From an uncultured Pelagibacteraceae bacterium (GTDB lineage Bacteria; Pseudomonadota; Alphaproteobacteria; Pelagibacterales; Pelagibacteraceae): a DNA stretch of 64,000 nt. The position numbers were made by a program, and so were the translations under genes. The notes beneath the pieces were generated by a model. That model worked only from the letters and a program-made list of their open reading frames with translations. It had not been told where the DNA came from and ran no database searches. The DNA is taken from contig CACNLV010000002.1 in assembly GCA_902621345.1 (NCBI GenBank), positions 32,320 through 96,319 of the forward strand, given 5' to 3'. Below, piece by piece: positions 1-64,000 of the stretch; positions within the stretch are counted from its first letter, which is position 1; every line of letters starts with the position of its first letter.

Positions 1-546
1 GATTCAAAAAATACTAAAGGTCATTTTAATAAGAATGGAAAAAGTAGTCAGAAAGCTTTGATGAAAACTCCGATTAATGGAGCGAGGTTATCTTCCCCAT
101 TTGGAATGAGAAAACACCCAATAGATGGATTTAATAAAATGCATCGTGGAACTGATTTTGCAGCTCCTTTAGGTACTCCCATAATGGCTTCTGGTAATGG
201 AGTTATAAAAAAAGCTGGGTGGTGCGGAGGAGGTGGTAATTGTGTAGTAATTAAACACAATTCAACTTATCAAACAGTCTATGCACATATGTCAAAATTT
301 GCAGGTGGGATCAGAAGTGGAGTAAGAGTAAAACAAGGTCAAACAATTGGATATGTAGGTTCGACTGGTAAATCAACTGGACCACATCTACATTATGAGG
401 TGATTGTAAATGGAAAAAAAATTAATTCTCAAACACTTAAATTGCCATCTGGAAAAATATTGAAGGGTAAAGAGAGAGAGCTTTTTGAAACTTCAAAAAT
501 AAAATTGGATGTTTTAAAGTCAGAAAAAATTATTGGTTTAAATTAG
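1..546 (+). CDS. M23/LytM family metallopeptidase, C-terminal part (ORF is open to the window edge)
   Basis: Frame 1 has no stop from nt 1. HxxxD motif (HRGTDF) and HxH motif (GPHLHYE) are typical of M23 peptidases. Confidence 0.85.
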   Translation, partial: DSKNTKGHFNKNGKSSQKALMKTPINGARLSSPFGMRKHPIDGFNKMHRGTDFAAPLGTPIMASGNGVIKKAGWCGGGGNCVVIKHNSTYQTVYAHMSKFAGGIRSGVRVKQGQTIGYVGSTGKSTGPHLHYEVIVNGKKINSQTLKLPSGKILKGKERELFETSKIKLDVLKSEKIIGLN

Positions 547-547
547 T

Positions 548-958
548 CTAATTTTGCTCGACTTTAGTATTTTCTATCTCCTTAGATTGCGAAGAGTTCT
601 CAACATGCTTATCAACTTTTTTTAAAAGGATTTTTTCATCTTCTTTAGATGATTTATTATCAAACATTTTTTTTTGGATTTCTCTTTCACTTAATACCCT
701 CATAAAATGATCAGCATGTTGAAAATAATTTTCAGATAAAATCTTATCGCCAGTAGATAATGCTTCCCTTGCTAAATTATTATATTTCTCAACTAATTTT
801 GATGCACTATGATTATTTCTACCAGAAATCTTGCGTTGAAAGTTATCATTATTTGAAAAATTGTTATTATATTTATTTCTATCACCATTAACCTTAAAAG
901 TTCTTTCATTCCTTCTAAAGTTACTTCTTCTTGTATTATTATTTCGGAATGTAACCAT
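548..958 (-). CDS. DUF4167 family protein (Asn/Arg-rich)
   Basis: Basic low-complexity N-terminus followed by YNNLAREALSTGDKILSENYFQHADHF, which resembles the DUF4167 core. It sits downstream of prfA-prmC, as in other alphaproteobacteria. Confidence 0.65.
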   Translation of the reverse strand: MVTFRNNNTRRSNFRRNERTFKVNGDRNKYNNNFSNNDNFQRKISGRNNHSASKLVEKYNNLAREALSTGDKILSENYFQHADHFMRVLSEREIQKKMFDNKSSKEDEKILLKKVDKHVENSSQSKEIENTKVEQN

Positions 959-962
959 AATA

Positions 963-1805
963 TTATTTTTTAATACTCACTATACATCGATTATTTTTGG
1001 CTAAATCTTTGATGACATATTTAATATAATATCCATTTTTTTTTAAAATTTTTTTCACTATATCTGTTTGATTAAAAGCAATCTCAAGAATTAAAATGCC
1101 ATTTTTTTTTATAAGTCTGGACGAATTATAAATAACTCTTGTAATTTTTAATAACCCATCTAAACCACCATCTAAAGCTGATATAGGCTCATAATCATAA
1201 ACATCTTTTTCCAAATACTTCAAGTTAAATTTCTTGATGTATGGGGGATTTGATACTATCAAATCATATTTGCCATAGTTAAAATTGTCAACATCTGATT
1301 TAAATAACTTTATTCTATCTATTAAACAAAGTTTTTTTGCATTAAGCATGCAAATATCAAGAGTTTTCTTACAAATATCAATTCCAGTGCCATAAAAACC
1401 TTTCCTCTCCTTTAAAATTGACAGTAATATACAACCTGAGCCAATGCCTACATCCAATATTTTTAGCTTGGATTTATTTTTTGTTAATTTTAAAGTTTGC
1501 TCAATAATAATCTCCGTGTCCGGTCTTGGAATGAGAACATCTTTAGTCACATTAAATTCATATTTCCAAAATTCTTTTTTACCAATTAAATATGCTATTG
1601 GTTTATGTTTTGAACGCTGCTTGATTAAATTGTTGTAAAGTTTAATTTCTTTATTTAACAAATTTTTATTAGAATTTAAAATTACATCTATTCGACTCTT
1701 CTGAAAGACTTTTGACATTAAAATTTCACTATCAAGTTTATATGATTTGATACCACTCTTTTTTAATATACTGTCTCCCTTTTTTAAAGCTTCAAAAATT
1801 TTCAT
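963..1805 (-). CDS. prmC: Release factor glutamine N5-methyltransferase
   Basis: NPPY catalytic motif and SAM-binding DVGIGSG. Located immediately downstream of prfA. Confidence 0.9.
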   Translation of the reverse strand: MKIFEALKKGDSILKKSGIKSYKLDSEILMSKVFQKSRIDVILNSNKNLLNKEIKLYNNLIKQRSKHKPIAYLIGKKEFWKYEFNVTKDVLIPRPDTEIIIEQTLKLTKNKSKLKILDVGIGSGCILLSILKERKGFYGTGIDICKKTLDICMLNAKKLCLIDRIKLFKSDVDNFNYGKYDLIVSNPPYIKKFNLKYLEKDVYDYEPISALDGGLDGLLKITRVIYNSSRLIKKNGILILEIAFNQTDIVKKILKKNGYYIKYVIKDLAKNNRCIVSIKK

Positions 1806-1812
1806 CTACCTT

Positions 1813-2883
1813 TTAAAGATTACTTAAACTTTCTTCTTGAGCTCTTAATAAGAGTGACTCGATCATTTCATCAAAAGCTTCACCCTCTAAAAACTCCTCA
1901 AGTTTGTGTAAAGTTACATTAATTCTATGATCTGTAACTCTTCCTTGGGGGAAATTATATGTTCGTATTCTTTCAGACCTGTCACCTGTTCCAATTTTAC
2001 TTTTTCTATCTTTTGATCTTTCTTGATCAATTCTAGATCTCTCTAACTCGTATAACCTCGCTCTTAAAATTTTTAAACCCTTAGCCTTATTTTTATGCTG
2101 TGATTTTTCATCTTGTTGAGAAACAGAAATTCCGCTAGGTATATGTGTAATTCTTACGGCACTATCTGTTGTATTTACAGATTGTCCACCAGGTCCACCA
2201 GCTCTAAAAACATCTATACGTAAATCAGCGTCATTTATTTTTAAATCAACTTCTTCAGCCTCAGGTAATACAGCTACAGTTGCTGCAGAAGTATGTACTC
2301 TACCCTGAGTTTCAGTATCTGGAACTCTTTGAACCCTGTGGACACCACTTTCATATTTTAGAGTAGAATAAATATTAATCCCTTTTATAGATGCGATAAC
2401 CTCTTTTAACCCTCCTGCCTCACTTTTTGAAATTGATATTATTTCTAAAGACCATTTTTTTTTGTTGCTCACTTTTTCATACATTTTAAAAAGATCCGAG
2501 GCAAATAAACTAGCTTCAAGGCCTCCAGTTCCTGCTCTTATTTCAATAATTACATTTTTTTTATCTGCATCATCTTTAGGTAATAAAAATAATTTTAAAT
2601 TTTTCTCAATTTTTTCATAATTCTCTTCTAAATCTTTTAGTTCAATTTCAACCATTTTTAATAACTCTGAGTCTGAATTTTTATCGATAAAAATTTTTTT
2701 TAATTCACTTTTATCCTTTTCAAATGATAAATATTTTTTTGCATCTCCAATTATTTCATTTAAATCAGAGTATTCTTTTGATTTTTCAGCAAAAAATTTT
2801 TTATCAATATTACCAGAGGATAATTCTTTTTCTAAATTTGCGTGTTTGGTTATCAAATCATTGATAGTTTTTTCAGGAATCAT
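1813..2883 (-). CDS. prfA: Peptide chain release factor 1
   Basis: GGQ motif ([13 protein letters not shown]) and RF1-type PxT tripeptide ([16 protein letters not shown]). Length is 356 aa. Confidence 0.97.
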
Positions 2884-2884
2884 C

Positions 2885-3982
2885 TTAATTATTTTCTAAC
2901 TCAGAGGCCTTTTTTTCAACCTCAAAGACAACCTTGTCAATCATATCATTGGTGAAAACTTTTTCTGATTGTATTCCTGATAAATACAACATGTTACTTC
3001 CTTTTTTGCCACCAGTGATGCCAACATCTGTCATCGCAGCTTCTCCAGGACCATTAACCACACAACCAATTATTGAGAGTGTTATGGGTTTTGTAATATG
3101 TGAGAGTCTTTTTTCCAATAATTTTACAGTTTCAATCACTTCAAAACCTTGTCTAGCACATGAAGGACAAGAAATAATTCTTACGCCTCTCTCTCTTAAA
3201 TTTAATGATTTAAGTATTTCGTTTCCAATTTTAACTTCTTTCACAGGATCATCAGATAATGATATTCTGATCGTATCTCCGATACCTTCTAAGAGTAATG
3301 TTCCTAGTCCAATAGAAGATTTTATACTTCCTGATATAAAACTTCCTGCTTCAGTTATTCCTAAGTGTAATGGATATTCAATTTTTTTTGAGAGCTGACG
3401 ATAGGCTTCAACTGATAAAAAAATATCTGAGGATTTAACACTTATTTTCAAATTTTCAAAATTTTCATCTTCTAAAATTTTTATATTTCTTAGAGCACTC
3501 TCGACTAATGCTTCTGGACAAGGCTCTTTAAATTTTTCTAAGATATCTTTTTCTAATGAGCCTGCGTTAACACCTACTCGAATAGAACAATTATTTGAAA
3601 TTGCTGCTCTAACAACCTCTCTAATTTTATTAATGTTTCCTATGTTCCCTGGATTTATCCTTAAACAACTGGCACCATTCTCAGCTGCTTCTATCGCTCT
3701 TTTAAAGTGAAAATGAATATCTGCAACTATGGGCACATCAACATGTTTTACAATTTCTTTAAGTGCTTTTGTTGACTCCTCATCAGGGCAAGAAACTCTA
3801 ACTATATCAGCGCCTTCTTTATGGATATCATTTATCTGGTTAATGGTAGCTTTTATATCTGTGGTTAAAGTATTTGTCATAGACTGAACTGTTATAGGGT
3901 TATCGCCACCAACCATTACTTTACCGACACTGATTGCTTTTGTTTTCCTTCTTTTAATATCTCTAAATGGTCTTATGCTCAT
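2885..3982 (-). CDS. ispG: 4-hydroxy-3-methylbut-2-en-1-yl diphosphate synthase
   Basis: GcpE family features: [15 protein letters not shown], and C-terminal CPSCAR and GCVVNGPGE Fe-S ligand motifs. Confidence 0.95.
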
Positions 3983-3984
3983 AA

Positions 3985-5199
3985 CTAATTATCTAATTTA
4001 AACTCTTTATGTAAAGCAATTAATGCTTTTTTAGTATTTCTTTTGTCAATCAAGACTGATATTTTAATTTCAGAAGTTGAAATAACTTGAATATTTATAT
4101 TTTTTTTTGCAAGTGCTTGAAACATTCTAAATGTTACTCCAGGTGTTGTAACCATTCCAACCCCTATAATTGAAAGTTTAGATACATTTTTTTTTAACAA
4201 TAATTTTCTAAATTTAATATTTTTGTTGTCTTCAATTATCTTTTTAGTTTTGTTTAAATCATCTGTTTTAATGGTAAATGTTAAATCGGTTTCATTACCG
4301 TTCGCTGAAATATTTTGAACAACCATATCAACATTAATTAAATTTTTTGATAAAGGTTTAAATATCATTGCAGCAACGCCAGGTTTGTCTTTAACTCCTA
4401 CTAGAGTAACTTTGGCATCATTTTGGGTTGAGGAAATACCTGCAATAATTTTATTATTAACAATATTTTTTCTTTTTGTGATCAATGTTCCAGGTTTTTT
4501 TTTAAATGAAGATTTTACCTCTATATTGATCCTATTTAAACGCGCATCCTGAATTGAAACTGGCTGCATAACTTTTGCACCTAGAGACGCCATTTCCAAC
4601 ATTTCTTCGTAAGAAATTACTTTTATTTTTCTTGCTTTTTTTAATTTATTTGGATCTGTTGTATAGACACCCTCAACATCAGTATAAATTATACATCTCT
4701 CTGCCTTAAAAAATTTAGCCAACATAATTGCACTAGCATCCGACCCACCTCTGCCAATCGTTTTTATTCTTTCATTAGTATCAATACCTTGAAAACCAGT
4801 TATAATTGGTATTCCACCTTTTTTGAGATAATCCAAAATTTTTTTTTTATAAATAGATAAAATCTTTGCATTTTTATGGCTGCCATAAGTTACAATTGGT
4901 ATTTGCCAAGATAACCAAGATCGAGATTTTAAGCCAATATGTGACAATCTTGCAGCAATTAAAGAGCATGCTACTTGTTCACCAGATGAAACTAGAACAT
5001 CATACTCAGAAGGTAAAAAATTTTCACTTATCCTCTTTGACTTTCTTATCAAATCGTTTGTAACACCACTCATAGCTGAAGATACTACAATAAGTTTATA
5101 CCTTTTTTTATGATATGAATTAATAATGTTGGCCACATTTTTAATTCTTTCAATGCTACCTACAGATGTTCCCCCAAATTTTAAAACTACAATTTTCAT
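3985..5199 (-). CDS. lysC: Aspartate kinase
   Basis: N-terminal KFGGTSV kinase motif, and C-terminal ACT-domain region ([17 protein letters not shown]). Confidence 0.95.
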
Positions 5200-5261
5200 G
5201 AATAAATATTTTTAAATTAAAATATTGATTAAATTCATCTTGAATATAAAATTTACTTATT

Positions 5262-5990
5262 ATGAAAACTAACACAATTAATAAAAAAGAAATAGAAAAA
5301 TTTTCTAAAATTGCTGAAGAATGGTGGGATCCCAATGGAAAATTTAAACCATTGCATAATTTTAATCCTCTAAGGATTTCTTATTTAAAAGAAAATATCA
5401 TTGAAACTTTCAATCTTCAAAAAAAAGATAAGATTCTTTCCGGTGTCAAAATTTTAGATATTGGTTGTGGTGGAGGATTATTATGTGAGCCTATGTCAAG
5501 ACTTGGTGCAGAAGTTTTTGGAATGGACGCATCTGAAAAAAATATAGAGGTAGCAAAAATTCATGCAAAAAAGAGTAGCCTAGATATTGAATATTTTTGC
5601 TCATCACCTGAAAAATTTCAGTCAGATTTAAAATTTGATGTTATACTTAATATGGAAATTATCGAACATGTAGAGGATGTAGATTTTTTTCTAAAGTCAT
5701 GCGCAAAGTTTTTGAAGAAAAATGGTATTATGTTTGTTGCAACATTAAATAAAACATTAAAATCTTATCTTTTTGCAATAATAGGTGCTGAATACATTCT
5801 TAGATGGCTTCCAATCGGAACACATGAGTGGGAAAAATTTGTAAAGCCTGAGGAGTTAATTAGCATAACAAAAAAATATGATCTTACTTTAAACGATTTG
5901 AAGGGAGTTAAACTTAATTTATTTACCAATAACTGGGAGTTAAGTACTGACAAATCGGTTAACTATATTGCTAAATTTATTAAGATATAA
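5262..5990 (+). CDS. ubiG: Ubiquinone biosynthesis O-methyltransferase
   Basis: FSKIAEEWWDPNGKFKPLH N-terminus and the LDIGCGGGLL SAM motif are typical of UbiG. Confidence 0.9.
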   Translation: MKTNTINKKEIEKFSKIAEEWWDPNGKFKPLHNFNPLRISYLKENIIETFNLQKKDKILSGVKILDIGCGGGLLCEPMSRLGAEVFGMDASEKNIEVAKIHAKKSSLDIEYFCSSPEKFQSDLKFDVILNMEIIEHVEDVDFFLKSCAKFLKKNGIMFVATLNKTLKSYLFAIIGAEYILRWLPIGTHEWEKFVKPEELISITKKYDLTLNDLKGVKLNLFTNNWELSTDKSVNYIAKFIKI

Positions 5991-5997
5991 TTTAAAT

Positions 5998-6426
5998 TTA
6001 ATTGTTTTTATCTTCTATCCAAGGAATTATTTCTGTATCAATTCCCTCTTCTCTTAAATCTTTAATCTCTTCTCTTGACGCAGTGCCATAAATTCCTTTA
6101 TCTTTTTTTTTATTTTTATAATGAATAGATCGAGCTTCATAAGCAAAATTTTCACCAACATATTCAAAATTTTTCTTAATAAATTTTTGATATTCTTTAA
6201 TTTTTTCATTAATTTTCCGATATTTATGATCCTTAATGTTGATATCTTTTTTCCATGACTTATTTAAAAATTTTGGTGCCATAAGAGTTTTTTCAACTTT
6301 TATTGATCCACATTTATGACAATTAAGATAATTTTTTTTTCTTAGTTTTTCATATTCCAGTGAAGATGCAAACCAACTATCGAATAGTAATCTGCATTTT
6401 TTACATTTTAATTTATACTTGATCAT
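5998..6426 (-). CDS. DUF1178 family protein (zinc-ribbon-like)
   Basis: MIKYKLKC..C..F.SWF...EYEKLRKK..L.CHKCGS.KVEKTLMAP matches the DUF1178 N-terminal consensus as I remember it. Confidence 0.75.
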   Translation of the reverse strand: MIKYKLKCKKCRLLFDSWFASSLEYEKLRKKNYLNCHKCGSIKVEKTLMAPKFLNKSWKKDINIKDHKYRKINEKIKEYQKFIKKNFEYVGENFAYEARSIHYKNKKKDKGIYGTASREEIKDLREEGIDTEIIPWIEDKNN

Positions 6427-6464
6427 TAATATTAATTAATTACTTAATTTAATATTTCAACTTA

Positions 6465-7766
6465 TTAACTTCTATAATCTGAGTTAATTTCAATATATTT
6501 TTTTGTCAAGTCCATGGTATAAGTAGTAAATTTTTTTGAACCTTTAAAAATATTTATATTGATATCAATATTGTCATTTTTCATATAATTTACAATATCA
6601 GACTCATTGTAGTTTAAATTTAATTTTCCGTTATTAATAATGGAAAATTCACCAAATTTTATAGCCAACTTGTCTAGGTTTATCTGAACATTTGATTTTC
6701 CGATTGCCATTACAATTCTGCCCCAATTTGGATCTTCGCCTGCTATAGCGGTTTTTACTAAAGGTGAATTAGCAACTGAAAAACCAATCTTTTTTGCATC
6801 ATCCTCATTTTTGCAATTTTCAACGTTAATAGTTATAAATTTTGATGCTCCCTCCCCATCTAAAACTACTCTTTTGGCTAAACTTAATAAAACTTTTTTT
6901 AATGCTACCTCAAAATCTTTTATTCTTTTATCATTGTAATTCTTAATTCTTGGGTGCTTTACTTTGCCAGTCGAAAAAATACTTACCATATCATTAGTAC
7001 TTGTATCCCCATCACAACTAATTGCATTAAAAGTTGTCGAAATGTTTTTTTTAAGAAGTTTTTTTAAAATTTCATTAGTTATGTCCGCATCAGTGAAAAT
7101 ATAAGCTAATGTTGTAGCCATATTGGGCTGAATCATTCCAGACCCCTTAGCAATACCAAAAATCTTAACAGAACTACCAGCAATTTTGCAATTTTCCATC
7201 GACATTTTAGGCTGTGTGTCTGTTGTCATAATACCTAAAGCTGCTTTCATCCATATGTACTTGTTCTGAGTATATCTTATATTTTTTACTAAAACTGGAA
7301 TCTTATTTTTAATTTTATCTTCTGGGAAAATTTCTCCAATCGTGCCAGTACAGCCAAATATTATCTCTTTTGGTTTAACTATTTTTGGATTATCTTCATC
7401 CTCCTTCTGTTTTGTAGTTAGTTCTTGTGAAATTAAGTCTGCTATTTTTTCAAGACTTCTGTATCCTTGTCTACCTGTAAAACAATTTGCATTTCTAGCA
7501 TTAACTAATAGCGAATATATTTTTTTCGAGTTTTGATTTAAGTTCCATTTTATATTTTCAGAGATAATTTTTGATTGTGTGTAGACAGAAGCATAATTTG
7601 CTCCATCTCTAAAATAAAACATTACTAGATCGTCTCTAGTATCTTTATAAAGATCTGCACATACACAAGAAATTGAGACACCATCAATATGATCTAAATC
7701 TTGATATTCTAACATTCTCTTATTTTTTGATTTAGACAATAAAAAATTAGGTAAATTTAGACCCAT
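6465..7766 (-). CDS. argJ: Bifunctional ornithine acetyltransferase / N-acetylglutamate synthase
   Basis: ArgJ autoprocessing region PNMATTLAYIFTDA and C-terminal GEDPNWGRI. The true start may be the internal Met at about 7715. Confidence 0.92.
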   Translation of the reverse strand: MGLNLPNFLLSKSKNKRMLEYQDLDHIDGVSISCVCADLYKDTRDDLVMFYFRDGANYASVYTQSKIISENIKWNLNQNSKKIYSLLVNARNANCFTGRQGYRSLEKIADLISQELTTKQKEDEDNPKIVKPKEIIFGCTGTIGEIFPEDKIKNKIPVLVKNIRYTQNKYIWMKAALGIMTTDTQPKMSMENCKIAGSSVKIFGIAKGSGMIQPNMATTLAYIFTDADITNEILKKLLKKNISTTFNAISCDGDTSTNDMVSIFSTGKVKHPRIKNYNDKRIKDFEVALKKVLLSLAKRVVLDGEGASKFITINVENCKNEDDAKKIGFSVANSPLVKTAIAGEDPNWGRIVMAIGKSNVQINLDKLAIKFGEFSIINNGKLNLNYNESDIVNYMKNDNIDININIFKGSKKFTTYTMDLTKKYIEINSDYRS

Positions 7767-7831
7767 TGTATTTAAAATATTTATTTATTAACTATATTAA
7801 AGGATATAATTAAATAATAAATCAAAAATCA

Positions 7832-10378
7832 ATGTTTAATCCTTTAAATCTTATTTCAAAATTCATCAGATCAGGTAATCAGAAGGAGCTAGATAGGTTA
7901 AAAAAGATCACTCAAAAAATAAATTCTCTAGAGGAAAATACAAAAAAACTTAGGGATAATGAGTTCCCTTATAAAACTTTAGAATTAAAGGAGAAATTAA
8001 AAAATGGTATTGAAATAAATGAATTGCTGCCAGAAGCTTTTGCGCTGGTGAGAGAGGCATCCAAAAGAATTAGAAATGAAAGGCATTTTGACGTTCAAAT
8101 TGTTGGAGGGATAGTATTGCACGAGGCAAAAATTGCTGAAATGCGAACAGGAGAAGGTAAAACATTAACAATAACTCTAGCAGCTTATTTGAATGCTCTA
8201 TTTGAAAAAGGAGTCCATATTGTTACCGTAAATGACTATTTGGCAAAAAGAGACTGTCTGGAAATGGGAAAAATTTATAATTTCTTAGGAATGTCCTCTG
8301 GGTACATAAATAATATTCAAGACGATGGAGAAAGAAAAAAAAATTATGATTGTGATATCACCTATGCAACCAATAGTGAATTAGGCTTTGACTACCTCAG
8401 GGACAATATGAAATATTCTAGGGATGAAATGGTTCAAAGAGAACATTTTTTTTCAATAGTCGATGAGATCGACTCTTGTTTAATTGATGAGGCTAGAACA
8501 CCATTAATCATATCTGGTGCAGCAGAGGATAAAACTAACAAATATCTTGCCGTAGATAAATTAGTTAAAAGATTAAACAAAACTGATTATGAAATTGATG
8601 AAAAAGACAGGAATATTTTATTAACAAATGATGGGATAAATACTGTAGAAAAAATTTTTTCTGAAACAGGTATATTAAAAAATAACAATTTTTACGATCC
8701 AGAAAATTTAAATTTGGTACATCATGTAAATCAAGCTTTAAGAGCCAACTATTTATTTGAAAAAGGTAAAGACTATATTATTAAAGACAATTCTTTAAAG
8801 ATTATTGATGAACTTACAGGAAGAATCCTTGAAGGTAGGCGATTTGGTGACGGACTCCACCAAGCTTTAGAGGCTAAAGAGAAAATTGAAATCCAATCTG
8901 AAAATCAAACATTAGCATCCATAACTTATCAAAATTATTTTAAACTATACAGAAAACTCGCTGGTTGTACTGGAACAGCAGCAACAGAGTCAGAAGAATT
9001 TTTTGAGATTTATAATTTACCGGTTGTAATTATTCCAACGAATAAAAAAATGATAAGAAAAGATTTAAATGATCAAATTTTTAGAACTGAAAAGGAAAAA
9101 AACAATGCCATAATTAAAAAGATTAAAGATCACAATAAAGCTGGACAGCCATTGCTAGTTTTTACATCTAGTATAAACAAGTCTGAAATCTACTCAAAGT
9201 TACTAGATAAGGAGAAGATTTTTCATGTAGTTTTAAATGCAAAAAATCATGAAAACGAAGCTGAAATTATCTCCAATGCAGGTAAAAAAGGATCTGTGAT
9301 AATAACAACAAGTATTTCAGGAAGAGGTGTAGATATTCAGCTAGGAGGAAAAAAAGATACTACAAATAGTGAAAAATTAGTTGAAAACAAAAAAGAGATA
9401 AAATCATTAGGCGGTTTATTCGTAATTGGCACTGAGAGAATGGAGTCAAGAAGAGTTGACAATCAAGCTAGAGGTAGATCGGGACGTCAGGGTGATGAAG
9501 GAAGTTCAATTTTTTATGTAAGTTTAGAAGATGATTTAATGAGAATTTTCGGATCAGACTCAATGAACAGCATGCTTAAAAAATTAGGCCTAAAAGACGG
9601 TGAGAGTATTGATCATCCATGGATCAATAAAGCTTTAGAGAGAGCACAGCAAAAAGTAGAGGCAAGAAACTTTGATATTAGAAAAACTCTTATTAAATTC
9701 GATAATGTTTTAAATGATCAAAGACACGTAATTTTTTCACAAAGAAAAGAGGCTATGGATAGTGAAAAAATTTTTGAATATTCTGCAAATTTTTTGAATG
9801 AGATTAGGGAAAATTTAATAGAATTAAAAATCCAAAAGATTGCAAATCCAAAGAGTTCCCTTTTTGAAAGTCAAATCAAAACTCTTATGGGAAAAAACTA
9901 TAATGAAGAAGAATTAAAGATTTTATTAGAAAAAAAAGACGATGAGTTGATGAAATTAATTTCAGATAAGTTTTATGAAACTCGAGAAGAAAGAATTAAA
10001 CTTTTAGGAGAAAATCAAGCAAGACAAGTAGAAAAAAGAATCTTTTTACAATCTATAGATATTAATTGGAAATCACACATACAATATTTAGAGCAATTAC
10101 GCCAAGTAATTGGTTTAAGATCTTACGGACAAAGAGATCCACTTATCGAGTACAAAAAAGAAGCTTTCACTTTATTTGAGGATTTATTAAAAAAACTTAA
10201 GCAAGATTATATAGTTGTTCTCATGAATCTTAAATTTATGGAGACGTCAATTGGTAAACCAGAAGAGAAGACTAATGAGGAAAAATCGATTAGCCAAATT
10301 AATAAAAAAGTAAAAAGAAATGAACCTTGTCCCTGTGGATCAGGAAAAAAATATAAAAAGTGCTGCGGAAAATTATAA
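7832..10378 (+). CDS. secA: Preprotein translocase ATPase SecA
   Basis: Walker A MRTGEGKT, DEAD-like DEIDS, and the C-terminal zinc motif CPCGSGKKYKKCCG. Length is 848 aa. Confidence 0.98.
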   Translation: MFNPLNLISKFIRSGNQKELDRLKKITQKINSLEENTKKLRDNEFPYKTLELKEKLKNGIEINELLPEAFALVREASKRIRNERHFDVQIVGGIVLHEAKIAEMRTGEGKTLTITLAAYLNALFEKGVHIVTVNDYLAKRDCLEMGKIYNFLGMSSGYINNIQDDGERKKNYDCDITYATNSELGFDYLRDNMKYSRDEMVQREHFFSIVDEIDSCLIDEARTPLIISGAAEDKTNKYLAVDKLVKRLNKTDYEIDEKDRNILLTNDGINTVEKIFSETGILKNNNFYDPENLNLVHHVNQALRANYLFEKGKDYIIKDNSLKIIDELTGRILEGRRFGDGLHQALEAKEKIEIQSENQTLASITYQNYFKLYRKLAGCTGTAATESEEFFEIYNLPVVIIPTNKKMIRKDLNDQIFRTEKEKNNAIIKKIKDHNKAGQPLLVFTSSINKSEIYSKLLDKEKIFHVVLNAKNHENEAEIISNAGKKGSVIITTSISGRGVDIQLGGKKDTTNSEKLVENKKEIKSLGGLFVIGTERMESRRVDNQARGRSGRQGDEGSSIFYVSLEDDLMRIFGSDSMNSMLKKLGLKDGESIDHPWINKALERAQQKVEARNFDIRKTLIKFDNVLNDQRHVIFSQRKEAMDSEKIFEYSANFLNEIRENLIELKIQKIANPKSSLFESQIKTLMGKNYNEEELKILLEKKDDELMKLISDKFYETREERIKLLGENQARQVEKRIFLQSIDINWKSHIQYLEQLRQVIGLRSYGQRDPLIEYKKEAFTLFEDLLKKLKQDYIVVLMNLKFMETSIGKPEEKTNEEKSISQINKKVKRNEPCPCGSGKKYKKCCGKL

Positions 10379-11464
10379 AAAAATTATTAATACTACCAAA
10401 ATAAGTATAACTATGGATGGTATAAGCAATTTTTTTTTCTGCAAAATTTCAAAAATTTCATTACGTTGAACTTTAAGAGAACTCAAATCTGCTGTATTTG
10501 TTACAAAACCTTTGTTTCTACCTATTTTTAAGAATTTATTTTTTCTATTATTAAAAACTTCTTCTCCTGACATAGATTGAAAATAGTCCAAACTCTTTGA
10601 TAGTGAGTTTTGAACATTTTTTAAAATTAAATCTTTATCTCTGTGTGCACCACCAATAGGCTCCTTAATAATTTCGTCAATCACATTTAACTCAAGTAAA
10701 TTTTTTGCAGAGAGTTTCATTGCTTTAGCGGCATCAAGCATTTTTTTCGGATCCCTCCATAAAATTGTTGCACATCCCTCAGGTGAAATGACGGAATAGA
10801 TTGCATTTTCCAACATCAAGACTTTGCTTGAAGAGGCTAGAGCTATAGCTCCACCAGAACCGCCTTCTCCAATGATAATTGCTATTGTTGGAACTTTTAA
10901 ATTCATGCAACATTCTATTGATTTTGCAATTGCTTCGGCTTGACCTCGCTCTTCAGCACCTACCCCTGGATAAGCTCCAGGTGTATCTATAAATAATACT
11001 ATTGGTATTTTAAATTTGTCAGCTAACTCCATAAGGCGTATAGTTTTTCTATAACCCTCAGGTCTCATCATACCAAAATTTCTCTCTATTCTACTATCTA
11101 GATCATCTCCCTTTTCTTGACCAACTACTAATATTGACTGATTTTTAAATCTTGCAAAACCTGCAATGACTGACTTGTCTTCACCATAATATCTGTCACC
11201 AGATAATGAAATAAATTCGCTAAATAAATTATCAATAAAAAATTTTGATTTAGGTCTATCTTCGTGCCTTGCAACCATAGTAGTTTGCCAAGCATCAAGG
11301 TTTGAATAAATTGATTTTAATTTATCATTTATCTCCTCTTCAGTTTTAGAGATTTTTTTAGTATCTACTTCAGATATACCGCCCTGATTATATGGATCTT
11401 TAAGTTTTTCTAGCTCTTCATCTAATTCTTTTAACTCTTTTTCAAAATTGAGGTAGTTTTTCAT
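10373..11464 (-). CDS. accA: Acetyl-CoA carboxylase carboxyltransferase alpha subunit, with an extra C-terminal hydrophobic tail
   Basis: AccA core motifs (FIDTPGAYPG, GEGGSGGALA-like GEGGSGGAIA, GGAHRD). About 45 extra C-terminal residues end in LLIPSIVILILVVLIIFL. Confidence 0.95.
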   Translation of the reverse strand: MKNYLNFEKELKELDEELEKLKDPYNQGGISEVDTKKISKTEEEINDKLKSIYSNLDAWQTTMVARHEDRPKSKFFIDNLFSEFISLSGDRYYGEDKSVIAGFARFKNQSILVVGQEKGDDLDSRIERNFGMMRPEGYRKTIRLMELADKFKIPIVLFIDTPGAYPGVGAEERGQAEAIAKSIECCMNLKVPTIAIIIGEGGSGGAIALASSSKVLMLENAIYSVISPEGCATILWRDPKKMLDAAKAMKLSAKNLLELNVIDEIIKEPIGGAHRDKDLILKNVQNSLSKSLDYFQSMSGEEVFNNRKNKFLKIGRNKGFVTNTADLSSLKVQRNEIFEILQKKKLLIPSIVILILVVLIIFL

Positions 11465-11573
11465 TATTTTTTTATAAAGATTACTTAACTAACAAAAAAG
11501 GCGATAAAATGGTATTGAATTAAACATATATTTGTTATTTAATGAATTACTCTTTAAAAAAATAAGTTTTATT

Positions 11574-11714
11574 ATCGGGAGAGACTATTTTTTAGCGCCG
11601 AAGGAGCAACCACCCCGGAAACTCTCAGGCAAAAGGACCGATCGAAGCATAACACTCTGGAAAGAGATTGATTTCCGCCGAAGGAGCAAAACTCTCAGGC
11701 AAAAATACAGATGG
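11574..11714 (+). promoter_or_regulatory. Tandem glycine riboswitch (two aptamers) in the glcB leader
   Basis: There are two copies of the glycine aptamer core. Aptamer 1 is GGGAGAG...GCGCCGAAGGAGCAA...CTCTCAGGCAAAAGGACCG, with P1 ATCGG/CCGAT. Aptamer 2 is CTCTGGAAAGAG...CCGCCGAAGGAGCAA...CTCTCAGGCAAAAATACAGA. This is a GC-rich island in AT-rich DNA, 19 nt before the glcB ATG. Confidence 0.88.
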
Positions 11715-11732
11715 GGTACGAATTAAAGTGCT

Positions 11733-13907
11733 ATGCAAGAAAAATACGTTAAAATTAATAACTTACAAGTATCTGAAAAACTATTAAACTTTGTAAATGA
11801 TGAATTATTGAAAGATACAGACATATCTTCTGAGAGTTTTTGGTTGGGTCTCGAAAAAACTCTTGATGAGCTTGCACCAAAAAATAGAGAATTTATTAAG
11901 TTAAGAGAGGATTTACAAAAAAAAATAGATAATTGGCATATCAAAAACAAAGGTAAAGAATTTAATTTAGTAGAGTACAAAAAATTTTTATTAGAAATTG
12001 GTTATTTAAAAAATGAGGGGCCTGATTTTAAAATAGAAACTAAAAATGTGGATGAAGAGATTGCAAATATAGCTGGACCTCAATTAGTAGTGCCCATCAT
12101 GAATGCAAGGTATGCGTTGAATGCTGCGAATGCAAGATGGATGAGTTTATATGATAGTCTTTATGGTACTGATATAATTGAACAGTCTGATGATAGCGTA
12201 TCTGAGAGATATGACCCTCTAAGGGGTGAAATGGTAATTAAATATGGTAGAAATTTTTTAGATAAGTACTTCCCATTAGCTGGACTAAGTTGGAGTCAAA
12301 TTACAAGTTTAGCTGTAAAATATGGTAAATTAAAAGTTTTAAAAGGTGCTGATATTTTTGATTTAGTAGATGAAAATAAATTTATTGGACACAGGGGTGA
12401 AAATGATAATCCATCTGCAATTATTCTAAAAAATAACGGTTTACATATTGAGGTTCTAAAAGACGCTAGAGCGTTTGCTGCTCAACAAGATCATGCTGGT
12501 ATTAGCGACATAATACTGGAGTCTGCAGTGTCAACAATTTGTGATAATGAGGATAGTGTCGCCGCAGTTGACTCGGAAGATAAAATTATTTGTTACCGAA
12601 ATTGGCTAGGCCTTATGAAAGGCAATCTAAAATCAAAATTTGAAAAAGAAGGTAAATTATTTGAGAGAAAACTAAATCCACACAGAAGTTATATCTCAAG
12701 AAATGGTAAAGGTTTAAAGTTACATGGTAGAAGCCTTTTGCTTATAAGAAATGTTGGTCATTTGATGACTAACTCATCAATTTTATTAAGTGATGGAAGT
12801 GAAATACCTGAAGGAATTATGGATGCATTTATAACAACAGCAGCTGCACTACATGACATTAAAAACAAAACCAATTCAAGAACTGGATCTGTGTATATAG
12901 TAAAGCCTAAAATGCATGGTCCAGATGAGACCGCGTTTACAGATTTAATTTTTTCTAAAGTTGAGGATGTTCTAAATTTACCTAGGTATACTTGTAAAGT
13001 TGGTATTATGGATGAAGAAAGAAGAACGTCTGCAAATTTAAAAGAATGCATTAGAAGTCTTAAAAATAGAGTTTTTTTCATAAATACTGGTTTCTTAGAT
13101 AGAACTGGTGATGAAATGCATACATCAATGGAAGCTGGCCCTATGATTAAAAAAGGTGATATGAAATCATCTAAATGGATCAACGCTTACGAAAATAATA
13201 ATGTCGATATTGGTCTGAAATGTGGGTTTTCAGGAAAAGCACAAATTGGAAAAGGAATGTGGGCAATGCCAGATAAAATGAAAGATATGATGGGTCAAAA
13301 AAAAGGTCACTTAAAAGCAGGAGCAAATTGTGCATGGGTTCCATCTCCAACAGCAGCTGCTTTACATGCTTTACATTATCACGAAATAAATATTTTTAAT
13401 GAACAAAAAAAATTAATGGATAGAGAGCCAGCTAAAATTGATGATTTGTTAACAATACCAACAGCAGATCGACCTAATTGGTCTGTAGAAGATATAAATA
13501 AAGAAATTTCTAACTCTGCACAAACTTTATTGGGTTATGTTGTAAGATGGATAGATCAAGGTGTAGGTTGTTCTAAAGTACCTGATATTAATAATATTGG
13601 TTTGATGGAGGATAGAGCAACTCTTAGAATTTCATCTCAGCATATAGCCAACTGGATCCATCATGGAATTACAACAAAAATACAAGTAACTGAAATAATG
13701 AAAGAGATGGCAAAAATAGTTGATAAGCAGAATAAAAATGATCCATTATATGCCAAAATGAGCAGTGATTATGAAAACTCTATAGCATTCCAAACTGCTT
13801 GTGATTTGGTGTTTAAGGGTAAAGAACAACCTTCAGGTTACACAGAACCATTACTTCATTCAAACAGGTTAAAAAAGAAATCTAATCTTGGTTCGAAATC
13901 AAATTAG
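11733..13907 (+). CDS. glcB: Malate synthase G
   Basis: 724 aa. Typical MSG blocks are present (GPQLVVP, NARYALNAANARW, MDEERRTS, NCAWVPSPTAA). Confidence 0.95.
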   Translation: MQEKYVKINNLQVSEKLLNFVNDELLKDTDISSESFWLGLEKTLDELAPKNREFIKLREDLQKKIDNWHIKNKGKEFNLVEYKKFLLEIGYLKNEGPDFKIETKNVDEEIANIAGPQLVVPIMNARYALNAANARWMSLYDSLYGTDIIEQSDDSVSERYDPLRGEMVIKYGRNFLDKYFPLAGLSWSQITSLAVKYGKLKVLKGADIFDLVDENKFIGHRGENDNPSAIILKNNGLHIEVLKDARAFAAQQDHAGISDIILESAVSTICDNEDSVAAVDSEDKIICYRNWLGLMKGNLKSKFEKEGKLFERKLNPHRSYISRNGKGLKLHGRSLLLIRNVGHLMTNSSILLSDGSEIPEGIMDAFITTAAALHDIKNKTNSRTGSVYIVKPKMHGPDETAFTDLIFSKVEDVLNLPRYTCKVGIMDEERRTSANLKECIRSLKNRVFFINTGFLDRTGDEMHTSMEAGPMIKKGDMKSSKWINAYENNNVDIGLKCGFSGKAQIGKGMWAMPDKMKDMMGQKKGHLKAGANCAWVPSPTAAALHALHYHEINIFNEQKKLMDREPAKIDDLLTIPTADRPNWSVEDINKEISNSAQTLLGYVVRWIDQGVGCSKVPDINNIGLMEDRATLRISSQHIANWIHHGITTKIQVTEIMKEMAKIVDKQNKNDPLYAKMSSDYENSIAFQTACDLVFKGKEQPSGYTEPLLHSNRLKKKSNLGSKSN

Positions 13908-14499
13908 ATCGATTTTTAAAAGCAGAAATTAAAGTCCCATCATCCAGACTTTCTATTTCACCACCTACCGGTAAACCTTGGGCGAGCTTAGTAATTTTTA
14001 CTTTGGAATTTTTTAAACATTCTTGAATATAGTAGGCGGTCGTTTGACCTTCTATTGTGGCGCTCGTAGCTAAAATTACCTCCTCAATTTTGTCTTTTTT
14101 AACCCTCTCTACTAAAGAGTCGATTAATAAATCTTCTTTTCTATTTCCTGAAGATGAGATTGTACCACCAAGAATATGAAAATATCCCTGAAATATATTA
14201 GAGCTCTCGATGGACCATTGGTCTGCTATATTTTCAACCACACAAATTTTATCATATTTTTTGTCTAAAATTTTACAATTTTCATAATCACATTTTATTA
14301 AAACAGATTTTAGAGCTCCACAAATTGTACATCTAGAAATATTTTTATAAACATCTGTTAATGATTTTGCTAGAGGCTTTACTAATTCGTCTTTGTTATT
14401 AATTAATTTTAAAAGAATTCGCTTCGCTGATTTTGGTCCCAAACCAGGTAATTTTGATATTAGTTTGATTAACTGATCTATCTCATCACAATTTTGCAT
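13882..14499 (-). CDS. recR: Recombination protein RecR
   Basis: KLPGLGPKSAKR helix-hairpin-helix, a C4 zinc finger (CTICG...C) and a Toprim region. Part of the dnaX-ybaB-recR synteny. Confidence 0.95.
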   Translation of the reverse strand: MQNCDEIDQLIKLISKLPGLGPKSAKRILLKLINNKDELVKPLAKSLTDVYKNISRCTICGALKSVLIKCDYENCKILDKKYDKICVVENIADQWSIESSNIFQGYFHILGGTISSSGNRKEDLLIDSLVERVKKDKIEEVILATSATIEGQTTAYYIQECLKNSKVKITKLAQGLPVGGEIESLDDGTLISAFKNRSNLISNQD

Positions 14500-14502
14500 A
14501 TT

Positions 14503-14826
14503 CTATAAAGGCCATTTAAATCCAGGAATACCAAACCCACCCGTTGCTTTTGAAATTTCCTCACTTGTTTTTGATTTGAGTTGAGATTTAGCACTATTAT
14601 GAGCTGCAACAATCAAATCCTCAATTATGGTTTTGTCCTCTTTCAGAATTTCATTAGATAACTCTATTGTTTGCATTTCTCCATCTCCATCCAAAGTTAT
14701 CTTTACAGAATTTGATCCTGAAACTCCTACAACTCTAATTTCTTTAATCTTTTGCTGGCTTTCCTTCATCTTTGCTTCAAGCTCTTTAGCTTTATCTAAT
14801 ATTTTACTAAAATCAGTCATTATCAA
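14503..14826 (-). CDS. ybaB: YbaB/EbfC family nucleoid-associated protein
   Basis: 107 aa. Lies between dnaX and recR, with the typical coiled N-terminus and GGFGIPG tail. Confidence 0.9.
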   Translation of the reverse strand: MIMTDFSKILDKAKELEAKMKESQQKIKEIRVVGVSGSNSVKITLDGDGEMQTIELSNEILKEDKTIIEDLIVAAHNSAKSQLKSKTSEEISKATGGFGIPGFKWPL

Positions 14827-16465
14827 CTCCGTTTTTGTTTAAATTTACATCTATTAATTCGGCATCAGGGAATCTTTCCTGAACACTTTTAAATATTTTT
14901 GAGTTTTTCATTTCATCAATCAATACTTTCTTAACATTTTTTTGTTTATCATTTATAGACATTTGTCCTTTTAATTTACTAAAAGTAATAATCCATCTTT
15001 CATCAGTCCATTCAAAAAGTTTTGACGATAGATTTTTTACAAAATCTTTGTCTAAACTTTCATTAAAAGATATTTCAATTCTATTTTTTTCAAATTTTAC
15101 AAGATTAACGTTTTTTTCTAATTCATATTTTAGTTTTATTTCCTTTTTATTTGAACAAACTTCAATTAAGTTCTCAAAAGTATTTATATTAATTTTATTT
15201 TCTGCTTTAATTTCCGTTTGAATTTCTGGTTTATTTTTATCTTCCTGTGAAATGTTCTTTATTTGATTGACTGTTTTAGATGTTGTCTCAGTTTCTGAAT
15301 TCTTGTCTAGATTTTCACTTTTTGTATGAACCTCAATTTTTTCAACTTTATTTTTAAATTTTGCAGAACTTAAATACATCATTCTTATTAGGATCATTTC
15401 AATTGAAAAGTGTGGATTAGAAACTATTTCTAACTCATCAAGTGAAGAGATGACAAACTGCCAAAATAATATTAATATTTCCGCGTCTACTTGATTTGAC
15501 AGACTTTTAATTTTAAAAAATTCTTCATCATTCAGAGAAAAATTTGTGCTTTCTAAAGTTAATGAATTAATATTTTTGAAGTAATAAAGTATCTCTAAGA
15601 AATCATTAATAAAAACCTTTGGTTCAACACCTTGATCATAAATCTTTCTATAAGTACTTATTACTTTTGTTTCTTCACCGTTTAAAATTAGCTCTAACAA
15701 ATAGATTAATTGGGATTTATCAAAGTATCCAAAAATTCTCTGCGCTGAATTTAAATCTAATTCTTTTTCCTCACCCAAACTTAATAATGCTCTATCTAAC
15801 AAAGATAAGGCATCTCTGACAGAGCCTTCTGAAATTTTTACTATAAGCTTTAAAGCATCGTCTGTTATTTTTCCATTTTCTTTATCTTTAATTATTTTAA
15901 TATATTCTAATAATTCAGGTGATTTAACTCTAGACAAATCAAATCTTTGACATCTAGAAACTACAGTAACTGGAATTTTTTTTATTTCTGTCGTTGCGAA
16001 AATAAATTTCAAATATTCTGGCGGTTCTTCTAAGGTTTTTAATAAGGCATTAAATGCTTGTTTGCTCAACATATGGACTTCATCAATTATAAAAATTTTA
16101 TATTTAGCAGATGTTGGTCCATATCTAGAAAATTCAATTAAATCTCTTACATCATCTACACCTGTTTTGCTCGCTGCATCCATTTCAAGAACATCAATAT
16201 GACTTGAATTAGTTATTGCATCACAATTATCACATTTTACTTTACATTTATTTTCTATTCCATTTAAACAATTTAATGTCTTTGCAACAATTCTTGCTGT
16301 TGTAGTTTTTCCAACCCCTCTTATTCCAGTGAACAAATATGCATTTGGTATTTTGTTAGCTTTAATTGAGTTTATAATGGTTTCAGTAAGAACCTTTTGA
16401 CCAATAAGATCATCAAAAGTTTGAGGTCTATATTTTAGTGCTAATACTTTTGATTTACTATTCAT
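14813..16465 (-). CDS. dnaX: DNA polymerase III subunit gamma/tau
   Basis: KYRPQTFDDLIGQ, Walker A GIRGVGKTT, a zinc module CxxC...C, DEVHML and the SRCQRF sensor. Confidence 0.95.
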   Translation of the reverse strand: MNSKSKVLALKYRPQTFDDLIGQKVLTETIINSIKANKIPNAYLFTGIRGVGKTTTARIVAKTLNCLNGIENKCKVKCDNCDAITNSSHIDVLEMDAASKTGVDDVRDLIEFSRYGPTSAKYKIFIIDEVHMLSKQAFNALLKTLEEPPEYLKFIFATTEIKKIPVTVVSRCQRFDLSRVKSPELLEYIKIIKDKENGKITDDALKLIVKISEGSVRDALSLLDRALLSLGEEKELDLNSAQRIFGYFDKSQLIYLLELILNGEETKVISTYRKIYDQGVEPKVFINDFLEILYYFKNINSLTLESTNFSLNDEEFFKIKSLSNQVDAEILILFWQFVISSLDELEIVSNPHFSIEMILIRMMYLSSAKFKNKVEKIEVHTKSENLDKNSETETTSKTVNQIKNISQEDKNKPEIQTEIKAENKININTFENLIEVCSNKKEIKLKYELEKNVNLVKFEKNRIEISFNESLDKDFVKNLSSKLFEWTDERWIITFSKLKGQMSINDKQKNVKKVLIDEMKNSKIFKSVQERFPDAELIDVNLNKNGVDND

Positions 16466-16476
16466 AAATTTAATAA

Positions 16477-16560
16477 GGAGACTAGAACCTGAATAACTGT
16501 CTCTACGACTGCCTCCGTTAAGATCTGGTCGGGTTCAAGCGGCATCCACCTCTAGCCTCC
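16477..16560 (-). ncRNA. ffs: Probable signal recognition particle RNA (4.5S type)
   Basis: GC-rich island directly upstream of dnaX, the usual ffs position. It forms a long hairpin closed by GGAGGCTAGA/TCTAGTCTCC. Read on the minus strand, the apical region ACCCGACCAGAUCU-UAAC-GGAGGCAGUCG resembles domain IV (ACCAGGUCAGGUCC-GGAA-GGAAGCAGCC in E. coli, from memory). The ends are approximate. Confidence 0.6.
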
Positions 16561-16609
16561 AAGTGTATTATAGCAGTAATGTTTTCTAAACCACAAGAAA
16601 TAATAAAAA

Positions 16610-17443
16610 TTACTTTTCTCGTATTTCGTCAGCTTCAAAAACACCTAAAACGTGAAAATCTTGACAATGTAAACCTAATTCCTCTAATGATTTTTTAACT
16701 TTTACATCCTCTATATGACCATCAAGATCACATAAAAAAAAATAAGAGTCGAAGGAATTTTTTTCAGGGTAGCTTTGTAGTTTGGTTAAGTTTACACCAT
16801 TGATAGCAAAGCCACCTAGTGATTGATATAAGGCTGCTGGTTTACTTTTTAATTTAAATAGAAAAGATGTAATATATTTTTTGTCACCATATTCTGGTTG
16901 AAAGATGTTTTTACCCATAATCAAAAACCTAGTAAGATTTCCTTTTTCATTTTCAATATTTTTTTTTATTATTTCTAATCCATATATTTCTGCACTTAAA
17001 GTAGAGGCTATTGCAGCATTTTTATTATCTTTAATTCTAGATATCATTTCTGCTGATCCAGCTGTATCTGCTCTAACGTGTTCAATTAAATTATTTGATT
17101 TTATAAAATTTGAACATTGTGAGAGTGCTTGCGAATGAGAGTAAACATTTTTTATGTCAGAAATTTTTGTACCAGGGAGTACTAACAAATTGTGCTCAAT
17201 TTTTTGAAAATATTCTGAGTAAATATTTAATCGATATTTAAATACCAAATATTCGATTCCTATATTTCCAGTAATTCTGTTAGACTCTGGTATAATTATT
17301 CTTGAGGATGGATCTTCTGAAGCTTTTAAAAAACATTCATCAAAAGTCTTACATGGTATTATCTTAGCTTTTGGGGCAACAGATAAAGCAGCTAAATGTG
17401 AATATGCTCCAAATGTTCCTTGAAAATAAATTTTTTCCATCAC
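16610..17443 (-). CDS. pheA: Prephenate dehydratase
   Basis: PDT domain (FQGTFGAYSH, ESNRITG) plus a C-terminal ACT domain (TSFLF...KPAALY, ESRP-like). Confidence 0.9.
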   Translation of the reverse strand: MMEKIYFQGTFGAYSHLAALSVAPKAKIIPCKTFDECFLKASEDPSSRIIIPESNRITGNIGIEYLVFKYRLNIYSEYFQKIEHNLLVLPGTKISDIKNVYSHSQALSQCSNFIKSNNLIEHVRADTAGSAEMISRIKDNKNAAIASTLSAEIYGLEIIKKNIENEKGNLTRFLIMGKNIFQPEYGDKKYITSFLFKLKSKPAALYQSLGGFAINGVNLTKLQSYPEKNSFDSYFFLCDLDGHIEDVKVKKSLEELGLHCQDFHVLGVFEADEIREK

Positions 17444-18174
17444 GACTTATATTCCATAATTTTTTTAATAGCCACAAAATCCTCTTTTGTATCTATTCCA
17501 ATTGAATGTGATTTGGCTAGAGCAACATTTATTTTAATTTTATTTTCTAAAGCTCTTAATTGTTCCAACTTATATTTGACCTCATTAGGAGACTGTTTAT
17601 GTGATACAAAATCTTTAAGAGTTTTCATTTCGTAACAATAAATACCCATATGATGATATGTATTTGGATCTTTCTGTAAAGTTTTTCTTTTAAAATAAAT
17701 CGCCTCTGGAAAATTTTTATGATTCAATTCTTCTTTTGTTTTTACTTTAACCATACTTTGATTGTCATAAAATTTTTTATCCAAAATTTTTGAAGCAAGA
17801 GTACCAATTTTAGAATTTGTATTTGTCATAAGTTGATTAAGATTCCTTATATCGTCAACATCAATTAAAGGTTCATCTCCTTGGAGATTCATCACTAAAT
17901 CAATGTTTGGAAACTTGGTTTTTTGTAGGGCTTCATAGATTCTATCTGTTCCTGTACTATGTTTATTACTAGTCAAAACTGCTTCACCGCCATTTCTTTT
18001 AACATCATCGACGATTTCTTGATTTTCAGTTGCGACTAATACATCCCCAATTTTTGCTTTTTCAGCCTTCTTAAATACGTGAGAAATGATCGATAAACCA
18101 TTAATTTTTAGAAGTGGTTTGCCTGGCAACCTAGTGGCTGCTAGTCTTGATGGGATTACAATTAGTGTTTTCAT
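17440..18174 (-). CDS. kdsB: 3-deoxy-manno-octulosonate cytidylyltransferase
   Basis: IPSRLAATRLPGKPL N-terminus and the NLQGDEPLI motif. Confidence 0.93.
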   Translation of the reverse strand: MKTLIVIPSRLAATRLPGKPLLKINGLSIISHVFKKAEKAKIGDVLVATENQEIVDDVKRNGGEAVLTSNKHSTGTDRIYEALQKTKFPNIDLVMNLQGDEPLIDVDDIRNLNQLMTNTNSKIGTLASKILDKKFYDNQSMVKVKTKEELNHKNFPEAIYFKRKTLQKDPNTYHHMGIYCYEMKTLKDFVSHKQSPNEVKYKLEQLRALENKIKINVALAKSHSIGIDTKEDFVAIKKIMEYKS

Positions 18175-18283
18175 ACGTCATTGTTATTTATTAGTACACC
18201 ACAAGCAGAGGCAATAATATACATCAAATATATAAGCAATTTTTAATTTATAATGTTATACGTTCAAAATAAAATTTTATAAA

Positions 18284-18826
18284 ATGGATTCTTTTGAAAT
18301 AAACAAAATAGTAGCTGCGATATTACTTGTGGCTCTTCTTTTAATCGGAATTAGCAAACTATCTAGCGTGATTTTCTACGTTGAGAAACCTAAAACGCCA
18401 GGATACGTAGTTGATGTTGAACAGCCAGTGACTGCACAGCTAAAAACTGAAGGTGAAACCGTAGAGCAAAAAATAGATATCGCCGCTTTAATGGCAATGG
18501 GAGATATTGCAACTGGAGAAAAAGTTTTTAAAAAATGTGCGGCTTGTCATTCAATCGTAAAAGGTGGAAAAAATAATATTGGGCCCGCACTATACAATGT
18601 TGTTGGAAGAAAAATTGGTGTTGTAAATGATTATAAATATTCTAAAGCATTAGCTGGATATGGAAAGGAATGGACATTTGAGGAATTAAATGGGTATTTG
18701 ATCAAACCTGCCAAATGGATCAAGGGAACAAAAATGGCATTTGCAGGATTGAGAAAAGAGAAAGATAGAGCTTCAGTAATCAAGTATTTAAACCAAAATT
18801 CAGACAACCCATTGCCTCTACCTTAA
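18284..18826 (+). CDS. Membrane-anchored class I cytochrome c
   Basis: N-terminal TM helix, a single CAACH heme-binding motif, and a downstream Met ligand region (GTKMAFAGL). Confidence 0.85.
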   Translation: MDSFEINKIVAAILLVALLLIGISKLSSVIFYVEKPKTPGYVVDVEQPVTAQLKTEGETVEQKIDIAALMAMGDIATGEKVFKKCAACHSIVKGGKNNIGPALYNVVGRKIGVVNDYKYSKALAGYGKEWTFEELNGYLIKPAKWIKGTKMAFAGLRKEKDRASVIKYLNQNSDNPLPLP

Positions 18827-19747
18827 TTTTCCAAAACAATAAAGTAAGATAGATTTTTGCACATGCACTCTATTCAGTGCTTGTGTCCAAACTTTTGATT
18901 GTTTACTAGAAAATACTTTTTCATCAACTTCATTGCCCCTTGGTAAACAATGGAGAAAAATACAATCTTTCTTTGCGTAACCCATCATTTTTTTATCAAT
19001 CTTAAATTTTTTAAAACTTTTTGATTTTTCTAATTTATTTACTTTGTCATTGATTGAGATAACTTTATCAGAAAAAAGAACATCTGCGTTAAATGCAGCT
19101 TTTTTAGGACTTGAATAAATATCTATTTTATTCTTATTTTTTTGTATGTAGTCCATAATATTTTTATCTGGTTTATATTTTTTAGGACAACCAATTTTTA
19201 GTTTAAATGAGAATTTGATTGAAGCTGCAATTAGAGAATTTAAAACATTATTACAGTCCCCTATCCACGCAATATTCAATTTATGTATAGGCTTCTTCTT
19301 TATCTCTTCAACCGTGAAGATATCTGACAAAATCTGGGTTGGGTGAGATGAGGGGCTCAACCCGTTAATAACCGGAATTGATAAATATTTTTTAAATTCC
19401 TCTAGTTTTTTATCACTATCTGTTCTTAACATGAAAGCATTACCAAAATTAGATAGTATCTTAGCTGTATCCTCTATACTTTCACCACCTTTAGACAAAT
19501 GAAGCTCATCAGGTCTTAATGTCAAAGCACTTCCACCAAGTTGTCTAATAGCTAGATAAAAACTTAGTCTTGTCCTTAAACTTGATTTCTCAAACATTTG
19601 AATTAATAATTTTCCTTTAAGAGGAGCGTCTTTATCCACATCAAGATGACTAAGTTTTTTTCTTAAATTTTTTCTTTTTTGCGCATCACTAATAATTTTT
19701 CTAAGATTTTTAGTTGAAATATCTTTTAAATTTATAAAATGTTTCAT
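18818..19747 (-). CDS. argF: Ornithine carbamoyltransferase
   Basis: SLRTRLSF (STRTR-type), HPTQ and HCLP motifs. Confidence 0.93.
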   Translation of the reverse strand: MKHFINLKDISTKNLRKIISDAQKRKNLRKKLSHLDVDKDAPLKGKLLIQMFEKSSLRTRLSFYLAIRQLGGSALTLRPDELHLSKGGESIEDTAKILSNFGNAFMLRTDSDKKLEEFKKYLSIPVINGLSPSSHPTQILSDIFTVEEIKKKPIHKLNIAWIGDCNNVLNSLIAASIKFSFKLKIGCPKKYKPDKNIMDYIQKNKNKIDIYSSPKKAAFNADVLFSDKVISINDKVNKLEKSKSFKKFKIDKKMMGYAKKDCIFLHCLPRGNEVDEKVFSSKQSKVWTQALNRVHVQKSILLYCFGKLR

Positions 19748-19748
19748 T

Positions 19749-20915
19749 TTAACTCATTCTTGAACATACATCATCAATAATTTTTAATGCTTGATTGATT
19801 TCTGTTTTTTTAACATTTAGTGGAGGTAGAATACGAATAACATTGTCAGCCGCACGTATAGTTAGTAATCTCTTATCCATCAATTTTTTAATAAACTTTG
19901 ACTGATCTGTATAAAGCTGAACTCCAATTAATAAACCTTTTCCTCTTATTTCTCTAATAATCTTTGGATATTTTTTTTTTAAAAGATTTAAATTTATAAA
20001 AAAATATTTTGACAATTTCTTTACATTGTTTAAGAATTTTTTGCTTGAAACTATATCTATTACTGAATTCCCAACTGCCATTGCCAAAGGATTACCACCA
20101 AAAGTTGAACCATGAGTACCTGGTGTCATTCCAGAAGCTACTTTTTTATTCATTAAAACTGCACCAATAGGGAATCCACCACCGATACCTTTAGCGATAG
20201 GAACAATATCCGGTTTTATTTTTGAGCTTTCAAAAGCCAAAAAATCTGCTGATCTCGAAATTCCTGTTTGAACTTCATCTGCTATTAATAAAATTTTTTT
20301 TTTATTGCATAATTTTCTTAATTCTTTGAGGCACCAATCAGGAATCACTTTAATTCCTCCTTCTCCCATAATTGGTTCGATCATTATAGCTGCGGTATTT
20401 TTAGTGATTTTTTTTTTCAGAGATTTGTGATCTCCAAAAATAAAATGGTCAAAACCTGGAACTTTTGGTCCAAAACCCTCTACCATTTTTTTTGATCCAC
20501 TTGCAAAAATTGCTGCGATAGTTCTGCCATGAAAAGAATTTTTTACACATAAAATTCTGTTTTTATGAGGTTTTCCAATTGAATAAAAGTATCGTCTAGC
20601 AACTTTAATAGATGCTTCAGTAGCTTCTGCACCGCTATTTTGAAATATAACGTAATCAGCAAAAGTTTTTTGACATAATTTTTTTGCTAACATTTCCCCT
20701 TCAGGAATTTTAAAAGCATTTGAAATATGCCAAAGTTTTTTAGATTGATTTTGTATTGTTTGAACTAGTTTGGGATGTGCATGACCTAAACAATTTACAG
20801 CTATTCCTTGAACGAAATCTAAATATTTAACTCCTTTAGAAGTGTAAAGATAGCTTCCTTTGCCTTTAGTAAAAGAAATTTTTTTTCTATTATAATTTTT
20901 TGCTAAAAAGCTCAT
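19749..20915 (-). CDS. argD: Acetylornithine aminotransferase
   Basis: Class III aminotransferase (NSGAEATE, ADEVQTG, PLP-Lys region IAKGIGGG). Adjacent to argF. Confidence 0.9.
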   Translation of the reverse strand: MSFLAKNYNRKKISFTKGKGSYLYTSKGVKYLDFVQGIAVNCLGHAHPKLVQTIQNQSKKLWHISNAFKIPEGEMLAKKLCQKTFADYVIFQNSGAEATEASIKVARRYFYSIGKPHKNRILCVKNSFHGRTIAAIFASGSKKMVEGFGPKVPGFDHFIFGDHKSLKKKITKNTAAIMIEPIMGEGGIKVIPDWCLKELRKLCNKKKILLIADEVQTGISRSADFLAFESSKIKPDIVPIAKGIGGGFPIGAVLMNKKVASGMTPGTHGSTFGGNPLAMAVGNSVIDIVSSKKFLNNVKKLSKYFFINLNLLKKKYPKIIREIRGKGLLIGVQLYTDQSKFIKKLMDKRLLTIRAADNVIRILPPLNVKKTEINQALKIIDDVCSRMS

Positions 20916-21085
20916 TACAATGTTGTTTGTATAAACAAAAAAATTAAATACAAGTTGGGATTGAATATCATTTGAAATAATTCAATTTAAATAATGTTGA
21001 TAACTGTAAATAATATGTTGTTTATTAATATTTTTTATCTGTATATTGTGTTTATATATTTTTTTAATACATTATATAGTAAATT

Positions 21086-21577
21086 ATGAGTTGGACTGAG
21101 GAAAAAGTAAATAAATTGAGAGAACTTTGGGGGAAAGGAAACACTGCGAGCCAAATAGCTGAGATAATCGGCGGTATTACTCGAAATGCTGTTATTGGAA
21201 AAGCGCACAGACTTAACCTCTCAGCAAAAATCAAAACTAGAACAGTACCATCAAATGAAAGTTACAATAATATATCAGAAAAAAACAACAAGATTAAAAG
21301 AGGACGAAGAAGTAAATTTAAATCATTAATTATTGAAAAAGATTTTGAACCTGAAAATCCAAAACAACTTGAAGAGCTTGATGAAAATTCTTGTAAATGG
21401 CCAATTGGTCATCCGAATGAAAAATCATTTTATTTTTGTGGAAGAACATCATTAAAAGATTTTTCTTATTGTAAGCTTCATTTGCTCTACGCTTATCAAC
21501 CAAAAGGAAAAAAAGAAGAGGCAATTGAAAAGGATGAAATTCCAGAATTTATTGGAAAAAAAATAAAATCTGCATAG
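21086..21577 (+). CDS. gcrA: GcrA cell-cycle regulator
   Basis: MSWTEEKV..L..LW..G.TASQIA...GG.TRNAVIGKAHRL N-terminus, and the C-terminal CKWPIG...FCG motif typical of GcrA. Confidence 0.88.
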   Translation: MSWTEEKVNKLRELWGKGNTASQIAEIIGGITRNAVIGKAHRLNLSAKIKTRTVPSNESYNNISEKNNKIKRGRRSKFKSLIIEKDFEPENPKQLEELDENSCKWPIGHPNEKSFYFCGRTSLKDFSYCKLHLLYAYQPKGKKEEAIEKDEIPEFIGKKIKSA

Positions 21578-21583
21578 TGAAAT

Positions 21584-22552
21584 TTAATTTACATTATCTT
21601 TTTTCTTTGAATATTCTCCACCTTCTCTCCACATGTAAGAGTATTTTTCAACTTCGTCACTAAAAATTTTTTTTGCAGGTACGCCAATGTCAAAATTAGT
21701 TTTGTATTTGCCAGAAACAACGTTATCATACTTAAGCAACTTGAGCTGATCGACAGTTAACAGAGGTTTTGGCAATAATTGAAAAAATCTTGCTGTCATC
21801 ATTGCTAAAGGAAGTGGGAATGGCACTAGAAGCCTTTTTTTATTTATCGAATTAAGTAAAATGTTTAAAATTTCTTTAAAAGTCAAAACCTCAGGCCCTA
21901 TACACTCAATAACATTTGCATTAACTTTTTTCGAAATTACAAAATGAATAATATCAGTTAAATCTGAGCAATGAATAGGAGTAAATTTTGTTTTACCATA
22001 ATAGTATAATGGGAATATCGGTAACCTACTTAATAATGTCATTAAATTGCAACTAAAATTATCTGAAGAGGAATAAACTATTGACGGTCTTAAAATTGTC
22101 GTGTTAGAAAAAATTTTTAAAATATCTTGTTCGCCATTTAATTTACTTTGAGCATACTTAGAATCTAATGCTTCATTAATACCCAATGCCGAGACATGAA
22201 TAAATTGTTTTAGTTTATATTCCTTGCAAAGTTTAGCCAAAAGTGATGGGAAGACTGAATGAATATTTTTAAACGTGTTTCCATTTTTTTTTTCAAATAA
22301 AATTCCTATAAGATTAATACAAATTTCAGCTGACTCGAAAAGTTTTCTTATTTTATATTCATCAAAAACACTACATTCCTTTATATCAATATAACCCGCA
22401 TTACCTTGGGTTTTAATTATATGACCTTTTTGATGAATATTTCTTGTAACTACAGTGACAATATAGTTATTTTTAGTTAACTTTCTTAAAAGATAGGTAC
22501 CGATTTGACCAGTGCCTCCCCATATTAAAATTTTTTTCATATTTTCAATCAA
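21584..22552 (-). CDS. NAD(P)-binding epimerase-like protein, complex I NDUFA9-subunit family
   Basis: Rossmann motif GGTGQIG and about 320 aa of SDR-extended architecture, as in alphaproteobacterial NDUFA9-like proteins. Confidence 0.7.
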   Translation of the reverse strand: MIENMKKILIWGGTGQIGTYLLRKLTKNNYIVTVVTRNIHQKGHIIKTQGNAGYIDIKECSVFDEYKIRKLFESAEICINLIGILFEKKNGNTFKNIHSVFPSLLAKLCKEYKLKQFIHVSALGINEALDSKYAQSKLNGEQDILKIFSNTTILRPSIVYSSSDNFSCNLMTLLSRLPIFPLYYYGKTKFTPIHCSDLTDIIHFVISKKVNANVIECIGPEVLTFKEILNILLNSINKKRLLVPFPLPLAMMTARFFQLLPKPLLTVDQLKLLKYDNVVSGKYKTNFDIGVPAKKIFSDEVEKYSYMWREGGEYSKKKDNVN

Positions 22553-22593
22553 AAAATAGACATTATTATTTAGTCTTATATATATAAATATAT

Positions 22594-23211
22594 ATGAGTA
22601 ATATCAAAGTTTTTGAAAAGGATTTACCGGAAGATTTAGATTTATCAAATGAAAAATTCATTGGTTTAGATAATGAAGCTCTGGGTTTAGTGCTTGGTAG
22701 AGATCCCCTAACTTTAGTTCAATTAGGTCTAGAATCAAAAAATTTTTATTTGATAAAACTAAATAGAGATACTTATCATGCTCCAAATTTGGTTAAAGCA
22801 CTATCCAATACAAATACTCAATATATCATGCATTATGCTAGACAGGACTTGTTGTGGTTAAAATATCACCTAAATGTTGAACCAAAAAATATTTTCTGCA
22901 CGAAAGTTGCATCAAAAATTGCAAGAACCGCTAGCTCATACCACGGCTATAAAGATCTTGTCAAAGAATTGTGTGGAAAAGATATTTCAAAAAAAGAACA
23001 ACAAAGTGATTGGGGTGATCCAAATCTATCAGAGAAACAAATTAAATATGCTGCTTCTGATACTGAGCATTTATTCGAAATAAGAAATAAATTGACTAAA
23101 ATGTTACAAAGAGAGAAAAGGATAGATTTATTTAATAAATCTATGGAAGTGATACCTACTTTAGTTGATATGGAAATAGCAGGATACAAACTGTCAACTT
23201 TTGAACATTAA
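22594..23211 (+). CDS. Short RNase D-like 3'-5' exonuclease (DEDDy)
   Basis: Exo motifs GLDNEA, HYARQDLLWL and YAASDTEHL. Length is about 205 aa, like the short alphaproteobacterial rnd genes. Confidence 0.75.
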   Translation: MSNIKVFEKDLPEDLDLSNEKFIGLDNEALGLVLGRDPLTLVQLGLESKNFYLIKLNRDTYHAPNLVKALSNTNTQYIMHYARQDLLWLKYHLNVEPKNIFCTKVASKIARTASSYHGYKDLVKELCGKDISKKEQQSDWGDPNLSEKQIKYAASDTEHLFEIRNKLTKMLQREKRIDLFNKSMEVIPTLVDMEIAGYKLSTFEH

Positions 23212-23213
23212 CA

Positions 23214-24179
23214 ATGAAAAAAAATTTTATCAAAACTGCAAAAGATGTGATAAATTTGGAAATTTCTGGATTAATCAAACTAAAAAAAAGTTTGAATAGT
23301 TCATTTAATCAGGCTGTAAAAGAAATTGCAAAGTGCCAATCTAAAGTAATCCTTTGTGGTGTTGGAAAAAGCGGTTTAATCGCAAATAAAATAGCAGCAA
23401 CATTTTCTTCTGTTGGAACTCCAGCTTTTTTTTTGTCAGCAAGTAATTCATCTCACGGGGATCTTGGGAGTATCACAAAAAAAGACATTTTAATTTTGAT
23501 AAGTTATTCTGGTGATACTAATGAATTAAAAAATATTATTCAGTATGCGAACAGAAATAAAGTTTTATTAATTGGTGTTATGTCAAAAAAGGACTCGATT
23601 TTACATAATGCTTCGGATATTAAGTTGTTGACACCTCAAGTCAAAGAGTCTGGTGGAATTGTACCAACCTCAAGTACTTCAGTCCAATTAGCACTTGGTG
23701 ATGCTTTGGCTATATCGGTAATGAAACAAAAAAAATTTAATAAACTTGATTTTAAAAAACTACATCCTGCGGGCGCATTAGGAGCAAAATTAAAAACTGT
23801 AGAAGATATAATGTTGACCGGAAAAAAAATACCATTTGTTAATGAGAATTTAAAAATGGATGCAGCTTTAAAAATATTAAGTAATAAGAAACTTGGAATA
23901 TTAATTGTACAAAACAAAAAAAAACAAACAACAGGAATAGTTACCGATGGTCAAATTAGACGATTTAATCAAGAAAACCCAAATTTACTGGACACTAATG
24001 TTAATAAAGTTATGACCAAAAATCCAATTAGTGTTGAAAAAAACGATTTAGCTGCAAAAGCTTTATCTATAATGAATAATAAGAAAATTACATCTTTATG
24101 TGTTTTTGATAAAAAGAACAAGAATAAGACAATTGGTGTGCTCCATGTACACACAATATTACAATCAAATATATCCTAG
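23214..24179 (+). CDS. kdsD: Arabinose-5-phosphate isomerase (KpsF/KdsD, SIS + tandem CBS)
   Basis: SIS domain (GVGKSG, SYSGDT), then two CBS repeats. Confidence 0.92.
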   Translation: MKKNFIKTAKDVINLEISGLIKLKKSLNSSFNQAVKEIAKCQSKVILCGVGKSGLIANKIAATFSSVGTPAFFLSASNSSHGDLGSITKKDILILISYSGDTNELKNIIQYANRNKVLLIGVMSKKDSILHNASDIKLLTPQVKESGGIVPTSSTSVQLALGDALAISVMKQKKFNKLDFKKLHPAGALGAKLKTVEDIMLTGKKIPFVNENLKMDAALKILSNKKLGILIVQNKKKQTTGIVTDGQIRRFNQENPNLLDTNVNKVMTKNPISVEKNDLAAKALSIMNNKKITSLCVFDKKNKNKTIGVLHVHTILQSNIS

Positions 24180-24752
24180 ATGACAAATAATTTGGTAGTA
24201 AAAACATTATTTGGACTATCGACCTTAATTATAATTTTTTTTTTTGGCTATAAGTTTCTTAAAGAAGAAAAAAAAAATTCTTTAGAAAAAAAGACGATTG
24301 TTGAAGATATAGATACATCCTCAAACATAATAAAAGATGTAAATTATAGATCAAAAGATGAAAAGGGGAATGAATATATTTTGTATGCAAAGGAAGGACA
24401 AATTGATTTAAATAATAATAAGATAATATTTCTCACTAACGTTAAAGCAAGCATAAGTATGAATAATGGAGAAATCATAAATATTCAATCTGATTACGGA
24501 AAGTATAATACTAATAATTATGATACTATCTTTTCTAAAAATATTTTAATTGTTTACGCAGATAATAAAATTAAAGGAAATTATGTGGATTTTTCTTTTG
24601 ATAAAAATTTACTGATAATTTCAAAAAATGTCGTTTTTTCCAGTCAAAAAAGTTTGCTTAATGCTGATGTAGTTGAAATTGATATTACAACCAAAGATAT
24701 AAAAATTTTTATGTACGAAAAAGAGAAAAAAGTTAAAATACAATCAAATTAA
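24180..24752 (+). CDS. lptC: LptC-like LPS export protein (TM-anchored OstA-fold)
   Basis: An N-terminal TM helix followed by a beta-rich Asn/Lys region. Lies between kdsD and lptB, the canonical lptC position. Confidence 0.6.
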   Translation: MTNNLVVKTLFGLSTLIIIFFFGYKFLKEEKKNSLEKKTIVEDIDTSSNIIKDVNYRSKDEKGNEYILYAKEGQIDLNNNKIIFLTNVKASISMNNGEIINIQSDYGKYNTNNYDTIFSKNILIVYADNKIKGNYVDFSFDKNLLIISKNVVFSSQKSLLNADVVEIDITTKDIKIFMYEKEKKVKIQSN

Positions 24753-24757
24753 AAATT

Positions 24758-25534
24758 ATGGGAATAATCAAAAAATTTAGGATTAAGTCATTTAAGAGCA
24801 CAAACACAATTATTGAATTTAAGAATATTTCGTTATCATACGGAAATAGACTTATATTAGATAATATTGACTTTAAAATAAATGAAGGACAAATTTTTGG
24901 AATGTTGGGACCTAATGGGGTTGGAAAATCCACTATTTTTAATCTTATTACTGGATTAATATCTCCAAAATTTGGTAAAATATTTATTAACGGTAATGAT
25001 GCTACAAATTTTCCAATCTATTTAAGGACAAAACAATTTAAAGTTGGCTATGTTCCTCAGTATGGTGGTTATTTTAACGATTTGACTTTACATGATAATT
25101 TAAAAGCAATTAGTGAAATAATAATTACAGATAAAAACCTTAGACCTCAAAGAATAAATTATGTTATCTCAAAATTTGAGTTGGATAGCTTAAAAGATAT
25201 AAAAGCTAAATATCTTTCTGGTGGCCAAAAAAGAAAATTAGTTCTTGCATTAGCCTTGTTAAGTGAACCAAAAGTTCTTCTTTTGGACGAACCATTTGCT
25301 GCTTTAGACGTATTAACGATAAAAATGCTTCAAGAAATTATTGTAAACTTGCAACAAGAAAGTCGTATTACTATTTGTATATGTGATCATCAAGCCAGAG
25401 ATCTTCTTGCATGTGTTGATGTAGCAATGATTTTAAGCAATTGTAAAATTATTGCCCAAGACACGCCTTCAAATTTAGTTAAAAATATTAATGCTCAAAA
25501 TGCATATTTTGGTGATAGTTTTAAAATAAACTAA
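24758..25534 (+). CDS. lptB: LPS export ABC transporter ATP-binding protein
   Basis: Walker A GPNGVGKST, signature LSGGQKRK and Walker B LLLDEP. Synteny with kdsD-lptC. Confidence 0.9.
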   Translation: MGIIKKFRIKSFKSTNTIIEFKNISLSYGNRLILDNIDFKINEGQIFGMLGPNGVGKSTIFNLITGLISPKFGKIFINGNDATNFPIYLRTKQFKVGYVPQYGGYFNDLTLHDNLKAISEIIITDKNLRPQRINYVISKFELDSLKDIKAKYLSGGQKRKLVLALALLSEPKVLLLDEPFAALDVLTIKMLQEIIVNLQQESRITICICDHQARDLLACVDVAMILSNCKIIAQDTPSNLVKNINAQNAYFGDSFKIN

Positions 25535-25539
25535 TCATT

Positions 25540-26862
25540 ATGCCCAATCATATTATAATTAAAAAAAAAATCGCTAACTTTAAGAAAAAAATTTTTATAA
25601 GTGGCGATAAAAGTATAAGTATTAGATGGGTTCTCTTTGCTTCAATAGCCTCAGGTGTTTCAAAGGCTAAAAATCTGTTGATATCAGAGGATGTGCTTTC
25701 AGCAATTAATATAATTAAAAAATTCGGTATAAAAGTTGTTAGAAAAGAAGGTTTCTTAAAAATTTTTGGAAAAGGTATCAATGGATATAATTACAAAAAA
25801 AAAACTATAATAAATGCTGGAAATTCAGCAACTTTGGGTAGATTAATTCTCGGCATGATAATCAACTCCACCAAAACTATTAAGTTAATTGGAGATAAAA
25901 GTTTATCAAGAAGAGATTTTGAAAGAGTAACTTCTCCTTTATCAAAATTTGGAGCAAAATTTAAATTAAAAAAAAATTTCACTTTGCCACTCACGATTCG
26001 AGGATCAAAAATATTAAAACCTATTAGATATAACGAAAAGAGAGGTTCAGCCCAATGTAAAAGCGCAGTTATGCTTGCTGCAATGAGAGCCAATGGAACA
26101 ACTTATATAAAAGCAAAAAAAAGCCGAGACCATACAGAAAAAATGATGAAAAATCTAAGCCTACCTTTAAGAGTGACTAGTAAGAAAAATTATGATTTAA
26201 TTCAAGTTAAAAAAGTAAAAAAAGTTAGAACATTGAACTATAATATTCCTTCTGATATTAGTTCAAGCGCTTTTTTTATTGTTCTTACCGCTCTCTTAAA
26301 TAGTTCTGAACTTGTTATAAAAAATGTAAATGTTAATCCATCTAGGATTGGCATTATTACTATTTTAAAAAAGATGGGAGTAAATATAGGATTTAAAAAT
26401 AAAAAGATTTATAAAGGTGAAAAAATTGCAGATATAAAAATTAAGAGTTCTAAATCAATTAAGCCAATAAATTGTCCCTCTGAATTAAATGCAAGTGCTA
26501 TTGATGAATTTTTAGTAATTTTTTTGGTTGCAGCAAAAGCGAATGGAATTTCTTATTTTAGAGGTTTAGCTGAATTAAATAAAAAAGAGAGCCCAAGATT
26601 AAAATGGGGCTCTAAAATCTTAAATAAGATAGGTGTTAAAAATATTGTAACTAAAAATTCCATTAAAATTTTTGGTAATCCAAACCTAAAAGTTAATAAA
26701 AAAATAGTTATTAAAGATTATCTTAAAGATCACAGAGTATTTATGACTAGTGTAATAGCCGCTTTATCTTTTGGTGGAATCTGGAAGATAGATGATTATA
26801 GAGCTATAAGAACCTCATTTCCTAATTTTTTAAAAGTAATAAATGAATTAAAAAGAAAATGA
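25540..26862 (+). CDS. aroA: 3-phosphoshikimate 1-carboxyvinyltransferase (EPSP synthase)
   Basis: SGDKSISIR N-terminal motif, 440 aa, and aroA-cmk-rpsA synteny. Confidence 0.92.
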   Translation: MPNHIIIKKKIANFKKKIFISGDKSISIRWVLFASIASGVSKAKNLLISEDVLSAINIIKKFGIKVVRKEGFLKIFGKGINGYNYKKKTIINAGNSATLGRLILGMIINSTKTIKLIGDKSLSRRDFERVTSPLSKFGAKFKLKKNFTLPLTIRGSKILKPIRYNEKRGSAQCKSAVMLAAMRANGTTYIKAKKSRDHTEKMMKNLSLPLRVTSKKNYDLIQVKKVKKVRTLNYNIPSDISSSAFFIVLTALLNSSELVIKNVNVNPSRIGIITILKKMGVNIGFKNKKIYKGEKIADIKIKSSKSIKPINCPSELNASAIDEFLVIFLVAAKANGISYFRGLAELNKKESPRLKWGSKILNKIGVKNIVTKNSIKIFGNPNLKVNKKIVIKDYLKDHRVFMTSVIAALSFGGIWKIDDYRAIRTSFPNFLKVINELKRK

Positions 26863-27527
26863 AAAAAAGAAAAAAAATAATTAAAATAGCTATTGACTCA
26901 CCAGCTGCTGCAGGTGCGGGGACGCAGGCAAAACTAATTTCTAGACATTATAACTTATTACATCTTGATACAGGACGATGTTACAGATATGTTGCCAACT
27001 TAAAGATTTCGAACCCCTTAAACTATAATTTTAACTATATAAAACAAAAAATTAAAAAATTAAAAATTAAAGACTTACAAAATAAAAAACTTTTGACCGA
27101 TAAAGTTGCAACTGAGGCATCAATCATAGCTAAGAATAAAAAGATAAGAAAATTAGTTCATTCTTTTCAATTGAATTGTGCCTATAACCCTCCACTTAAA
27201 TATAATGGATCTTGTCTAGATGGAAGAGATATTACCTATAAAATTATACCTGACGCAGAGTTTAAATTTTTTATAACAGCTAATATTAAAACTAGGGCAC
27301 AGAGACGATATAAAGAATTAAAACATTTAAATAAAAATATTGATTATAAAAATGTGCTAAAAAGCATCAAAAAACGTGATAAAAATGACTATTCTCGTAA
27401 AATATCCCCTCTTAAGAAAACAAAAGATTCTGTATTGATTAACACTACAAATTTATCTAAAAGAGCCTGCTTTTTAAAAATAAAAAAAATTATAGATAGA
27501 AAATTAAAAATTAATGGAAATTTATAA
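26859..27527 (+). CDS. cmk: Cytidylate kinase
   Basis: IAIDSPAAAGAGT P-loop variant, LDTG, and GRDI motifs. Start overlaps the aroA stop (ATGA). Confidence 0.88.
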   Translation: MKKRKKIIKIAIDSPAAAGAGTQAKLISRHYNLLHLDTGRCYRYVANLKISNPLNYNFNYIKQKIKKLKIKDLQNKKLLTDKVATEASIIAKNKKIRKLVHSFQLNCAYNPPLKYNGSCLDGRDITYKIIPDAEFKFFITANIKTRAQRRYKELKHLNKNIDYKNVLKSIKKRDKNDYSRKISPLKKTKDSVLINTTNLSKRACFLKIKKIIDRKLKINGNL

Positions 27528-29244
27528 AGATTTAAACAACCCAGAAAACCAACAATTCGAGCAACTGTTAAATAGTCAACTATCAAAGATAAAAATTGAA
27601 GAGGGCAAAATAATAGAAGGTAAAGTTAATAAAATAACAGAAAAATATGTTTTCCTGCATGTAGATGGCCTTAAATCTGAACCTGTACTAGATATTAATG
27701 AGCTAAAGACTATGGGTTTAAGTGAAAAAATTAAAATTGGGGAAAAAATATCAGTCTTATTAGAAAAACTTGAGGATAAAATGGGTGAAGTTGTAGTGTC
27801 AGCAAGTAAAGCTCAAAAAATTAAAGGGTGGGATAAATTAGTTGAAGCTTATGAAAAAAAAGAACCAATAATGGGTAAAATCACATCTAAATGTAAAGGA
27901 GGCTGTATAGTTGAACACATAGATACTGGATCATTAATGTTTTTACCTGGCTCGCAAATAAGTGATAAACCTCTAAAAGATATTAGCCATCTCATGCACG
28001 AACCACAAAAGTTTGCGTTGATTAAATTAGATAAATTAAGAGGAAATGCTTGTGTTTCTAGAAGGGAAATTATCTCATCTTTTAAAAAAGAAGATAAAGC
28101 AAAGATCGTCGATAAATACAAAGTTGGAGACATTATTAAAGCAGCTGAAGTGAAAGGCTATAGTTCTTTTGGATGTTTTTTCAATGTTAATGGCGAATTA
28201 GATGTACTTGTCCATCTTCAGGAAATAAGCTATAGCAGAGTCAATCATCCTGATGAAGTATTTAATATTGGTGAAAAACATGATCTAAAAGTAATTTCAG
28301 TTGATAAAGAAAAGTTACAAGTAGGTTGTTCAGTTAAACAAATGTCGCCTGATCCCTTTGAACAAATTGACAATTATAAATTAAATAACACATATAAATT
28401 TGTCGTGAAGAAACTTCAAGATTTTGGGGCTTTCTGTGAACTTATAGAATTACCAGGGTTGACTGCATTGCTACATTCATCTGAATTAACCTGGAGTAAA
28501 AAAAATGTATCGGTAAAAAAAATGTTCAAAGTTGGTGATGAAATTGATTGTGTGATTACTGAAATAGATAAAGAGAAAAGAAGAGTTGCAATTTCCCATA
28601 GATTGACATTGGAAAATCCATTTGAAACATTTAACAAAAAATATCCAGTTGGTACTGTTGTCAATGGAGAGATAATTAATAAAAATGAATATTCTTTGTT
28701 TGTTAAAATTGAAGATATAAATGTAGATACTTTTTTACACTGTAATGATTTAACATATCTAAATAATGGAGAAGAAGAATTAGCTAAATATAAAAAAGGT
28801 GACAAAATTAAGGTAAAAGTGTTAGAAATAAAAGTTGATGAACAAAAAATTAGGGTAGGTTATAAACAAACTCAAAAAGATCCATTAGATTGGTTTCAAA
28901 ATAAGAAAAAAAATCAAACTATTACTGTAAAAATAATTTCAACAGATAACAAGGGTTTAATAGTGAGGCCAGAGGGTTGCGAAATGGACTTTGTTATTAA
29001 AAAATCTCAAATCGCAATTAATTCAGCGGATGCTAGATCGTCTAGGTTCACTGGAGGTGAAAAAGTAGACTGCGCAATTTCTGAGATTGATTTAGATAAA
29101 CGTAAAATTTCTTTGAGTATGAGGCTTTTAGAGGAAATTGAAAAAAAAGATGCTCTAGAAAAATATGGAGCAGAGGGTTCAGGGAAAAACCTACCTTTTT
29201 CATCCTTGTCTGATGACTTAAAGAAAAAGGATAAAAAAAAGTAA
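27514..29244 (+). CDS. rpsA: 30S ribosomal protein S1
   Basis: Six S1/OB repeats (recurrent G.I..G.V...........FV). Length is 576 aa. Confidence 0.95.
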   Translation: MEIYKDLNNPENQQFEQLLNSQLSKIKIEEGKIIEGKVNKITEKYVFLHVDGLKSEPVLDINELKTMGLSEKIKIGEKISVLLEKLEDKMGEVVVSASKAQKIKGWDKLVEAYEKKEPIMGKITSKCKGGCIVEHIDTGSLMFLPGSQISDKPLKDISHLMHEPQKFALIKLDKLRGNACVSRREIISSFKKEDKAKIVDKYKVGDIIKAAEVKGYSSFGCFFNVNGELDVLVHLQEISYSRVNHPDEVFNIGEKHDLKVISVDKEKLQVGCSVKQMSPDPFEQIDNYKLNNTYKFVVKKLQDFGAFCELIELPGLTALLHSSELTWSKKNVSVKKMFKVGDEIDCVITEIDKEKRRVAISHRLTLENPFETFNKKYPVGTVVNGEIINKNEYSLFVKIEDINVDTFLHCNDLTYLNNGEEELAKYKKGDKIKVKVLEIKVDEQKIRVGYKQTQKDPLDWFQNKKKNQTITVKIISTDNKGLIVRPEGCEMDFVIKKSQIAINSADARSSRFTGGEKVDCAISEIDLDKRKISLSMRLLEEIEKKDALEKYGAEGSGKNLPFSSLSDDLKKKDKKK

Positions 29245-29274
29245 TAAGTTTAATTAAAATAAAGAAGTGTTAAA

Positions 29275-29568
29275 TTGGGTCTTGTAAAGTCAAAACTTTT
29301 AAAACAAATTTCCAAAAGCTTTCCAAATTTTCTTAAAAAAGACATTGAAAAAGTGACAAGCATTATATTGTCAGAATTAAAAAAAGCTCTAAAAAGAGGA
29401 GAGAGAGTAGAAATCAGAGCCTGGGGTTCCTTAAGCACACGTTATCAAAAATCATCTATAAGAAGAAATCCTAAAACGGGTGATAAAGTTGCTGTACCCG
29501 CAAAGAGAGTAATTCATTGGAAAATGAGTAAAGAAATGTTTAAAAAGATTAACAATGAAAAAGAGTAA
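29275..29568 (+). CDS. ihfB: Integration host factor beta subunit (HU/IHF family)
   Basis: GERVEIRAWGSLS...RNPKTGDKVAVPAKRV beta-arm. TTG start in the ORF track. Lies downstream of rpsA, as in other alphaproteobacteria. Confidence 0.85.
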   Translation: MGLVKSKLLKQISKSFPNFLKKDIEKVTSIILSELKKALKRGERVEIRAWGSLSTRYQKSSIRRNPKTGDKVAVPAKRVIHWKMSKEMFKKINNEKE

Positions 29569-30229
29569 AATATTTGTTGCTTGCGATACCACAAAAATAT
29601 CAAAAATAAAAAAAATTATAAAAGATACTCAAAACAATAAATTAAAAATTGGATATAAATTGGGTTTAGAGTTTTTAAGCTCAAAAAATGGTAGAATTTT
29701 TTTATCTAAATTAAGAGATAAAATTATATTTGCAGATTTAAAACTTAATGATATTCCAAATACTTGTGCATCAACAATAAAAGCAATTAAAGATTTAAGA
29801 ATAGATTACTTAACTATACATATTAGTTCAGGATTGGATGCACTTAAAGCAGCAAAAAAAATATCCAGTAAAATAAAACTTATAGGTGTAACTGTTCTTA
29901 CGTCTTTAGATAATAAAGCATTAAAAGAAATTGGATTTAATAAAGATGTAAAAAAACTAGTTCTACATCAAGTAAAGTTAGCAAATAAAGCTAAATTAGA
30001 TGCTATAGTATGTAGTGCTCAAGAGGTAAAATTAGTAAAAAAAATTTTTAAAAAAGAAATAATCACCCCGGGAATAAGGTTTATATCAAAAAAAAATGAT
30101 CAAAAAAGAGTTTTGACACCTAAGGAAGCATATGCGAATGGAGCTGACTGGCTTGTGATAGGTAGAGACTTAACTAAAGGCAATATTAAAAAAAATACAC
30201 AAATGTTAATTGATCACTTAAGTAAATGA
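29555..30229 (+). CDS. pyrF: Orotidine 5'-phosphate decarboxylase
   Basis: ADLKLNDIPNT (DxKxxDI) motif and a GADWLVIGR C-terminal motif. Confidence 0.9.
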   Translation: MKKSKIFVACDTTKISKIKKIIKDTQNNKLKIGYKLGLEFLSSKNGRIFLSKLRDKIIFADLKLNDIPNTCASTIKAIKDLRIDYLTIHISSGLDALKAAKKISSKIKLIGVTVLTSLDNKALKEIGFNKDVKKLVLHQVKLANKAKLDAIVCSAQEVKLVKKIFKKEIITPGIRFISKKNDQKRVLTPKEAYANGADWLVIGRDLTKGNIKKNTQMLIDHLSK

Positions 30230-30843
30230 TCAAAGGTATAAAAATTTGTGGAGTTTCGGATTCTAAAACATTAAATTTTATTTTAAATCATCCCCACCCA
30301 CCAAAATTTATAGGCTTCATTACTAATTATGAAAAAAGCAAAAGATTCATTGAATTTGAAAAATTAAGAAAATTAATCAATGTTAAAAGAAAAAAGGTGA
30401 ACTTCACTTCTGTTCTAGTAAAGCCCACCGATCAAATTTTAGAAAAAATAAAAAATTTAGATTTTAATTATTACCAGCTTTACGACGTAAGTCCTAAAAG
30501 AACGAAAGAAATTAAATTAAAATACAAGATTAAAATAATTACAGCAATTACTGTGTCAAATAAAAATGATGTAAAAAAATATAAAAATTACACTGGTATT
30601 TCAGATATAATTCTATTTGACTCAAAAGGTTATCATAAGTCAGAAAGTTTTGATCATAATCTATTAAATGGGGTATCTAAAGAATTAAATAAAATGATTG
30701 CAGGAAATATTCAAATAGATGATATTCCTAGTTTCAAAAACGAAGATTTTATAATAGATCTTAGTGGAGCACTAGAGGATGAAGAAGGAAAAAAAGATAT
30801 TAATAAAATTAATAAATTGTTAAATTTATATTCAAAAATATGA
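30226..30843 (+). CDS. trpF: Phosphoribosylanthranilate isomerase
   Basis: IKICGV N-terminus, about 205 aa, immediately upstream of trpB-trpA. Confidence 0.85.
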   Translation: MIKGIKICGVSDSKTLNFILNHPHPPKFIGFITNYEKSKRFIEFEKLRKLINVKRKKVNFTSVLVKPTDQILEKIKNLDFNYYQLYDVSPKRTKEIKLKYKIKIITAITVSNKNDVKKYKNYTGISDIILFDSKGYHKSESFDHNLLNGVSKELNKMIAGNIQIDDIPSFKNEDFIIDLSGALEDEEGKKDINKINKLLNLYSKI

Positions 30844-32075
30844 AATTAAAAAAAGGTATACCATTAATTGATCAGGGAAATAGTCTCGGTTTTTGGGGAG
30901 GTAAATTTGGGGGCAACTTTGTTCCTGAGACCTTAAAAAAACCAATAGAGGATCTAGAGATTCTATTTAACAAACTAAAAAAAAATAAAAAATTTATTGC
31001 TGAAAGGGATAAATATTTTAAGAATTGGATCGGAACTCCTACTCGTTTTATAAAATTAGAAAATTTAACAAAGCATGTTGGAGGAGCCCAAATTTGGTCC
31101 AAAGTTGTATCAGATGCAAACGGTGGTGCACACAAAATCTACAACGCAACAGTTCACTGTCTACTAGCAAAACGTTCTGGTAAAAAAATTATATGCGGAG
31201 ATACAGGCGCTGGATATGCGGGTAAAATGCTAAGTATGGCAGCAAAAAAATTTGGCCTAAAGTGTAAAATTTTTATGGGGGCAAAAGATATTAAGAGGCA
31301 ACAGCCAAATGTAAGGGCCATGAAAAAAAATGGTGCTAAAGTCATACCTGTTTATTCAGGAAGTCAAACTCTTGTTGATGCTGTTTCCGAGTGTATGCGT
31401 TTTTGGGTTGCAAATTGTGATACTACAGCTATGTGTGTTGGAAGTACTGTAGGTCCAGCTGTTTTTGTTCGTATCTGTGGATGGAGCACTAGTCAAATAT
31501 CTAGAGAGTTAAAAGTTCAATTGATAGAGGAGTTTGGTTCAATTCCAAAAAAACTTAAGCTTTATAATTGTGTAGGCGGTGGTAGTTCAAGTTTTGGTTT
31601 TTGGAATGAATTTATGGATTATGACAAAAAACAATGTGAATTTATTGGAGTTGAGGCTGGTGGGCCTGCAAAAAGTAAAAGACACGCTGCACCTCTTACT
31701 TACGGTTCAAAAATTGGAATCCTACATGGGGCAGCTCAATACGTAAATCAGAATTCAGATGGACAAATAGAAGAAACAGAGTCTATTTCGGCAGGACTTG
31801 ACTATCCAGGGATTTCACCACTTCATTGTTTTCTTAAAGATACAAAAAGAGCAAGATATACAGCTGCTAGCGATGAGGAAGCATTAAAAGCTTATAAGCT
31901 TGTAACTAAATATGAAAAATTAAGACCATCTTTAGAACCAAGTCACGCATTTTCTGTTGCAGTTAGAGAAGCAAAAAAAATGAGCAAGAATACAATTGTT
32001 GTGGTTAATAGTTGTGGTGATGCTTATAAAGATAAAAACATTTTAAGAAATAGACTTGGAAAAAAATATGCTTAA
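30840..32075 (+). CDS. trpB: Tryptophan synthase beta chain
   Basis: GGKFGGNFVPETL N-terminus, PLP-Lys region GGAHKI, and GGGSS. Confidence 0.95.
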   Translation: MKLKKGIPLIDQGNSLGFWGGKFGGNFVPETLKKPIEDLEILFNKLKKNKKFIAERDKYFKNWIGTPTRFIKLENLTKHVGGAQIWSKVVSDANGGAHKIYNATVHCLLAKRSGKKIICGDTGAGYAGKMLSMAAKKFGLKCKIFMGAKDIKRQQPNVRAMKKNGAKVIPVYSGSQTLVDAVSECMRFWVANCDTTAMCVGSTVGPAVFVRICGWSTSQISRELKVQLIEEFGSIPKKLKLYNCVGGGSSSFGFWNEFMDYDKKQCEFIGVEAGGPAKSKRHAAPLTYGSKIGILHGAAQYVNQNSDGQIEETESISAGLDYPGISPLHCFLKDTKRARYTAASDEEALKAYKLVTKYEKLRPSLEPSHAFSVAVREAKKMSKNTIVVVNSCGDAYKDKNILRNRLGKKYA

Positions 32076-32868
32076 CCCAATTGATCTTGCTTTTAAAAAA
32101 GCTAAAAATGAAAATAGACCAGCTCTTCTAACTTATACTGTGGCAGGTGATAGTACCAAAAACCAATCTTTAATTATACTTAATGCTATATCGAAACATG
32201 TGGATATTTTAGAATTAGGAGTTCCACATAACACACCAGTTGCAGATGGAAGCCAAATACAAACTAGTGCATACAGAGCCATAAAAAACGGAATTAAGAT
32301 AGAGGATATTTTTTGGATAGTAAAAAAATATAAGAAAAATAAAAATTCTAAACCTATTATTTTAATGGGTTACTATAATATGATATTTCAATATGGAGAA
32401 AAAAAATTTTTAGAAAAATGTAAAAGAGTTGGAGTTAATGGCTTAATAATTGTCGACTTACCTTGGCCAGAAAATAAATCTTTTATAAAAAAATGTCAAA
32501 AAAAATCAATTTATTTAATTCAACTTTTATCACCTACTACTTCAAAGGTAAGACTTAATAAAATAATTAGAGACTCTCATTCTATGAACTATTTCATATC
32601 AATGCTATCTACTACGGGTGGTAAATTAAAAGTATCCTCCAAAAAGATTATGTCAAATTACTTTAAAATTAAAAAAATAAATCCAAAAAAAAATGTTGTA
32701 ATAGGTTTTGGAATTACGGAAAAATCTATTAAATCGTTAAAAAAAGCCGATGGATTGGTGGTAGGAAGTGCAATTTGTAAGGAAATTTCTGTTTCAATTC
32801 AAAAAAGACAAAATCCTGTCACAAATGTTGCTAATTTAGTGAAAAAGCTTAAATATAAAATTTTATGA
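32056..32868 (+). CDS. trpA: Tryptophan synthase alpha chain
   Basis: ILELGVPHNTPVADG (E...D catalytic region) and GFGI motifs. The start could instead be the Met at 32068. Confidence 0.9.
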   Translation: MEKNMLNPIDLAFKKAKNENRPALLTYTVAGDSTKNQSLIILNAISKHVDILELGVPHNTPVADGSQIQTSAYRAIKNGIKIEDIFWIVKKYKKNKNSKPIILMGYYNMIFQYGEKKFLEKCKRVGVNGLIIVDLPWPENKSFIKKCQKKSIYLIQLLSPTTSKVRLNKIIRDSHSMNYFISMLSTTGGKLKVSSKKIMSNYFKIKKINPKKNVVIGFGITEKSIKSLKKADGLVVGSAICKEISVSIQKRQNPVTNVANLVKKLKYKIL

Positions 32869-33800
32869 ACTGGATTACCAAAATAATTAAGGCTGGAGAA
32901 AAGATTAAGTCCGCTCTTCACAAAAGAGCCACGAAAGAAGATATAGCCAATAGTGAATGGACATCGTGTTGTAAAGGCCCGATCTTAAAAAAAGATCTTG
33001 AAAAAAACTTGTGGGTGTGTCCTGAGCCTGAGTGTAATAAACATCATAGAATTACCCCAAAACAAAGATTTGACATTCTTTTTGGTGAAAAGAATTATGA
33101 AATTTTCAAAACACCAATTCCTAAAGATGATCCTCTTAACTGGACTGACTCAAAATCTTATAAAGATAGACTAAAGAATGCTAGAAAAAAAACAGGTATG
33201 GATTGTGGAATGATGGTTGTCTGCGGAAAAATTAATGATATTAAAATTACTGCTGTTGCATCTGACTTTGACTTTTTAGGAGCATCGGTGGCGGCTGCTG
33301 AAGGTGAGGCCTTTTTATATGGTATTCAATATGCAATTGAAAATAAAACTCCTTTTTTGTGTGTTAGTGCTGGTGGAGGAATGAGGATGATGGAAAGTTT
33401 GATTTCTCTATCCCAAATGACAAGAACAACTTTAGCGATTAATGAATTAAAAAAAAACAATCTACCGTACATTGTTTGTATCACTGATCCAACAGCCGGA
33501 GGCATTACTGCATCCTACGCTATGTTAGGTGATATACATATAGCTGAACCAGGTGCTTTGATTGCATTTGCTGGTGCAAGGGTAATTCAGGGCACAGTTA
33601 ACGAAGAACTTCCTGAAGGTTTTCAAAAAAGTGAATATGTTGAAAAAACTGGATTTGTAGACCTGATTGTTGATAGAAAAGATCTATCTAAAAAAATTGG
33701 AACTTTATTATCAATATTGTTAAAGAAAAATTCTGCTATAAATTCTGAAGAAAATGAAACTTCTGAGGACACTCAATCGCTTACAAAAGTTGCATCCTAA
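32865..33800 (+). CDS. accD: Acetyl-CoA carboxylase carboxyltransferase beta subunit
   Basis: N-terminal C4 zinc ribbon (CxxC...CPEPEC), and the carboxyltransferase core SAGGGMRMMES and TDPTAGG. Confidence 0.93.
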   Translation: MNWITKIIKAGEKIKSALHKRATKEDIANSEWTSCCKGPILKKDLEKNLWVCPEPECNKHHRITPKQRFDILFGEKNYEIFKTPIPKDDPLNWTDSKSYKDRLKNARKKTGMDCGMMVVCGKINDIKITAVASDFDFLGASVAAAEGEAFLYGIQYAIENKTPFLCVSAGGGMRMMESLISLSQMTRTTLAINELKKNNLPYIVCITDPTAGGITASYAMLGDIHIAEPGALIAFAGARVIQGTVNEELPEGFQKSEYVEKTGFVDLIVDRKDLSKKIGTLLSILLKKNSAINSEENETSEDTQSLTKVAS

Positions 33801-35022
33801 AGAAATTGATCTTAGCTTAGATCGAATAAAAAATCTTTGCAAAAAATTGGGAAACCCACAAGATGAAATAAAGTGTATACAAGTCTGTGGAACTAATGGG
33901 AAAGGTAGTACAATTTCTTTTTTAAGATCTATACTTAGAGAAGCAAATATTAAATGTAATGTATACACCTCTCCTCATGTAAAGAGTATTAATGAGAGAT
34001 TTGTTTATAATGACGAAATGATCAGTGATAATGATTTATCTGATTTACTATCCAAAATTGAGGAAGTAAACAATAATCAACCTTTAACATATTTTGAAGC
34101 TCTCACAGCTGCATTTTTTTACGGATGCAAAAAGTATAAAGAAAATCTTGTGATTGCAGAATTTGGCTTATTTGGAAGAGGGGATGCTGTAAATATTCTA
34201 AAAAAAAATCTTTGTAATATTGTTACATCATGTAGTGAGGATCATTTGGACTGGCTTCCAGAAAATGACAGAACTATTGAAAGAATAATTTTTGAAAAAA
34301 CTTCCTCTTTACTAAATTCAAATATAGTAGTTGCTAAGCAAAATTCTAATGAAATTGTAGAATGTATTAAGAAAAATATATCTGAGAATAATGCAAATAA
34401 ATATTTTTTTAATGAAAATTACAATTTTGTATTAAAGGAAAATAATTTCTTTTATTATAAAGATAAATATGGTGGTTTAAAAATTCCTAAACCCAATTTA
34501 AACGGACAATTTCAACTTGAGAATGCTTCTACAGCAATTGCAACATTAAGAATTTTAGAAGATATAAAAATTAAGGACCAACACATAATAAATGGAGTTC
34601 AAAAAGCATCCCATATTGCTAGACTTGAGGAAATTAAATCTGGTAAACTAAAAAACTTAGTGAAAAATAATAAACTAATTCTTGATTCTTCACATAATCC
34701 TGGTGGATCAAAAGTTCTTAATGAATATCTTCAGACTTTAGATTGTAACAAACATGTTATTATAGGAATGATGGCTAATAAAAATCACGAAGAATACATA
34801 AGTTATTTTAAAAATATTTCATCTTTGACTACAGTTGATATACCAAATCAACCTAATGCAATAAGTGGAAAAGAATTAAAAGAAAAATTTAAGGATATAC
34901 CTAATGTTAATTATAAAGAGAGTATCCAAAAAGCTATTCGATCAATAAACTTAAAAGAGAACGATTTGCTTTTAATTACTGGTTCATTGTATTTAAGTGG
35001 AGAATTTTTAAATATTAATTAA
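33754..35022 (+). CDS. folC: Dihydrofolate synthase / folylpolyglutamate synthase
   Basis: Mur-ligase P-loop GTNGKGST. accD-folC synteny, with a 47-nt overlap with accD. Confidence 0.9.
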   Translation: MKLLRTLNRLQKLHPKEIDLSLDRIKNLCKKLGNPQDEIKCIQVCGTNGKGSTISFLRSILREANIKCNVYTSPHVKSINERFVYNDEMISDNDLSDLLSKIEEVNNNQPLTYFEALTAAFFYGCKKYKENLVIAEFGLFGRGDAVNILKKNLCNIVTSCSEDHLDWLPENDRTIERIIFEKTSSLLNSNIVVAKQNSNEIVECIKKNISENNANKYFFNENYNFVLKENNFFYYKDKYGGLKIPKPNLNGQFQLENASTAIATLRILEDIKIKDQHIINGVQKASHIARLEEIKSGKLKNLVKNNKLILDSSHNPGGSKVLNEYLQTLDCNKHVIIGMMANKNHEEYISYFKNISSLTTVDIPNQPNAISGKELKEKFKDIPNVNYKESIQKAIRSINLKENDLLLITGSLYLSGEFLNIN

Positions 35023-35336
35023 ATATTTTTTTCCAAAAATTCTTTCATGTTACTTTCTGGGACCCCACCAACTTTTCTGTCAACCTCAACACCTTTTTTA
35101 TAAATTATAACAGTTGGTACACCTCTTATCCCTGCAGCACTTCCTGTATTTATGCCTCCATCTTCAATATCAGCATAATAAAAACCAGCTTTATCCTTAT
35201 ACTCAACTGCTAACTTATCCATTATTGGTTTCAATGTCTTACAAGGACCACACCAAGCTGCTGAAAATTGAATTACAGATACATCCTCACTTTTGATTTT
35301 ACTTTCAAAATCTTCATCTTTGAAATCTATAAGCAT
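35019..35336 (-). CDS. trxA: Thioredoxin
   Basis: WCGPC active site. Length is 105 aa. Confidence 0.95.
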   Translation of the reverse strand: MLIDFKDEDFESKIKSEDVSVIQFSAAWCGPCKTLKPIMDKLAVEYKDKAGFYYADIEDGGINTGSAAGIRGVPTVIIYKKGVEVDRKVGGVPESNMKEFLEKNI

Positions 35337-35370
35337 GTTAAGGGTTTATAATTATTAATTTTAAAGTCAA

Positions 35371-36807
35371 CTACGTAAATTCATACTTTTTTTCAATTGA
35401 CATAATAAATTGGTTAATTTCATCCAATTTTTTTAATTCAACTTCATCATCTCTATTTGATGCTTGATCTCTTAAATAATCAATTTCAGTATAAGCCATA
35501 TTAATTGTTTGCCATTTTTCTTTGTTTTTACTTAAAATTCTTCTGGCAATTTCACTTTTAATATTTTTGTATAAGTCAGGTGGTAAGATTTGGGGTGCTT
35601 CTTGATAAATTATTTTTTGACCGAACCAACTACATCTTTTGTCCGTAAACTTGTCTAGTAATCTTAACTTATCCTCCCACGAGGAGCTGTGCCAAGTTTT
35701 AAATAATGCAGTATCTTTATTTGGAATAAATTTTTCATATAAAGTTTCTTCTGGTAATAAGTCTTCCTGAGTTTTGGTTTGTGCTTTTTCTTCAGCTGCT
35801 TCTCTGTGAATAATCTGAATATTTTTACAAAAATTTTCATTTTCCCTAACGAGTTTAGCTCTTTTTTGAATAATTGCTAAATCTAAGTCTAAGTAAGGCT
35901 TTTGTTTTAAAGCATACTCTTTACTCATAACTACTGGAGCTTTATTTGTTTTTAGAACCCTAAGTGCTTTAGGACTAAATTTTTTCAAAATATCTCTCAA
36001 TTGATTGACAGATAAATTTAAAAATGGTTCGGGATCTCTTCTTAGATCCCAAAGATATCCCCATGATGCGTATGAAGGATGAAAAGAATGCTTCGGGTGT
36101 AAGGTGCAAGCAAGGTACATCATATTTCTACCCTTAACATTTTCAAATATTGAATATATGCCATCATTTGTAAGTAATGTCTCCACACTTGTCTTTGTTG
36201 AAGTTTTTAGAAAAGTATCCCAATTATCTTTATGTTTATCTCTTATAATTCTAAGGACTTTTAATGAAGTATACGCATCGTGAAAAGCCGTGTGTTGTTG
36301 AGATGTATCAAATCCTTGCATTCTAGCTAATGCTTCTAAGGCTAGACTTGGGTTTCCAGCTTCAGTCAATTCTGTTTTCAAGGTTTCTGGGTTTAAAGTT
36401 TGTGCTGCCCTTGCTATATGCAAACCATCATGTTCTTGATTTGGTGAAGAGTGAGTAAGATAAGGATATCTATTTCCTTTAAAGAAATTAAAATGAAACA
36501 TTCTTCTATCAAAATTTAGGTTTGACCAACCCATAAACATTGCAGGACCAGCCTTTGAAAAAAAATTTTCTACTGCACCTAAAAATTCATAATGTGAATA
36601 ATTGCCTTTAGTTAGTAGATCAATACTTGTTGAATTAACAAGTAATGCCTTTGCACTTGGCACCTCTCCTTCTGGCATTCTGCCTCTAATATTAAGTTTT
36701 CCAATTTCTTTTAAATTTCTATCAACTACGACTGCTCCAACCTCAATTATTGAACCCCAGATTGTGCTATTAGTTGTTTCTGTATCGTAAATTACTATTT
36801 TATCCAT
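35371..36807 (-). CDS. sbcB: Exodeoxyribonuclease I-like DEDDh exonuclease
   Basis: N-terminal Exo motif YDTET, WSNLNFDRRMF (compare E. coli YNNVRFDDEV, from memory), HDAYTS (the H-x4-D motif) and a long helical C-terminal domain. The 478 aa length matches ExoI. Confidence 0.82.
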   Translation of the reverse strand: MDKIVIYDTETTNSTIWGSIIEVGAVVVDRNLKEIGKLNIRGRMPEGEVPSAKALLVNSTSIDLLTKGNYSHYEFLGAVENFFSKAGPAMFMGWSNLNFDRRMFHFNFFKGNRYPYLTHSSPNQEHDGLHIARAAQTLNPETLKTELTEAGNPSLALEALARMQGFDTSQQHTAFHDAYTSLKVLRIIRDKHKDNWDTFLKTSTKTSVETLLTNDGIYSIFENVKGRNMMYLACTLHPKHSFHPSYASWGYLWDLRRDPEPFLNLSVNQLRDILKKFSPKALRVLKTNKAPVVMSKEYALKQKPYLDLDLAIIQKRAKLVRENENFCKNIQIIHREAAEEKAQTKTQEDLLPEETLYEKFIPNKDTALFKTWHSSSWEDKLRLLDKFTDKRCSWFGQKIIYQEAPQILPPDLYKNIKSEIARRILSKNKEKWQTINMAYTEIDYLRDQASNRDDEVELKKLDEINQFIMSIEKKYEFT

Positions 36808-36809
36808 TT

Positions 36810-37580
36810 TTAAAATTCATTTAAATTTGAAAGTTCATGAAATTTTTTTAATCTTCCTAAAAACAAATTTTGATAGGTAATTAATTCAGTTCCTTGAATT
36901 TTAAATTCTTGAAACAAATTATCCACTGTACAAACAAGTATAACACAAGCATTGATATTAGAATTATAAACTACATTATGAGCTAATGAGTAGGCTGCGG
37001 TTTGTAGTAGCCAAGAATCTATATACTCTACTTTTTTTGGTTTATTAGATTGTTTAAAGTCAATTATGGTTTCCTTGCCCTCATATAGTCCAACACAATC
37101 TGCGGTGCCCGCAAACTTTTCAGGGTAATACATGGTGCACTCAACCCCATAGATTTCCTCTAACCTGTTTGTTAATCCTCTATCAATAATTTCTTTCGCC
37201 ATTTTTTTATATTGTTCATTATCCTCAAAAAAACTCAAATTTTCTCTTCCTAAAAGATAAGACTCTAAATAACTATGCATTTGAGATCCTCTACTACTAG
37301 CCGCCTTAGTAATTGCCTCTGCTTCTTTATAGCCAGTTCTTTCTCGCCAATTTGCTAATGCCGCTTTATCTTCCTCAGATTTTGTTGCATCAAGAATTGA
37401 TGTTACACTTGGTAATTTTGTTTCTCCTAAAACATATCTTCTTATTCCATCTTCTGTTGCTCTTGATGATGTAGGGTAATTGTATTTCTTATTCCAACGC
37501 ATGTGATTTCTTATAGTCGGTAATATGTGAAAAAAGAAATTATTTTTTGAGCTGTTTATTTCTTTCAACAAATTTCTCAA
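36810..37580 (-). CDS. PD-(D/E)XK nuclease, MGME1-like
   Basis: LPSVTSIL, GSQMHSYLESYL, DCVGLYEGKETIIDFKQSNKPK (D...D-x-K core) and LLQTAAY. The start may be the internal Met at 37502, which would remove the 41-nt overlap with rmuC. Confidence 0.7.
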   Translation of the reverse strand: MRNLLKEINSSKNNFFFHILPTIRNHMRWNKKYNYPTSSRATEDGIRRYVLGETKLPSVTSILDATKSEEDKAALANWRERTGYKEAEAITKAASSRGSQMHSYLESYLLGRENLSFFEDNEQYKKMAKEIIDRGLTNRLEEIYGVECTMYYPEKFAGTADCVGLYEGKETIIDFKQSNKPKKVEYIDSWLLQTAAYSLAHNVVYNSNINACVILVCTVDNLFQEFKIQGTELITYQNLFLGRLKKFHELSNLNEF

Positions 37581-38631
37581 CGTTCTCTGTTAGTACAGCC
37601 TTTTCAACTTGCTCGGGATCTTTAATATTTTCTAAAGTTCTAGTAATTGATCTTGCATCTTTTCCAAAACTATCAACAACTGTCATGGCCTCTTCAAGTT
37701 TTTTTCTTAATTTATAAATATTATCAAAATGACTAGAAAATCTCGTACTTATAGTTTTTAGATGATCATAAATCTCTGTTGCGTGTTTTGAAATTTTGAG
37801 AGATTGAAATCCCATGTGTAAAGACTGTAAATAAGCTGATAAAGTATTAGGGCCACAAATTACTATTTTATATTTTTTCATTAATTCTTGAGTTAATAAC
37901 TCTTTAGTGCTTGGGTCTTGGTACTCAGTTAACTCTTTATAAAGACTTTCAGTAGGAGCATATACTATTGCAAAATTTGACGTTTTTGGAGGAACGATAT
38001 ATTTCTCCATGACACTTTTTGCTTTGGCCTTAAATGCGCTTGCTAATTTTGTTCTAGCATCTGCAACTGCTTTTTTATTATCTGCCTCATGCGCATCTGT
38101 AATTGCCTTAAATTTTTCTATTGGAAAATGAGAGTCTACCGGAACCAAAACATCTCCTTGAAGCTTGATTGCAAATTCCACATTTTCACTGGTATCTTCT
38201 TTCATTTTGACATTGGTCATATATTGAGACGCAGGTAATAAATCTTTAATTAAAGCATCCAAAGAATATTCAGCTAAAGTTCCATACTTTTTAACCCCTG
38301 CTAAAATTTTAGTAATCCCCTCTTGGCTATGATTTAATAATTTAACTTGTTCGTTAAAATTCCCAACCTTCTCATCAACTTTAGTAAGTGCCTCGGTCAT
38401 GTCCTTTGTAACCCCAGTTGATAAAGAGTTAAATGATGTAGACATCGAACTTAGAGATGTATTGATTGTAGAGTTTAAACTATCTTTTAATCTAATAATT
38501 TCCGCATTTAAATTTGCTATTTCATTAGTCTCATCAGCTCCGTTCTCTTTCTTGGACTTTATATTTAAATACAAAATAGCCAAGATTGCTCCAAACATTA
38601 AAATCAAAATTATTAATAAAATTGTGTCCAT
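37540..38631 (-). CDS. rmuC: DNA recombination protein RmuC
   Basis: N-terminal TM helix, a coiled coil, and the RmuC domain (DSHFPIEKF, VYAPTESLY, VICGPNTL). Confidence 0.85.
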   Translation of the reverse strand: MDTILLIILILMFGAILAILYLNIKSKKENGADETNEIANLNAEIIRLKDSLNSTINTSLSSMSTSFNSLSTGVTKDMTEALTKVDEKVGNFNEQVKLLNHSQEGITKILAGVKKYGTLAEYSLDALIKDLLPASQYMTNVKMKEDTSENVEFAIKLQGDVLVPVDSHFPIEKFKAITDAHEADNKKAVADARTKLASAFKAKAKSVMEKYIVPPKTSNFAIVYAPTESLYKELTEYQDPSTKELLTQELMKKYKIVICGPNTLSAYLQSLHMGFQSLKISKHATEIYDHLKTISTRFSSHFDNIYKLRKKLEEAMTVVDSFGKDARSITRTLENIKDPEQVEKAVLTENVEKFVERNKQLKK

Positions 38632-38778
38632 GATTCGTAACTTGTATTATAAGGGATTTTTATGGAATTATATCTTATTTTGAAAATTATTTTTGGAATA
38701 GGGTTTCTAATAGCTGCTTATGCAATAATAAGAAATTTAGATATCATCAAAATTATTCTCATATACTTTAAAGATAAA

Positions 38779-39468
38779 TTACTTAGAAAGTAATTTAACA
38801 AAGTTTTTTAAACCTTTTTTTTTACTATTTTTTTTTGAAGTAAAAATACAAGCTTGAGATTTTAATATTTTTCCATCCTTCAAAACACGCAAATTATTTG
38901 CCTTTAGTGTTTCACCTGTTGAAGTTATATCGGTAATTAATTCAGCCGAACCAGTAAAAGGGTATGCCTCTGTTGCTCCTAAACTATCAACTAATTTAAA
39001 TTGGGTAACACCTTTAGAAAATAAAAAATCTCTAGTTAAATTTGGGTACTTAGTTGCAACTCTCAATCTTTTTTTCTTTTTATCTCTGAATTCAAAGGCG
39101 ATTTCCTCTAAGTCAGCTATGGTTTGCACATCAATCCAAGGATCAGGGATTGCAACAACTAAATCTGCATTTCCAAAATTAAGTTTTGACATTATATTTA
39201 TTTTGTTCTGAGTATTAACAGCACTTTCTTTGAATAAATCAAAACCAGAAAATCCAATATCTAAAGAGCCGTCTCCTAATCTTTCAAGAATTTCTCTTGC
39301 ATGTAAATATAAAATCTTGATATTTAATTTATTTTTAATTGATCCAATCAAATCTCTTTCTCCTCGTTCAGAAATAAGCTTTAACTTTTTTTTATAAAAA
39401 ATTTTTAAAACATCTTTTTTTAATCTTCCCTTGCTAGGTATTCCTATGTTTATAAAATTATTCATCAC
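38779..39468 (-). CDS. hisG: ATP phosphoribosyltransferase, short form
   Basis: IGIPSKGRL N-terminus and DLVVAIPDPWID-type motifs. At 229 aa it lacks the C-terminal regulatory domain. Adjacent to hisZ. Confidence 0.92.
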   Translation of the reverse strand: MMNNFINIGIPSKGRLKKDVLKIFYKKKLKLISERGERDLIGSIKNKLNIKILYLHAREILERLGDGSLDIGFSGFDLFKESAVNTQNKINIMSKLNFGNADLVVAIPDPWIDVQTIADLEEIAFEFRDKKKKRLRVATKYPNLTRDFLFSKGVTQFKLVDSLGATEAYPFTGSAELITDITSTGETLKANNLRVLKDGKILKSQACIFTSKKNSKKKGLKNFVKLLSK

Positions 39469-40520
39469 TAAAAATTTAGATTAAGCGCAGCTCCAACTGC
39501 TGGTATTTGTTTTTTTGAACCAAGATCAGAAATTAGTTTGTCATAACGGCCACCATTACAACAATTAGCAATCTTTGACTTTGATTTAATATCGATTTTA
39601 AAAACCATTCCTGTATAATATTCCAGTTGCCGACCAAAGGCACTGGAGAAAACTACATTTAATTTGGATATTTTATTTTTTGAGATTGGGAAATATTTCT
39701 GATCGACGACAAGATTTATTCTGTTTTTCTTGAAAAATTTATTCAACTGACTCGCAGCTTTATTAATCGGACATTTAATTTTCAAAAATTCTTTAATAAT
39801 CTTTGAAACATTTTTTCCTCTGCTTGCTCTCCTTGGGTCCTTAATTTTTTTATCAAATCTTTCTAAAATTTCTTTAATAGTTCTACCTGCAACAATAGAT
39901 ATTTGGTCATCCTTTAACATTTTTAAATATCGTTTTTTATCAACTTCAACAATAGTTGGATCTACATCGGAATTAGTCTCTAATCTTTTTAATAAATCAC
40001 TGAAATAATCTTCTCTCCAAAAATGTCTTGTAAGTCTTAATTTCCATCTTTTTGGTATATCTAATTTAGATATTAGAAGATTAAAAATCTCCACATTACC
40101 AATAGTGAGAGTGCCTGTAGAATATTTTAGATCTTTGAGTGATTTAAGAGACGTATTTATTATTTCTTTGTCATCATTTTTTTCATCTTTTGATCCTATA
40201 ATCTCAAAGCCAACTTGATTTCTTATTATAGAGTCTTTTTTATTTTGAGATTTTCTGTAAGCCTGTCCACTATAAAATATTTTTTCTTTCCCCTTTAAAT
40301 TTTTTTCTAAATATCTTAGACAAGAGACGATTGTAAGATCCGGTCTTAGACATAATTCATTACCTGACTGATCTGTAAATGAAAAAATAAATTTCCTAAA
40401 ACTCTCACCTGATCGCTGCACTATATGATTTGTTTCAATAACAGAAGGTAATTCAATATATTTAAATCCTTTAGATTTTACCGATTTAAGAATTTTGTCA
40501 GATAAATTTTTTGATCTCAT
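39468..40520 (-). CDS. hisZ: ATP phosphoribosyltransferase regulatory subunit
   Basis: Paralogous to the HisRS catalytic core (LRPDLT, GGRYD) but with no anticodon-binding domain. Lies between hisS and hisG. Confidence 0.85.
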   Translation of the reverse strand: MRSKNLSDKILKSVKSKGFKYIELPSVIETNHIVQRSGESFRKFIFSFTDQSGNELCLRPDLTIVSCLRYLEKNLKGKEKIFYSGQAYRKSQNKKDSIIRNQVGFEIIGSKDEKNDDKEIINTSLKSLKDLKYSTGTLTIGNVEIFNLLISKLDIPKRWKLRLTRHFWREDYFSDLLKRLETNSDVDPTIVEVDKKRYLKMLKDDQISIVAGRTIKEILERFDKKIKDPRRASRGKNVSKIIKEFLKIKCPINKAASQLNKFFKKNRINLVVDQKYFPISKNKISKLNVVFSSAFGRQLEYYTGMVFKIDIKSKSKIANCCNGGRYDKLISDLGSKKQIPAVGAALNLNF

Positions 40521-41895
40521 TAATTAAATTTTCTTTTGGAAACGTTTTTTGGTTATTTTCACCTTTAATACCAAGTAAGTTTTTTAATGTTACTTTATTT
40601 TCCTTAAACTCATTTTCTCCACAAATTACTGCAACTGGGCACCCTCTTTTATTTGCATAAGTCAGTTGCTTGCCAAGATTTTTTTTACTATCTAAAAATA
40701 TTTCTGAATTAATGTTATTTTTTCTCAAATTATCTAAAATCTCATAATAATTTGGTAAATATTTTTCATCCATCACACATACAATTATCGGCTTTTGTTC
40801 ATCGATTTCTATCTGATCTAATTGCGTCATAGCAAATAGCAATCTATCAACACCAATACTTATACCAGTTCCAGGAATGTCTACACCTTTAAATCTAGAA
40901 ATTAATTTATCGTATTGTCCGCCTGAGCAAATGCTTCCAATATCAACTTCTTTACCTTTGTTATTTTTTACTTTAAAATTTAAATTTGTTTCAACACAAA
41001 AACCATCGTAATAATCAAGACCTCTAACAATTGTAAAATTGGTTTTAACTTGATCAAAATAAGATCCGAAAACTAAAATTTCAAAAAATTCCTCTAGTTC
41101 TTTAATTCCCTCTTGTGTAAGAGAGTTTTTAAAATTTTGTTTTAATTCCTTTAAATCCCTAATCTTTAAAAAATCTAAAATTTTTGCAGCTTGATCATTG
41201 CTTAGATCAGCTCCTTTTGTAATAGCTCCACTTTTATCTTTTCTCTCTTTTTTTAATAATTCCTCTACTCCCTTAAATCCAAAGTCAGGTTTATCTAATT
41301 TATCGATCGCTCTCATTACTTTAATCTTTTTATTTTCTGGGATTTTAAGGTCCTCAATTAAACCTTGAACAATTTTTCTATTACTAACATTAATAGTGAA
41401 CTGGTTTTTGTTTAAACCAACTTCAATCAATGTGCTTGCAATAAGATTGCATAATTCAGCATTTGCCTGTGCTGAATTGACGTTACCCACAATATCACAA
41501 TCTGCCTGTGTAAATTCTCTAAAACGAGCATTGCCAGACTTTTCATTTCTAAATACATTTTGAATAGCGTATCTTTTATATATTGAGGGAAGTTCTTGAT
41601 TGTTTTGTGCAACAAATCTTGCTAGTGGACTTGAGAGATCATATCTAAGAGTAATATTTTTTTCACCATCATTAAAAGAGAAAACATCAGACATAGGATT
41701 ACTATCATCCTCTGCAAGAAAGGATCCAATATTTTCTGCAATTTCAAATGACGGGGTCTCTAATGGATCAAATCCATATTTTATAAAATTCTTCTCAATA
41801 ACTTTTAAAAGTTTTTTTTTGAGAAATAATTTTTTATTCCATCTATCTTCAAATCCTGAGGGTAAACCAGGAATTAATTTATTATCTTTATTCAT
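40498..41895 (-). CDS. hisS: Histidine--tRNA ligase
   Basis: Class II motifs (LRYDLSSPLARF, FRNEKSGNARFREFTQ, GGQYD, GISIGVDR) plus an anticodon-binding domain. The start is set at the Met at 41895, because the longer ORF (to 41943) runs into the tRNA-His gene. Confidence 0.93.
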   Translation of the reverse strand: MNKDNKLIPGLPSGFEDRWNKKLFLKKKLLKVIEKNFIKYGFDPLETPSFEIAENIGSFLAEDDSNPMSDVFSFNDGEKNITLRYDLSSPLARFVAQNNQELPSIYKRYAIQNVFRNEKSGNARFREFTQADCDIVGNVNSAQANAELCNLIASTLIEVGLNKNQFTINVSNRKIVQGLIEDLKIPENKKIKVMRAIDKLDKPDFGFKGVEELLKKERKDKSGAITKGADLSNDQAAKILDFLKIRDLKELKQNFKNSLTQEGIKELEEFFEILVFGSYFDQVKTNFTIVRGLDYYDGFCVETNLNFKVKNNKGKEVDIGSICSGGQYDKLISRFKGVDIPGTGISIGVDRLLFAMTQLDQIEIDEQKPIIVCVMDEKYLPNYYEILDNLRKNNINSEIFLDSKKNLGKQLTYANKRGCPVAVICGENEFKENKVTLKNLLGIKGENNQKTFPKENLINEIKKFI

Positions 41896-41899
41896 TTTT

Positions 41900-41974
41900 T
41901 GGTACCCGGGCTGAGAGTCGAACTCAAACTTAAAGTTCCACAAACTTCCGTGCTAACCATTACACCACCCGGGC
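41900..41974 (-). tRNA. tRNA-His (anticodon GUG), CCA encoded, no encoded G-1
   Basis: The minus-strand cloverleaf is GCCCGGG TG GTGT AATGGTTA GCAC G GAAGT TTGTGGA ACTTT AAGT TTGAG TTCGACT CTCAG CCCGGGT A CCA. The anticodon loop is TT-GTG-GA. Confidence 0.93.
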
Positions 41975-42029
41975 TTATTCTCTTTATTTTTATCTTATTT
42001 TATGTGGATTTAAAATTATAATTAAATGT

Positions 42030-42053
42030 TAAAATGCTAGCTTTAGCCAGCAT
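42030..42053 (-). terminator. Candidate attenuator/terminator hairpin
   Basis: Minus strand ATGCTGGC-TAAA-GCTAGCAT: an 8-bp stem with one G-U pair and a 4-nt loop, followed by TTT. It overlaps the last His codon and the stop codon of the 33-codon ORF. Confidence 0.35.
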
Positions 42054-42144
42054 GGATATGAGTATGCACAACTATCTCGTTTACTTTAAGATCTTTTCTT
42101 AAAGTACTGGTGTTGATCGATTTTATTAGCTCATATTTTTTCAT
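42043..42144 (-). CDS. Candidate 33-aa leader peptide with an H-T-H-I-H cluster (below the ORF-track cutoff)
   Basis: The hand translation of the minus strand is MKKYELIKSINTSTLRKDLKVNEIVVHTHIHAG-stop. It lies between the csp terminator and tRNA-His-hisS-hisZ-hisG. There is no clear SD. Confidence 0.3.
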   Translation of the reverse strand: MKKYELIKSINTSTLRKDLKVNEIVVHTHIHAG

Positions 42145-42192
42145 AAGGTGTCTTTTAGACAAAAAATTTTATTATGCAACCTTTAAAAGAAA

Positions 42193-42230
42193 AAAGACGT
42201 AAATTTCTCATTTAGAGAAAAAACGTCCTT
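42193..42230 (-). terminator. Intrinsic terminator of the cold-shock gene
   Basis: Minus strand AAGGACGT-TT-TTTCTC-TAAAT-GAGAAA-TTT-ACGTCTTT, followed by TTTCTTTT. It starts about 20 nt after the csp stop. Confidence 0.65.
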
Positions 42231-42252
42231 TATCAAAATCTTAATTTTAGGA

Positions 42253-42465
42253 TTAATCTAATTTCTTAAGATTTACTGCTGAAGGGCCTTTTGGTCCATC
42301 CTCTAGTGTAAATTCTATTTTATCACCTTCATTCAAAAATCGCATTCCAGCTGCTTTTACTGCGGATGCATGAACGAAAGCATCTTTTTCTTTGTCATCT
42401 CTTTCGATAAAACCATAACCTTTTTTACCGTTAAACCACTTTACTTTACCTTGTATTGTACTCAT
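42253..42465 (-). CDS. cspA: Cold-shock protein (CspA family)
   Basis: [15 protein letters not shown] (RNP1) and AFVHAS (RNP2). Length is 70 aa. Confidence 0.93.
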
Positions 42466-42545
42466 CTTATTTCTTAGTCCTTTTGTTAATTATTATAGAT
42501 AGAAGTTAATTTGTTTTTGGGTAATTTCAAGATGAAATCTTATGG

Positions 42546-42620
42546 TGGTGGCTGAGGAAGGATTCGCACCTCCGACACAAGCCTTTTCAGGGCTCTGCTC
42601 TACTCCTGAGCTACTCAGCC
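42546..42620 (-). tRNA. tRNA-Phe (anticodon GAA), CCA encoded
   Basis: The minus-strand cloverleaf is GGCTGAG TA GCTC AGGAGTA GAGC A GAGCC CTGAAAA GGCTT GTGTC GGAGG TGCGAAT CCTTC CTCAGCC A CCA. Confidence 0.93.
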
Positions 42621-42626
42621 TTAAAA

Positions 42627-42842
42627 TTATCCTCTAAAGATTATTCTACCTTTAGTGAGATCATAAGGAGTCATTTCAACTGTTACATTATCACCTTGCA
42701 AGACTCTAATTCTATTTTTCCTTAATTTTCCAGCAGTATGAGCTGTAACAGTATGACCATTTTCTAATTGCACTCTAAACATTGCATTAGGTAATAAATC
42801 TGTAACTTTACCTTTAAATTCAAGTAGATCTTGTTTTGACAA
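42627..42842 (-). CDS. infA: Translation initiation factor IF-1
   Basis: 71 aa, S1-like OB fold ([49 protein letters not shown]). TTG start. Confidence 0.95.
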
Positions 42843-42848
42843 ATTTAT

Positions 42849-44135
42849 TTACTCCTTATTTTTAATTCTTTTTATGATGGATTGAGCATGCCCTTTCAAT
42901 CCCTCATAATTTGCAAGAGTTATAACTGATGGCCCAAGACTTTCAATACCCTTTTTTGATAAGTTTATATAAGAAATTCTTTTGTAAAATTCATTTACAC
43001 TTATTCCACTTGAATATTTTGCTGAACCATTGGTTGGTAGTATATGATTTGAACCAACATTATAATCTGTCATTGCCATAACAGCATATTTTCCTAGACA
43101 TATTGATCCGGAATTTTTTACTCTGGAAACCAATGATTTGTAATTTTTAACATTGAGCTCTAAATGTTCGGGTGCAATTTTGTTTACAATATTAATTATT
43201 TTGTTATCTTCAGATACATACATTAAAATTCCATTATTTTTTAAACTTTTTCTTGCGATTGATTCTCTCGGAATACTTTTTAATTGTTTTGCAATTTCTA
43301 TCTTAACTTTACTTATTAAATTTTTATCTTTTGAAATTAAAATACATTGCGCTAGAGGATCATGTTCTGCTTGACCAATTAGATCACTAGCCACCCATTC
43401 AGGATTGGAATGTTTATCACAAACAATTGTTATTTCTGATGGCCCTGCGGTCATTCCTTCTATTCCAACATCTCCAAAGACCTCTTTCTTTGCAGCTGCA
43501 ACATATGAATTTCCTGGTCCAACAATTTTATCAACCTTTTTGATTTTTTTTGTGCCATAAGAGACTGCTGCTATTGCTGATGGACCCCCAATTGAATAAA
43601 TCTCTTTTATCTTGCATTTTTTTGCTGCATATAACACAGCAGGATTTTGATTACCTTTATAACCAGGGTTAATCATAACAACTCGCTTAACACCCGCAAC
43701 TGTAGCTGGAATCGCGTTCATCAAAACACTTGAGGGATAGGAGGCAGTTGAGCCAGGTACATAGATAGCAACTGATTCTATTGGTAAATACTTATAGTTA
43801 AGTTTGTTTTTAAATCTGTCTGTGTAAGAAATATTTTTGAATTTTTGTAGAGAATGAAATTTATAAATTCGATTATAAGCTATATCTATTGCTTTCCTAA
43901 CTTTAGGATCTAAAGACTTGATTAATTTATTAATTTGTTTTGAACTTGGGATAATTTTATTATTTTTATTAAATTTTTTTTCGTATTTAATTAGAGCCTT
44001 ATCGCCATTACTCTTTACATCTTTAATAATTTTAGTCACAGATACTTTTTCAGATATTATTTTTTTTCTTCTCTTATGAAGTAAGTTATCAAGAACTTTA
44101 TCAAAATTTTTACTTTTATTAATAAGTACTTTCAT
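42849..44135 (-). CDS. hisD: Histidinol dehydrogenase
   Basis: GQAEHDPLAQ, APEHLEL and SNHILPT motifs. Confidence 0.95.
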   Translation of the reverse strand: MKVLINKSKNFDKVLDNLLHKRRKKIISEKVSVTKIIKDVKSNGDKALIKYEKKFNKNNKIIPSSKQINKLIKSLDPKVRKAIDIAYNRIYKFHSLQKFKNISYTDRFKNKLNYKYLPIESVAIYVPGSTASYPSSVLMNAIPATVAGVKRVVMINPGYKGNQNPAVLYAAKKCKIKEIYSIGGPSAIAAVSYGTKKIKKVDKIVGPGNSYVAAAKKEVFGDVGIEGMTAGPSEITIVCDKHSNPEWVASDLIGQAEHDPLAQCILISKDKNLISKVKIEIAKQLKSIPRESIARKSLKNNGILMYVSEDNKIINIVNKIAPEHLELNVKNYKSLVSRVKNSGSICLGKYAVMAMTDYNVGSNHILPTNGSAKYSSGISVNEFYKRISYINLSKKGIESLGPSVITLANYEGLKGHAQSIIKRIKNKE

Positions 44136-44137
44136 AA

Positions 44138-44530
44138 TTATTTAATTTCATTTTGATCCTCTAATCTTGCTTCAATTGTTTCAGTAGTCAAAACAATGTG
44201 AGAATTATTATTAAAAATAAGATTTATTTCATAATCATCCTTATTTTTCAAATAATCAATTCCAATCAATTCTAAAACTAAATCTTTCTTTGATTGATTG
44301 ATATTTTTTGATTTCACTTTATCAACAAAATCAAACCTACAAATGCTGTTGATTTTCCTTTGATCTTGTCCTGTTTCAATAAGACTTCTCTCTATTGACA
44401 GTAAAAAAACCTTATTAGATGAAAGGTACTTTATATCGGCTATTTTTACTTTTGCCCCAGAGCTACAAGCAGAAATCATTTGTAGACCTTCCTGATCATT
44501 TGCAATTATTTTTGCTAAAAATTTATTCAC
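44138..44530 (-). CDS. DUF2948 family protein
   Basis: 130 aa. N-terminal ...NDQEGLQMISACSSGAKVKIADIKYL...FLLSIER resembles DUF2948. It occupies the conserved alphaproteobacterial slot between murA and hisD. Confidence 0.65.
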   Translation of the reverse strand: MNKFLAKIIANDQEGLQMISACSSGAKVKIADIKYLSSNKVFLLSIERSLIETGQDQRKINSICRFDFVDKVKSKNINQSKKDLVLELIGIDYLKNKDDYEINLIFNNNSHIVLTTETIEARLEDQNEIK

Positions 44531-45789
44531 TTTCTAAGTCTTCTTATTTTAACGCCAATTTTTTTTAATTTTCTCTCTAAATTTTCATATCCTCTATCTA
44601 GATGATAAATTCTATTAATAGAGGATTTACCATTTGAGATCATTGCTGCTAAAACAAGTGCAACAGACGCTCTTAAATCACTAGACATTAATTCAGCGCC
44701 AATAAATGTTGTATTTCCTTTAATTAACGCTTTATTCTTTTTAATTTGGATATTTGCGCCAAGTCTTTGAAGCTCTCCAACGTGAAGAAATCTGTTTTCA
44801 AAAATATTTTCAGTAATTGTACTTGTACCATCTGCTATACACATTAAGACCATTAATTGAGATTGCATGTCAGTTGCTACACCTGGCCATTCTCTTGTTT
44901 TAATATTTTTTATAGGTTTTATCTTTTTAGGTCCAATTATCTTAATCTTATTGTTATCAATTTTAATTTTTGCCCCAACTTTTTTTAATAGCTCAAGCTC
45001 TGCTCTAATTATACTAAAGTTAAAATCTTTAATTTCTAGACTCCCTTTGGTGAGGGTGGCGGCTACACAAAAAGTACCTGCTTCTATTCTATCAGCCATA
45101 ACTGTATACTCAGTCTGGTTTAAAGAATTAGTTCCAAGAATCTTACATGTTCTTCCAAACCATTGGATTTTTGCACCTGCTGAGTTTAGAAAATTTGTAA
45201 GATCTTTTATCTCGGGCTCTATAGCGCAATTCTTCAAAACTGTTTTACCTTTTGCTAAGCATGCTGCAATAATTGAATTTTCTGTGGCACCAACGCTTAT
45301 TTTAGGAAACTTTATGATACTACCTTTAAGTCTTCCCTTGGTCTTGGCGAAAATGTATCCATCTTTAATTTTATAATTCATGCCAAGTTTTTTTAATGCT
45401 GAAAGATGATAATTCACAGGTCTAGCACCTATTAAACATCCTCCAGGCAAAGAAGTTTTAGATTTATGAAATTTTGAAATCAATGGACCTAAGACTAAAA
45501 TTGATCCTCTCATCGTTTTCACAAGTGAATAACTTGCAAAAGTTTTCATCTTTTTTTTGTTAATAATTTTTACAGTTTTTTTGTCTTTAGATAAAATTAT
45601 TCGCGATCCAAGAGATTTTAATAAATTAAGCATAGTCTTTATATCTCTTACTCGCGGTAAATTTTTAATAATTACCGGCTTATCAAATAGTAGAGTAGCT
45701 GCAAGAATTGGTAAAGATGCATTTTTTGATCCTGAAATTGAGACTTTACCCTTAACTCTACAAGGACCACTTATCAGAAATTTATCCAT
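44527..45789 (-). CDS. murA: UDP-N-acetylglucosamine 1-carboxyvinyltransferase
   Basis: GSKNASLPILAA, the catalytic-Cys loop LPGGCLIGARPVN, and 420 aa. Confidence 0.95.
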   Translation of the reverse strand: MDKFLISGPCRVKGKVSISGSKNASLPILAATLLFDKPVIIKNLPRVRDIKTMLNLLKSLGSRIILSKDKKTVKIINKKKMKTFASYSLVKTMRGSILVLGPLISKFHKSKTSLPGGCLIGARPVNYHLSALKKLGMNYKIKDGYIFAKTKGRLKGSIIKFPKISVGATENSIIAACLAKGKTVLKNCAIEPEIKDLTNFLNSAGAKIQWFGRTCKILGTNSLNQTEYTVMADRIEAGTFCVAATLTKGSLEIKDFNFSIIRAELELLKKVGAKIKIDNNKIKIIGPKKIKPIKNIKTREWPGVATDMQSQLMVLMCIADGTSTITENIFENRFLHVGELQRLGANIQIKKNKALIKGNTTFIGAELMSSDLRASVALVLAAMISNGKSSINRIYHLDRGYENLERKLKKIGVKIRRLRK

Positions 45790-45792
45790 AAA

Positions 45793-46353
45793 TCACTTTT
45801 TTATTTTGGCAACCTGTATAGTAGTTTGTCCCTGATATTTACCATTTTTTGATTTATAAGTTGTTTCTGGTTGTGTATCAGATTTAAAAAATAAAAATTG
45901 AGCTATTCCTTCATTTGAATAAATTTTTGCAGGGTTAGGGGTTGTATTGCTTAATTCAATAACGATATTACCCTCAAACTCATTTTCAATTGGTGTAACA
46001 TTACATATAATCCCGGTACGGGCGTATGTGCTTTTACCAACACAAATACAAAGCACATCTTTTGGTATTCTGAAATACTCAACAGTTTTCGCCAAAACAA
46101 ATGAATTTGGCGGAATAATACAATAAGGTCCCTTTCTCTCTATAAAGTTTTCATCAGAAAAGTTTTTTGGATCAACTAAAGAGCTATTTACATTAGTGAA
46201 TATCCTATATTCATCAGATATTCTTACGTCATACCCCATGCTACTTAATCCATAAGATATTTTTCCTTCAGATACTTGATGATCTAAAAATGGCTCGATC
46301 ATATTATGTTCTTCACACATTCTTTTAATCCAAGTATCTGGCTGTATCGACAT
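45793..46353 (-). CDS. dcd: dCTP deaminase
   Basis: 186 aa. [14 protein letters not shown] and IELSNTT motifs of the Dcd/dUTPase fold. Confidence 0.9.
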
Positions 46354-46450
46354 TACTTTCTTTTCTTTTTATTTTTTTTTTGAAAAATTTTTCTTTTTTT
46401 CAAATTTTTTCTAAGCGCCAGACTTAAGCGCTCATCTTTATTTTTTACGA

Positions 46451-46651
46451 TCATTCTTTATTTGGATTTGTGAGAAAATCTAAAGTTATTGGTTTTGATG
46501 TATCTAAAACTTTATCTTTATCAACGCTTTTTTTAGAACCTTCCTTCGCTAATCTTTTGGCCTTTTTTTCAGCAAGCTTTTTTTCTCTTTTAGCTTGCTT
46601 TTCCATAAGCTTAGCGCTTTTTGTTGATTTGTAATCGTAATGAATTCCCAT
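46451..46651 (-). CDS. Hypothetical small Lys-rich protein (66 aa)
   Basis: An ORF with a coherent charged helical segment (KQAKREKKLAEKKAKRLAKE). No family recognised. Confidence 0.35.
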   Translation of the reverse strand: MGIHYDYKSTKSAKLMEKQAKREKKLAEKKAKRLAKEGSKKSVDKDKVLDTSKPITLDFLTNPNKE

Positions 46652-46751
46652 AAAATATCCTAGGTAAGATATAAATCAAATTAATCAAAAAATTAAGGCA
46701 ATAATTTGAAAAAAATGCTTTATTATCAATATAATTAGATTTGATTTAGCT

Positions 46752-46825
46752 GCTCCTATAGTTAAATGGTATAACGTGTCCATGGTAAGGATAAATTTCA
46801 AGTTCGATTCTTGGTGGGAGCACCA
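46752..46825 (+). tRNA. tRNA-Thr (anticodon GGU), CCA encoded
   Basis: The cloverleaf is GCTCCTA TA GTTA AATGGTA TAAC G TGTCC ATGGTAA GGATA AATT TCAAG TTCGATT CTTGG TGGGAGC A CCA. Confidence 0.9.
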
Positions 46826-47551
46826 CTAATTTTTATAAAAAGATTTTCTTAAAAAAATTGTAAATAAAACTAATGTGAAGAAAGCTAAAATTGGAATATA
46901 TATTTCTGGTGTAAAAATTATTTCTGTAATTTTAGGTAATTCTGAATTTTGATCTATTATTTTCTCTAATCCACTACCTATAGAAACCGCCAAAAAAATT
47001 TGAGGTACAATACCAATAAGAGACGCAAGGAAAAAATTTATTATTTTTACATTAAAGATTGTGGGTAAAATACAACTAAGCTGCCAAGGTATACCTCCAA
47101 TAAATCTATAAATTAACAAATAATAAAATTCTGAAACTTTAAACTTTCTTTCGAGGTTTTCATATTTATTTAAAAATTTTTCCCTGACTAAATCTTTAAG
47201 GAAATAATTACCGAAGATATAAAGAAATGTAGCACCCACACTTAAACCTATTACAACAATAATAGTTCCTAACCACTTCCCAAACAAAAATCCTCCAAGT
47301 AAAGCAATAGGTGAACCAAATCCTAAAAATGGAAATACCCATAATATTGTAAAAATTAAAAAAGTTATTGATAATAAAAATAAATTAGAATTTTTAAGTT
47401 TTTGAAAATACATTTTATTCTCTTTGATAAAATCATAAGAAGTTAATTCTTGAAAACTAAATTTTGAAAAAAATATTAACAAAAAAAGAGTTAATAAAAT
47501 TAAGTAACATAATCCTATAATTATTTTAGTTTTCTTGGTTTTTTCCATCAT
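46826..47551 (-). CDS. TVP38/TMEM64 (DedA/SNARE-associated) family membrane protein
   Basis: About five TM helices, with the typical PFLGFGSPIALLGGFLFG and RFIGGIPW motifs. Confidence 0.8.
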   Translation of the reverse strand: MMEKTKKTKIIIGLCYLILLTLFLLIFFSKFSFQELTSYDFIKENKMYFQKLKNSNLFLLSITFLIFTILWVFPFLGFGSPIALLGGFLFGKWLGTIIVVIGLSVGATFLYIFGNYFLKDLVREKFLNKYENLERKFKVSEFYYLLIYRFIGGIPWQLSCILPTIFNVKIINFFLASLIGIVPQIFLAVSIGSGLEKIIDQNSELPKITEIIFTPEIYIPILAFFTLVLFTIFLRKSFYKN

Positions 47552-47639
47552 GGTTCATGGTATTTATAAATCTTCTATTTGCTATTTATATATTTAATTA
47601 TTATAAAGGGCGAAATTTTATATAAATTTAACCGCTTTT

Positions 47640-47801
47640 ATGAAAAGAACATATCAACCATCTAGGAGAAAAAGAAGCCGAACCCATGGTTTTAGATCAA
47701 AAATGAAAACCAAGGGAGGCAGAAAACTTTTAAAAAGAAGAAGAGCTAGAGGAAGAAAAAATTTAACAGTATCCTCCACTGTTAGAAGAAGAAGAAAATA
47801 A
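47640..47801 (+). CDS. rpmH: 50S ribosomal protein L34 (below the ORF-track cutoff)
   Basis: The hand translation is [53 protein letters not shown]. It is immediately upstream of rnpA-yidD-yidC. Confidence 0.92.
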
Positions 47802-47811
47802 AGCCAATTCA

Positions 47812-48153
47812 ATGAAAAGCAAAATTGTTGCTCTTTCAAAGAATGAAGACTTTAAAACTTTGCTCAAAAAGAAAAAAGTATCAAACAAATATGTAACAAT
47901 TTTTTTTGGTAATATTAATAAAAAAAATAATCAGAAACTTAATATTTCTTTTGTAACTAAGAAGAAGATAGGAAATGCTGTAAAGAGAAACAAGATAAAG
48001 AGGAGACTAAGGAATATTATGAATGATGCTGTTAAAGAAATATCTCTAAAATATCACTATTCATATCTTGTTATTGCTAAGTCAACTATGCTAAATAATG
48101 AATTTAAAATTATAAAAGAAACCTTATTTCAGGATTTTAAAAAAATTAAATAA
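47812..48153 (+). CDS. rnpA: Ribonuclease P protein component
   Basis: 113 aa, basic, with the RNR-like motif KIGNAVKRNKIKRRLR. rpmH-rnpA synteny. Confidence 0.87.
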   Translation: MKSKIVALSKNEDFKTLLKKKKVSNKYVTIFFGNINKKNNQKLNISFVTKKKIGNAVKRNKIKRRLRNIMNDAVKEISLKYHYSYLVIAKSTMLNNEFKIIKETLFQDFKKIK

Positions 48154-48392
48154 TGAACATTTTTACAATTATATTTATAAAATTAATTCAGGGTTACAAA
48201 TACCTAATAAGTCCATTACTTCGTAACTCTTGTAGATACTTTCCATCTTGTTCCGATTATAGCGTTGAAGCATTAAAAACTTACGGTTTTTTTAAGGGTG
48301 GATATTTAAGTTTAAAAAGAATTCTTTCATGCCACCCTTTTAAAGAAGGTGGAATCGATCCTGTAAAAAAAGAAATGAAAATTAAAAAATAA
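48153..48392 (+). CDS. yidD: Membrane protein insertion efficiency factor YidD
   Basis: YKYLISPLL...CRYFPSCSDY...A....G...G..L...RILSCHPF motif. Confidence 0.92.
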   Translation: MNIFTIIFIKLIQGYKYLISPLLRNSCRYFPSCSDYSVEALKTYGFFKGGYLSLKRILSCHPFKEGGIDPVKKEMKIKK

Positions 48393-50071
48393 TGGACTCT
48401 AAAAATACAATAGCAGCTATAGCTTTATCATCTGCTGTAATTGTTTTATGGGCATTATTCTTTGTTCCAGAAAAATCAACAGTAGATCAAAATATTATTG
48501 AAAAAGAAAAAATTGAACAAAGCGGTGATGCACCAAGTTTAGAACAAAAGAAAACGCAAATTACAATTTCACGAGATGATGCATTAAAACAAAGTGAAAG
48601 AATTCAATTTGAAAATGAAAATATTATAGGTTCAATATCATTAAAAGGTGCATCAATAGACGATTTAACTTTTAAAAATTATAAAGTAACCCTTGATAAT
48701 GAAAAAAGAGTAACTTTATTAGGACCTCGAAATATTAAAGAAGGATATCTAATAGATAGTGGTTTTGTTACTTCTGATAAAAATGTTGATGTTCCTAATT
48801 CAGATACAATTTGGTCAATTGAAGGTAACAACAAACTCACAGACGGGTCTTCAATAAAACTATCATGGTCCAACGAACAGGGCCTAAAATTTGAAAAAAT
48901 AATATCGTTAGATGATAAATATCTTTTTACAGTTAAACAAAAAATAATTAATGAGAGTAATAATAAATATGATTTTTACTCATATGGACAAATAATTAGA
49001 AATGAAATTCCGGAAATAATTGACTTTTTAATTCTTCATGAAGGACTCATTGCAACTTTAGATGATGAATTAATAGAGGAGGATTATGATGATATTCAAG
49101 AAAAGAAGTTTACTAAAGTAGCTAATAAAGGGTGGTTAGGCATAAGTGATAAATATTGGATTACTTCCTTAATACCACCAAAAGATAAAGAGTTTAAAAC
49201 AACATTCGACTATAAAAATAAATTTAGAGCAAATTTTATTTCTACAGATCCTTTGGCATTAAATGAAAAAAGTTCAATTGAAGAAGAATTACAAATTATC
49301 GTTGCTGCAAAAAGAGTGGATGTGATAGACGGATATGCTGAAAAACTCAACATAGATAAATTTGATTTAGTTATTGATTGGGGATTTTTATACTTCATAA
49401 CCAAACCTCTATTTTATGGAATTGATTATTTCTTTAAACTACTTGGAAACTATGGTTTGGCAATTATAGCTATCACTATTTGTATTCGTTTAGTTTTTTT
49501 CCCATTAGCTAATTTCTCATTTAAAAGCATGGCAAAAATGAAAGTTCTTCAACCAGAAATGGTTCGTTTAAAAGAGCTGCACAAAAATGATAAAATGAAA
49601 CTTCAACAAGAAATGATGGCTCTTTACAAAAAGGAAAAAGTAAACCCTATGTCAGGTTGTTTGCCAATTCTTGTTCAAATACCTGTATTTTTTGCATTAT
49701 ATAAAGTTTTGTTTGTCACTATTGAAATGAGACAAATGCCATTCTATGGATGGATTCATGATTTAAGTGAGAGAGATCCTACAAGTATATTTAATATTTT
49801 TGGTTTATTACCCTACGACGTTCCAAGTTTCTTGGTTATTGGAGCTTGGCCAGTAGCAATGGGAGTTTCGATGTGGGTGCAACAAAAATTAAATCCCGCA
49901 CCTACTGATCCAATGCAGGCTAAAATTTTTGCTTTCTTCCCACTTTTCTTAACTGTAATACTCGCACCATTTCCAAGTGGGTTAGTTATTTACTGGACCG
50001 TTAATAATATTTTAACAATGGCTCAGCAAGTATTTATAATGAGAAGAACAACAGTCAAAACGACAACCTAA
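48392..50071 (+). CDS. yidC: Membrane protein insertase YidC
   Basis: N-terminal TM helix, a large periplasmic domain, and the conserved C-terminal 5-TM core (GCLPILVQIPVFFALY, PSGLVIYW). Confidence 0.95.
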   Translation: MDSKNTIAAIALSSAVIVLWALFFVPEKSTVDQNIIEKEKIEQSGDAPSLEQKKTQITISRDDALKQSERIQFENENIIGSISLKGASIDDLTFKNYKVTLDNEKRVTLLGPRNIKEGYLIDSGFVTSDKNVDVPNSDTIWSIEGNNKLTDGSSIKLSWSNEQGLKFEKIISLDDKYLFTVKQKIINESNNKYDFYSYGQIIRNEIPEIIDFLILHEGLIATLDDELIEEDYDDIQEKKFTKVANKGWLGISDKYWITSLIPPKDKEFKTTFDYKNKFRANFISTDPLALNEKSSIEEELQIIVAAKRVDVIDGYAEKLNIDKFDLVIDWGFLYFITKPLFYGIDYFFKLLGNYGLAIIAITICIRLVFFPLANFSFKSMAKMKVLQPEMVRLKELHKNDKMKLQQEMMALYKKEKVNPMSGCLPILVQIPVFFALYKVLFVTIEMRQMPFYGWIHDLSERDPTSIFNIFGLLPYDVPSFLVIGAWPVAMGVSMWVQQKLNPAPTDPMQAKIFAFFPLFLTVILAPFPSGLVIYWTVNNILTMAQQVFIMRRTTVKTTT

Positions 50072-50092
50072 ATTTTAATTTAAAACAAATTA

Positions 50093-50941
50093 ATGGACTT
50101 AAAAAAAATTCTTCCTGAAAACGGACCCCCAATAAACGAGGTTAATAAATACATAGAAAAATATAAAAATGACTTGATTGTCATTAAATATGGGGGAAAT
50201 GTTTTAATAGATAGAAATATCTTTGATAATTTTATTACTGATTTAAGTATCTTAAATAAATTAGGTCTTTCAGTTATTGTAGTTCATGGTGGAGGTCCAA
50301 GGATCAAGAGAGAATTAGGTAAATCTAATATTCAATCAAAATTTATAAGAGGGTTAAGAGTCACTGATGAAAAAATTATAAACATTGTTGAGTCAGTCTT
50401 AATAGATTTTAACAATGATATTGTAAACTCTTTGAACAAAAAAAATACAAAAGCGGTCTCCATTCACACTAAAAAAGATAATGTTATTGAGGTCGTACCA
50501 GAAGCAAAAGAACTAGGTTTTGTTGGTCTGCCAAATAAGATTAATAACGATTTTTTATTGGATATAATTCGACAAAATAAAATACCGATTATTTCACCAC
50601 TAGGCTTAGATAAGAACAATCAAACATATAATATTAATGGTGATACTGCGGCAATGGCTGTAGCCAAATCTGTCAAATCAAGGAGATTACTATTGATGAC
50701 AAATGTTGATGGTGTTTTAAATAAAGAAAAAAAACTTATAGATGAAATATCCTCATCCGAAATATTAGAGATGGTAAAAGATGAGACAATAACTGAAGGG
50801 ATGATACCTAAAATAAATGCTTGTCTAGATGCTGTCAATAATGGAGTTACAGCAGCTGGTATAATTAATGGTACTAAAAAACATTCTTGTTTGTGGGAAA
50901 TTTTTTCAGACAAGGGATCAGGCACATTAATAAGAAAATGA
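50093..50941 (+). CDS. argB: Acetylglutamate kinase
   Basis: IKYGGN, VVHGGGP and NINGDTAA motifs. Confidence 0.93.
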   Translation: MDLKKILPENGPPINEVNKYIEKYKNDLIVIKYGGNVLIDRNIFDNFITDLSILNKLGLSVIVVHGGGPRIKRELGKSNIQSKFIRGLRVTDEKIINIVESVLIDFNNDIVNSLNKKNTKAVSIHTKKDNVIEVVPEAKELGFVGLPNKINNDFLLDIIRQNKIPIISPLGLDKNNQTYNINGDTAAMAVAKSVKSRRLLLMTNVDGVLNKEKKLIDEISSSEILEMVKDETITEGMIPKINACLDAVNNGVTAAGIINGTKKHSCLWEIFSDKGSGTLIRK

Positions 50942-51627
50942 ATTTAAAAGAAAAAAAATATCTGCTACTTGATCTTGATGGTGTTTGTTATGGTAAGCAC
51001 AACAACTATTCTTTAGAGCGTGTATTTGGTCAAGTTTCAAAGAGGATGACTCAATTTATATCAGAAAAACTTAAAATTGATAAAAATAAAGCTAAAGAAT
51101 TACAAACAAATTATTTCTATAAATATAATACATCATTAAGAGGATTAATGGTCCATAATGGAATATCACCAGATGAATTTTTATCTTACGTCCATGAAAT
51201 TGATTTATCATTTATGAAAGAAGATAAAATTATGAGAAATGAGCTTAAACAATTAGATATGGAAAAATTTATCTTCACCAATGGTAGTGCTGAACATGCT
51301 GCTAATATTTTAACTCACTTGGGTGTGTATGATTTGTTTGGAAGAGATAAGGTTTTTGATATTAAAGACGCTGGTTATGTACCTAAACCAGAAGCAGAAA
51401 CCTTCGACTTAATGGTAAAAAAATTTGGTATAAATCCAAAAGAGACTATTTACATTGAAGATATAGCTAAAAATTTAAGTATAGGTCACGAACGAGGGTG
51501 TACAACCGTTTGGTTAATTAATGATGAGCATTTTGGAAAAATGGATGCAGACAAAGATTTTATTTCACACAAAATTGAAAATCTGTCTTTATTTCTAAAA
51601 GAAATAAGGCTATTAAAAAGTAATTAA
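50938..51627 (+). CDS. HAD-superfamily pyrimidine 5'-nucleotidase-like hydrolase
   Basis: DLDGV (DxD nucleophile), [14 protein letters not shown] and EDIAKNL motifs. The start is taken at the Met that overlaps the argB stop (ATGA). Confidence 0.72.
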
Positions 51628-51629
51628 TT

Positions 51630-52457
51630 ATGTCTTTAGAAAAAATAATCAATGATGCTTGGGAAAATAAAGATCAGGTAAACCAAAATTCTGATCAAAA
51701 TTTAAAAGATGCTATTAACCAAGTTATTGCTGATTTAGATAGTGGTAAATCAAGAATTGCTGAGAAAATAAATGGAGAATGGGTAACTCATCAGTACCTT
51801 AAGAAAGCTATAATGTTAAGTTTTAGAATTTACCCAATGGAAAATTTAAATGGTCCTTATAGTAGTTGGTATGATAAATCACATTTATTAAAAGGTAAAA
51901 CTGCAGGATGGACCAAAGCTGATCATGAAAAAGCAGGTTTTAGAATGGTTCCGAACTCACCAGTAAGAAAAGGTTCATTTGTCGGAAAAAACGCTGTTCT
52001 TATGCCATGTTATGTAAACATTGGAGCATATATTGACGAAGGAACGATGATAGATACTTTTGCAAGAGCTGGTAGTTGTTGTCAGATAGGTAAGAATTGC
52101 CATATTTCTGCAGGTTCGGGTGTTGGTGGAGTTCTAGAGCCCGCGCAAGCTTTACCAACAATCATAGAGGATAATGTATTTCTTGGAGCGATGTCAGAGG
52201 TAGTTGAAGGCGTAATTGTTGGAGAAGGTTCAGTTTTAAGTATGGGCATGTATATTGGTCAATCAACTAAAATAGTTGAAAGGAAAACTGGGAAAATTAC
52301 TTATGGTAAAATACCACCTTATTCAGTTGTAGTTCCAGGCTCGTTGCCTGATAAAAATAATTCTTCTGCACCCTCATTGTATTGTGCAGTAATAATTAAA
52401 CAAGTTGATGAAAAAACAAGATCTAAAACTTCCATTAACGACCTCTTAAGAGACTAA
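51630..52457 (+). CDS. dapD: 2,3,4,5-tetrahydropyridine-2,6-dicarboxylate N-succinyltransferase
   Basis: Left-handed beta-helix hexapeptide repeats, and 275 aa of DapD architecture ([18 protein letters not shown]). Confidence 0.92.
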
Positions 52458-52459
52458 AA

Positions 52460-53617
52460 ATGAAAACTTTAAATGAGTTAAAATTAGCTAAAGAGCTAAT
52501 CAGATTTCCTTCTATCACCCCAGTTGATGCTGGGGTAATGAAATTTTTAGAAAAAAAATTAAAAAAATTAGGTTTCAAAACAAAAATATTGGAATTTAAA
52601 GAAAGAGGATTTCAACCTGTGAAAAACTTGTATGCAAGATTAGGATCTAAGAAACCAAATTTTATGTTTGCAGGACATGTTGATATTGTCCCTCCAGGAA
52701 ACATTAAGGATTGGACAATAAATCCATTTAAACCATCTATCAAAAAAGGCCATTTAATTGGGAGAGGTGCAAATGATATGAAAAGCTCTGTTGCGGCTTT
52801 TGTGTCTGCTGTAAGCACTTTTTTATCAAAAAATAAAAAATTCAACGGTTCAATAAGTTTACTTATTACAGGAGATGAAGAGGGTGATGCAGTAAATGGC
52901 ACCAAAAAAGTTGTAGATTATTTAAAAAAAAGGAAAGAGAAAATTAACTTTTGTCTTGTTGGTGAACCAACAAATCCAAATAAATTAGGTGAAATGATAA
53001 AGATTGGACGTAGGGGTAGTTTAACTGGTAAATTAAATATTTTTGGTCAGCAAGGCCATGTTGCATATCCTCACAAAGCTAACAATCCCTCAACTATAAT
53101 TGTAAAAATTTTAAAAGAATTAAAAGATATTAAATTTGATAGAGGATCAAAAAACTTCCAACCTTCAAACTTAGAGGTTACAAAAATAAATATAAATAAT
53201 AACGCTGATAATGTTATCCCGGCTATGGCTGAGGCAACATTTAATATAAGGTTTAATAATAAACATTCGTCAAATTCTATTAAAAATAGACTTAATAAAA
53301 TTTTTAAAAAAATAACCAAGAAAAATAAATCAAAATTTAAAATTGATTATAGAGTTTCAGGTGAGGCGTTTCTAACAAAGCCAAATAAAACAACGCATAT
53401 GATACAAAATATCATAAAAAAAGTGACTAAAATTAAACCAAAGCTATCTACTACGGGTGGAACCTCAGATTTGAGATTCATAAGAAAAATATCACCTGGA
53501 TTAGAATTTGGGCTTGTTGGAAAAACAATGCATAAAGTTGATGAAGCCGTATCTTTAAAAGATTTGAAAAATCTTAAAAAAATTTATGAAAACATTTTAA
53601 TAAATTATTTTAAATGA
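52460..53617 (+). CDS. dapE: Succinyl-diaminopimelate desuccinylase
   Basis: M20 peptidase motifs (FAGHVDIVPPG, GRGANDMK, GDEEG). Adjacent to dapD. Confidence 0.9.
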   Translation: MKTLNELKLAKELIRFPSITPVDAGVMKFLEKKLKKLGFKTKILEFKERGFQPVKNLYARLGSKKPNFMFAGHVDIVPPGNIKDWTINPFKPSIKKGHLIGRGANDMKSSVAAFVSAVSTFLSKNKKFNGSISLLITGDEEGDAVNGTKKVVDYLKKRKEKINFCLVGEPTNPNKLGEMIKIGRRGSLTGKLNIFGQQGHVAYPHKANNPSTIIVKILKELKDIKFDRGSKNFQPSNLEVTKININNNADNVIPAMAEATFNIRFNNKHSSNSIKNRLNKIFKKITKKNKSKFKIDYRVSGEAFLTKPNKTTHMIQNIIKKVTKIKPKLSTTGGTSDLRFIRKISPGLEFGLVGKTMHKVDEAVSLKDLKNLKKIYENILINYFK

Positions 53618-54537
53618 AAACAGCGATCATAAATTCTGACTCTTATGAGAAACATAACACTGGCGATGGTCATCCTGAGCAGCCTAAAAGAGTAATTGCT
53701 ATAAAAGAAAAGTTAAAAAAAAGAAAAGACCTAATCTGGAATAAGCCAGATAATGTTCCTGATGATATATTGTCTATGACACATTCAAAAGACTATATAA
53801 ATAATTTAAAAGATTCTTTTCCTCAAAAAGGCCTTAAGTTTCTAGATGGCGATACTGTTGTATCACCCGAAAGTAAAAAAGCAGTTTTTGATGCTGCTGG
53901 TTCAACAATAAGAGCAATAGATGGAATAGAGAGTAATCAATTTAAAAATGCGTTCTGTTTGGCTAGACCACCTGGGCACCATGCTGAAAAAAATAAAGCT
54001 ATGGGATTTTGTTGTATATCAAACGCGGGAGTAGCAACAAACTATTTGGTGTCAAAATATAAATACAAAAAAATTGCCTGTGTAGATTTTGACGTGCACT
54101 GGGGTAATGGAAATTATGATGTCATGCGTAATAATAAAAATTCATTATATATTTCTACGCATCAATATCCTTTTTATCCTGGAGGTGGAACAGATAAAGA
54201 TAAAGGAGACTTTAATAATTCATTGAATATCCCTTTACCCGCTGGGACGAACTCTGAAGAATACTTTAATGCATTTGATAGGGTGTTAGAAAGATTAGTT
54301 CAATATAAACCAGATTTTCTCGTATTTTCAGCAGGTTTTGATGCACATAAAGATGATCCATTAGCTCAATTTCAACTTACTTCAAAAGATTTTTATGAAA
54401 TTACTAAAAGAACATTAGCGGCTACTAATAAGTTTACCGCAGGTAAAGTTGTTTCTATACTTGAAGGTGGATATGATTTAAATGCTTTAGCAGAAAGCGC
54501 TAACGAACATGTTAATGCATTGGTAGAGTTCAATTGA
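53614..54537 (+). CDS. Histone deacetylase (HDAC/AcuC/APAH) family protein
   Basis: RPPGHHA catalytic His pair, the DFDVHWGNG zinc ligand block, and SAGFDAH...DPL and EGGY motifs. Confidence 0.88.
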   Translation: MKTAIINSDSYEKHNTGDGHPEQPKRVIAIKEKLKKRKDLIWNKPDNVPDDILSMTHSKDYINNLKDSFPQKGLKFLDGDTVVSPESKKAVFDAAGSTIRAIDGIESNQFKNAFCLARPPGHHAEKNKAMGFCCISNAGVATNYLVSKYKYKKIACVDFDVHWGNGNYDVMRNNKNSLYISTHQYPFYPGGGTDKDKGDFNNSLNIPLPAGTNSEEYFNAFDRVLERLVQYKPDFLVFSAGFDAHKDDPLAQFQLTSKDFYEITKRTLAATNKFTAGKVVSILEGGYDLNALAESANEHVNALVEFN

Positions 54538-54567
54538 TATATTTCTAGCCCATCATAAATCGACATC

Positions 54568-55062
54568 ATGAAACTATACAAAATAAGAAAATCAAAAATT
54601 GATAGTAAAGGTCGTGGACTTTATGCTATTAAAAATATCAAAGAAGGTACAAAAATTATTAATTACTTAGGAAAAATAATTACAAATAAAGAAGTTGAAG
54701 AATCAGATAAATATGACAATAAAAAACCTATTTATCTATTTACTCTAAATAAAAAATATACCTTAGATGGTGATTTCTCATTTAATATTGCTGGATTGGT
54801 AAATCATAGTTGTGATGCGAACGCACGTTATGATGGTAAGGGTTTAAAAATTTGGATAACAGCTGATAGAGATATTAAAAAGGGCGAAGAGATAACTTGT
54901 GATTATGGTTTTAGTTTTGATAAAGAAGATTACAAACAATTTCCTTGTAAATGTAAATCAAAAAATTGTTGTGGTTTTATAATTCGTGAGGAAAGTAGAT
55001 GGCGAATACACCGTAAATTTGCGATGAGTAATAAAAAAAAATTAATACATAACTCTCGTTAA
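54568..55062 (+). CDS. SET-domain protein lysine methyltransferase
   Basis: GRGLYA (GxG), NHSCDANA (NHSC), EITCDYGF (ELxxDY) and the post-SET Cys cluster CKCKSKNCCG. Confidence 0.88.
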   Translation: MKLYKIRKSKIDSKGRGLYAIKNIKEGTKIINYLGKIITNKEVEESDKYDNKKPIYLFTLNKKYTLDGDFSFNIAGLVNHSCDANARYDGKGLKIWITADRDIKKGEEITCDYGFSFDKEDYKQFPCKCKSKNCCGFIIREESRWRIHRKFAMSNKKKLIHNSR

Positions 55063-55782
55063 ATAGAGACCTTGAGGTGGTGCAGGTGGAGCACATAATT
55101 CTCTTTTTTTAGACTGCATTACATTTACAAATCTTTTTAATGTCCATTTTTCTTCCCCAACATATTTTAAACAACCAACCATAGACCGAACTTGTTGTTG
55201 TAAGAAAGATTGAGATCTGAATTCTATTTCAATCTTATTTTTTGTAGATCTAATTTTTACCGATCTCATAGTCTTTATTGGACTTTTAGCCCTACAACTC
55301 GATTTTCTAAAAGTACTAAAATCTTTAGTGCCAATCAATTTTCTTGCAGCGTCTTTCATTAATTTTAAATTAAGATCTTTTATAATATGCCAGCCTCTAT
55401 TTTTATCTAAAACTGGTCCACTAATCCGATTAATAATCACATAATTATAAACTCTCATTTTAGCTGAAAATCTAGCATGAAAATTATTACCTCTTTTTGT
55501 AATTTTAAGTATTGCTATTCCATCTTTATTTAAAAAATGATTGATTGATTTTAAAAACCTATTAATTTTGATAATCTTATTTTTACAATCAAAATGTGCT
55601 GACTGTTCTTTAGCATGTACACCAACATCTAATCTTCCAGCCCCATATATTATGATTTTTTCTTTTAAAAGTTTTGAAATTTTCTCTTGTAATAACCCCT
55701 GGACAGTTTTTCCTTTTTTTTGAATTTGCCACCCCCTAAAATTAGTGCCCTCATATTCAATTAATATTTGATACCTAAACAT
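55042..55782 (-). CDS. truA: tRNA pseudouridine(38-40) synthase
   Basis: YEGTNFRGWQIQ and GAGRLDVGVHA (catalytic Asp) motifs. Confidence 0.92.
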   Translation of the reverse strand: MFRYQILIEYEGTNFRGWQIQKKGKTVQGLLQEKISKLLKEKIIIYGAGRLDVGVHAKEQSAHFDCKNKIIKINRFLKSINHFLNKDGIAILKITKRGNNFHARFSAKMRVYNYVIINRISGPVLDKNRGWHIIKDLNLKLMKDAARKLIGTKDFSTFRKSSCRAKSPIKTMRSVKIRSTKNKIEIEFRSQSFLQQQVRSMVGCLKYVGEEKWTLKRFVNVMQSKKRELCAPPAPPQGLYLTRVMY

Positions 55783-56707
55783 TTAATAACTTTGAGCCCT
55801 TCTTAATTTGAGAGCCCAACATGAATTCGCTAATTTTTTGTGGTCTTTTCCCTTGTCTTTGAATTTCGAGAATCTTAATAGATTGGTTTTTATTACATGC
55901 TACTTCCAGCTGATTTGAAATTATTTCTCCAACTTGACCTTTGCCATTACCAATTTCGGCTTTCAAAATTTTATATCTTTCGCCGTTAAAACTAAAAGAA
56001 GCACCTGGGGAGGGAAATAATCCATTTATTTTTCCAATTATTTTAGGGGCATCCTCGTCCCAATCAATCTGTGACTCCTCTTTATCAATTTTTTTTGCAT
56101 AAGTAGCTTTTGAATGATCCTGATCAATAAACTTCGCCTTATCTTCAAGTATATCATCCACATTATCTAAAATTTTTTCAGCAGCCAAAGCAGATAGTTT
56201 TTCTGAAATTTCTTGAGCATTTTGGTTTTGGTCTATTTTGATTTTATAAACATTACTAACTGGACCGCTATCCAATTCTTTTTTGATCTTCATAATACTT
56301 ATGCCCGTTTCAGGATCTAAATTCATGATTGATCTCTGGATTGGCGCTGCACCTCGCCAACTAGGAAGAATCGAGGCGTGAATATTTACAAAACCTTTTT
56401 TGGTTAAGTTTAAAAAATTTTCAGGAATTATTTGTCCATATGCACACACTATTGCAAGATCGGCGTTTAACTCTTTTAAAAATTCATACTCCTCATGATT
56501 ATCCTTAAGTGTCTTGGGTGTTCTATAATCTATATTTAAAGTTTCTGAGATACCCTGAATAGGACTTTTGTTAATTTTTTGTCCTCTATGAGATTTTTGC
56601 GGCGGTTGAGTAAAAACCACAGAAATATTATAACCATTTTGATATAGGGATTTTAAGATAGGAACACAAAATATTGGTGTACCCATAAAGATAATCTTAT
56701 TTGCCAT
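55775..56707 (-). CDS. fmt: Methionyl-tRNA formyltransferase
   Basis: IIFMGTP, NIHASILPSWRGAAPIQ motif. def-fmt synteny. Confidence 0.93.
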   Translation of the reverse strand: MANKIIFMGTPIFCVPILKSLYQNGYNISVVFTQPPQKSHRGQKINKSPIQGISETLNIDYRTPKTLKDNHEEYEFLKELNADLAIVCAYGQIIPENFLNLTKKGFVNIHASILPSWRGAAPIQRSIMNLDPETGISIMKIKKELDSGPVSNVYKIKIDQNQNAQEISEKLSALAAEKILDNVDDILEDKAKFIDQDHSKATYAKKIDKEESQIDWDEDAPKIIGKINGLFPSPGASFSFNGERYKILKAEIGNGKGQVGEIISNQLEVACNKNQSIKILEIQRQGKRPQKISEFMLGSQIKKGSKLLNV

Positions 56708-56709
56708 CT

Positions 56710-57234
56710 TTAAACTACTATTCTGTCTGGATTTTTTTTAATTTTTGAAATTTTTTTTATAATAAAATCTTTCTTTAATTTTGATAAATGGTCAATAATT
56801 AATTTTCCATCTAAATGATTTATTTCATGTTGAATACAAGTAGATAAAAGGCCATCACATTTAAGATTTTTCTTCTCTCCCTTTTCGTCAATATACTCAA
56901 CCTCACATATTTTTGGTCTTTCAATTTCTATAAATGTTTCAGGTATTGAAAGACACCCCTCCTCGTAAACTGACTTATCATCGCCTAATTTTTTGATCAC
57001 TGGATTGACTAATGCTATCGGTTGATTCTTTTCATCTTTATTTGAGATATCTACAACTAAAATTCTTTTAAGAATACCTATTTGAACTGCAGCAAGGCCA
57101 ATTCCATTTGCATTGTACATTGTGACAAACAAATCATCTATTAGTTTTTTTTCATTGACGCCTATTTTCTCTATTGGTTGAGAAACTTTTTTTAATATTT
57201 CATCTGGCACAGTAATAATTTCTTTGATAGTCAT
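56710..57234 (-). CDS. def: Peptide deformylase
   Basis: GIGLAAVQIG, EGCLS and HEINHLDG motifs. Confidence 0.95.
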   Translation of the reverse strand: MTIKEIITVPDEILKKVSQPIEKIGVNEKKLIDDLFVTMYNANGIGLAAVQIGILKRILVVDISNKDEKNQPIALVNPVIKKLGDDKSVYEEGCLSIPETFIEIERPKICEVEYIDEKGEKKNLKCDGLLSTCIQHEINHLDGKLIIDHLSKLKKDFIIKKISKIKKNPDRIVV

Positions 57235-57257
57235 CAGATAAATAAATAAACTAATTT

Positions 57258-59018
57258 TTATACTTTTAAAGGAAGAACTTTTAACAAAATTTTATTTCTT
57301 ATTGAGTCAATATTTAATTGGTTTAAAGCACTAATTATAAAGTAAATTGTGTCTTCATCCATTCTCTCAAGTTTATCTTGACCAATAACCTCAACAATTC
57401 TTAGTAAAGCTGCACCAGCCTCATTATTATTGATCATTATTTGTATATCTGTCGGCATTTCGTTTTCACTTAGCACATATAAATCGTCAAATTTTTCAGA
57501 AATTTTTATACCATCTGCTTTTAAAGATTCTAAAAATATTACATCTTTTTTGGAAAAAGAATATCTTTTATTTTTTTTAATTTTTTTTAGAAAATTATTG
57601 ATATCTTTCTCTATTTTTGATTTTGCATAATCTCCATTAAAATAATTGATTAATTTTGATTGATACATAACATCATTGTTATATTTTATCTCATCAGGTA
57701 ATTTATTGTCTAGATTAATATTTGTATAATAAAAACTAGTTAAATTATCGGGTATTTCAGTTGGGTTAATTTCATTTAGAAATTTTTTTAATTCAACATC
57801 AAAAGCATTATTCAAATTATCTTTTTTAAATAAATTCTTTAAGATCTTTAATAATTTCAATTTTTCTATCATTTCTGATTCAAGTAAAATTTTCTGATAA
57901 AGTAATGCTCTTGCTTCAATGTTAGATAAAGATTTGTATGATTCTTTAGCATTTAAAAGTTGATTAATATTAAATTGAAATTTCATATAAATTTTAAACA
58001 ACTCATTTTCTGAATAATTCTTATTATGAACTGCTTTTTCAATATTTGAAATCTTATCAATTTCTGTAATTTCAATTTCTTTAAAAGAAGATAATAAATT
58101 TGCTGAAGATAGATATTTCCAAATAATCTTAGCCGTTTTTTCATCTGGTTCAAATTCAAAATTTGGAATTGTCTTATGAGCAAGATAAAAATCAAATATT
58201 GATTTTTGGGATATTAGGTTGTCAGTTGAGGTATATCCAAGCAGATAATCAATTTTTTTTTCAAAATATTTATCTTTAAAACCCAACTCCTTTTTTAAAT
58301 CTAAAATCAATTGAGCCTCCTCAGTTCTTCCCAAATTTACAAGACAATATATGTTAAATTTTGAGAGGTACTCATCAGTGATGGGTTTCGAACTCTCAGA
58401 AAATAAATCACATGCTTTTTCCAATTTAGACTCGGATATATAATGATCAATGAAGTGCCTTGATAGTTTAGGGTTATCATTTAGAATATCATTTTTTTTT
58501 AAATATTCTTCAATTAAATCAAAATTTGAATTTTTTATTAGCCAGTCAGATTTAAGACTTAAAAATTCTTTCTGAGTAATATTTTTTTTTGGATAGTGAG
58601 CATTTATTAAAATTGATACATTCATTAACTCTGTAGCATCTTGTGAAAGATTTAGTTTTGTAATTCTTTTAAATAGTTCTTTTAATTGATCACCATCTGA
58701 ATTACTCCACATATCTATATTTAGTCCATAATCTTGAGGATCATATAAGCCTGCAATTTTTATTTTTTTTGAATCTAAAGAAGTATCTTCAACAATGCTC
58801 AAAGCTTCATTATTTGTGACTTTTTTGTAAATACTAATTTCACTATTTGAATTATTACCCTCATTTATTGGTAGACTAGAGTCCGAATTTTGATTGTTGT
58901 TTTCTTTATTTAATTTCCAAATATCAACAGGCTTATCTGATGAATGTGACTTAAAAGAGATTAATAATACGAAAGTAATAAGTAAAAGTTTTTTACTTAA
59001 TAATTTTGAATTTTTCAT
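57258..59018 (-). CDS. Hypothetical secreted/periplasmic all-alpha protein (586 aa)
   Basis: A clear signal peptide (KKLLLITFVLLISFKSHSS), then a low-complexity Asn/Ser linker and a long helical region. No family recognised. Confidence 0.6.
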   Translation of the reverse strand: MKNSKLLSKKLLLITFVLLISFKSHSSDKPVDIWKLNKENNNQNSDSSLPINEGNNSNSEISIYKKVTNNEALSIVEDTSLDSKKIKIAGLYDPQDYGLNIDMWSNSDGDQLKELFKRITKLNLSQDATELMNVSILINAHYPKKNITQKEFLSLKSDWLIKNSNFDLIEEYLKKNDILNDNPKLSRHFIDHYISESKLEKACDLFSESSKPITDEYLSKFNIYCLVNLGRTEEAQLILDLKKELGFKDKYFEKKIDYLLGYTSTDNLISQKSIFDFYLAHKTIPNFEFEPDEKTAKIIWKYLSSANLLSSFKEIEITEIDKISNIEKAVHNKNYSENELFKIYMKFQFNINQLLNAKESYKSLSNIEARALLYQKILLESEMIEKLKLLKILKNLFKKDNLNNAFDVELKKFLNEINPTEIPDNLTSFYYTNINLDNKLPDEIKYNNDVMYQSKLINYFNGDYAKSKIEKDINNFLKKIKKNKRYSFSKKDVIFLESLKADGIKISEKFDDLYVLSENEMPTDIQIMINNNEAGAALLRIVEVIGQDKLERMDEDTIYFIISALNQLNIDSIRNKILLKVLPLKV

Positions 59019-59172
59019 TTGGGATAATTTTTTGTATATTTTTTTTCGGGGTAGGAAATTCGATTTTATTTAGAAAAAAAACACTTCCGAAAATTAATAG
59101 TAAAATTAAAGTTAATTTTGTTATTATTCCAATTAAACTTTGTCTTGAACTTGTTTTTTTATAAAATTGCAT
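58993..59172 (-). CDS. Possible 59-aa single-pass membrane protein (one residue below the track cutoff)
   Basis: The hand translation is MQFYKKTSSRQSLIGIITKLTLILLLIFGSVFFLNKIEFPTPKKNIQKIIPNEKFKIIK. It has a positive-inside N-terminus and one TM helix, and overlaps the start of the 586-aa gene by 26 nt. It could be a chance ORF in AT-rich DNA. Confidence 0.25.
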   Translation of the reverse strand: MQFYKKTSSRQSLIGIITKLTLILLLIFGSVFFLNKIEFPTPKKNIQKIIPNEKFKIIK

Positions 59173-59229
59173 ATAACTTTAAGTATTTTCAAATTAAGAC
59201 ATATTTGTGTTTTTTCAATAAAGAAACTT

Positions 59230-59754
59230 ATGGATTCAAAAGAAAATATTGTTTTTTTAGGTATGATGGGATCTGGCAAAACCAGTATTGGACTATTAAT
59301 TTCAAAAAAACTGAATTTACAGTTTTACGATATTGATCAAATTATTGAAAAAGAATTAGAGATGAGTATTTCCAATATTTTCGAAAAAAAAGGAGAGAAA
59401 TTTTTTAGAGATTTTGAAGAAAAAATTACACTTAAGATATTAAGAAAGAAATTAGTTATTGTATCTTTGGGAGGTGGTGCATTTATTAATAAAAAAATTA
59501 GGGATGAAGTTTTAAAAAATCATATGTCCTTTTGGTTAAACTGGAATTCAAAAACATTAATCCAGAGAATTAAAAAAAGCACTAAAAGACCTTTAGCTTT
59601 AAAATTTTCTAATAATGAATTAATAAATTTGATGAAAAAAAGGTCGATAGTTTATTCCCAATCAAAATATAAAATAAATTGTGAACAATTATCTAAAAAT
59701 GAGATAGTAAATAAAATCATAAATATATATGAAAATAAAAAAACTATTAGTTAA
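59230..59754 (+). CDS. aroK: Shikimate kinase
   Basis: P-loop GMMGSGKTS directly after the Met at 59230, and the LGGGA motif. aroK-aroB synteny. Confidence 0.9.
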   Translation: MDSKENIVFLGMMGSGKTSIGLLISKKLNLQFYDIDQIIEKELEMSISNIFEKKGEKFFRDFEEKITLKILRKKLVIVSLGGGAFINKKIRDEVLKNHMSFWLNWNSKTLIQRIKKSTKRPLALKFSNNELINLMKKRSIVYSQSKYKINCEQLSKNEIVNKIINIYENKKTIS

Positions 59755-60835
59755 AACAAATCAGGAAAAATACCCAATATTTATTGGTTCAGGACTAATC
59801 TTAAATTTAAAAAAAATTATTAAAAATGAGTCGATTAATTTTACGAAATGCCTGATTGTTGCTGATAAGAATGTTCCAAAAAAAAAAATTAATATGATTA
59901 AAAAAAAATTAAGTAATAAGGAAACATCTACCCATTATTTAAGAGCAAATGAAAAAAATAAAAATCAAAAAACTACGAATGGAATTTTAGAAATTTTACT
60001 AAAGAGAAATTTTTCTAGAGATGATATTTTAATAAGTGTTGGTGGCGGTATAACTGGTGACATTGCTGGATACGCAGCAAGTCTTTTTAAAAGAGGATTA
60101 AAATTTATAAACATACCTACCACTCTTTTAGCTCAAGTAGATTCATCAATAGGTGGTAAAACGGGAGTCAACACAAAATATGGAAAAAATCTTGTTGGAA
60201 GTTTCTACCAACCTAAATTAGTGATAAGTGATACTGATTTTTTAAAAACTCTTCCTAAAAGGGAAATTATATGCGGATATGGAGAAATTTTAAAACATTC
60301 TATTATTTCGAACAAAAGTTTTTTTCAATTCTTAAACAAAAATTTTGTGCAAATTTTGAAATTTAGATCACCATTTATTGAGAAAACTATTTATGAAAGT
60401 TGTAAGATAAAAAAAAAGATAGTTGAAAAAGATGAGAAAGAAAGGAATATTAGAAAAGTTTTAAATTTTGGTCATACTTTTGCTCATGCTTACGAAGCTA
60501 GCTTAAATTTTTCTAAGAAATTGAATCATGGTGAGGCTGTTATTTTGGGAATGTTTACAGCCCTAAAATTCAGTAAATCTAATAACTTTTTACCAACTAA
60601 TGAATTTAAAATTATTACAAACCATATTAAAAATTTCGGTTTACCAAATGACATTAAAAAATATTTTTTTTTAAAAAACGTCAACAAAATTTTATCATTT
60701 ATGGCCAATGATAAAAAAAATAATTCAAATAAAATAAATTTAATTTTGTTAAAAAAAATTGGCAAGCCTTTAATTAATAAAAAATTTGATAAAAAAACAC
60801 TAAAAATATTTTTAAATAAAGAGCTAGATAATTGA
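59729..60835 (+). CDS. aroB: 3-dehydroquinate synthase
   Basis: GGGITGDIAGYAA, PTTLLAQVDSSIGGKTGVN and the GHTFAHA...HGEAV metal ligands. Confidence 0.92.
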   Translation: MKIKKLLVKTNQEKYPIFIGSGLILNLKKIIKNESINFTKCLIVADKNVPKKKINMIKKKLSNKETSTHYLRANEKNKNQKTTNGILEILLKRNFSRDDILISVGGGITGDIAGYAASLFKRGLKFINIPTTLLAQVDSSIGGKTGVNTKYGKNLVGSFYQPKLVISDTDFLKTLPKREIICGYGEILKHSIISNKSFFQFLNKNFVQILKFRSPFIEKTIYESCKIKKKIVEKDEKERNIRKVLNFGHTFAHAYEASLNFSKKLNHGEAVILGMFTALKFSKSNNFLPTNEFKIITNHIKNFGLPNDIKKYFFLKNVNKILSFMANDKKNNSNKINLILLKKIGKPLINKKFDKKTLKIFLNKELDN

Positions 60836-61084
60836 AATTTGTATAGAGTGAATATTATCTTTGAGTTCTTTATCTAAAATTTTATAAATCTTTTTGTTAC
60901 TTTGAATTCTGCTCATTTTTGAAAGTTCTTTTGAATTTATTGAGATTTTTAAATGAAATTTTTTTTTATCATTACTTTTATGTCCTATATGAAGATAGGA
61001 TTTATCTTCAATCTTAATATTTTCTATGCTAATTTTATTTTCTAATTTTTTTTTTACGATTGCAATTAAATCATTTATATTCAT
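60824..61084 (-). CDS. bolA: BolA family protein
   Basis: 86 aa. IEDKSYLHIGH...FHLKI...S..F...SRIQSNKKIY...L....IHSIQI follows the BolA pattern. Confidence 0.8.
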   Translation of the reverse strand: MNINDLIAIVKKKLENKISIENIKIEDKSYLHIGHKSNDKKKFHLKISINSKELSKMSRIQSNKKIYKILDKELKDNIHSIQISII

Positions 61085-61101
61085 TATATAATTATTATAT
61101 C

Positions 61102-61629
61102 ATGAAAAATATTTGTGATTGGAATAATTGTAAAGAGCTGGGTGAATACAAGGCACCAATTGAAAGAGATAACAGTAAAAAGTTTAGAATGTTATGTTTA
61201 AAACATGTAAAAGAATTTAACAAAAATTGGAATTATTTTTCTGGCATGAATGATAATCAAATAATGAATTTTTTAAAGTCGGATCTGACTTGGCATAAAC
61301 CTACTCAAAGCTTTAGCTCTTCGGATAATTTTTTTAAGGTATTGTGGAATAATACCTTAAAAGATGAGCTTGATAATAAAAAAATTAAAAGTGATTTCAA
61401 CTATATGCGTCAATTTAAATTTGACCACAAAGATATAAAGGCTTTTGAAATACTTGGATTGTCGGTCGGTATGAAATGGATGAAAATACAAGAAAAATTC
61501 AAAATACTTGTCAAAAAATTTCACCCTGATATGAATTTAGGAAATAAACAATATGAAGAAAAACTTAAACTAATAACTTTGGCGTATACCCAGTTAAAAA
61601 ATACTTATAGAGAAAAAATTGACTCCTAG
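61102..61629 (+). CDS. J-domain protein with an N-terminal Cys/His motif
   Basis: C-terminal J domain with HPD (KKFHPDMN), preceded by AFEILGL. N-terminal CDWNNC...CLKH. The start is taken at the Met at 61102 rather than the upstream ORF extension. Confidence 0.8.
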
Positions 61630-62593
61630 CATTGACACACAACCAGATATAAAAGTTTCAATTAAACAGACTTTTGGAATAGACTCCGAAATGGAAGTTG
61701 ATGCCTTTTCTAAAAAAAATGATTACGTACCCGAAATAGATAAAAACTACAAATTTGATAGAGATACAACGTTAGCAATAATTTCTGGATTTGCTTTCAA
61801 CAAAAGAGTCTTGGTTCAAGGTTATCATGGCACAGGTAAATCTACTCATATTGAACAAATTGCTGCAAGATTAAATTGGCCGTGTATAAGAGTAAATCTT
61901 GATAGTCATATAAGTAGAATTGATTTGATTGGCAAAGACGCAATTGTTTTAAAAGATGGTAAACAAGTAACTGAATTTAAAGAGGGAATTCTTCCTTGGT
62001 CAATACAAAACCCTATAGCTTTAGTTTTTGATGAGTACGATGCTGGAAGACCAGATGTGATGTTCGTTATTCAAAGAGTGCTAGAAGCAGAGGGAAATTT
62101 CACTCTCCTTGATAAAAACAAAGTATTAAAACAAAATAAATATTTTAGATTATTTGCAACTTCAAATACTATAGGGTTAGGGGATACGAGTGGTCTTTAC
62201 CATGGTACTCAACAAATAAATCAAGGCCAAATGGATAGGTGGAATATAGTAACCACCCTTAACTACTTAAATCTTGAAAAAGAGATGGAAATTATTTTAG
62301 CAAAAAATAAGAATTTTGATAACTCAAAAGGTAAAGATGTAGTCTCAAATATGATTAAGGTAGCATCTCTCACAAGAAAAGGATTTATTGCTGGCGATAT
62401 ATCAACTGTAATGAGTCCTAGAACTGTACTCCACTGGGCAGAAAACTCGGAAATATTTAAGGATATTGGCTACGCGTTTAGAGTAACTTTTTTAAACAAA
62501 TGTGATGAAGTAGAAAAGAATATTATTGCAGAATATTATCAAAGATGCTTTGGTGATGAGTTGCCAGAGTCGCTTGCAAATATTCAAATTTAA
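61619..62593 (+). CDS. cobS: CobS-like AAA+ (MoxR-class) ATPase
   Basis: Walker [10 protein letters not shown] and Walker B LVFDEYD, with CobS-type N-terminus [12 protein letters not shown]...[14 protein letters not shown] start. Confidence 0.88.
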
Positions 62594-64000
62594 TGAACAA
62601 AAATCGCAAAGATATTGAGTTTAAAGAAAAATTTAAACAAGCATTAACTTCTACTATAAAAGTAATCTCTGAAGATTTTAATATTAAAGAAGGCTCGAAA
62701 AACAAAGATTACCAAAAAAATGATCTTTTTGAAATTGACAGTCTAAATAACATAAATGATTTTATCAAAGCTAGAGCTGCTTCTGACTCTAAAGCATTAA
62801 AAATAAAATTTTCTGATGAAAGTATTTATAAAAAAAACTTACCATCAAATTCGTCATGTAGATCTCTTTATGCAATTGCAGAAAAAGTTAGATACGAACA
62901 TTTAGGTGGAAGAATGTTAAGGGGCATTAAGAAAAATTTTAAGGATAATTACAATCTAATGATTACCAATAAAAAAAAAGATCACCCTAAGTCTAAAGAG
63001 GATGTAAATATAACGGAGGCATTTGAGTTATATATGCTTAATAAATTTCATAATATAAAATTAGATAGCTCATCGTCAAAAATATTGAAATTTTGGGAGA
63101 ATGATTTTGATAAGAGTATTAATAAACACTTAGATTTCTTGAAAGCCAATATAGAGGATCAATATAAATATTCACTTAAGTTTTCTAAAATTTTACAAGA
63201 AATGGAAATTTTTCAAACAAATGATGAAGACGAAATAAAGAATGAAAATCAAAATGACAGACAAGATGATCATTCAACACAAGACCATGATAGTAATGAT
63301 GATACGCTTAAAGATCAAGATCAAGATAACAAAACTGATGATATTATCGATGCAGATTATGATATTAGTGAGTATAAATTAGAGGAAGAAATATCAGACT
63401 CTAAGTCAGATCAAACTAGTAAAGAGCAATTAATACAAAAAAAAAATATTAAAAATTTTAATCTTGATTACAAAATATTTACAAATCAATTTGATGAGAT
63501 TACAAAAGCAGAAAAACTTGAGAATTCAGAAGATGCAAATAAACTTAGGAAAACACTAGATCAACAATTAATTGGTTTTCATGATGTTGTGACCAAATTA
63601 GCTAACAAATTGCAAAGACAGCTTTTAGCAAAACAAAATCGTTCATGGGATTTTGATCTAGAAGAGGGTTTATTAGACAGTTCAAAGTTACCAAGAGTTA
63701 TAATGGATCCATTCAATTCTTTATCTTTTAAAAAAGAAAAAAACTTCGATTTTAAAGATACTGTTGTTACTTTGTTGATCGATAACTCTGGTTCAATGCG
63801 AGGCAGACCAATTACTATAGCAGCAATCTGTGCCGATATTTTATCTAGAACTTTAGAGCGTTGCTCAGTTAAGGTTGAAATATTGGGCTTTACTACAAAA
63901 AATTGGAAAGGTGGTCAGAGTAGAGAGTTTTGGAATAAGAAAGGGAAACCCAAAGCTCCTGGTAGACTAAATGATTTAAGACATATCATTTATAAAAGTG
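62593..64000 (+). CDS. cobT: CobT-like vWA-domain protein (partial; runs off the window end)
   Basis: Hand-translated ORF starting at the ATG that overlaps the cobS stop (TAATG). It has a CobT-type N-terminus ([14 protein letters not shown]), an acidic low-complexity linker, and a vWA MIDAS motif [11 protein letters not shown]. Confidence 0.85.

Follow-up and report, generated by a model that had tools for sequence, protein, structure and literature searches.

The analysis of the 64-kb window, i.e., the whole stretch of DNA studied here, pointed to two adjacent genes for an MGME1-like and an ExoI-like exonuclease as the conserved unit, with rmuC as a lineage-specific neighbour. We consider this reading rather likely; the further step that places the pair in the position of the AddAB genes is a hypothesis. 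The original prediction had described a coherent trio of genes; its MGME1-like/ExoI-like part was supported by the comparison of SAR11 loci, but the inclusion of rmuC, which varied across 150 loci, was not.

The three minus-strand ORFs, their positions and their spacings were found as originally described, and the assigned identities (rmuC, PD-(D/E)XK nuclease and exonuclease I homolog) proved correct in Pfam and NCBIfam searches (Table 1). Two starts are available for the middle ORF: an alternative TTG (36810-37580), giving a 41-nt overlap with rmuC, and the internal ATG, giving a 37-nt gap. The latter is likely the true one because the homologues are 226-232 aa long and start with M(K/R)WNKKY. 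Only 2 nt separate the stop of the MGME1-like gene from the ATG of the ExoI-like gene, and trxA, convergent with folC, belongs to this same-strand run as well, 34 nt further on.

Table 1. Features of the rmuC-trxA region (positions within the 64-kb window).
Feature	Position	Strand	Basis or remark
rmuC, RmuC-family protein, 363 aa	37540..38631	-	Pfam RmuC PF02646, 2.3e-49
Non-canonical RmuC active-site stretch E152...D166-S167-H168 (VEFAIKLQGDVLVPVDSHFP)	38128..38178	-	alignment with E. coli RmuC
37-nt spacer, rmuC stop to MGME1-like ATG	37503..37539	-	sequence
MGME1-like PD-(D/E)XK (RecB-like) nuclease, 230 aa from ATG	36810..37502	-	phmmer, profile, fold
ExoI-like DEDDh 3'-5' exonuclease (predicted), 478 aa	35371..36807	-	Pfam RNase_T + Exonuc_X-T_C
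trxA (thioredoxin)	35019..35336	-	ORF with WCGPC motif
hisG-rmuC intergenic junction, empty in the window	38632..38778	.	variable defence-type cargo here in relatives

The close packing of the three genes, originally taken as a sign of a unit, is uninformative, since the median gap between same-strand neighbours in the 64-kb window, based on rough ATG-only gene calls, was also 2 nt. Gaps of ≤40 nt were found in 80% of such neighbours, and the unrelated genes accD and folC likewise overlapped; tight packing is thus the genome norm and not above chance. Scanning of the region for promoter-like and terminator-like matches gave shuffle-level results (20 vs. 21.4 and 2 vs. 1.8 expected, respectively), with no intergenic terminator-like site among the three genes. 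The locus borders were free of tRNAs, Rfam elements and meaningful repeats, the nearest tRNAs being tRNA-His (41903-41974) and tRNA-Phe (42549-42620).

Sequence, active site and fold all strongly confirmed the designation of the middle protein as MGME1-like, and on these grounds we confidently assign it as a homologue of MGME1. It matched human MGME1 in phmmer (8e-11), and the family profile gave MGME1 as the only significant match in the PDB (3.7e-25). All seven catalytic residues, H76, E121, D135, D148, K150, Q167 and Y171, were invariant; they correspond to H180, E223, D238, D251, K253, Q271 and Y275 of HsMGME1, whose active site and substrates have been characterised (PMC6237815). Foldseek with the AF2 model (pLDDT 95.6) returned human MGME1 at the top (E 3.5e-13, TM 0.72-0.83; PDB 5ZYT/5ZYU/5ZYV/8XA9), so that the fold and all the active-site and DNA-contact residues are common to both proteins, as are the similar size, the nuclease core of about 230 aa and the organisation as a single small protein. 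The identity amounts to just 22-26%, and unlike its human counterpart the SAR11 protein is encoded by a bacterial chromosomal gene, lacks a targeting peptide and has an ExoI-like partner gene. By analogy, it is expected to be an exonuclease that attacks ssDNA at free ends or flaps.

The relatives of the MGME1-like nuclease found outside SAR11 were located in phages. The protein belongs with the phrog_298 "exonuclease" family (3.9e-47), which includes proteins of the pelagiphages HTVC023P/HTVC027P, cyanophages and the jumbo phages 121Q and PA5oct; tblastn recovered 922 phage records, with up to 42% identity in pelagiphages, and JGI names the phage members "genome maintenance exonuclease 1". The SAR11 gene is a core chromosomal one, whereas the phage copies have phage genes (RNR, Mtd_N-like) around them, and in none of the three large contigs examined did an ExoI-like or RmuC gene adjoin them. 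A special link between SAR11 and mitochondria was not supported, as the SAR11 copies were no nearer to MGME1 than a large-phage copy (45-47 vs. 39 bits).

The identification of the third protein as an ExoI homolog also stood: as in E. coli exonuclease I (SbcB/XonA), the DEDDh domain and the ExoI-specific C-terminal domain were both present, with Pfam Exonuc_X-T_C (6.7e-16) and RNase_T (1.5e-5) over their cut-offs and a match to PDB ExoI at 5.7e-16. Residues D8, E10, D100, H172 and D177 were invariant among variants just 42-82% identical. The likeness to the E. coli enzyme predicts a 3'-to-5' ssDNA exonuclease. The protein aligned with the NCBIfam ExoI model end to end (4-471 to 9-473 of 477), but unlike E. 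coli ExoI it scored under the equivalog cut-off (112 bits, 2.6e-32, vs. 260 bits), so its activity may differ from that of ExoI. The match to PADLOC RTasSbcB was better (2.9e-58, 196 bits). Its similarity to canonical sbcB (1e-9 to 1e-18) was also weaker than that to alphaproteobacterial plasmid proteins annotated as "exonuclease domain-containing" (1e-35 to 1e-43), and the nearest non-SAR11 relatives found were encoded on alphaproteobacterial plasmids (26-28% identity over 89-96% of the length). There they form modules with CapH/CapP-like HTH and ImmA/IrrE regulators, and these modules adjoin multiubiquitin/ThiF or CBASS-like loci. The SAR11 gene, in contrast, has neither an HTH or ImmA/IrrE partner nor such an adjoining locus, and is a chromosomal core gene. 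No relatives were found in IMG/VR or INPHARED.

The neighbourhood was surveyed in 161 SAR11 loci; all come from one order, so that conservation among them partly reflects shared ancestry. The MGME1-like/ExoI-like pair was present in every sampled locus, the MGME1-like gene having its ExoI-like partner as immediate successor in 141 of 142, and trxA came right behind the pair in 110 of 110. The arrangement extended to a more distant lineage whose hisG/hisZ are only about 50% identical. In five loci (L171-L175), both genes of the pair were replaced together by divergent versions (52-56% identity for the MGME1-like and 41-43% for the ExoI-like protein), with a 4-nt stop/start overlap and all catalytic residues kept, between ordinary flanks 82-92% identical, which indicates a swap of the pair as a single cassette. 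Neither rmuC nor trxA was swapped. Two deep alleles of a housekeeping pair are unusual and are left unexplained by our preferred reading. Purifying selection was strong on the MGME1-like gene (dN/dS = 0.037), the ExoI-like gene (0.039) and rmuC (0.071), with values no higher than those of the flanking housekeeping genes hisG (0.072) and folC (0.118; dS ~1). The pair is thus a core, strongly constrained feature of SAR11. The proposal that it unites opposite polarities, which are predicted, fits the adjacency and the cassette swap. Gene order in the window genome is generally dense and stable, which weighs against our reading.

The status of rmuC was different. Among 150 evaluable loci, 122 carried the window type, 3 a third type (54-58% identical to it), 15 an alternative gene (alt-RmuC), 1 a remnant and 1 another state, and in 8 the gene was absent. 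The window-type loci formed one derived clade in the tree of the MGME1-like and ExoI-like proteins, and in 115 of these 122 the tblastn end-to-start spacing between rmuC and the MGME1-like gene was 40-43 nt. The alt-RmuC genes lie on the opposite strand, hence outside the operon, and BLASTP detected no similarity of their products to the window RmuC; in two loci (L079 and L142) 1.3-2 kb of cargo separates them from the pair. In L153, a deletion left a 92-aa C-terminal ORF of rmuC beside an intact pair, and the eight loci devoid of rmuC constitute a separate lineage in which about 200-490 nt lie between hisG and the MGME1-like gene. The expectation of synteny beyond this strain was therefore borne out for the two exonuclease genes but not for rmuC beyond one clade: its same-strand adjacency represents a single derived state, that of one SAR11 clade. 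Counting replacements, some RmuC-family gene was found ≤2 kb upstream of the pair in 140 of 150 loci, which could reflect a real functional tie underrated by our reading.

The window RmuC, whose close homologues in public records are named "DNA recombination protein RmuC [Candidatus Pelagibacter]", combines a hydrophobic helix at its N terminus (MDTILLIILILMFGAILAILYL) with a coiled-coil region and a nuclease-like domain. This layout, with the N-terminal helix in the membrane, and the Pfam family PF02646 are shared by E. coli RmuC (YigN) and by ShdA, the effector of Shield (PMC1189080, PMC10270631). In the alignment, VEFAIKLQGDVLVPVDSHFP of the window protein corresponds to PDVIVRLPQGKDVVIDAKMTL of E. 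coli RmuC and PDMLLKFPERNYIVDAKVSL of alt-RmuC, and the canonical PD..(D/E)xK motif, including the catalytic lysine, was absent from it: the PD...D-A-K of E. coli RmuC is replaced by E..D-S-H. Of 73 window-type copies, 72 retained this motif, as did the third type (54% identity), and E152 and D166-S-H168 were invariant in the alignment (A5).

The original prediction held that the locus does not look like a mobile defence island. This applies to the window itself, with no regulator, reverse transcriptase (RT), methylase or integrase, but not to the hisG-rmuC junction of the relatives. There, a C5 methyltransferase, a Bsp6I-like restriction enzyme and an EVE domain (L052 and L079), Vsr with a PDC-M33A-like protein (L008), an AAA_15/AAA_21 ATPase (PADLOC NsnB, AriA, GajA-like) with a weak NurA match (L038) and a HATPase_c_3/MzaB-like (MORC-like) protein (L011) were found.

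Such R-M, Vsr, ATPase and MORC-like cargo raises the possibility of an anti-foreign-DNA region. The nucleases, alone or together with RmuC, would then serve chiefly to destroy phage or incoming linear DNA, and an arms race with phage inhibitors would account for their diversity. In the Shield defence system RmuC domains serve as the effector (PMC10270631), alt-RmuC matched PADLOC RTasRmuC (1.3e-34), the MGME1-like family is mostly phage-borne, and the RTasSbcB score, the plasmid relatives of the ExoI-like protein and the coexistence at one locus of two deeply divergent pair alleles with three or four rmuC states are in line with this view. We regard it as improbable, because the pair occurs in all loci sampled with dN/dS ~0.04, as core genes do and unlike defence genes of the presence/absence type. 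The window lacks the accessory genes listed above and a tRNA or repeat boundary, its RmuC matched no PADLOC RmuC model, and the ExoI-like relatives were missing from the two virus collections searched. If the pair, like RecBCD, served both repair and linear-DNA restriction, this explanation and ours would be hard to tell apart.

It is likewise unlikely, in our opinion, that RmuC and the two exonucleases form one three-component machine, e.g., a structure-specific nuclease tethered to the membrane that hands its products on to two ssDNA exonucleases, with a role in recombination/inversion control or DNA-end clearance. The shared strand, the spacer that stays constant at about 40 nt (122 of 150 loci), the lack of a terminator-like site, the purifying selection on all three genes and the frequent refilling of the RmuC slot (15 alt-type, 3 third-type) speak for it; against it stand the rmuC-less lineage, the remnant in L153, the unrelated, oppositely oriented and sometimes distant alt-RmuC, the confinement of the same-strand arrangement to one clade and the missing catalytic lysine. 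The cassette swap excluded rmuC as well, since rmuC remained 82-92% identical while the pair changed, and the E. coli gene has udp and ubiE, not sbcB, as its neighbours. Very unlikely is the view that three independent repair genes are together merely through the dense, slow-changing SAR11 gene order, so that even the adjacency of the pair is meaningless. The 2-nt median gap with overlaps of unrelated genes, the origin of all loci from one order and the equal synteny of the functionally unrelated flanks hisG, trxA and folC would be expected from it, but the joint exchange of the pair between ordinary rmuC and trxA, the overlapping stop/start kept in the divergent version and the predicted polarities, which complement each other on one class of substrate, would not. 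Altogether, rmuC is best described as a lineage-specific, replaceable neighbour bordering a variable defence-gene site rather than as an obligate third subunit.

According to the preferred reading, the MGME1-like and then the ExoI-like gene, both transcribed toward trxA, are probably translationally coupled, and rmuC, encoding a membrane-anchored RmuC-family protein, is probably co-transcribed with them in this strain. The MGME1-like enzyme would thread a free ssDNA end or flap and degrade it, the human protein preferring 5' ends, and the ExoI-like enzyme would digest ssDNA in the 3'-to-5' direction. Jointly, they might clear single strands of both polarities at flaps, helicase-opened gaps and unwound linear DNA; the polarities and substrates are deduced from the families, with an MGME1 homologue 22-26% identical and a distant ExoI homologue. 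The proposed action resembles that of E. coli RecJ and ExoI, and that of mitochondrial MGME1 and the POLG exonuclease in clearing linear mtDNA. Degradation of linear mtDNA by MGME1 together with the replication machinery has been described (PMC5928156).

By analogy of gene order, the pair may stand where Alphaproteobacteria carry addB-addA, upstream of trxA, an idea drawn from one published operon, that of Brucella, and from the addB-addA-trxA arrangement of other Alphaproteobacteria. There, addB-addA takes up about 6.5 kb; the SAR11 pair spans 2.1 kb. RT-PCR has proven an operon in Brucella abortus of which trx-1 is the last gene (...addB-addA-(small ORF)-trx-1), with folC next to it, so that AddAB and the pair share the position directly upstream of trxA and beside folC (PMC9491525). 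Both concern DNA-end processing, as predicted for the pair, and AddA and AddB carry RecB-like PD-(D/E)XK domains of the superfamily to which the MGME1-like nuclease belongs (Foldseek AddAB/AdnAB ~1e-3). The notion that the MGME1-like gene is a decayed Add nuclease domain was rejected, because its profile gave no sequence match to AddA or AddB. Unlike AddAB, the pair includes no helicase or ATPase; in this streamlined genome, it may represent an in-situ, helicase-less substitute for AddAB.

Comparison of 161 SAR11 loci, composed of the 80 nearest species genomes (the best 80 of 562), the 298-kb lagoon contig of a more distant SAR11 lineage and 80 metagenome contigs found with the lagoon protein as a seed, demonstrated that the MGME1-like nuclease gene and the ExoI-like exonuclease gene are fixed neighbors. 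The ExoI-like gene directly followed the MGME1-like gene in 141 of the 142 evaluable loci, and trxA came next after the pair in 110 of 110. This arrangement also held in the lineage in which hisG and hisZ share only approximately 50% identity with those of the window. In the homologous loci L171-L175 an ordinary set of flanking genes (RmuC 82-92%, TrxA 84-90%, and HisG 83% identical to the window) encloses a strongly divergent pair (MGME1-like 52-56% and ExoI-like 41-43% identical); therefore, the two genes were exchanged as a single cassette, which is the strongest evidence obtained here that they belong together. One of these five loci, L174, has a 4-nt overlap between the two genes and retains all catalytic residues. 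Intermediate MGME1-like proteins (P0090, P0102, and P0113) share 73-76% identity with the window protein and 63-65% with that of the L174 type. Both adjacency and co-inheritance, as expected of a two-gene module, were found for the pair. The dN/dS ratios (0.071 for rmuC, 0.037 for the MGME1-like gene, 0.039 for the ExoI-like gene; 0.072, 0.031, and 0.118 for hisG, trxA, and folC, with dS of about 1) showed that strong purifying selection acts on each of the three genes.

In the window (GC content of about 29%, relatives in the Pelagibacteraceae), the ORF map shows a minus-strand run in the order hisS, hisZ, hisG, rmuC, PD-(D/E)XK nuclease, ExoI-like gene, and trxA. The MGME1-like homologues are 226-232 aa long and start with M(K/R)WNKKY; hence, the internal ATG is the likely start of the nuclease gene, and rmuC and the nuclease gene are spaced by 37 nt rather than overlapping. 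The nuclease and ExoI-like genes are 2 nt apart, all three genes lie on the same strand, and no terminator-like site was seen between them. The original prediction had given the intergenic distances exactly and had taken the tight packing as a sign of an operon. The latter argument proved uninformative, since same-strand gaps across the whole window have a median of 2 nt and 80% of them are at most 40 nt long (rough gene calls); in streamlined genomes tight packing is weak evidence of operon function. The promoter and terminator scans of the region remained at the shuffle level in this AT-rich DNA (~29% GC) and were uninformative, as was the scan for a LexA-type box, which found none at the locus and ran at chance level at 29% GC.

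Coordinates of the features in the window and in the homologous loci (L-numbers) compared with it
Feature	Position	Strand	Remark
tRNA-Phe	window 42549-42620		
tRNA-His	window 41903-41974	-	directly upstream of hisS-hisZ-hisG, same strand
hisS, longest (TTG) reading	window 40498-41943	-	overlapped by tRNA-His
Extra ~850 nt between hisZ and hisG	L024:4190-5050, L034:4115-4963, L076:4127-4968, L103/L130/L158/L176		hisZ and hisG abut in the window
hisG/rmuC junction	window 38632-38778		empty, 147 nt
rmuC	window 37540-38631	-	
E...D-S-H stretch of RmuC	window 38128-38178; also L149:370-1419	- (window)	histidine in place of the catalytic lysine (alignment)
PD-(D/E)XK (MGME1-like) nuclease, from ATG	window 36810-37502	-	
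ExoI-like exonuclease	window 35371-36807	-	
trxA	window 35019-35336	-	convergent with plus-strand folC-accD-trpA-trpB
Divergent pair	L174:4462-5148, 5145-6590		
Alt-type RmuC in the slot of window rmuC	L076:5798-6934, L052:5779-7002, L079:2116-3303, and 12 further loci	-, opposite to the pair	
Truncated third-type RmuC	L153:855-1133		92-aa C-terminal ORF between hisG and the intact pair
Junction cargo	L052:2900-5800, L079:65-5310		C5 methyltransferases, Bsp6I-like endonuclease, EVE-domain protein
Junction cargo	L008:1-5700		Vsr, PDC-M33A-like protein
Junction cargo	L038:95-5800		AAA_15/AAA_21 ATPase resembling NsnB, AriA, and GajA; weak NurA match
Junction cargo	L011:1500-5700		HATPase_c_3 / MzaB-like (MORC/MzaB-like) protein
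MGME1-like gene with Mtd_N-like neighbor	L088:5001-6713, L089:5001-7570, L090:5001-9437		phage-like contigs
HTH-ImmA/IrrE-ExoI-like modules	L091:5096-7401, L092:5139-7383, L093:5086-7407, L094:4124-6407, L095:4175-6395		alphaproteobacterial plasmids

Repeat and Rfam searches returned two tRNAs only, and the borders of the locus carry no tRNA gene, no Rfam element, and no repeat of note. Due to the overlap with tRNA-His, the start of hisS is probably the ATG at 41895. In seven loci hisZ and hisG are separated by additional DNA. In the examination of the AddAB slot discussed below, the genes upstream of hisS in the window corresponded, by position and length compared with locus L001, to hisD, DUF2948, and aroA and not to tsaE or the nucleotidyltransferase.

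The middle protein scored below the Pfam cut-off for PDDEXK_1 (19 versus 22 bits) and matched human MGME1 in a phmmer search (8e-11, residues 50-249 of the 256-aa ORF). The profile built from 39 family members retrieved MGME1 from the PDB at 3.7e-25 and no other PDB family significantly. The invariant family columns H76, E121, D135, D148, K150, Q167, and Y171 aligned with HsMGME1 H180, E223, D238, D251, K253, Q271, and Y275, respectively, which are the metal- or DNA-binding residues of the human enzyme (PMC6237815). In Foldseek searches of the PDB with the AF2 model (pLDDT 95.6, pTM 0.91), the top nine matches were human MGME1 (E 3.5e-13 to 2.2e-10, TM 0.69-0.83), followed by RecE (5.6e-5), with Cas4-like and AdnAB/AddAB nuclease domains far behind. 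Sequence, active site, and predicted fold thus bear out the MGME1-like assignment made at the outset and place the middle protein in the MGME1 family. The reading of this gene as a decayed AddA/AddB or Cas4 domain was rejected because the family profile matches MGME1 alone. A special link between SAR11 and mitochondria was likewise rejected, as the scores against human MGME1 are similar for the phage and the SAR11 copies.

The family is large, with 3431 representatives at 50% identity (E <= 0.001), and is labeled in JGI as "genome maintenance exonuclease 1". The window protein matched phrog_298 (3.9e-47), and its relatives were present in 922 phage records, those of pelagiphages HTVC023P and HTVC027P being the closest (42%). 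The readable contexts outside SAR11 are phages, and three contigs of 155-330 kb around family members have the appearance of large phage genomes. In L088, L089, and L090, a protein with a weak Mtd_N match is encoded next to the MGME1-like gene on its downstream side, with at most one gene in between, and in two of these three phage-like contigs (L088 and L090) ribonucleotide reductase genes lie downstream; this may represent a conserved phage neighborhood of the exonuclease. The top 120 matches listed for each of the MGME1-like protein and RmuC were all SAR11-like, and the best 80 of 562 matches in the genome-contig scan came from the Pelagibacteraceae only. The search for relatives outside SAR11 gave representatives of 45-49% identity on contigs of 1-3 kb with small unannotated ORFs only. 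No paper on bacterial or phage MGME1 homologues was found in the literature search.

In the third protein, the DEDDh motifs (DxE, D, Hx4D; residues D8, E10, D100, H172, and D177) were invariant in five SAR11 variants of 42-82% identity. Judged by the alignments, the active sites of both nucleases are intact. The RNase_T domain scored 26 bits (cut-off 24), and the ExoI-specific C-terminal domain Exonuc_X-T_C (PF08411) scored 58.6 bits (cut-off 27) over residues 243-467; the match to ExoI in the PDB reached 5.7e-16. The NCBIfam ExoI model NF008746 aligned end to end, but with 112.1 bits (2.6e-32) the equivalog cut-off of 260 was not reached, and for this reason we name the protein ExoI-like and not SbcB. 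The original claim of an ExoI homolog therefore stands by motifs and C-terminal domain, but not at the level of an SbcB equivalog. A higher score was obtained with the PADLOC model RTasSbcB (196 bits, 2.9e-58). Assignment to a DRT system on the strength of this match was rejected, since there is no reverse transcriptase nearby. Neither DRT nor CapH/CapP-like partners (reverse transcriptase, HTH plus ImmA/IrrE) were present at the window locus, where the neighbors are hisG, rmuC, trxA, and folC only.

The ExoI-like protein matched "exonuclease domain-containing proteins" of alphaproteobacterial plasmids at 1e-35 to 1e-43 and canonical sbcB at 1e-9 to 1e-18; no relatives were found in the phage collections (INPHARED and IMG/VR searches). 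The nearest plasmid relatives are encoded by the third gene of a conserved module, after the genes of an HTH regulator and an ImmA/IrrE metallopeptidase, and such HTH-ImmA/IrrE partners of ExoI-like genes were seen on plasmids only. Next to the module, in divergent orientation, lie either multiubiquitin/ThiF loci, two of which include a large PD-(D/E)XK protein, or a locus with a nucleotidyltransferase and SLATT. It looks like a damage-responsive regulator, which we take to be of the CapH/CapP type, with an added ssDNA exonuclease. No description of an HTH-ImmA/IrrE-exonuclease plasmid module beside ubiquitin-like/CBASS-like systems was found in the literature.

The window RmuC belongs to the PF02646/COG1322 family (168.5 bits versus a cut-off of 26; 2.3e-49) and shows the family architecture of TM helix, coiled coil, and alpha/beta domain, with a hydrophobic N-terminal helix visible in the sequence. 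The family hallmark is the PD-(D/E)XK catalytic motif (Kosinski 2005, PMC1189080), which the window protein lacks: it carries E152...D166-S-H168 where E. coli RmuC and the second SAR11 RmuC type have PD...D-A-K. Of 73 copies, 72 retain the E...D-S-H signature, as does the 54%-identical third type, so that the motif is, by alignment, constrained but non-canonical. The PADLOC RmuC models did not match the window protein and its flanks are core genes, unlike what is expected of a Shield-type defence RmuC (ShdA). No PDB relatives were found, and the AF2 model (pLDDT 44) was unusable given a shallow alignment of 82-93% identity. Two metagenomic homologues, P0390 (511 aa) and P0391 (420 aa), share 85-88% identity with the window protein but are much longer, with additional precomputed Pfam matches (PF25894, and PF06160 in P0390); the extra length may reflect an expanded coiled coil or an artefact of assembly.

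The original prediction had joined rmuC with the two nuclease genes in a three-component DNA-end module. The presence of an RmuC-family gene within 2 kb of the pair in 140 of 150 evaluable SAR11 loci is the main point in favor of this model. The three-gene adjacency and co-orientation did not hold across lineages, however, as 28 of the 150 loci deviate. Window-type rmuC on the same strand was found in 122 loci and third-type rmuC (same strand, 54-58% identical) in three; one locus retains a remnant of the gene (L153), 15 have an alt-type RmuC on the opposite strand, eight have no rmuC, with hisG 200-490 nt away, and one has another, unclassified arrangement. The alt-type RmuC (378-407 aa; Pfam 2e-40, PADLOC RTasRmuC 1.3e-34) has the canonical PD..DAK motif, and BLASTP detected no similarity between it and the window RmuC; its occurrence in the same slot means that two very distant members of the family have been exchanged in situ. 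In the neighbor-joining tree of the pair rooted with the lagoon locus, the alt-type loci formed a basal grade and all window-type loci one derived clade; therefore, the same-strand arrangement looks like a single event. At this locus, rmuC is dispensable. What survives of the three-component module is the nuclease pair, whose members are fixed neighbors and move together, while rmuC is variable and its arrangement is confined to a single clade.

The junction between hisG and rmuC, empty in the window, carries variable, defence-type genes in several relatives (see the table), and the alt-type RmuC of relatives adjoins restriction-modification genes. No tRNA was present at this cargo site and no integrase among the Pfam matches of the 18 cargo proteins scanned. 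The view that the locus is not a mobile defence island is correct for this strain, but in relatives the locus borders a defence-gene hotspot.

Judging from its family, the MGME1-like enzyme would attack ssDNA at a free end or flap and degrade it; the human enzyme has a preference for 5' ends and cleaves flaps and overhangs as well (PMC6237815). The ExoI-like enzyme, by its own family, would degrade ssDNA in the 3' to 5' direction. Together, the two enzymes would clear single-stranded DNA of either polarity. RecJ and ExoI provide a parallel in E. coli. Another parallel to the proposed role is offered by mitochondria, where MGME1 and the replication machinery are reported to clear linear mtDNA (PMC5928156). 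An operon of Brucella abortus, established by RT-PCR, has addB-addA-(small ORF)-trx-1 at its end and is followed by folC (PMC9491525). The SAR11 pair occupies the addB-addA slot upstream of trxA, and so it may, speculatively, have displaced AddAB. Literature searches on SAR11 with AddAB or RecBCD returned nothing useful, and the TrxA search of plasmids gave no alphaproteobacterial record. The broadest scenario would have a phage-derived MGME1-like gene and a plasmid-type ExoI-like gene replace AddAB in situ as a minimal, helicase-less DNA-end/linear-DNA system for repair and the destruction of incoming phage DNA, a bacterial counterpart of linear-mtDNA clearance, with the two deeply divergent pair alleles and the turnover of membrane-bound RmuC variants by the defence hotspot as the outcome of an arms race against inhibitors from pelagiphages; we regard it as improbable in this full form.

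All three proteins come from known families: a member of MGME1, an ExoI-like protein that is not an SbcB equivalog, and an RmuC member with an atypical site. A fixed bacterial module of MGME1-like and ExoI-like genes, its cassette-like allelic exchange, and the turnover of neighboring RmuC types were not found described in the literature. SAR11 is reported to be the most abundant marine bacterial group (PMC3421443); given this abundance and the very small genome, the DNA-end processing enzymes that are retained are informative. By-products of the analysis are the defence-gene hotspot between hisG and rmuC and the plasmid HTH-ImmA/IrrE-exonuclease module. Some mitochondrial DNA-maintenance proteins are thought to have phage-like relatives, and MGME1 would be added to them. 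A core, constrained bacterial MGME1 homologue beside an ExoI-like enzyme offers a tractable model of a protein otherwise studied only in mitochondria. Should the pair substitute for AddAB/RecBCD, SAR11 would resect DNA ends and degrade linear DNA in a new and minimal way, with a bearing on the high recombination of SAR11 and the interplay between pelagiphages and their hosts.

What the first reader, a model, noticed from the sequence alone, without database searches (positions are those of the whole stretch)
36810..37580. Bacterial homolog of mitochondrial genome maintenance exonuclease MGME1
The 256-aa protein matches, block for block, my memory of human MGME1. LPSVTSIL matches IPSVTRVL. GSQMHSYLESYL matches GKRFHEALESIL. 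DCVGLYEGKETIIDFKQSNKPK matches DCVAEYQGKLCVIDWKTSEKPK. LLQTAAY matches PLQVVAY. The C-terminal EL..YQNLFLGRLKKF matches EL.SQYWTKWLLRLEEY. That is much more specific than generic PD-(D/E)XK similarity. MGME1 is known as an animal mitochondrial enzyme that trims ssDNA flaps and degrades linear mtDNA. A close relative in a free-living alphaproteobacterium, inside a nuclease operon, bears on the origin of the mitochondrial enzyme and on its ancestral partners. The human sequence is quoted from memory and must be verified.
Basis: partly seen in the sequence, partly recalled or inferred. Interest (0 to 1): 0.65.

Follow-up and report, generated by a model that had tools for sequence, protein, structure and literature searches.

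The report
SAR11 MGME1-family exonuclease, phage-type lineage
A conserved gene in the ocean bacterium Pelagibacter (SAR11) encodes a small DNA-end-trimming nuclease that is truly related to the human mitochondrial enzyme MGME1, but it belongs to a large, mostly phage-borne family, so it says little about where the mitochondrial enzyme came from.

Summary
The ORF exists, and every quoted SAR11 and human motif is correct. Human MGME1 is the only solved structure matched by sequence (E=8e-11). It also takes the top nine fold matches, about six orders of magnitude ahead of RecE, Cas4 and AddA. A profile-profile comparison with MGME1 gives 99.75% probability.

Corrections:
- The real CDS is about 230 aa (ATG at 37502), not 256 aa.
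- The protein is much closer to phage exonucleases than to MGME1. It scores 161 bits against PHROG 298 and is 42-51% identical to pelagiphage genes, against 23-27% to MGME1.
- Human MGME1 falls in the same PHROG family. It is as similar to T4-like cyanophage exonucleases as it is to the SAR11 protein.
- In bootstrapped NJ trees MGME1 never joined SAR11.

The gene is chromosomal and sits in a conserved rmuC–exo–sbcB–trx cluster across Pelagibacteraceae. That linkage was not seen in the other eight contexts I examined.

Phage relatives of MGME1 were reported in 2013. IMG already names some SAR11 copies "genome maintenance exonuclease 1".

Verdict: a real homolog and a new member of a known family. 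The inference about mitochondrial origin is not supported. Interest is modest.

The parts
36810..37502 (-). Most likely CDS of the MGME1-family (PHROG 298-type) PD-(D/E)XK exonuclease, 230 aa, starting MRWNKKY. Catalytic and signature codons: W52 37349-37347, H76 37277-37275, E121 37142-37140, D135 37100-37098, D148 37061-37059, K150 37055-37053, Q167 37004-37002, Y171 36992-36990.
   Evidence: ORF. Orthologs are 226-232 aa. The sequence was read. Invariant columns are and their MGME1 equivalents. The AF2 model has pLDDT 95.7.
37503..37580 (-). Upstream extension of the mechanical 256-aa ORF (TTG start). It is probably not translated. It covers the last 41 nt of rmuC plus the 37-nt rmuC-exo spacer.
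   Evidence: Most homologs start at the MRWNKK/MKWNKK position.
37540..38631 (-). rmuC (DNA recombination protein RmuC family), directly upstream on the same strand.
   Evidence: Pfam RmuC PF02646, 168.5 bits. It lies next to the exonuclease gene in 78 of 80 Pelagibacteraceae loci and in divergent lineages.
35371..36807 (-). sbcB-like exodeoxyribonuclease I (a 3'-5' ssDNA exonuclease family). Its ATG lies 2 nt after the exonuclease stop codon.
   Evidence: Pfam Exonuc_X-T_C plus RNase_T. NCBIfam exodeoxyribonuclease I scores 112 bits, below the cutoff. PADLOC RTasSbcB scores 196 bits. Spacing is and synteny.
35019..35336 (-). Thioredoxin gene, last gene of the same-strand cluster before the convergent folC.
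   Evidence: Pfam Thioredoxin is recorded at the equivalent position in L088 and L101.

Best explanation
The gene encodes a stand-alone, single-domain, metal-dependent DNA exonuclease of about 230 aa with the RecB/RecE-type PD-(D/E)XK fold. It belongs to the family that holds PHROG 298 phage exonucleases and opisthokont MGME1.

Shown here:
- The fold and family assignment.
- A complete active site.
- A chromosomal location that is conserved across Pelagibacteraceae.
- Tight packing with rmuC and an exonuclease I gene.
- Presence of the gene in seawater metatranscriptome assemblies.

Inferred by analogy with the MGME1 structures and biochemistry: it threads a free single-stranded DNA end under a flexible helical arch and cuts by two-metal catalysis. 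The catalytic residues would be H76, E121, D135, D148 and K150, with Q167 and Y171 supporting them. W52 corresponds to one residue of the MGME1 duplex-unwinding pin.

Inferred from gene order: in SAR11 it is co-expressed with RmuC and with ExoI, a 3'-5' ssDNA exonuclease. It would supply the complementary, 5'-end-capable ssDNA degradation. Together they would trim flaps, gaps and linear or displaced strands during replication, repair and recombination.

Evolution: the SAR11 copy is a host-resident branch of a mainly phage-borne family. It was most likely captured from a pelagiphage-like source before the sampled Pelagibacteraceae diverged. It is a cousin of MGME1, not its alphaproteobacterial ancestor.
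For: Family and fold:
- Only MGME1 is hit in PDB by sequence.
- The Foldseek top nine are all MGME1, with TM 0.70-0.74 on the query.
- hhalign against MGME1 gives 99.75% probability.
- PHROG 298 scores 160.7 bits across residues 7-221.
- BFVD phage exonucleases reach TM 0.76-0.87.

Active site: W52, G72, H76, E121, G132, D135, D148, K150, Q167 and Y171 are invariant across 89 family members. They align with MGME1 W152, H180, E223, D238, D251, K253, Q271 and Y275 (residue roles from PMC6237815 and PMC3597694). The only lower-confidence part of the model is residues 81-100, between two long helices. This may correspond to the flexible arch.

Chromosomal and conserved:
- 514 species genomes matched the search pattern, and the best 80 are all Pelagibacteraceae.
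- rmuC-exo-sbcB is present in 78 of those 80 loci, and trx as well in 76.
- The arrangement persists where the exonuclease is only 76% or 62% identical and sbcB only 53%.
- The neighbours are housekeeping genes (his, trp, accD, folC).

Operon: the spacers are 37 nt and 2 nt. Metatranscriptome contigs cover the gene and span both junctions.

Phage affinity:
- 928 phage records are hit, the best being Pelagibacter phages at about 42% identity.
- The six relatives at 42-51% identity that I checked all sit on phage-like contigs.
- A seventh, at 45%, sits in a different chromosomal context, ftsH-exo-folP, in another marine proteobacterium.
Against: - No biochemistry exists for any bacterial or phage member, so substrate and polarity are extrapolated from human MGME1 at about 25% identity.
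- F173, the second residue of the MGME1 pin, is Ser in SAR11.
- Co-transcription rests on short metatranscriptome contigs from mixed populations, which may contain DNA.
- The promoter and terminator scans were no better than shuffled sequence.
- The direction of transfer (phage to SAR11 or the reverse) is inferred from distribution only.
- The NJ tree is crude and prone to long-branch attraction, and it contains only amniote MGME1 sequences.
- I could not list the 434 genome hits beyond the best 80, so the distribution in other Alphaproteobacteria is unknown.
Confidence: 0.72

Rival explanations
1. The SAR11 protein represents the alphaproteobacterial lineage from which mitochondrial MGME1 descends through the endosymbiont, and its operon partners RmuC and SbcB hint at ancestral partners of MGME1.
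For: The homology is real and specific. The host is an alphaproteobacterium. The gene is an old chromosomal resident within Pelagibacteraceae.
Against: - MGME1 is no closer to SAR11 (59.7 bits, 23-27% identity) than to cyanophage or Agrobacterium-phage exonucleases (66-67 bits).
- MGME1 never grouped with SAR11 in 300 bootstrap trees.
- The SAR11 protein is 42-51% identical to phage genes.
- The rmuC/sbcB linkage is absent from the one other chromosomal context examined.
- MGME1 is reported only in Opisthokonta, not across eukaryotes, and was already proposed to come from phage (PMC3597694).
Confidence: 0.05
2. The enzyme mainly serves nucleotide economy. Together with ExoI it degrades single-stranded or linear DNA (damaged, displaced or imported) to mononucleotides for reuse in a nutrient-starved, streamlined cell. 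This parallels the dNTP-recycling role proposed for the pelagiphage copy.
For: - A pelagiphage (vSAG 37-F6) gene annotated 'genome maintenance exonuclease 1' has been proposed to recycle dNTPs (PMC12404659).
- A KO-based count lists MGME1 among abundant open-ocean functions (PMC10834444).
- One phage relative lies beside ribonucleotide reductase genes.
- The gene is paired with a second ssDNA exonuclease.
Against: There is no direct evidence. The neighbour rmuC points to recombination control rather than salvage, and no nucleotide-salvage or DNA-uptake genes lie in the cluster. This role is also not exclusive of a repair role.
Confidence: 0.13
3. The gene is a prophage remnant or part of an anti-phage defence locus, degrading invading linear DNA, rather than a housekeeping function.
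For: - The nearest non-SAR11 relatives are phage genes.
- In one SAR11 genome a DruA-like/HATPase island abuts rmuC.
- The sbcB-like neighbour scores best against a defence-associated SbcB model.
Against: - The position is fixed among his, trp, accD and folC genes in 78 of 80 species loci and in deeply divergent lineages. That is unlike mobile defence islands.
- No other phage genes, integrase or reverse transcriptase were seen among the ORFs around the gene.
- PADLOC gives only weak Cas4-like hits for the exonuclease (21 bits) and nothing meaningful for RmuC.
Confidence: 0.08
4. It is only a generic Cas4/RecB-type PD-(D/E)XK nuclease, and the MGME1 resemblance is superficial.
For: Pfam PDDEXK_1 is the only Pfam family hit and it is below threshold (19 bits against 22). 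Weak Cas4 hits appear in PHROGs and PADLOC.
Against: - MGME1 leads every other solved structure by about six orders of magnitude in Foldseek E-value and is the only sequence hit in PDB.
- Both proteins share PHROG 298 as their best family by a wide margin (160.7 bits against 36, and 82.7 against 21).
- No conserved cysteines of the Cas4 Fe-S type appear among the invariant columns.
Confidence: 0.02

Closest known systems
Human/opisthokont MGME1 (Ddk1, C20orf72; PDB 5ZYT/5ZYU/5ZYV/5ZYW, 8XA9)
   Same: - Same RecB/RecE-type PD-(D/E)XK fold (Foldseek TM 0.70-0.85).
- Same motif set: H (Ia), E (I), D (II), DxK (III), QhxxY (IV).
- Same PSVT N-terminal motif, the conserved Trp of the unwinding pin, and a similar C-terminal helix.
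- The mechanism is therefore probably the same: metal-dependent, end-dependent ssDNA exonuclease.
   Different: - Only 23-27% identical.
- It lacks the roughly 125-residue N-terminal extension that holds the mitochondrial targeting signal. Instead it has a 27-residue N-terminal beta-hairpin shared with the phage members.
- Pin residue F173 is not conserved.
- It does not group with MGME1 in trees.
- It works in a bacterial chromosome beside rmuC and sbcB, not with POLG and Twinkle.
PHROG 298 phage exonucleases (for example Pelagibacter phage HTVC027P gp27 and HTVC023P gp85, the T4-like cyanophage 'exonuclease' Syn1_239, and jumbo-phage exonucleases of PA5oct, 121Q and Atu_ph07); IMG product name 'genome maintenance exonuclease 1'
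   Same: - Full-length profile match (160.7 bits).
- Same length, N-terminal hairpin and invariant residues.
- 35-51% identity.
- Predicted structures superpose at TM 0.76-0.87.
This is the family the SAR11 protein belongs to.
   Different: The SAR11 copy is a fixed chromosomal gene in a housekeeping neighbourhood with conserved rmuC and sbcB partners. Phage copies sit among replication and nucleotide-metabolism genes: DNA polymerase A, SNF2/UvrD helicases, RNR, phoH and gp33. No member has been characterised biochemically, as far as my searches showed.
RecE, RecB/AddA nuclease domains and Cas4
   Same: Same superfamily fold and core D...D-x-K catalytic chemistry. They appear as distant structural matches (E 1e-5 to 1e-3).
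   Different: The similarity is much weaker (TM 0.35-0.49). There are no helicase partner domains. No Cas4 Fe-S cysteines are conserved. The HMM scores are weak.

Membership tests
MGME1 orthologous group (opisthokont mitochondrial MGME1/Ddk1) | RecB/RecE-type PD-(D/E)XK motif set: His (Ia/V), Glu (I), Asp (II), Asp-x-Lys (III), Q-h-x-x-Y (IV) | tested here: met
   H76, E121, D135, D148, K150, Q167 and Y171 align with H180, E223, D238, D251, K253, Q271 and Y275 (residue roles from PMC6237815 and PMC3597694).
MGME1 orthologous group (opisthokont mitochondrial MGME1/Ddk1) | MGME1 is the nearest solved structure by sequence and by fold | tested here: met
   It is the only PDB sequence hit, E=8e-11. 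The Foldseek top nine are all MGME1, at 7e-13 to 4e-11, and the next hit is at 6e-6.
MGME1 orthologous group (opisthokont mitochondrial MGME1/Ddk1) | Groups with eukaryotic MGME1 to the exclusion of phage and other prokaryotic exonucleases (orthology) | tested here: not met
   - PHROG 298 scores 160.7 bits, against 45 bits (phmmer) for MGME1.
- More than 150 representative clusters score above 108 bits, all ahead of MGME1.
- The neighbour of MGME1 in 300 NJ bootstraps was T4-like phages in about 88% and SAR11 in 0%.
Caveats: this is an NJ tree only, it includes only amniote MGME1, and long-branch attraction is possible.
MGME1 orthologous group (opisthokont mitochondrial MGME1/Ddk1) | N-terminal mitochondrial targeting sequence and long N-terminal extension | tested here: not met
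   The protein starts 27 residues before the PSVT motif. Human MGME1 has about 125 residues there.
MGME1 orthologous group (opisthokont mitochondrial MGME1/Ddk1) | Duplex-unwinding pin (W152 + F173) | tested here: inconclusive
   W152 corresponds to the invariant W52. F173 aligns with Ser.
MGME1 orthologous group (opisthokont mitochondrial MGME1/Ddk1) | ssDNA-preferring, free-end-dependent, bidirectional DNase activity | not testable with these tools
   This needs purified protein.
PHROG 298 / 'genome maintenance exonuclease 1'-like phage and bacterial exonucleases | Near full-length match to the family profile | tested here: met
   160.7 bits, E=1e-46, residues 7-221 of 230. Human MGME1 also matches this profile best, at 82.7 bits.
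PHROG 298 / 'genome maintenance exonuclease 1'-like phage and bacterial exonucleases | Single domain of about 220-240 aa with an N-terminal Y..R....G.R.Y hairpin, the LPSVTTIL motif and invariant catalytic residues | tested here: met
   89-sequence alignment A1, 8-sequence alignment A2 and the AF2 secondary structure.
PHROG 298 / 'genome maintenance exonuclease 1'-like phage and bacterial exonucleases | Residence in a phage genome | tested here: not met
   The gene is chromosomal, with housekeeping neighbours and conserved synteny. This is a difference of setting, not of protein family.
Pfam PDDEXK_1 (PF12705) | Score at or above the gathering threshold (22 bits) | tested here: not met
   19.0 bits, E=0.0015. 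The human MGME1 core scores 28.8 bits. It is a superfamily member by fold, but below the curated cutoff.
Cas4 | Conserved Fe-S cluster cysteines and a strong Cas4 profile match | tested here: not met
   No Cys appears among the invariant or nearly invariant columns. PADLOC Cas4_II scores 21 bits and PHROG 1706 scores 36 bits.

The most novel reading that the evidence does not exclude
SAR11 and the opisthokont mitochondrion each independently domesticated the same phage exonuclease. In SAR11 it became fixed in a compact three-nuclease module (RmuC, the MGME1-like exonuclease and ExoI). That module would act as the cell's minimal machine for clearing ssDNA ends and linear DNA, much as MGME1 clears flaps and linear mtDNA. 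If so, SAR11 would offer a bacterial setting for studying MGME1-type biology, and marine phages would be the reservoir from which both hosts drew the enzyme.
Probability: 0.3. Interest if true: 0.5.

Novelty: new member of a known kind. Interest (0 to 1): 0.3.

Why it matters
This assigns a confident family and a likely activity to a conserved gene that NCBI and RefSeq call 'hypothetical protein' in one of the most abundant bacteria in the surface ocean. It also points to a conserved rmuC–exonuclease–sbcB cluster that could be tested as a unit.

It does not change the picture of where MGME1 came from. The evidence fits the published idea that MGME1, like POLRMT, POLG and Twinkle, is related to phage enzymes. 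The SAR11 copy is a parallel host-resident branch of that phage family.

The finding also carries a practical warning. KO-based counts of 'MGME1' in ocean metagenomes probably count SAR11 and phage genes, not mitochondrial ones.

Tried and rejected
- The 256-aa TTG start was rejected in favour of ATG 37502. The longer ORF overlaps rmuC, and orthologs are 226-232 aa.
- A genome-collection scan with the 89-sequence alignment failed because the alignment had no sufficiently conserved stretch.
- The repeat scan with 8 sequences returned only the 80 best loci, all Pelagibacteraceae.
- A search seeded with human MGME1 returned only amniote MGME1 sequences. No invertebrate, choanoflagellate or filasterean sequences were available for the tree.
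- The profile search of the big protein collection returned mostly unnamed metagenomic proteins, so it gave little taxonomy.
- Promoter and terminator scans found no more sites than in shuffled sequence.
- A literature search for the SAR11 recombination-nuclease repertoire (recJ, addA, sbcB, rmuC) found nothing on Pelagibacter. Whether the enzyme replaces a missing RecJ or RecBCD stays open.
- Defence-system models gave only weak Cas4-like hits for the exonuclease, so a defence role was not adopted.
- No maximum-likelihood tree software was available. The phylogeny is neighbour-joining on Kimura-corrected distances with bootstraps.
Full report
**1. The observation**

The window has about 29% G+C throughout.

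A phmmer search of all PDB chain sequences at E<=10 returned four sequences, and all four are human MGME1 (8XA9, 5ZYU/5ZYW, 5ZYT, 5ZYV). The best E-value is 8e-11, covering residues 50-249 of the ORF. I copied the aligned human segment (207 aa) from that output. A later search confirmed it is 100% identical to entries named human MGME1. The recalled accession Q9BQP7 also appears in a phage annotation note, 'BLAST homology to human Q9BQP7'.

The TTG start overlaps the 3' end of rmuC, and orthologs, including a RefSeq model, are 226-232 aa. The sequence has an ATG at 37502 (MRWNKKY...), 37 nt after the rmuC stop codon. The stop codon at 36812-36810 lies 2 nt before the ATG of the next gene. The CDS is most likely 36810-37502, 230 aa.

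**2. How specific the MGME1 resemblance is**

It is very specific among solved structures. An AlphaFold2 model built on an 89-sequence family alignment has mean pLDDT 95.7. Foldseek against PDB puts nine MGME1 chains first (E 7e-13 to 4e-11, TM on the query 0.70-0.74). The next matches are a DinG nuclease domain (6e-6), RecE (1.7e-5), ACE1/Cas4, AdnA and AddA.

hhalign of the family alignment against ten amniote MGME1 sequences gives 99.75% probability, E=2e-27, over 198 columns.

Ten columns are invariant across the 89 family members: W52, G72, H76, E121, G132, D135, D148, K150, Q167 and Y171. Eight of them correspond to MGME1 W152, H180, E223, D238, D251, K253, Q271 and Y275. According to the MGME1 papers, these are one residue of the unwinding pin and the full catalytic and support set (PMC6237815, PMC3597694). 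The second pin residue, F173, aligns with a serine. Pfam PDDEXK_1 is hit only below threshold (19 bits against 22).

**3. What the protein is closest to**

It is not closest to MGME1.

- Against PHROGs, the protein matches family 298 ('exonuclease') at 160.7 bits over residues 7-221. The next family scores 36 bits.
- tblastn against 50,697 phage records hits 928 of them. The best are Pelagibacter phages HTVC023P and HTVC027P and a related phage (about 42% identity, E 1e-52 to 1e-56). Then come jumbo phages (PA5oct, Atu_ph07, 121Q and others) and hundreds of Synechococcus and Prochlorococcus myoviruses.
- An exhaustive HMMER search of 1.84 billion cluster representatives found 3,431 clusters at E<=1e-3 and 103 at E<=1e-30. 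The 150 best all score above 108 bits. MGME1 scores 45 bits under phmmer.
- Predicted viral structures superpose better (TM 0.76-0.87) than MGME1 does.

The human MGME1 core also has PHROG 298 as its best family by far (82.7 bits against 21 for the next), so both proteins belong to one family. The human core hits 489 phage records. The best are T4-like cyanophages (Syn1, S-RIM44, S-H9-2; 27.5% identity, 66-67 bits) and Agrobacterium phage Atu_ph07 (29.6%, 66 bits). Human against SAR11 is 59.7 bits at 27% identity.

I built a 34-taxon alignment (216 columns): SAR11, other metagenomic representatives, nine phages and six amniote MGME1 sequences. Human MGME1 is 20.8-28.5% identical to all non-eukaryotic members, and the window protein stands at 23.1%. 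In the neighbour-joining tree:

- SAR11 forms a 100% clade, nested among marine metagenomic and pelagiphage sequences.
- MGME1 joins the T4-like phage sequences Moby, Syn1 and S-H9-2 (70% bootstrap for that bipartition).
- In 300 further replicates, the neighbour group of MGME1 consisted of one or more of those phages in about 88%, and it never contained SAR11.

This tree is crude. It uses NJ, a long MGME1 branch and only amniotes, so I use it only to say there is no signal for a SAR11-MGME1 sister relationship.

**4. Genomic setting**

The genome-collection scan matched 514 species genomes with one narrow peptide pattern. The 80 best are all Pelagibacteraceae at 92-99% identity, which identifies the window's organism.

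In those 80 loci rmuC lies upstream and the sbcB-like gene downstream in 78. The other two are cut short on the rmuC side. The same order holds in a genome where the exonuclease is 76% identical. It also holds in a divergent lineage where it is 62% identical, sbcB only 53% and thioredoxin 34% (hisS-hisZ-hisG-rmuC-exo-sbcB-trx-folC-accD-trpA-trpB). The cluster is therefore old within the group and lies among housekeeping genes.

The neighbours are a RmuC-family protein (Pfam, 168.5 bits) and an exonuclease I-like protein (Exonuc_X-T_C plus RNase_T; NCBIfam ExoI at 112 bits, below its cutoff). Seawater metatranscriptome assemblies contain contigs that cover the gene and span both the rmuC/exo and the exo/sbcB junctions. 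This is consistent with expression and co-transcription. It is not proof, because the contigs are short, come from mixed populations and may include DNA.

Outside SAR11 the linkage was not seen.

- A 45%-identical relative lies between ftsH and folP (carAB ... rlmE-ftsH-exo-folP-glmM-tpiA-secG) in marine 'Pseudomonadota' single-cell genomes. From my own knowledge, this gene order is typical of Gammaproteobacteria.
- The six other relatives I looked up, at 42-51% identity, are all on phage-like contigs. Those contigs carry DNA polymerase A, SNF2 and UvrD helicases and a primase, helicase PHROGs, small terminase and GP88, ribonucleotide reductase or endonuclease VII.
- In T4-like cyanophages the gene is an annotated T4-like gene cluster member between phoH and gp33.

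The family is thus broad in phages of many hosts and patchy in bacterial chromosomes. That makes capture from a phage by an early SAR11 ancestor the more economical reading, but the direction of transfer is an inference.

**5. Mechanism**

Shown: the fold, an intact active site, conservation and gene order.

Inferred from the MGME1 structures: a free ssDNA end passes under a helical arch to a two-metal site formed by the His/Asp/Asp-x-Lys residues. The one less confident region of the model, residues 81-100 between two long helices, may be that arch.

Inferred from the operon: with ExoI (3'-5') and RmuC, the enzyme would process ssDNA ends, flaps and linear DNA during replication, repair and recombination. 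A nucleotide-recycling role, as proposed for the pelagiphage vSAG 37-F6 homolog (PMC12404659), is a plausible alternative or additional function. A defence role has little support.

**6. What is already known**

- Szczesny et al. 2013 (PMC3597694) reported that Ddk1/MGME1-like proteins occur only in Opisthokonta. They group with archaeal and phage or prophage exonucleases, mostly from phages of cyanobacteria and proteobacteria. The authors proposed a phage-related origin like that of POLRMT, POLG and Twinkle.
- JGI/IMG names many members 'genome maintenance exonuclease 1', including members of SAR11 chromosomal clusters. NCBI and RefSeq call the SAR11 protein 'hypothetical protein'.
- An ocean metagenome paper lists MGME1 among abundant open-ocean functions (PMC10834444).
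- A full-text search found no paper that discusses the SAR11 gene or its operon.

**7. Verdict**

The homology claim is right and well founded. The evolutionary significance attached to it is not supported. The gene is a new, uncharacterised, host-resident member of a known phage/MGME1 exonuclease family. The only new element is its conserved rmuC-exo-sbcB cluster in SAR11. Interest is 0.3.

Noticed in passing
window 41900-41974 (-) and 40498-41943 (-): A tRNA-His gene (anticodon GTG) lies immediately upstream of the histidyl-tRNA synthetase gene and overlaps the TTG start of its mechanical ORF. The real hisS start is probably the downstream MNKDNK (about 41895). tRNA-His, hisS, hisZ and hisG therefore form one same-strand block just upstream of rmuC (HisS is 466 aa in L101).
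   Followed up: partly
window 35371-36807 (-): The sbcB-like exonuclease scores much better against the PADLOC model 'RTasSbcB' (reverse-transcriptase-associated SbcB of DRT systems, 196 bits) than against the NCBIfam exodeoxyribonuclease I equivalog (112 bits, cutoff 260). No reverse transcriptase was seen among the ORFs around it. It may be a divergent ExoI subfamily.
   Followed up: no
L088 1-3950 (GCA_003214455.1 contig QCLP01000001.1): In one Pelagibacteraceae genome the hisS-hisZ-hisG block upstream of rmuC is replaced by genes with DruA (Druantia-like) and HATPase_c_3 domains plus small ORFs. This suggests a variable, defence-like island abutting the conserved rmuC-exo-sbcB cluster.
   Followed up: no
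window 11566-11650 (+): A glycine riboswitch aptamer matches above the Rfam gathering score (63 bits).
   Followed up: no
L098 144-797 (Stenotrophomonas phage Moby CPT_Moby_063): This phage homolog has Asp in place of the motif Ia His and Gln in place of the motif I Glu, while keeping D, DxK and QxxxY. Its GenBank note already cites BLAST homology to human Q9BQP7. It and the cyanophage copies both lie next to the gp33-like late-transcription coactivator gene.
   Followed up: partly
L081-L083 8001-8702: A 45%-identical chromosomal homolog is inserted between ftsH and folP in marine 'Pseudomonadota' single-cell genomes (35% G+C). This looks like a second, independent chromosomal fixation of the family in another streamlined marine lineage.
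   Followed up: partly

Follow-up and report, generated by a model that had tools for sequence, protein, structure and literature searches.

A candidate histidine-codon leader peptide adjoining an RNA hairpin upstream of tRNA-His-hisS-hisZ-hisG in SAR11 bacteria

The window analyzed in this work is a stretch of 64,000 nt of contig CACNLV010000002.1 from an uncultured Pelagibacteraceae bacterium, and the region of interest is a 278 nt spacer (positions 41975–42252) in front of a histidine gene cluster on the minus strand (Table 1). Other gaps of 220–270 nt occur in the window, according to a crude count of unannotated gaps between open reading frames (ORFs) of at least 90 aa. The spacer includes the intrinsic terminator of csp, which folded alone reaches −17.5 kcal/mol and closes the transcription unit upstream. 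The next features on the same strand are tRNA-His, hisS, hisZ and hisG, and on these genes ARAGORN and Pfam agree with an earlier, preliminary description of the locus. The reading frames of hisS, hisZ and hisG overlap, hisS starts 4 nt past tRNA-His, and the gene order tRNA-His-hisS-hisZ-hisG is repeated in relatives. The tRNA-His, with which the proposed regulated unit opens, has G1·U72 and A73 and no G−1, a type already known in Pelagibacter (PMC4284800).

Between the csp terminator and the tRNA gene, the spacer holds a promoter-like box (P1), a short ORF (sORF), two hairpins (A and B) and an AT-rich block containing TATAAT. We recomputed all coordinates of the preliminary description, namely those of the 33-codon ORF (too short for the supplied ORF track) and its sequence, of the three His codons among the last seven sense codons, of the 8 bp hairpin whose 5′ arm begins in the last His codon and whose loop carries the stop codon, of TATAAT and of the promoter-like hexamers, and all of them agree.

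Table 1 Features of the spacer and of the downstream genes in the window.
Feature	Position	Strand	Description
csp intrinsic terminator	42183–42231	−	stem 42231–42193 and U tract; from the fold of the spacer
Promoter-like box P1	42152–42179	−	TTGCAT (42179–42174), 16 nt, TAAAAG (42157–42152)
Leader sORF	42043–42144	−	33 codons and stop, MKKYELIKSINTSTLRKDLKVNEIVVHTHIHAG*; ATG at 42144, TAA at 42045–42043
Hairpin A, within the sORF	42082–42106	−	UACUUUAAGA-AAAGA-UCUUAAAGUA
His codons 27, 29 and 31	42052–42066	−	CAT at 42066–42064, 42060–42058 and 42054–42052
Hairpin B	42034–42053	−	DNA ATGCTGGC-TAAA-GCTAGCAT; RNA AUGCUGGC-UAAA-GCUAGCAU
U-rich tail past hairpin B	42024–42033	−	UUUAACAUUU; 6 U in 10 nt
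Conserved AT block	41988–42020	−	(T)ATAATTTTAAATCCACATAAAATAAGATAAAA; includes TATAAT at 42020–42015
tRNA-His (GUG)	41900–41974	−	ARAGORN; Rfam tRNA, 59.5 bits
hisS-hisZ-hisG	38779–41895	−	Pfam
hisS	41895–40498	−	Pfam tRNA-synt_His and HGTP_anticodon
hisZ	40520–39468	−	Pfam tRNA-synt_His alone
hisG	39468–38779	−	Pfam HisG

The module formed by P1, the ATG, the sORF and the hairpin was identified in 98 of the 110 related loci, at HisS identities from 97% down to 48%, and in every Pelagibacterales lineage sampled it lies directly upstream of tRNA-His-hisS(-hisZ-hisG). Relatives of the peptide were gathered with a profile of 36 sORF variants. A HisS protein search for distant lineages returned only matches of at least 86% identity and one longer protein at 80%; the breadth of the distribution comes from the sORF matches and from scanning metagenomes with a HisS that shares 48% identity with that of the window. 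Poor conservation of the ORF or of its His codons in relatives, which the preliminary description had named as evidence against a leader, was not observed, both being present in every lineage sampled. In four cases (L013, L023, L058 and L070), the module persists where another gene replaces csp.

In the same 98 loci, the pattern TTGNNN-16-TANNNN is followed by the His sORF at a nearly constant distance: from the second hexamer to the ATG there are 7 nt in 86 loci, as in the window, 6 nt in 3, 8 nt in 2 and 10 nt in 7. No Shine-Dalgarno sequence was found before the sORF ATG in the window or in the alignment of the related loci. From the promoter spacing we infer that transcription would begin at P1, with the AUG at the 5′ end or a few bases from it; thus, the sORF mRNA is probably leaderless.

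Of the Markov shuffles of the spacer, 7.6% contain an ATG-initiated ORF of 33 codons or more (p = 0.076), and therefore the length of the ORF by itself is not significant in a single sequence. An ORF of at least 33 codons that also has three or more His among its last seven codons appears in a fraction of only 5 × 10−5 of the shuffles. The concern voiced in the preliminary description, that such an ORF can arise by chance, is thus borne out with respect to length alone, but a chance origin is rejected on the strength of the comparative data. Among the 81 close sequences, 79 have a His sORF that ends at the hairpin, the other two being a variant form. None of the 75 unique 33-codon versions has an in-frame stop, whereas the two remaining frames average 2.6 and 4.5 stops per sequence; from the column marginals, 0.84 stops per sequence would be expected, with a probability of 0.39 per sequence for the absence of stops. 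All insertions and deletions within the sORF are multiples of three (±3 nt), whereas those in the flanks are mostly of 1–2 nt, and the ATG is invariant across the aligned relatives. Judging by these evolutionary signatures, which are strong, the sORF is very probably translated.

Selection on the sORF is concentrated at its end. Nucleotide diversity at the first, second and third codon positions is 0, 0.03 and 0.46 for codon 27, 0.05, 0.05 and 0.45 for codon 29, and 0, 0 and 0.32 for codon 31, and the last His is invariant in the aligned close relatives. The dN/dS ratio for codons 26–31 is 0.17 vs. 1.04 for the same bases in the +1 frame. Thus, the comparison of synonymous and non-synonymous changes suggested by the preliminary description found the frame and the His codons kept while the third positions vary, which supports purifying selection on the His codons. 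Given that His accounts for 1.48% of the residues in the long ORFs of the window, the probability of three or more His in seven residues is 10−4. When counted over the eight codons ending at the last His, three His codons are present in 42 of the 54 distinct leaders, four in 4 leaders and two in 6 leaders; the remaining two leaders are scored by the script as having one. One His codon is missing in seven cases (L008, L020, L022, L024, L026, L029 and L073). The peptides of distant lineages have only the terminal His cluster in common (THKAHIHSC, RHHFHW, STHRICFHSL, HRHHTHAG, HSHHFHAGAASR), and the residues after the last His (AG, SC, SL, CL, W, GS and others) vary together with the sequence of the hairpin stem.

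The hairpin in question, hairpin B, consists of 8 bp in the window, including one G·U pair (−10.7 kcal/mol), and is the sole helix predicted by RNAalifold from 79 sequences. Its stems co-vary among lineages (GCUGGC/GCUAGC, GCAAGC/GCUUGC, GCUGGC/GCUGGC, AUAGCC/GGCUAU, AUUGCC/GGCAAU, AUAGCUG/CAGCUAU and GGUAGC/GCUAUC), with at least five distinct stem sequences, compensatory changes of the kind that the preliminary description had proposed to look for, and G·U pairs kept. This covariation marks hairpin B as an RNA structure. In 51 of the 54 leaders, the start of its stem is found at +1 to +3 relative to the first base of the last His codon, whereas the stop codon has no fixed place, its distance from the first paired base varying between +3 and +26. 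Hairpin A has a conserved core of 8 bp (42104–42097 with 42091–42084), with 92.6% of the cells paired; pair 132–148 appears as U-A (45 sequences) and as C-G (33 sequences). L094 and L097, with leaders of 18 codons, lack hairpin A, which is lineage-specific rather than universal and may act as a pause or synchronizing hairpin.

Conservation of both hairpins would also be expected if the spacer encoded a non-coding structured RNA, or if the palindrome GCTGGC-N4-GCTAGC, which would occupy the −35 position of a putative tRNA promoter, were a DNA operator, the ORF being incidental in either case. In codons 21–26, even the deep lineages keep all three positions, which points to an extra, unexplained constraint at the RNA level, and the spacer folds better than shuffled sequences (z = −4.5, a value that includes the csp terminator). 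An operator is unlikely because the two half-sites change together (GCAAGC/GCTTGC, ATAGCC/GGCTAT) and because several stems pair only through G·U (GCUGGC/GCUGGC), which is relevant for RNA and not for DNA. As for a structured RNA, it would have to coexist with strong signs of coding, that is, the absence of stops in one frame only, insertions and deletions in multiples of three, and third-position variation of the His codons. Furthermore, Rfam scans detected only tRNAs between positions 38000 and 46000 of the window at E-values up to 10 and in ten relatives at the gathering score, with no match, in particular, to His_leader (RF00514) or to the T-box leader model. T-boxes are the usual mode of hisS control in Firmicutes. 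Taken together, an explanation in which the ORF is incidental appears very improbable.

The sequence past hairpin B is U-rich to a varying extent. The preliminary description considered the U tract weak, and so it is: in the window, the best 8 nt stretch of the tail has 4 T, one below the threshold of 5, and hairpin B is not scored as terminator-like. In three distant lineages (L105, L094 and L093), hairpin B with its tail is scored as terminator-like (1 site vs. 0.1–0.3 expected). The tail is richer in other lineages, e.g. AAUUUUUUAU and UUAUUUAUAA, and poorer in the commonest Ia type, L081 and L085, where 2–3 of the 10 nt following the stem are U. We propose that hairpin B acts as a terminator or negative element and that it would be occluded by a ribosome paused at the His codons. 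The doubt about an antiterminator expressed in the preliminary description stands as well, given that no antiterminator or alternative pairing was found by RNAalifold in 79 sequences or in the minimum free energy folds of 13 diverse leaders. A long-range helix C (AAUGAG at nt 9–15 with CUCAUU at His29) was considered and rejected, with 68% of the cells paired vs. 64% in shuffles; this helix does not compete with hairpin B.

In the alignment of 19 lineage representatives, the AT block is the most conserved stretch, above the sORF, and it is present in a single copy in the window. It contains the TATAAT that the preliminary description regarded as a possible independent tRNA promoter. This hexamer has no −35 partner and was not called promoter-like in scans of the window, L105, L094 and L093. 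The block could be a termination or pause zone, or else a second tRNA-His promoter without a −35 element; as an independent promoter, it would allow the operon to be expressed without the leader.

Such a promoter is required if the sORF is a free-standing micro-protein gene, encoding a basic, conceivably metal-binding, peptide with a C-terminal H-x-H-x-H, transcribed from its own P1 and terminated at hairpin B, with the his unit being expressed from the AT block and the linkage between the two reflecting synteny. The sORF is clearly selected for translation, a hairpin overlapping the stop codon resembles an ordinary compact terminator, and TATAAT lies in a very conserved block past hairpin B. 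Besides, the C-terminal half of the peptide (…RGTNRGVH.H.FHAG) is well conserved inside several lineages, and in 96 clusters the sORF has been annotated by gene callers as encoding a hypothetical protein. The peptide itself, however, shows little of the constraint that this explanation calls for. Its N-terminal third is nearly neutral (dN/dS = 0.72 for codons 2–12), its length ranges from 18 to 38 codons across lineages, scans of four peptide variants against Pfam and NCBIfam produced no match, and only the His cluster is common to the lineages. The residues after the last His track the stem sequence, so that it is the RNA, not the peptide, that is conserved, and it is the last His codon, not the stop codon, that is fixed relative to the hairpin. 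Finally, the sORF remains beside tRNA-His and hisS when the upstream neighbor differs, and the candidate second promoter lacks a −35 element and is not scored as promoter-like. A free-standing micro-protein gene therefore appears unlikely.

With comparative data supporting that the sORF is translated, that its His codons are under selection, that hairpin B forms in the RNA and that the module is linked to the his unit, we favor, with moderate confidence, the possibility that the sORF encodes a leader peptide and serves as a ribosome-based sensor of the supply of His-tRNA(His) that gates tRNA-His-hisS-hisZ-hisG. Under this scenario, the ribosome would translate the sORF, the sequence of the N-terminal part of the peptide being unimportant, and a ribosome that has to wait for His-tRNA(His) at the last or next-to-last of the 2–4 terminal His codons would cover the 5′ arm of hairpin B. 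With ample His-tRNA, the ribosome would reach the stop codon, in the hairpin loop or just past the hairpin, and leave; hairpin B would then fold before the U/A-rich stretch, and transcription would end ahead of the tRNA. When His-tRNA is scarce, the stalled ribosome would hold the hairpin open, and RNA polymerase would continue into the genes for tRNA-His, HisRS and the HisZG enzyme. Direct occlusion of this kind would not require a separate antiterminator helix. RNase P excises the tRNA, and therefore a leader located upstream could affect hisS, hisZ and hisG only during transcription; with the tRNA excised between the leader and hisS, the output in SAR11 would have to be transcription termination. 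Termination at hairpin B, the dependence on histidine and the direction of the response are what this scenario predicts. The charging-sensitive leader envisaged in the preliminary description thus gains support from the comparative tests, whereas His-dependent read-through is a prediction of the model.

The geometry raises two difficulties. A ribosome terminating at the stop codon also covers hairpin B; for the model to work, RNA polymerase would have to pause shortly downstream and wait for the ribosome to leave. In addition, if the ribosome stalled at the first His codon (position −4), the hairpin would not be covered, with the opposite response as the outcome.

An alternative in which translation as such is sensed, without specificity for His or with the response reversed, has to be considered in this context. 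A ribosome following RNA polymerase closely would keep hairpin B open, so that the tRNA and synthetase genes would be transcribed as long as translation is efficient, whereas a ribosome held up at the upstream His codons, or missing altogether, would result in termination. The operon would then be tuned to the translational capacity of the cell and not induced by histidine starvation. The stop codon lies in or just past the hairpin, hence a terminating ribosome blocks the hairpin too, and no antiterminator was found that would invert the logic. The first His codon is 12 nt upstream of the last, too distant for a stalled ribosome to cover the stem, because the ribosome footprint extends about 12–13 nt 3′ of the A site. 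This alternative leaves unexplained, however, both the strong selection on His codons abutting the hairpin in every lineage and the confinement of the element to a unit of His tRNA, synthetase and biosynthesis; moreover, repression of hisZG upon histidine starvation would be maladaptive. We consider a gate of this type improbable, and return to the leader peptide that senses the charging of tRNA-His. In its most specific form, this model holds that Pelagibacterales have a self-contained operon for the supply of His-tRNA(His), in which a leaderless His-codon sORF, with the last His codon fused to a terminator hairpin, senses at the ribosome how much charged tRNA-His is available and gates tRNA-His, its synthetase and the first enzyme of histidine biosynthesis by occlusion, without an antiterminator. 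We put forward this complete scheme tentatively, as a possibility that falls somewhat short of the general notion of a His-sensing leader.

SAR11 bacteria are the most abundant heterotrophs of the ocean, encode very few transcription factors, and their known gene control relies mostly on riboswitches. If correct, the proposed model would provide the first leader-peptide attenuator for SAR11 and for an alphaproteobacterial hisS unit, as well as a case of a tRNA gene controlled by the decoding of its own codons. A streamlined cell would thereby regulate a tRNA, a synthetase and a biosynthetic pathway with about 130 nt and no protein regulator, through a minimal attenuator design in which the hairpin is fused to the sensing codon and there is no antiterminator. 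The element would also supply a sequence marker, as its read-through ratio in metatranscriptomes could indicate when SAR11 is limited by histidine or nitrogen in situ. In the literature searched, we found no description of a leader-peptide attenuator in SAR11 and no prior report of a SAR11 His leader element. A systematic survey of structured RNAs in Pelagibacter left out intergenic regions with tRNAs (PMC2704228) and thus missed this element.

There are precedents for the control of his and aminoacyl-tRNA synthetase genes by leader-peptide attenuation. Among known systems, the SAR11 leader resembles hisL (His_leader, RF00514) of Enterobacteria and other γ-proteobacteria in that a short ORF rich in His codons precedes histidine genes, the ribosome would do the sensing, and the proposed signal to stop is an RNA hairpin that follows the ORF. 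Nevertheless, there is no match to RF00514 in sequence or structure, the His codons alternate (H-x-H-x-H or HHFH, 2–4 codons) whereas hisL contains a run of seven, and the alternative 1:2, 2:3 and 3:4 helices were not found in the SAR11 leader. In SAR11, the last His codon already forms part of the hairpin, and the stop codon is located within the hairpin or immediately after it. Furthermore, the SAR11 unit opens with tRNA-His and hisS rather than comprising the whole his operon, and its mRNA is probably leaderless.

In E. coli, the pheM leader peptide, with cognate codons, controls transcription into the pheST synthetase operon. The SAR11 arrangement is similar in that a leader peptide with cognate codons precedes an aminoacyl-tRNA synthetase operon. 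It differs in the amino acid and in the phylum class, and pheM has a classical terminator and antiterminator, with no tRNA gene between the leader and the synthetase. In the Bacillus cereus group, His leader peptides have likewise been predicted, in front of hisZ and of a hisS paralogue (PMC2965389; PMC9413887; PMC4833913). Here too, an sORF with His codons precedes genes of the hisZ/hisS family, as indicated by comparative genomics only. These leaders come from Firmicutes and contain 3–5 consecutive His codons, predicted terminator and antiterminator helices and no tRNA gene, and the SAR11 leader has no sequence similarity to them. Leaderless sORF attenuators with poly-Cys stretches have been reported for mycobacteria (bioRxiv 10.1101/834739). 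The mycobacterial elements belong to another phylum and to another amino acid, and, while the leaderless start in SAR11 is only predicted, from promoter spacing, both systems would have in common a leaderless short ORF, codons for the amino acid of the downstream operon, and ribosome stalling as the signal.

On the minus strand of the window, the genes follow in the order hisD, infA, tRNA-Phe, csp, a 278-nt spacer, tRNA-His, hisS, hisZ and hisG. The preliminary description had read this spacer as a possible histidine-sensing leader, and its coordinates all proved correct when the sequence was rechecked. In the window, the 5' arm of hairpin B begins within the last His codon of a 33-codon sORF, and the stop codon lies within the loop. 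The region from hisD to hisG, leader included, forms a single dense same-strand array with two tRNAs lodged among protein genes; tRNA-Phe (42546-42627, minus strand) begins 6 nt past the infA stop, and hisS overlaps hisZ by 23 nt and hisZ overlaps hisG by 1 nt.

Features of the csp/tRNA-His spacer and of the genes downstream
Feature	Position	Strand	Remark
csp terminator	42231-42193 + U tract	-	first spacer element, 5' to 3'
Promoter-like box TTGCAT-16 nt-TAAAAG	42179-42152	-	spacer
sORF ATG	42144	-	7 nt past promoter-like box
sORF, 33 codons, MKKYELIKSINTSTLRKDLKVNEIVVHTHIHAG	42144 to TAA 42045-42043	-	spacer
Hairpin B, AUGCUGGC-UAAA-GCUAGCAU	42053-42034	-	-10.7 kcal/mol
U-rich tail	directly after hairpin B	-	spacer
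AT-rich block incl. TATAAT	42020-41988	-	last spacer element before tRNA-His
tRNA-His	41974-41900	-	gene
hisS	41895-40498	-	gene
hisZ	40520-39468	-	gene
hisG	39468-38779	-	gene

The earlier caution that a 33-codon ORF may arise by chance was warranted, as ATG-initiated ORFs of 33 codons or more occur in 7.6% of spacer shuffles; ORFs of at least this length with at least three His among the last seven codons appeared in 5 × 10−5 of the shuffles (His accounts for 1.48% of the residues in long ORFs of the window). Taken from the window alone, the leader reading is suggestive, not proven.

A scan with the window HisS, using one genome per species, yielded 80 Pelagibacteraceae loci (HisS identity 85-97%). 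A peptide-profile search matched 96 protein clusters, unnamed or annotated as 'hypothetical'; the contigs of three divergent clusters, with HisS 57%, 54% and 48% identical to that of the window, all carry, in this order, csp, the sORF, tRNA-His, hisS, hisZ and hisG, and a metagenome scan using the 48%-identity HisS added 22 loci and additional leader types. At 98 of the 110 loci, TTGNNN-16-TANNNN is followed, after a gap of 6-10 nt (7 nt in 86), by an ATG and a His-containing sORF; the 12 loci without this module are mostly contigs ending upstream, or unrelated HisS homologues (~30% identity). In four related loci (L013, L023, L058 and L070), another gene stands in place of csp (upstream of ~2700), and the promoter box, sORF, hairpin, AT-rich block and tRNA-His are still together; thus, the module travels with hisS, not with csp. 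L078 and L079 have a HisS 85% identical to that of the window, yet their 24-codon leader is radically unlike the window leader and their csp also differs; L081, with a HisS just 57% identical, has a leader near the Ia consensus. This discordance between leader and HisS phylogenies suggests recombination in the region among SAR11 lineages.

Among 75 unique 33-codon versions of the sORF, no in-frame stop was found, compared to 2.6 and 4.5 stops per sequence in the other two frames; column base frequencies predict 0.84 stops per sequence in frame 0, with a probability of 0.39 that any one sequence has none. The ATG is invariant in the alignment, and indels within the sORF are all of 3 nt, whereas those in the flanks are mostly of 1-2 nt. 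Next to this record, we regard a non-coding element in which the ORF is incidental as highly improbable. In codons 2-12, the three positions vary about equally (diversity 0.37, 0.38 and 0.42; dN/dS 0.72); therefore, the N-terminal amino acid sequence is almost free while the frame is still open. A working protein would not be expected to evolve in this way, but a regulatory leader peptide would. An independent micro-protein gene is accordingly an unlikely alternative.

At His codons 27, 29 and 31, change falls mainly at the third position (diversity at positions 1/2/3 of 0/0.03/0.46, 0.05/0.05/0.45 and 0/0/0.32, respectively), and dN/dS is 0.17 across codons 26-31 vs. 1.04 for the same bases in the +1 frame. 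The terminal His cluster is the only part that distant leaders share with the window peptide (MINNNIINIKTHKAHIHSC, MIKNVNKIFVNLKRHHFHW, MIINITYRKTSRSTHRICFHSL, MIILNNMFNSLHRHHTHAGCMLAI and …RGTNRGVHSHHFHAGAASR); a leader occasionally lacks one of its first two His codons, but none lacks the last. These substitution patterns indicate that the His codons are selected as His codons. Codons 21-26, GGAACTAATAGAGGTGT (columns 150-170 of the leader alignment, window 42084-42064), are near-identical, third positions included, in L081, L082, L085 and L092, lineages with HisS only 48-57% identical and codons 2-12 saturated with change. Within this stretch, GAGGTG resembles an SD sequence and lies 8-11 nt before the His29 codon; the window haplotype, GTAAACGAGATAGTTGT, differs from the common type and is without GAGGTG.

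RNAalifold predicted hairpin B and no other helix, and neither this analysis nor folds of diverse leaders yielded an antiterminator, as the preliminary description had judged for the window. Compensatory substitutions have given different lineages different stem sequences (GCUGGC/GCUAGC, GCAAGC/GCUUGC, GCUGGC/GCUGGC with two G.U pairs, AUAGCC/GGCUAU, AUUGCC/GGCAAU, AUAGCUG/CAGCUAU, GGUAGC/GCUAUC). Such changes are typical of an RNA helix and make a protein-binding DNA palindrome unlikely at this site. The residues after the last His (AG, AS, SC, SL, CL, W, GS and others) simply track the stem sequence. In 51 of the 54 distinct leaders, the stem starts at +1 to +3 relative to the first base of the last His codon, whereas the stop codon may lie anywhere between +3 and +26, counted from the first paired base, in the loop for most leaders and past the 3' arm in others; with the start fixed and the stop mobile, selection therefore maintains the contact between His codon and hairpin, as a ribosome-occlusion sensor would require. 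Thus, conservation of the ORF and frame, synonymous change at the His codons and compensatory change in the hairpin, the comparisons proposed in the preliminary description, all support its leader interpretation.

By scan, hairpin B is terminator-like in L105, L094 and L093 (1 found vs. 0.1-0.3 expected); in L105, GCUGGC-UAUC-GCUGGC is followed by AAUUUUUUAU. The U tract of the window, previously called weak, indeed falls one T short of the scan threshold (UUUAACAUUU), and in the commonest Ia type the tail, GAAUAAUCAU, is poor. Termination at hairpin B is thus plausible but unproven, and it would be uneven from lineage to lineage. Hairpin A (42106-42082, minus strand), inside the sORF, is 92.6% paired, with one pair switching between U-A (45 sequences) and C-G (33 sequences), and is missing from the shortest leaders; speculatively, it may act as an RNA polymerase pause until the ribosome catches up. 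Support for long-range pairing of nt 9-15 with the His29 codon was not convincing.

RNase P excises the tRNA from the transcript; therefore, any effect of a leader ahead of the tRNA on hisS, hisZ and hisG must be exerted during transcription, and the element, if it regulates at all, would do so through transcription elongation or termination. On balance, we favor, with some reserve, a His-tRNA-sensing leader that controls the downstream unit. A ribosome would start at the 5'-terminal AUG, the peptide sequence being immaterial. The 3' edge of a ribosome lies ~12-13 nt beyond the A site and would cover the 5' arm whenever the ribosome is held up, for want of His-tRNA(His), at the final His codon or the one before it; with hairpin B blocked, RNA polymerase would proceed into tRNA-His, hisS, hisZ and hisG. 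With His-tRNA plentiful, the ribosome would get to the stop and depart, hairpin B would fold before the U/A-rich tract, and transcription would end. We infer the direction of this response from physiology, not from sequence. The scheme has two further weak points: a terminating ribosome would also cover hairpin B, so that RNA polymerase must linger just downstream until this ribosome departs, and a ribosome stalled at the first His codon, which lies 12 nt before the last, would not keep the hairpin from folding. A translation-coupling gate, non-specific or reversed in its response, seems a rather poor prospect. If the His-tRNA-sensing leader is real, it would respond to the end product, namely charged tRNA-His as it arrives at the ribosome, and tune all of the inputs: tRNA, synthetase and amino acid synthesis.

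Across lineages, the AT-rich block, ATT..TA..ATAATTTTAAA(T)CCAC..AAAATAA(T/G)ATAAAA, is the most conserved part of the spacer, above the sORF; the window copy, ATAATTTTAAATCCACATAAAATAAGATAAAA, occurs once in the 64 kb. It holds the TATAAT previously considered a possible tRNA promoter, without a -35 partner, and was never scored as a promoter in scans of the window, L105, L094 and L093; tRNA-Thr, also in the window, does have both hexamers in canonical form (TTGAAA-N18-TATAAT). In L082, L099 and L102, a 35-nt insertion separates the block from tRNA-His. The block could serve to pause or terminate transcription, act as a second promoter devoid of a -35 element, bind a protein or have some other role.

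The slot between leader and hisS holds at least five unrelated tRNA-His sequences in different SAR11 lineages (the window; L016, 2923-2993; L078, L081, L082, L085/L086 and L088-L105), as if the tRNA gene had been replaced several times over while its site stayed the same. All those inspected have G1.U72 and A73 with G-1 not encoded, a known alphaproteobacterial type (PMC4284800). The commonest Ia allele (T-loop AGCGUAA) goes undetected by ARAGORN, and the L089/L094 allele was not reported by Rfam at gathering score. In the window, the hisS ATG is 4 nt past the tRNA CCA end (41895-41900, minus strand) and without an SD sequence; thus, hisS would be translated from a near-leaderless mRNA left by tRNA 3' processing or beside the folded tRNA. 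Distant lineages (L081, L085, L089-L105) have a hairpin, ACGUC-UUGGAG-GACGU, with a GGAGGA SD before hisS.

His leader peptides are classical in γ-proteobacteria (RF00514). Predicted examples elsewhere include those ahead of hisZ and a hisS paralogue in the Bacillus cereus group, as well as ones in Actinobacteria (PMC2965389, PMC9413887, PMC4833913); some alphaproteobacteria use the HisR repressor (PMC9413887). The preliminary description knew of none for a tRNA-His/hisS/hisZG unit in alphaproteobacteria or SAR11, and our literature search likewise found no report of a His leader for SAR11 or an alphaproteobacterial tRNA-His/hisS unit; a survey of Pelagibacter structured RNAs left out intergenic regions containing tRNAs (PMC2704228), and no Rfam, Pfam or NCBIfam model matches the element. 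The proposed mode of action is like that of classical leader-peptide attenuators, but the element is without their defining antiterminator, and the proposed regulated unit starts with the tRNA-His gene itself. Mycobacterial poly-Cys sORFs are reported to be leaderless (bioRxiv 10.1101/834739), and the SAR11 element is probably leaderless too. Thus, we class it as a variant of the leader-peptide attenuators.
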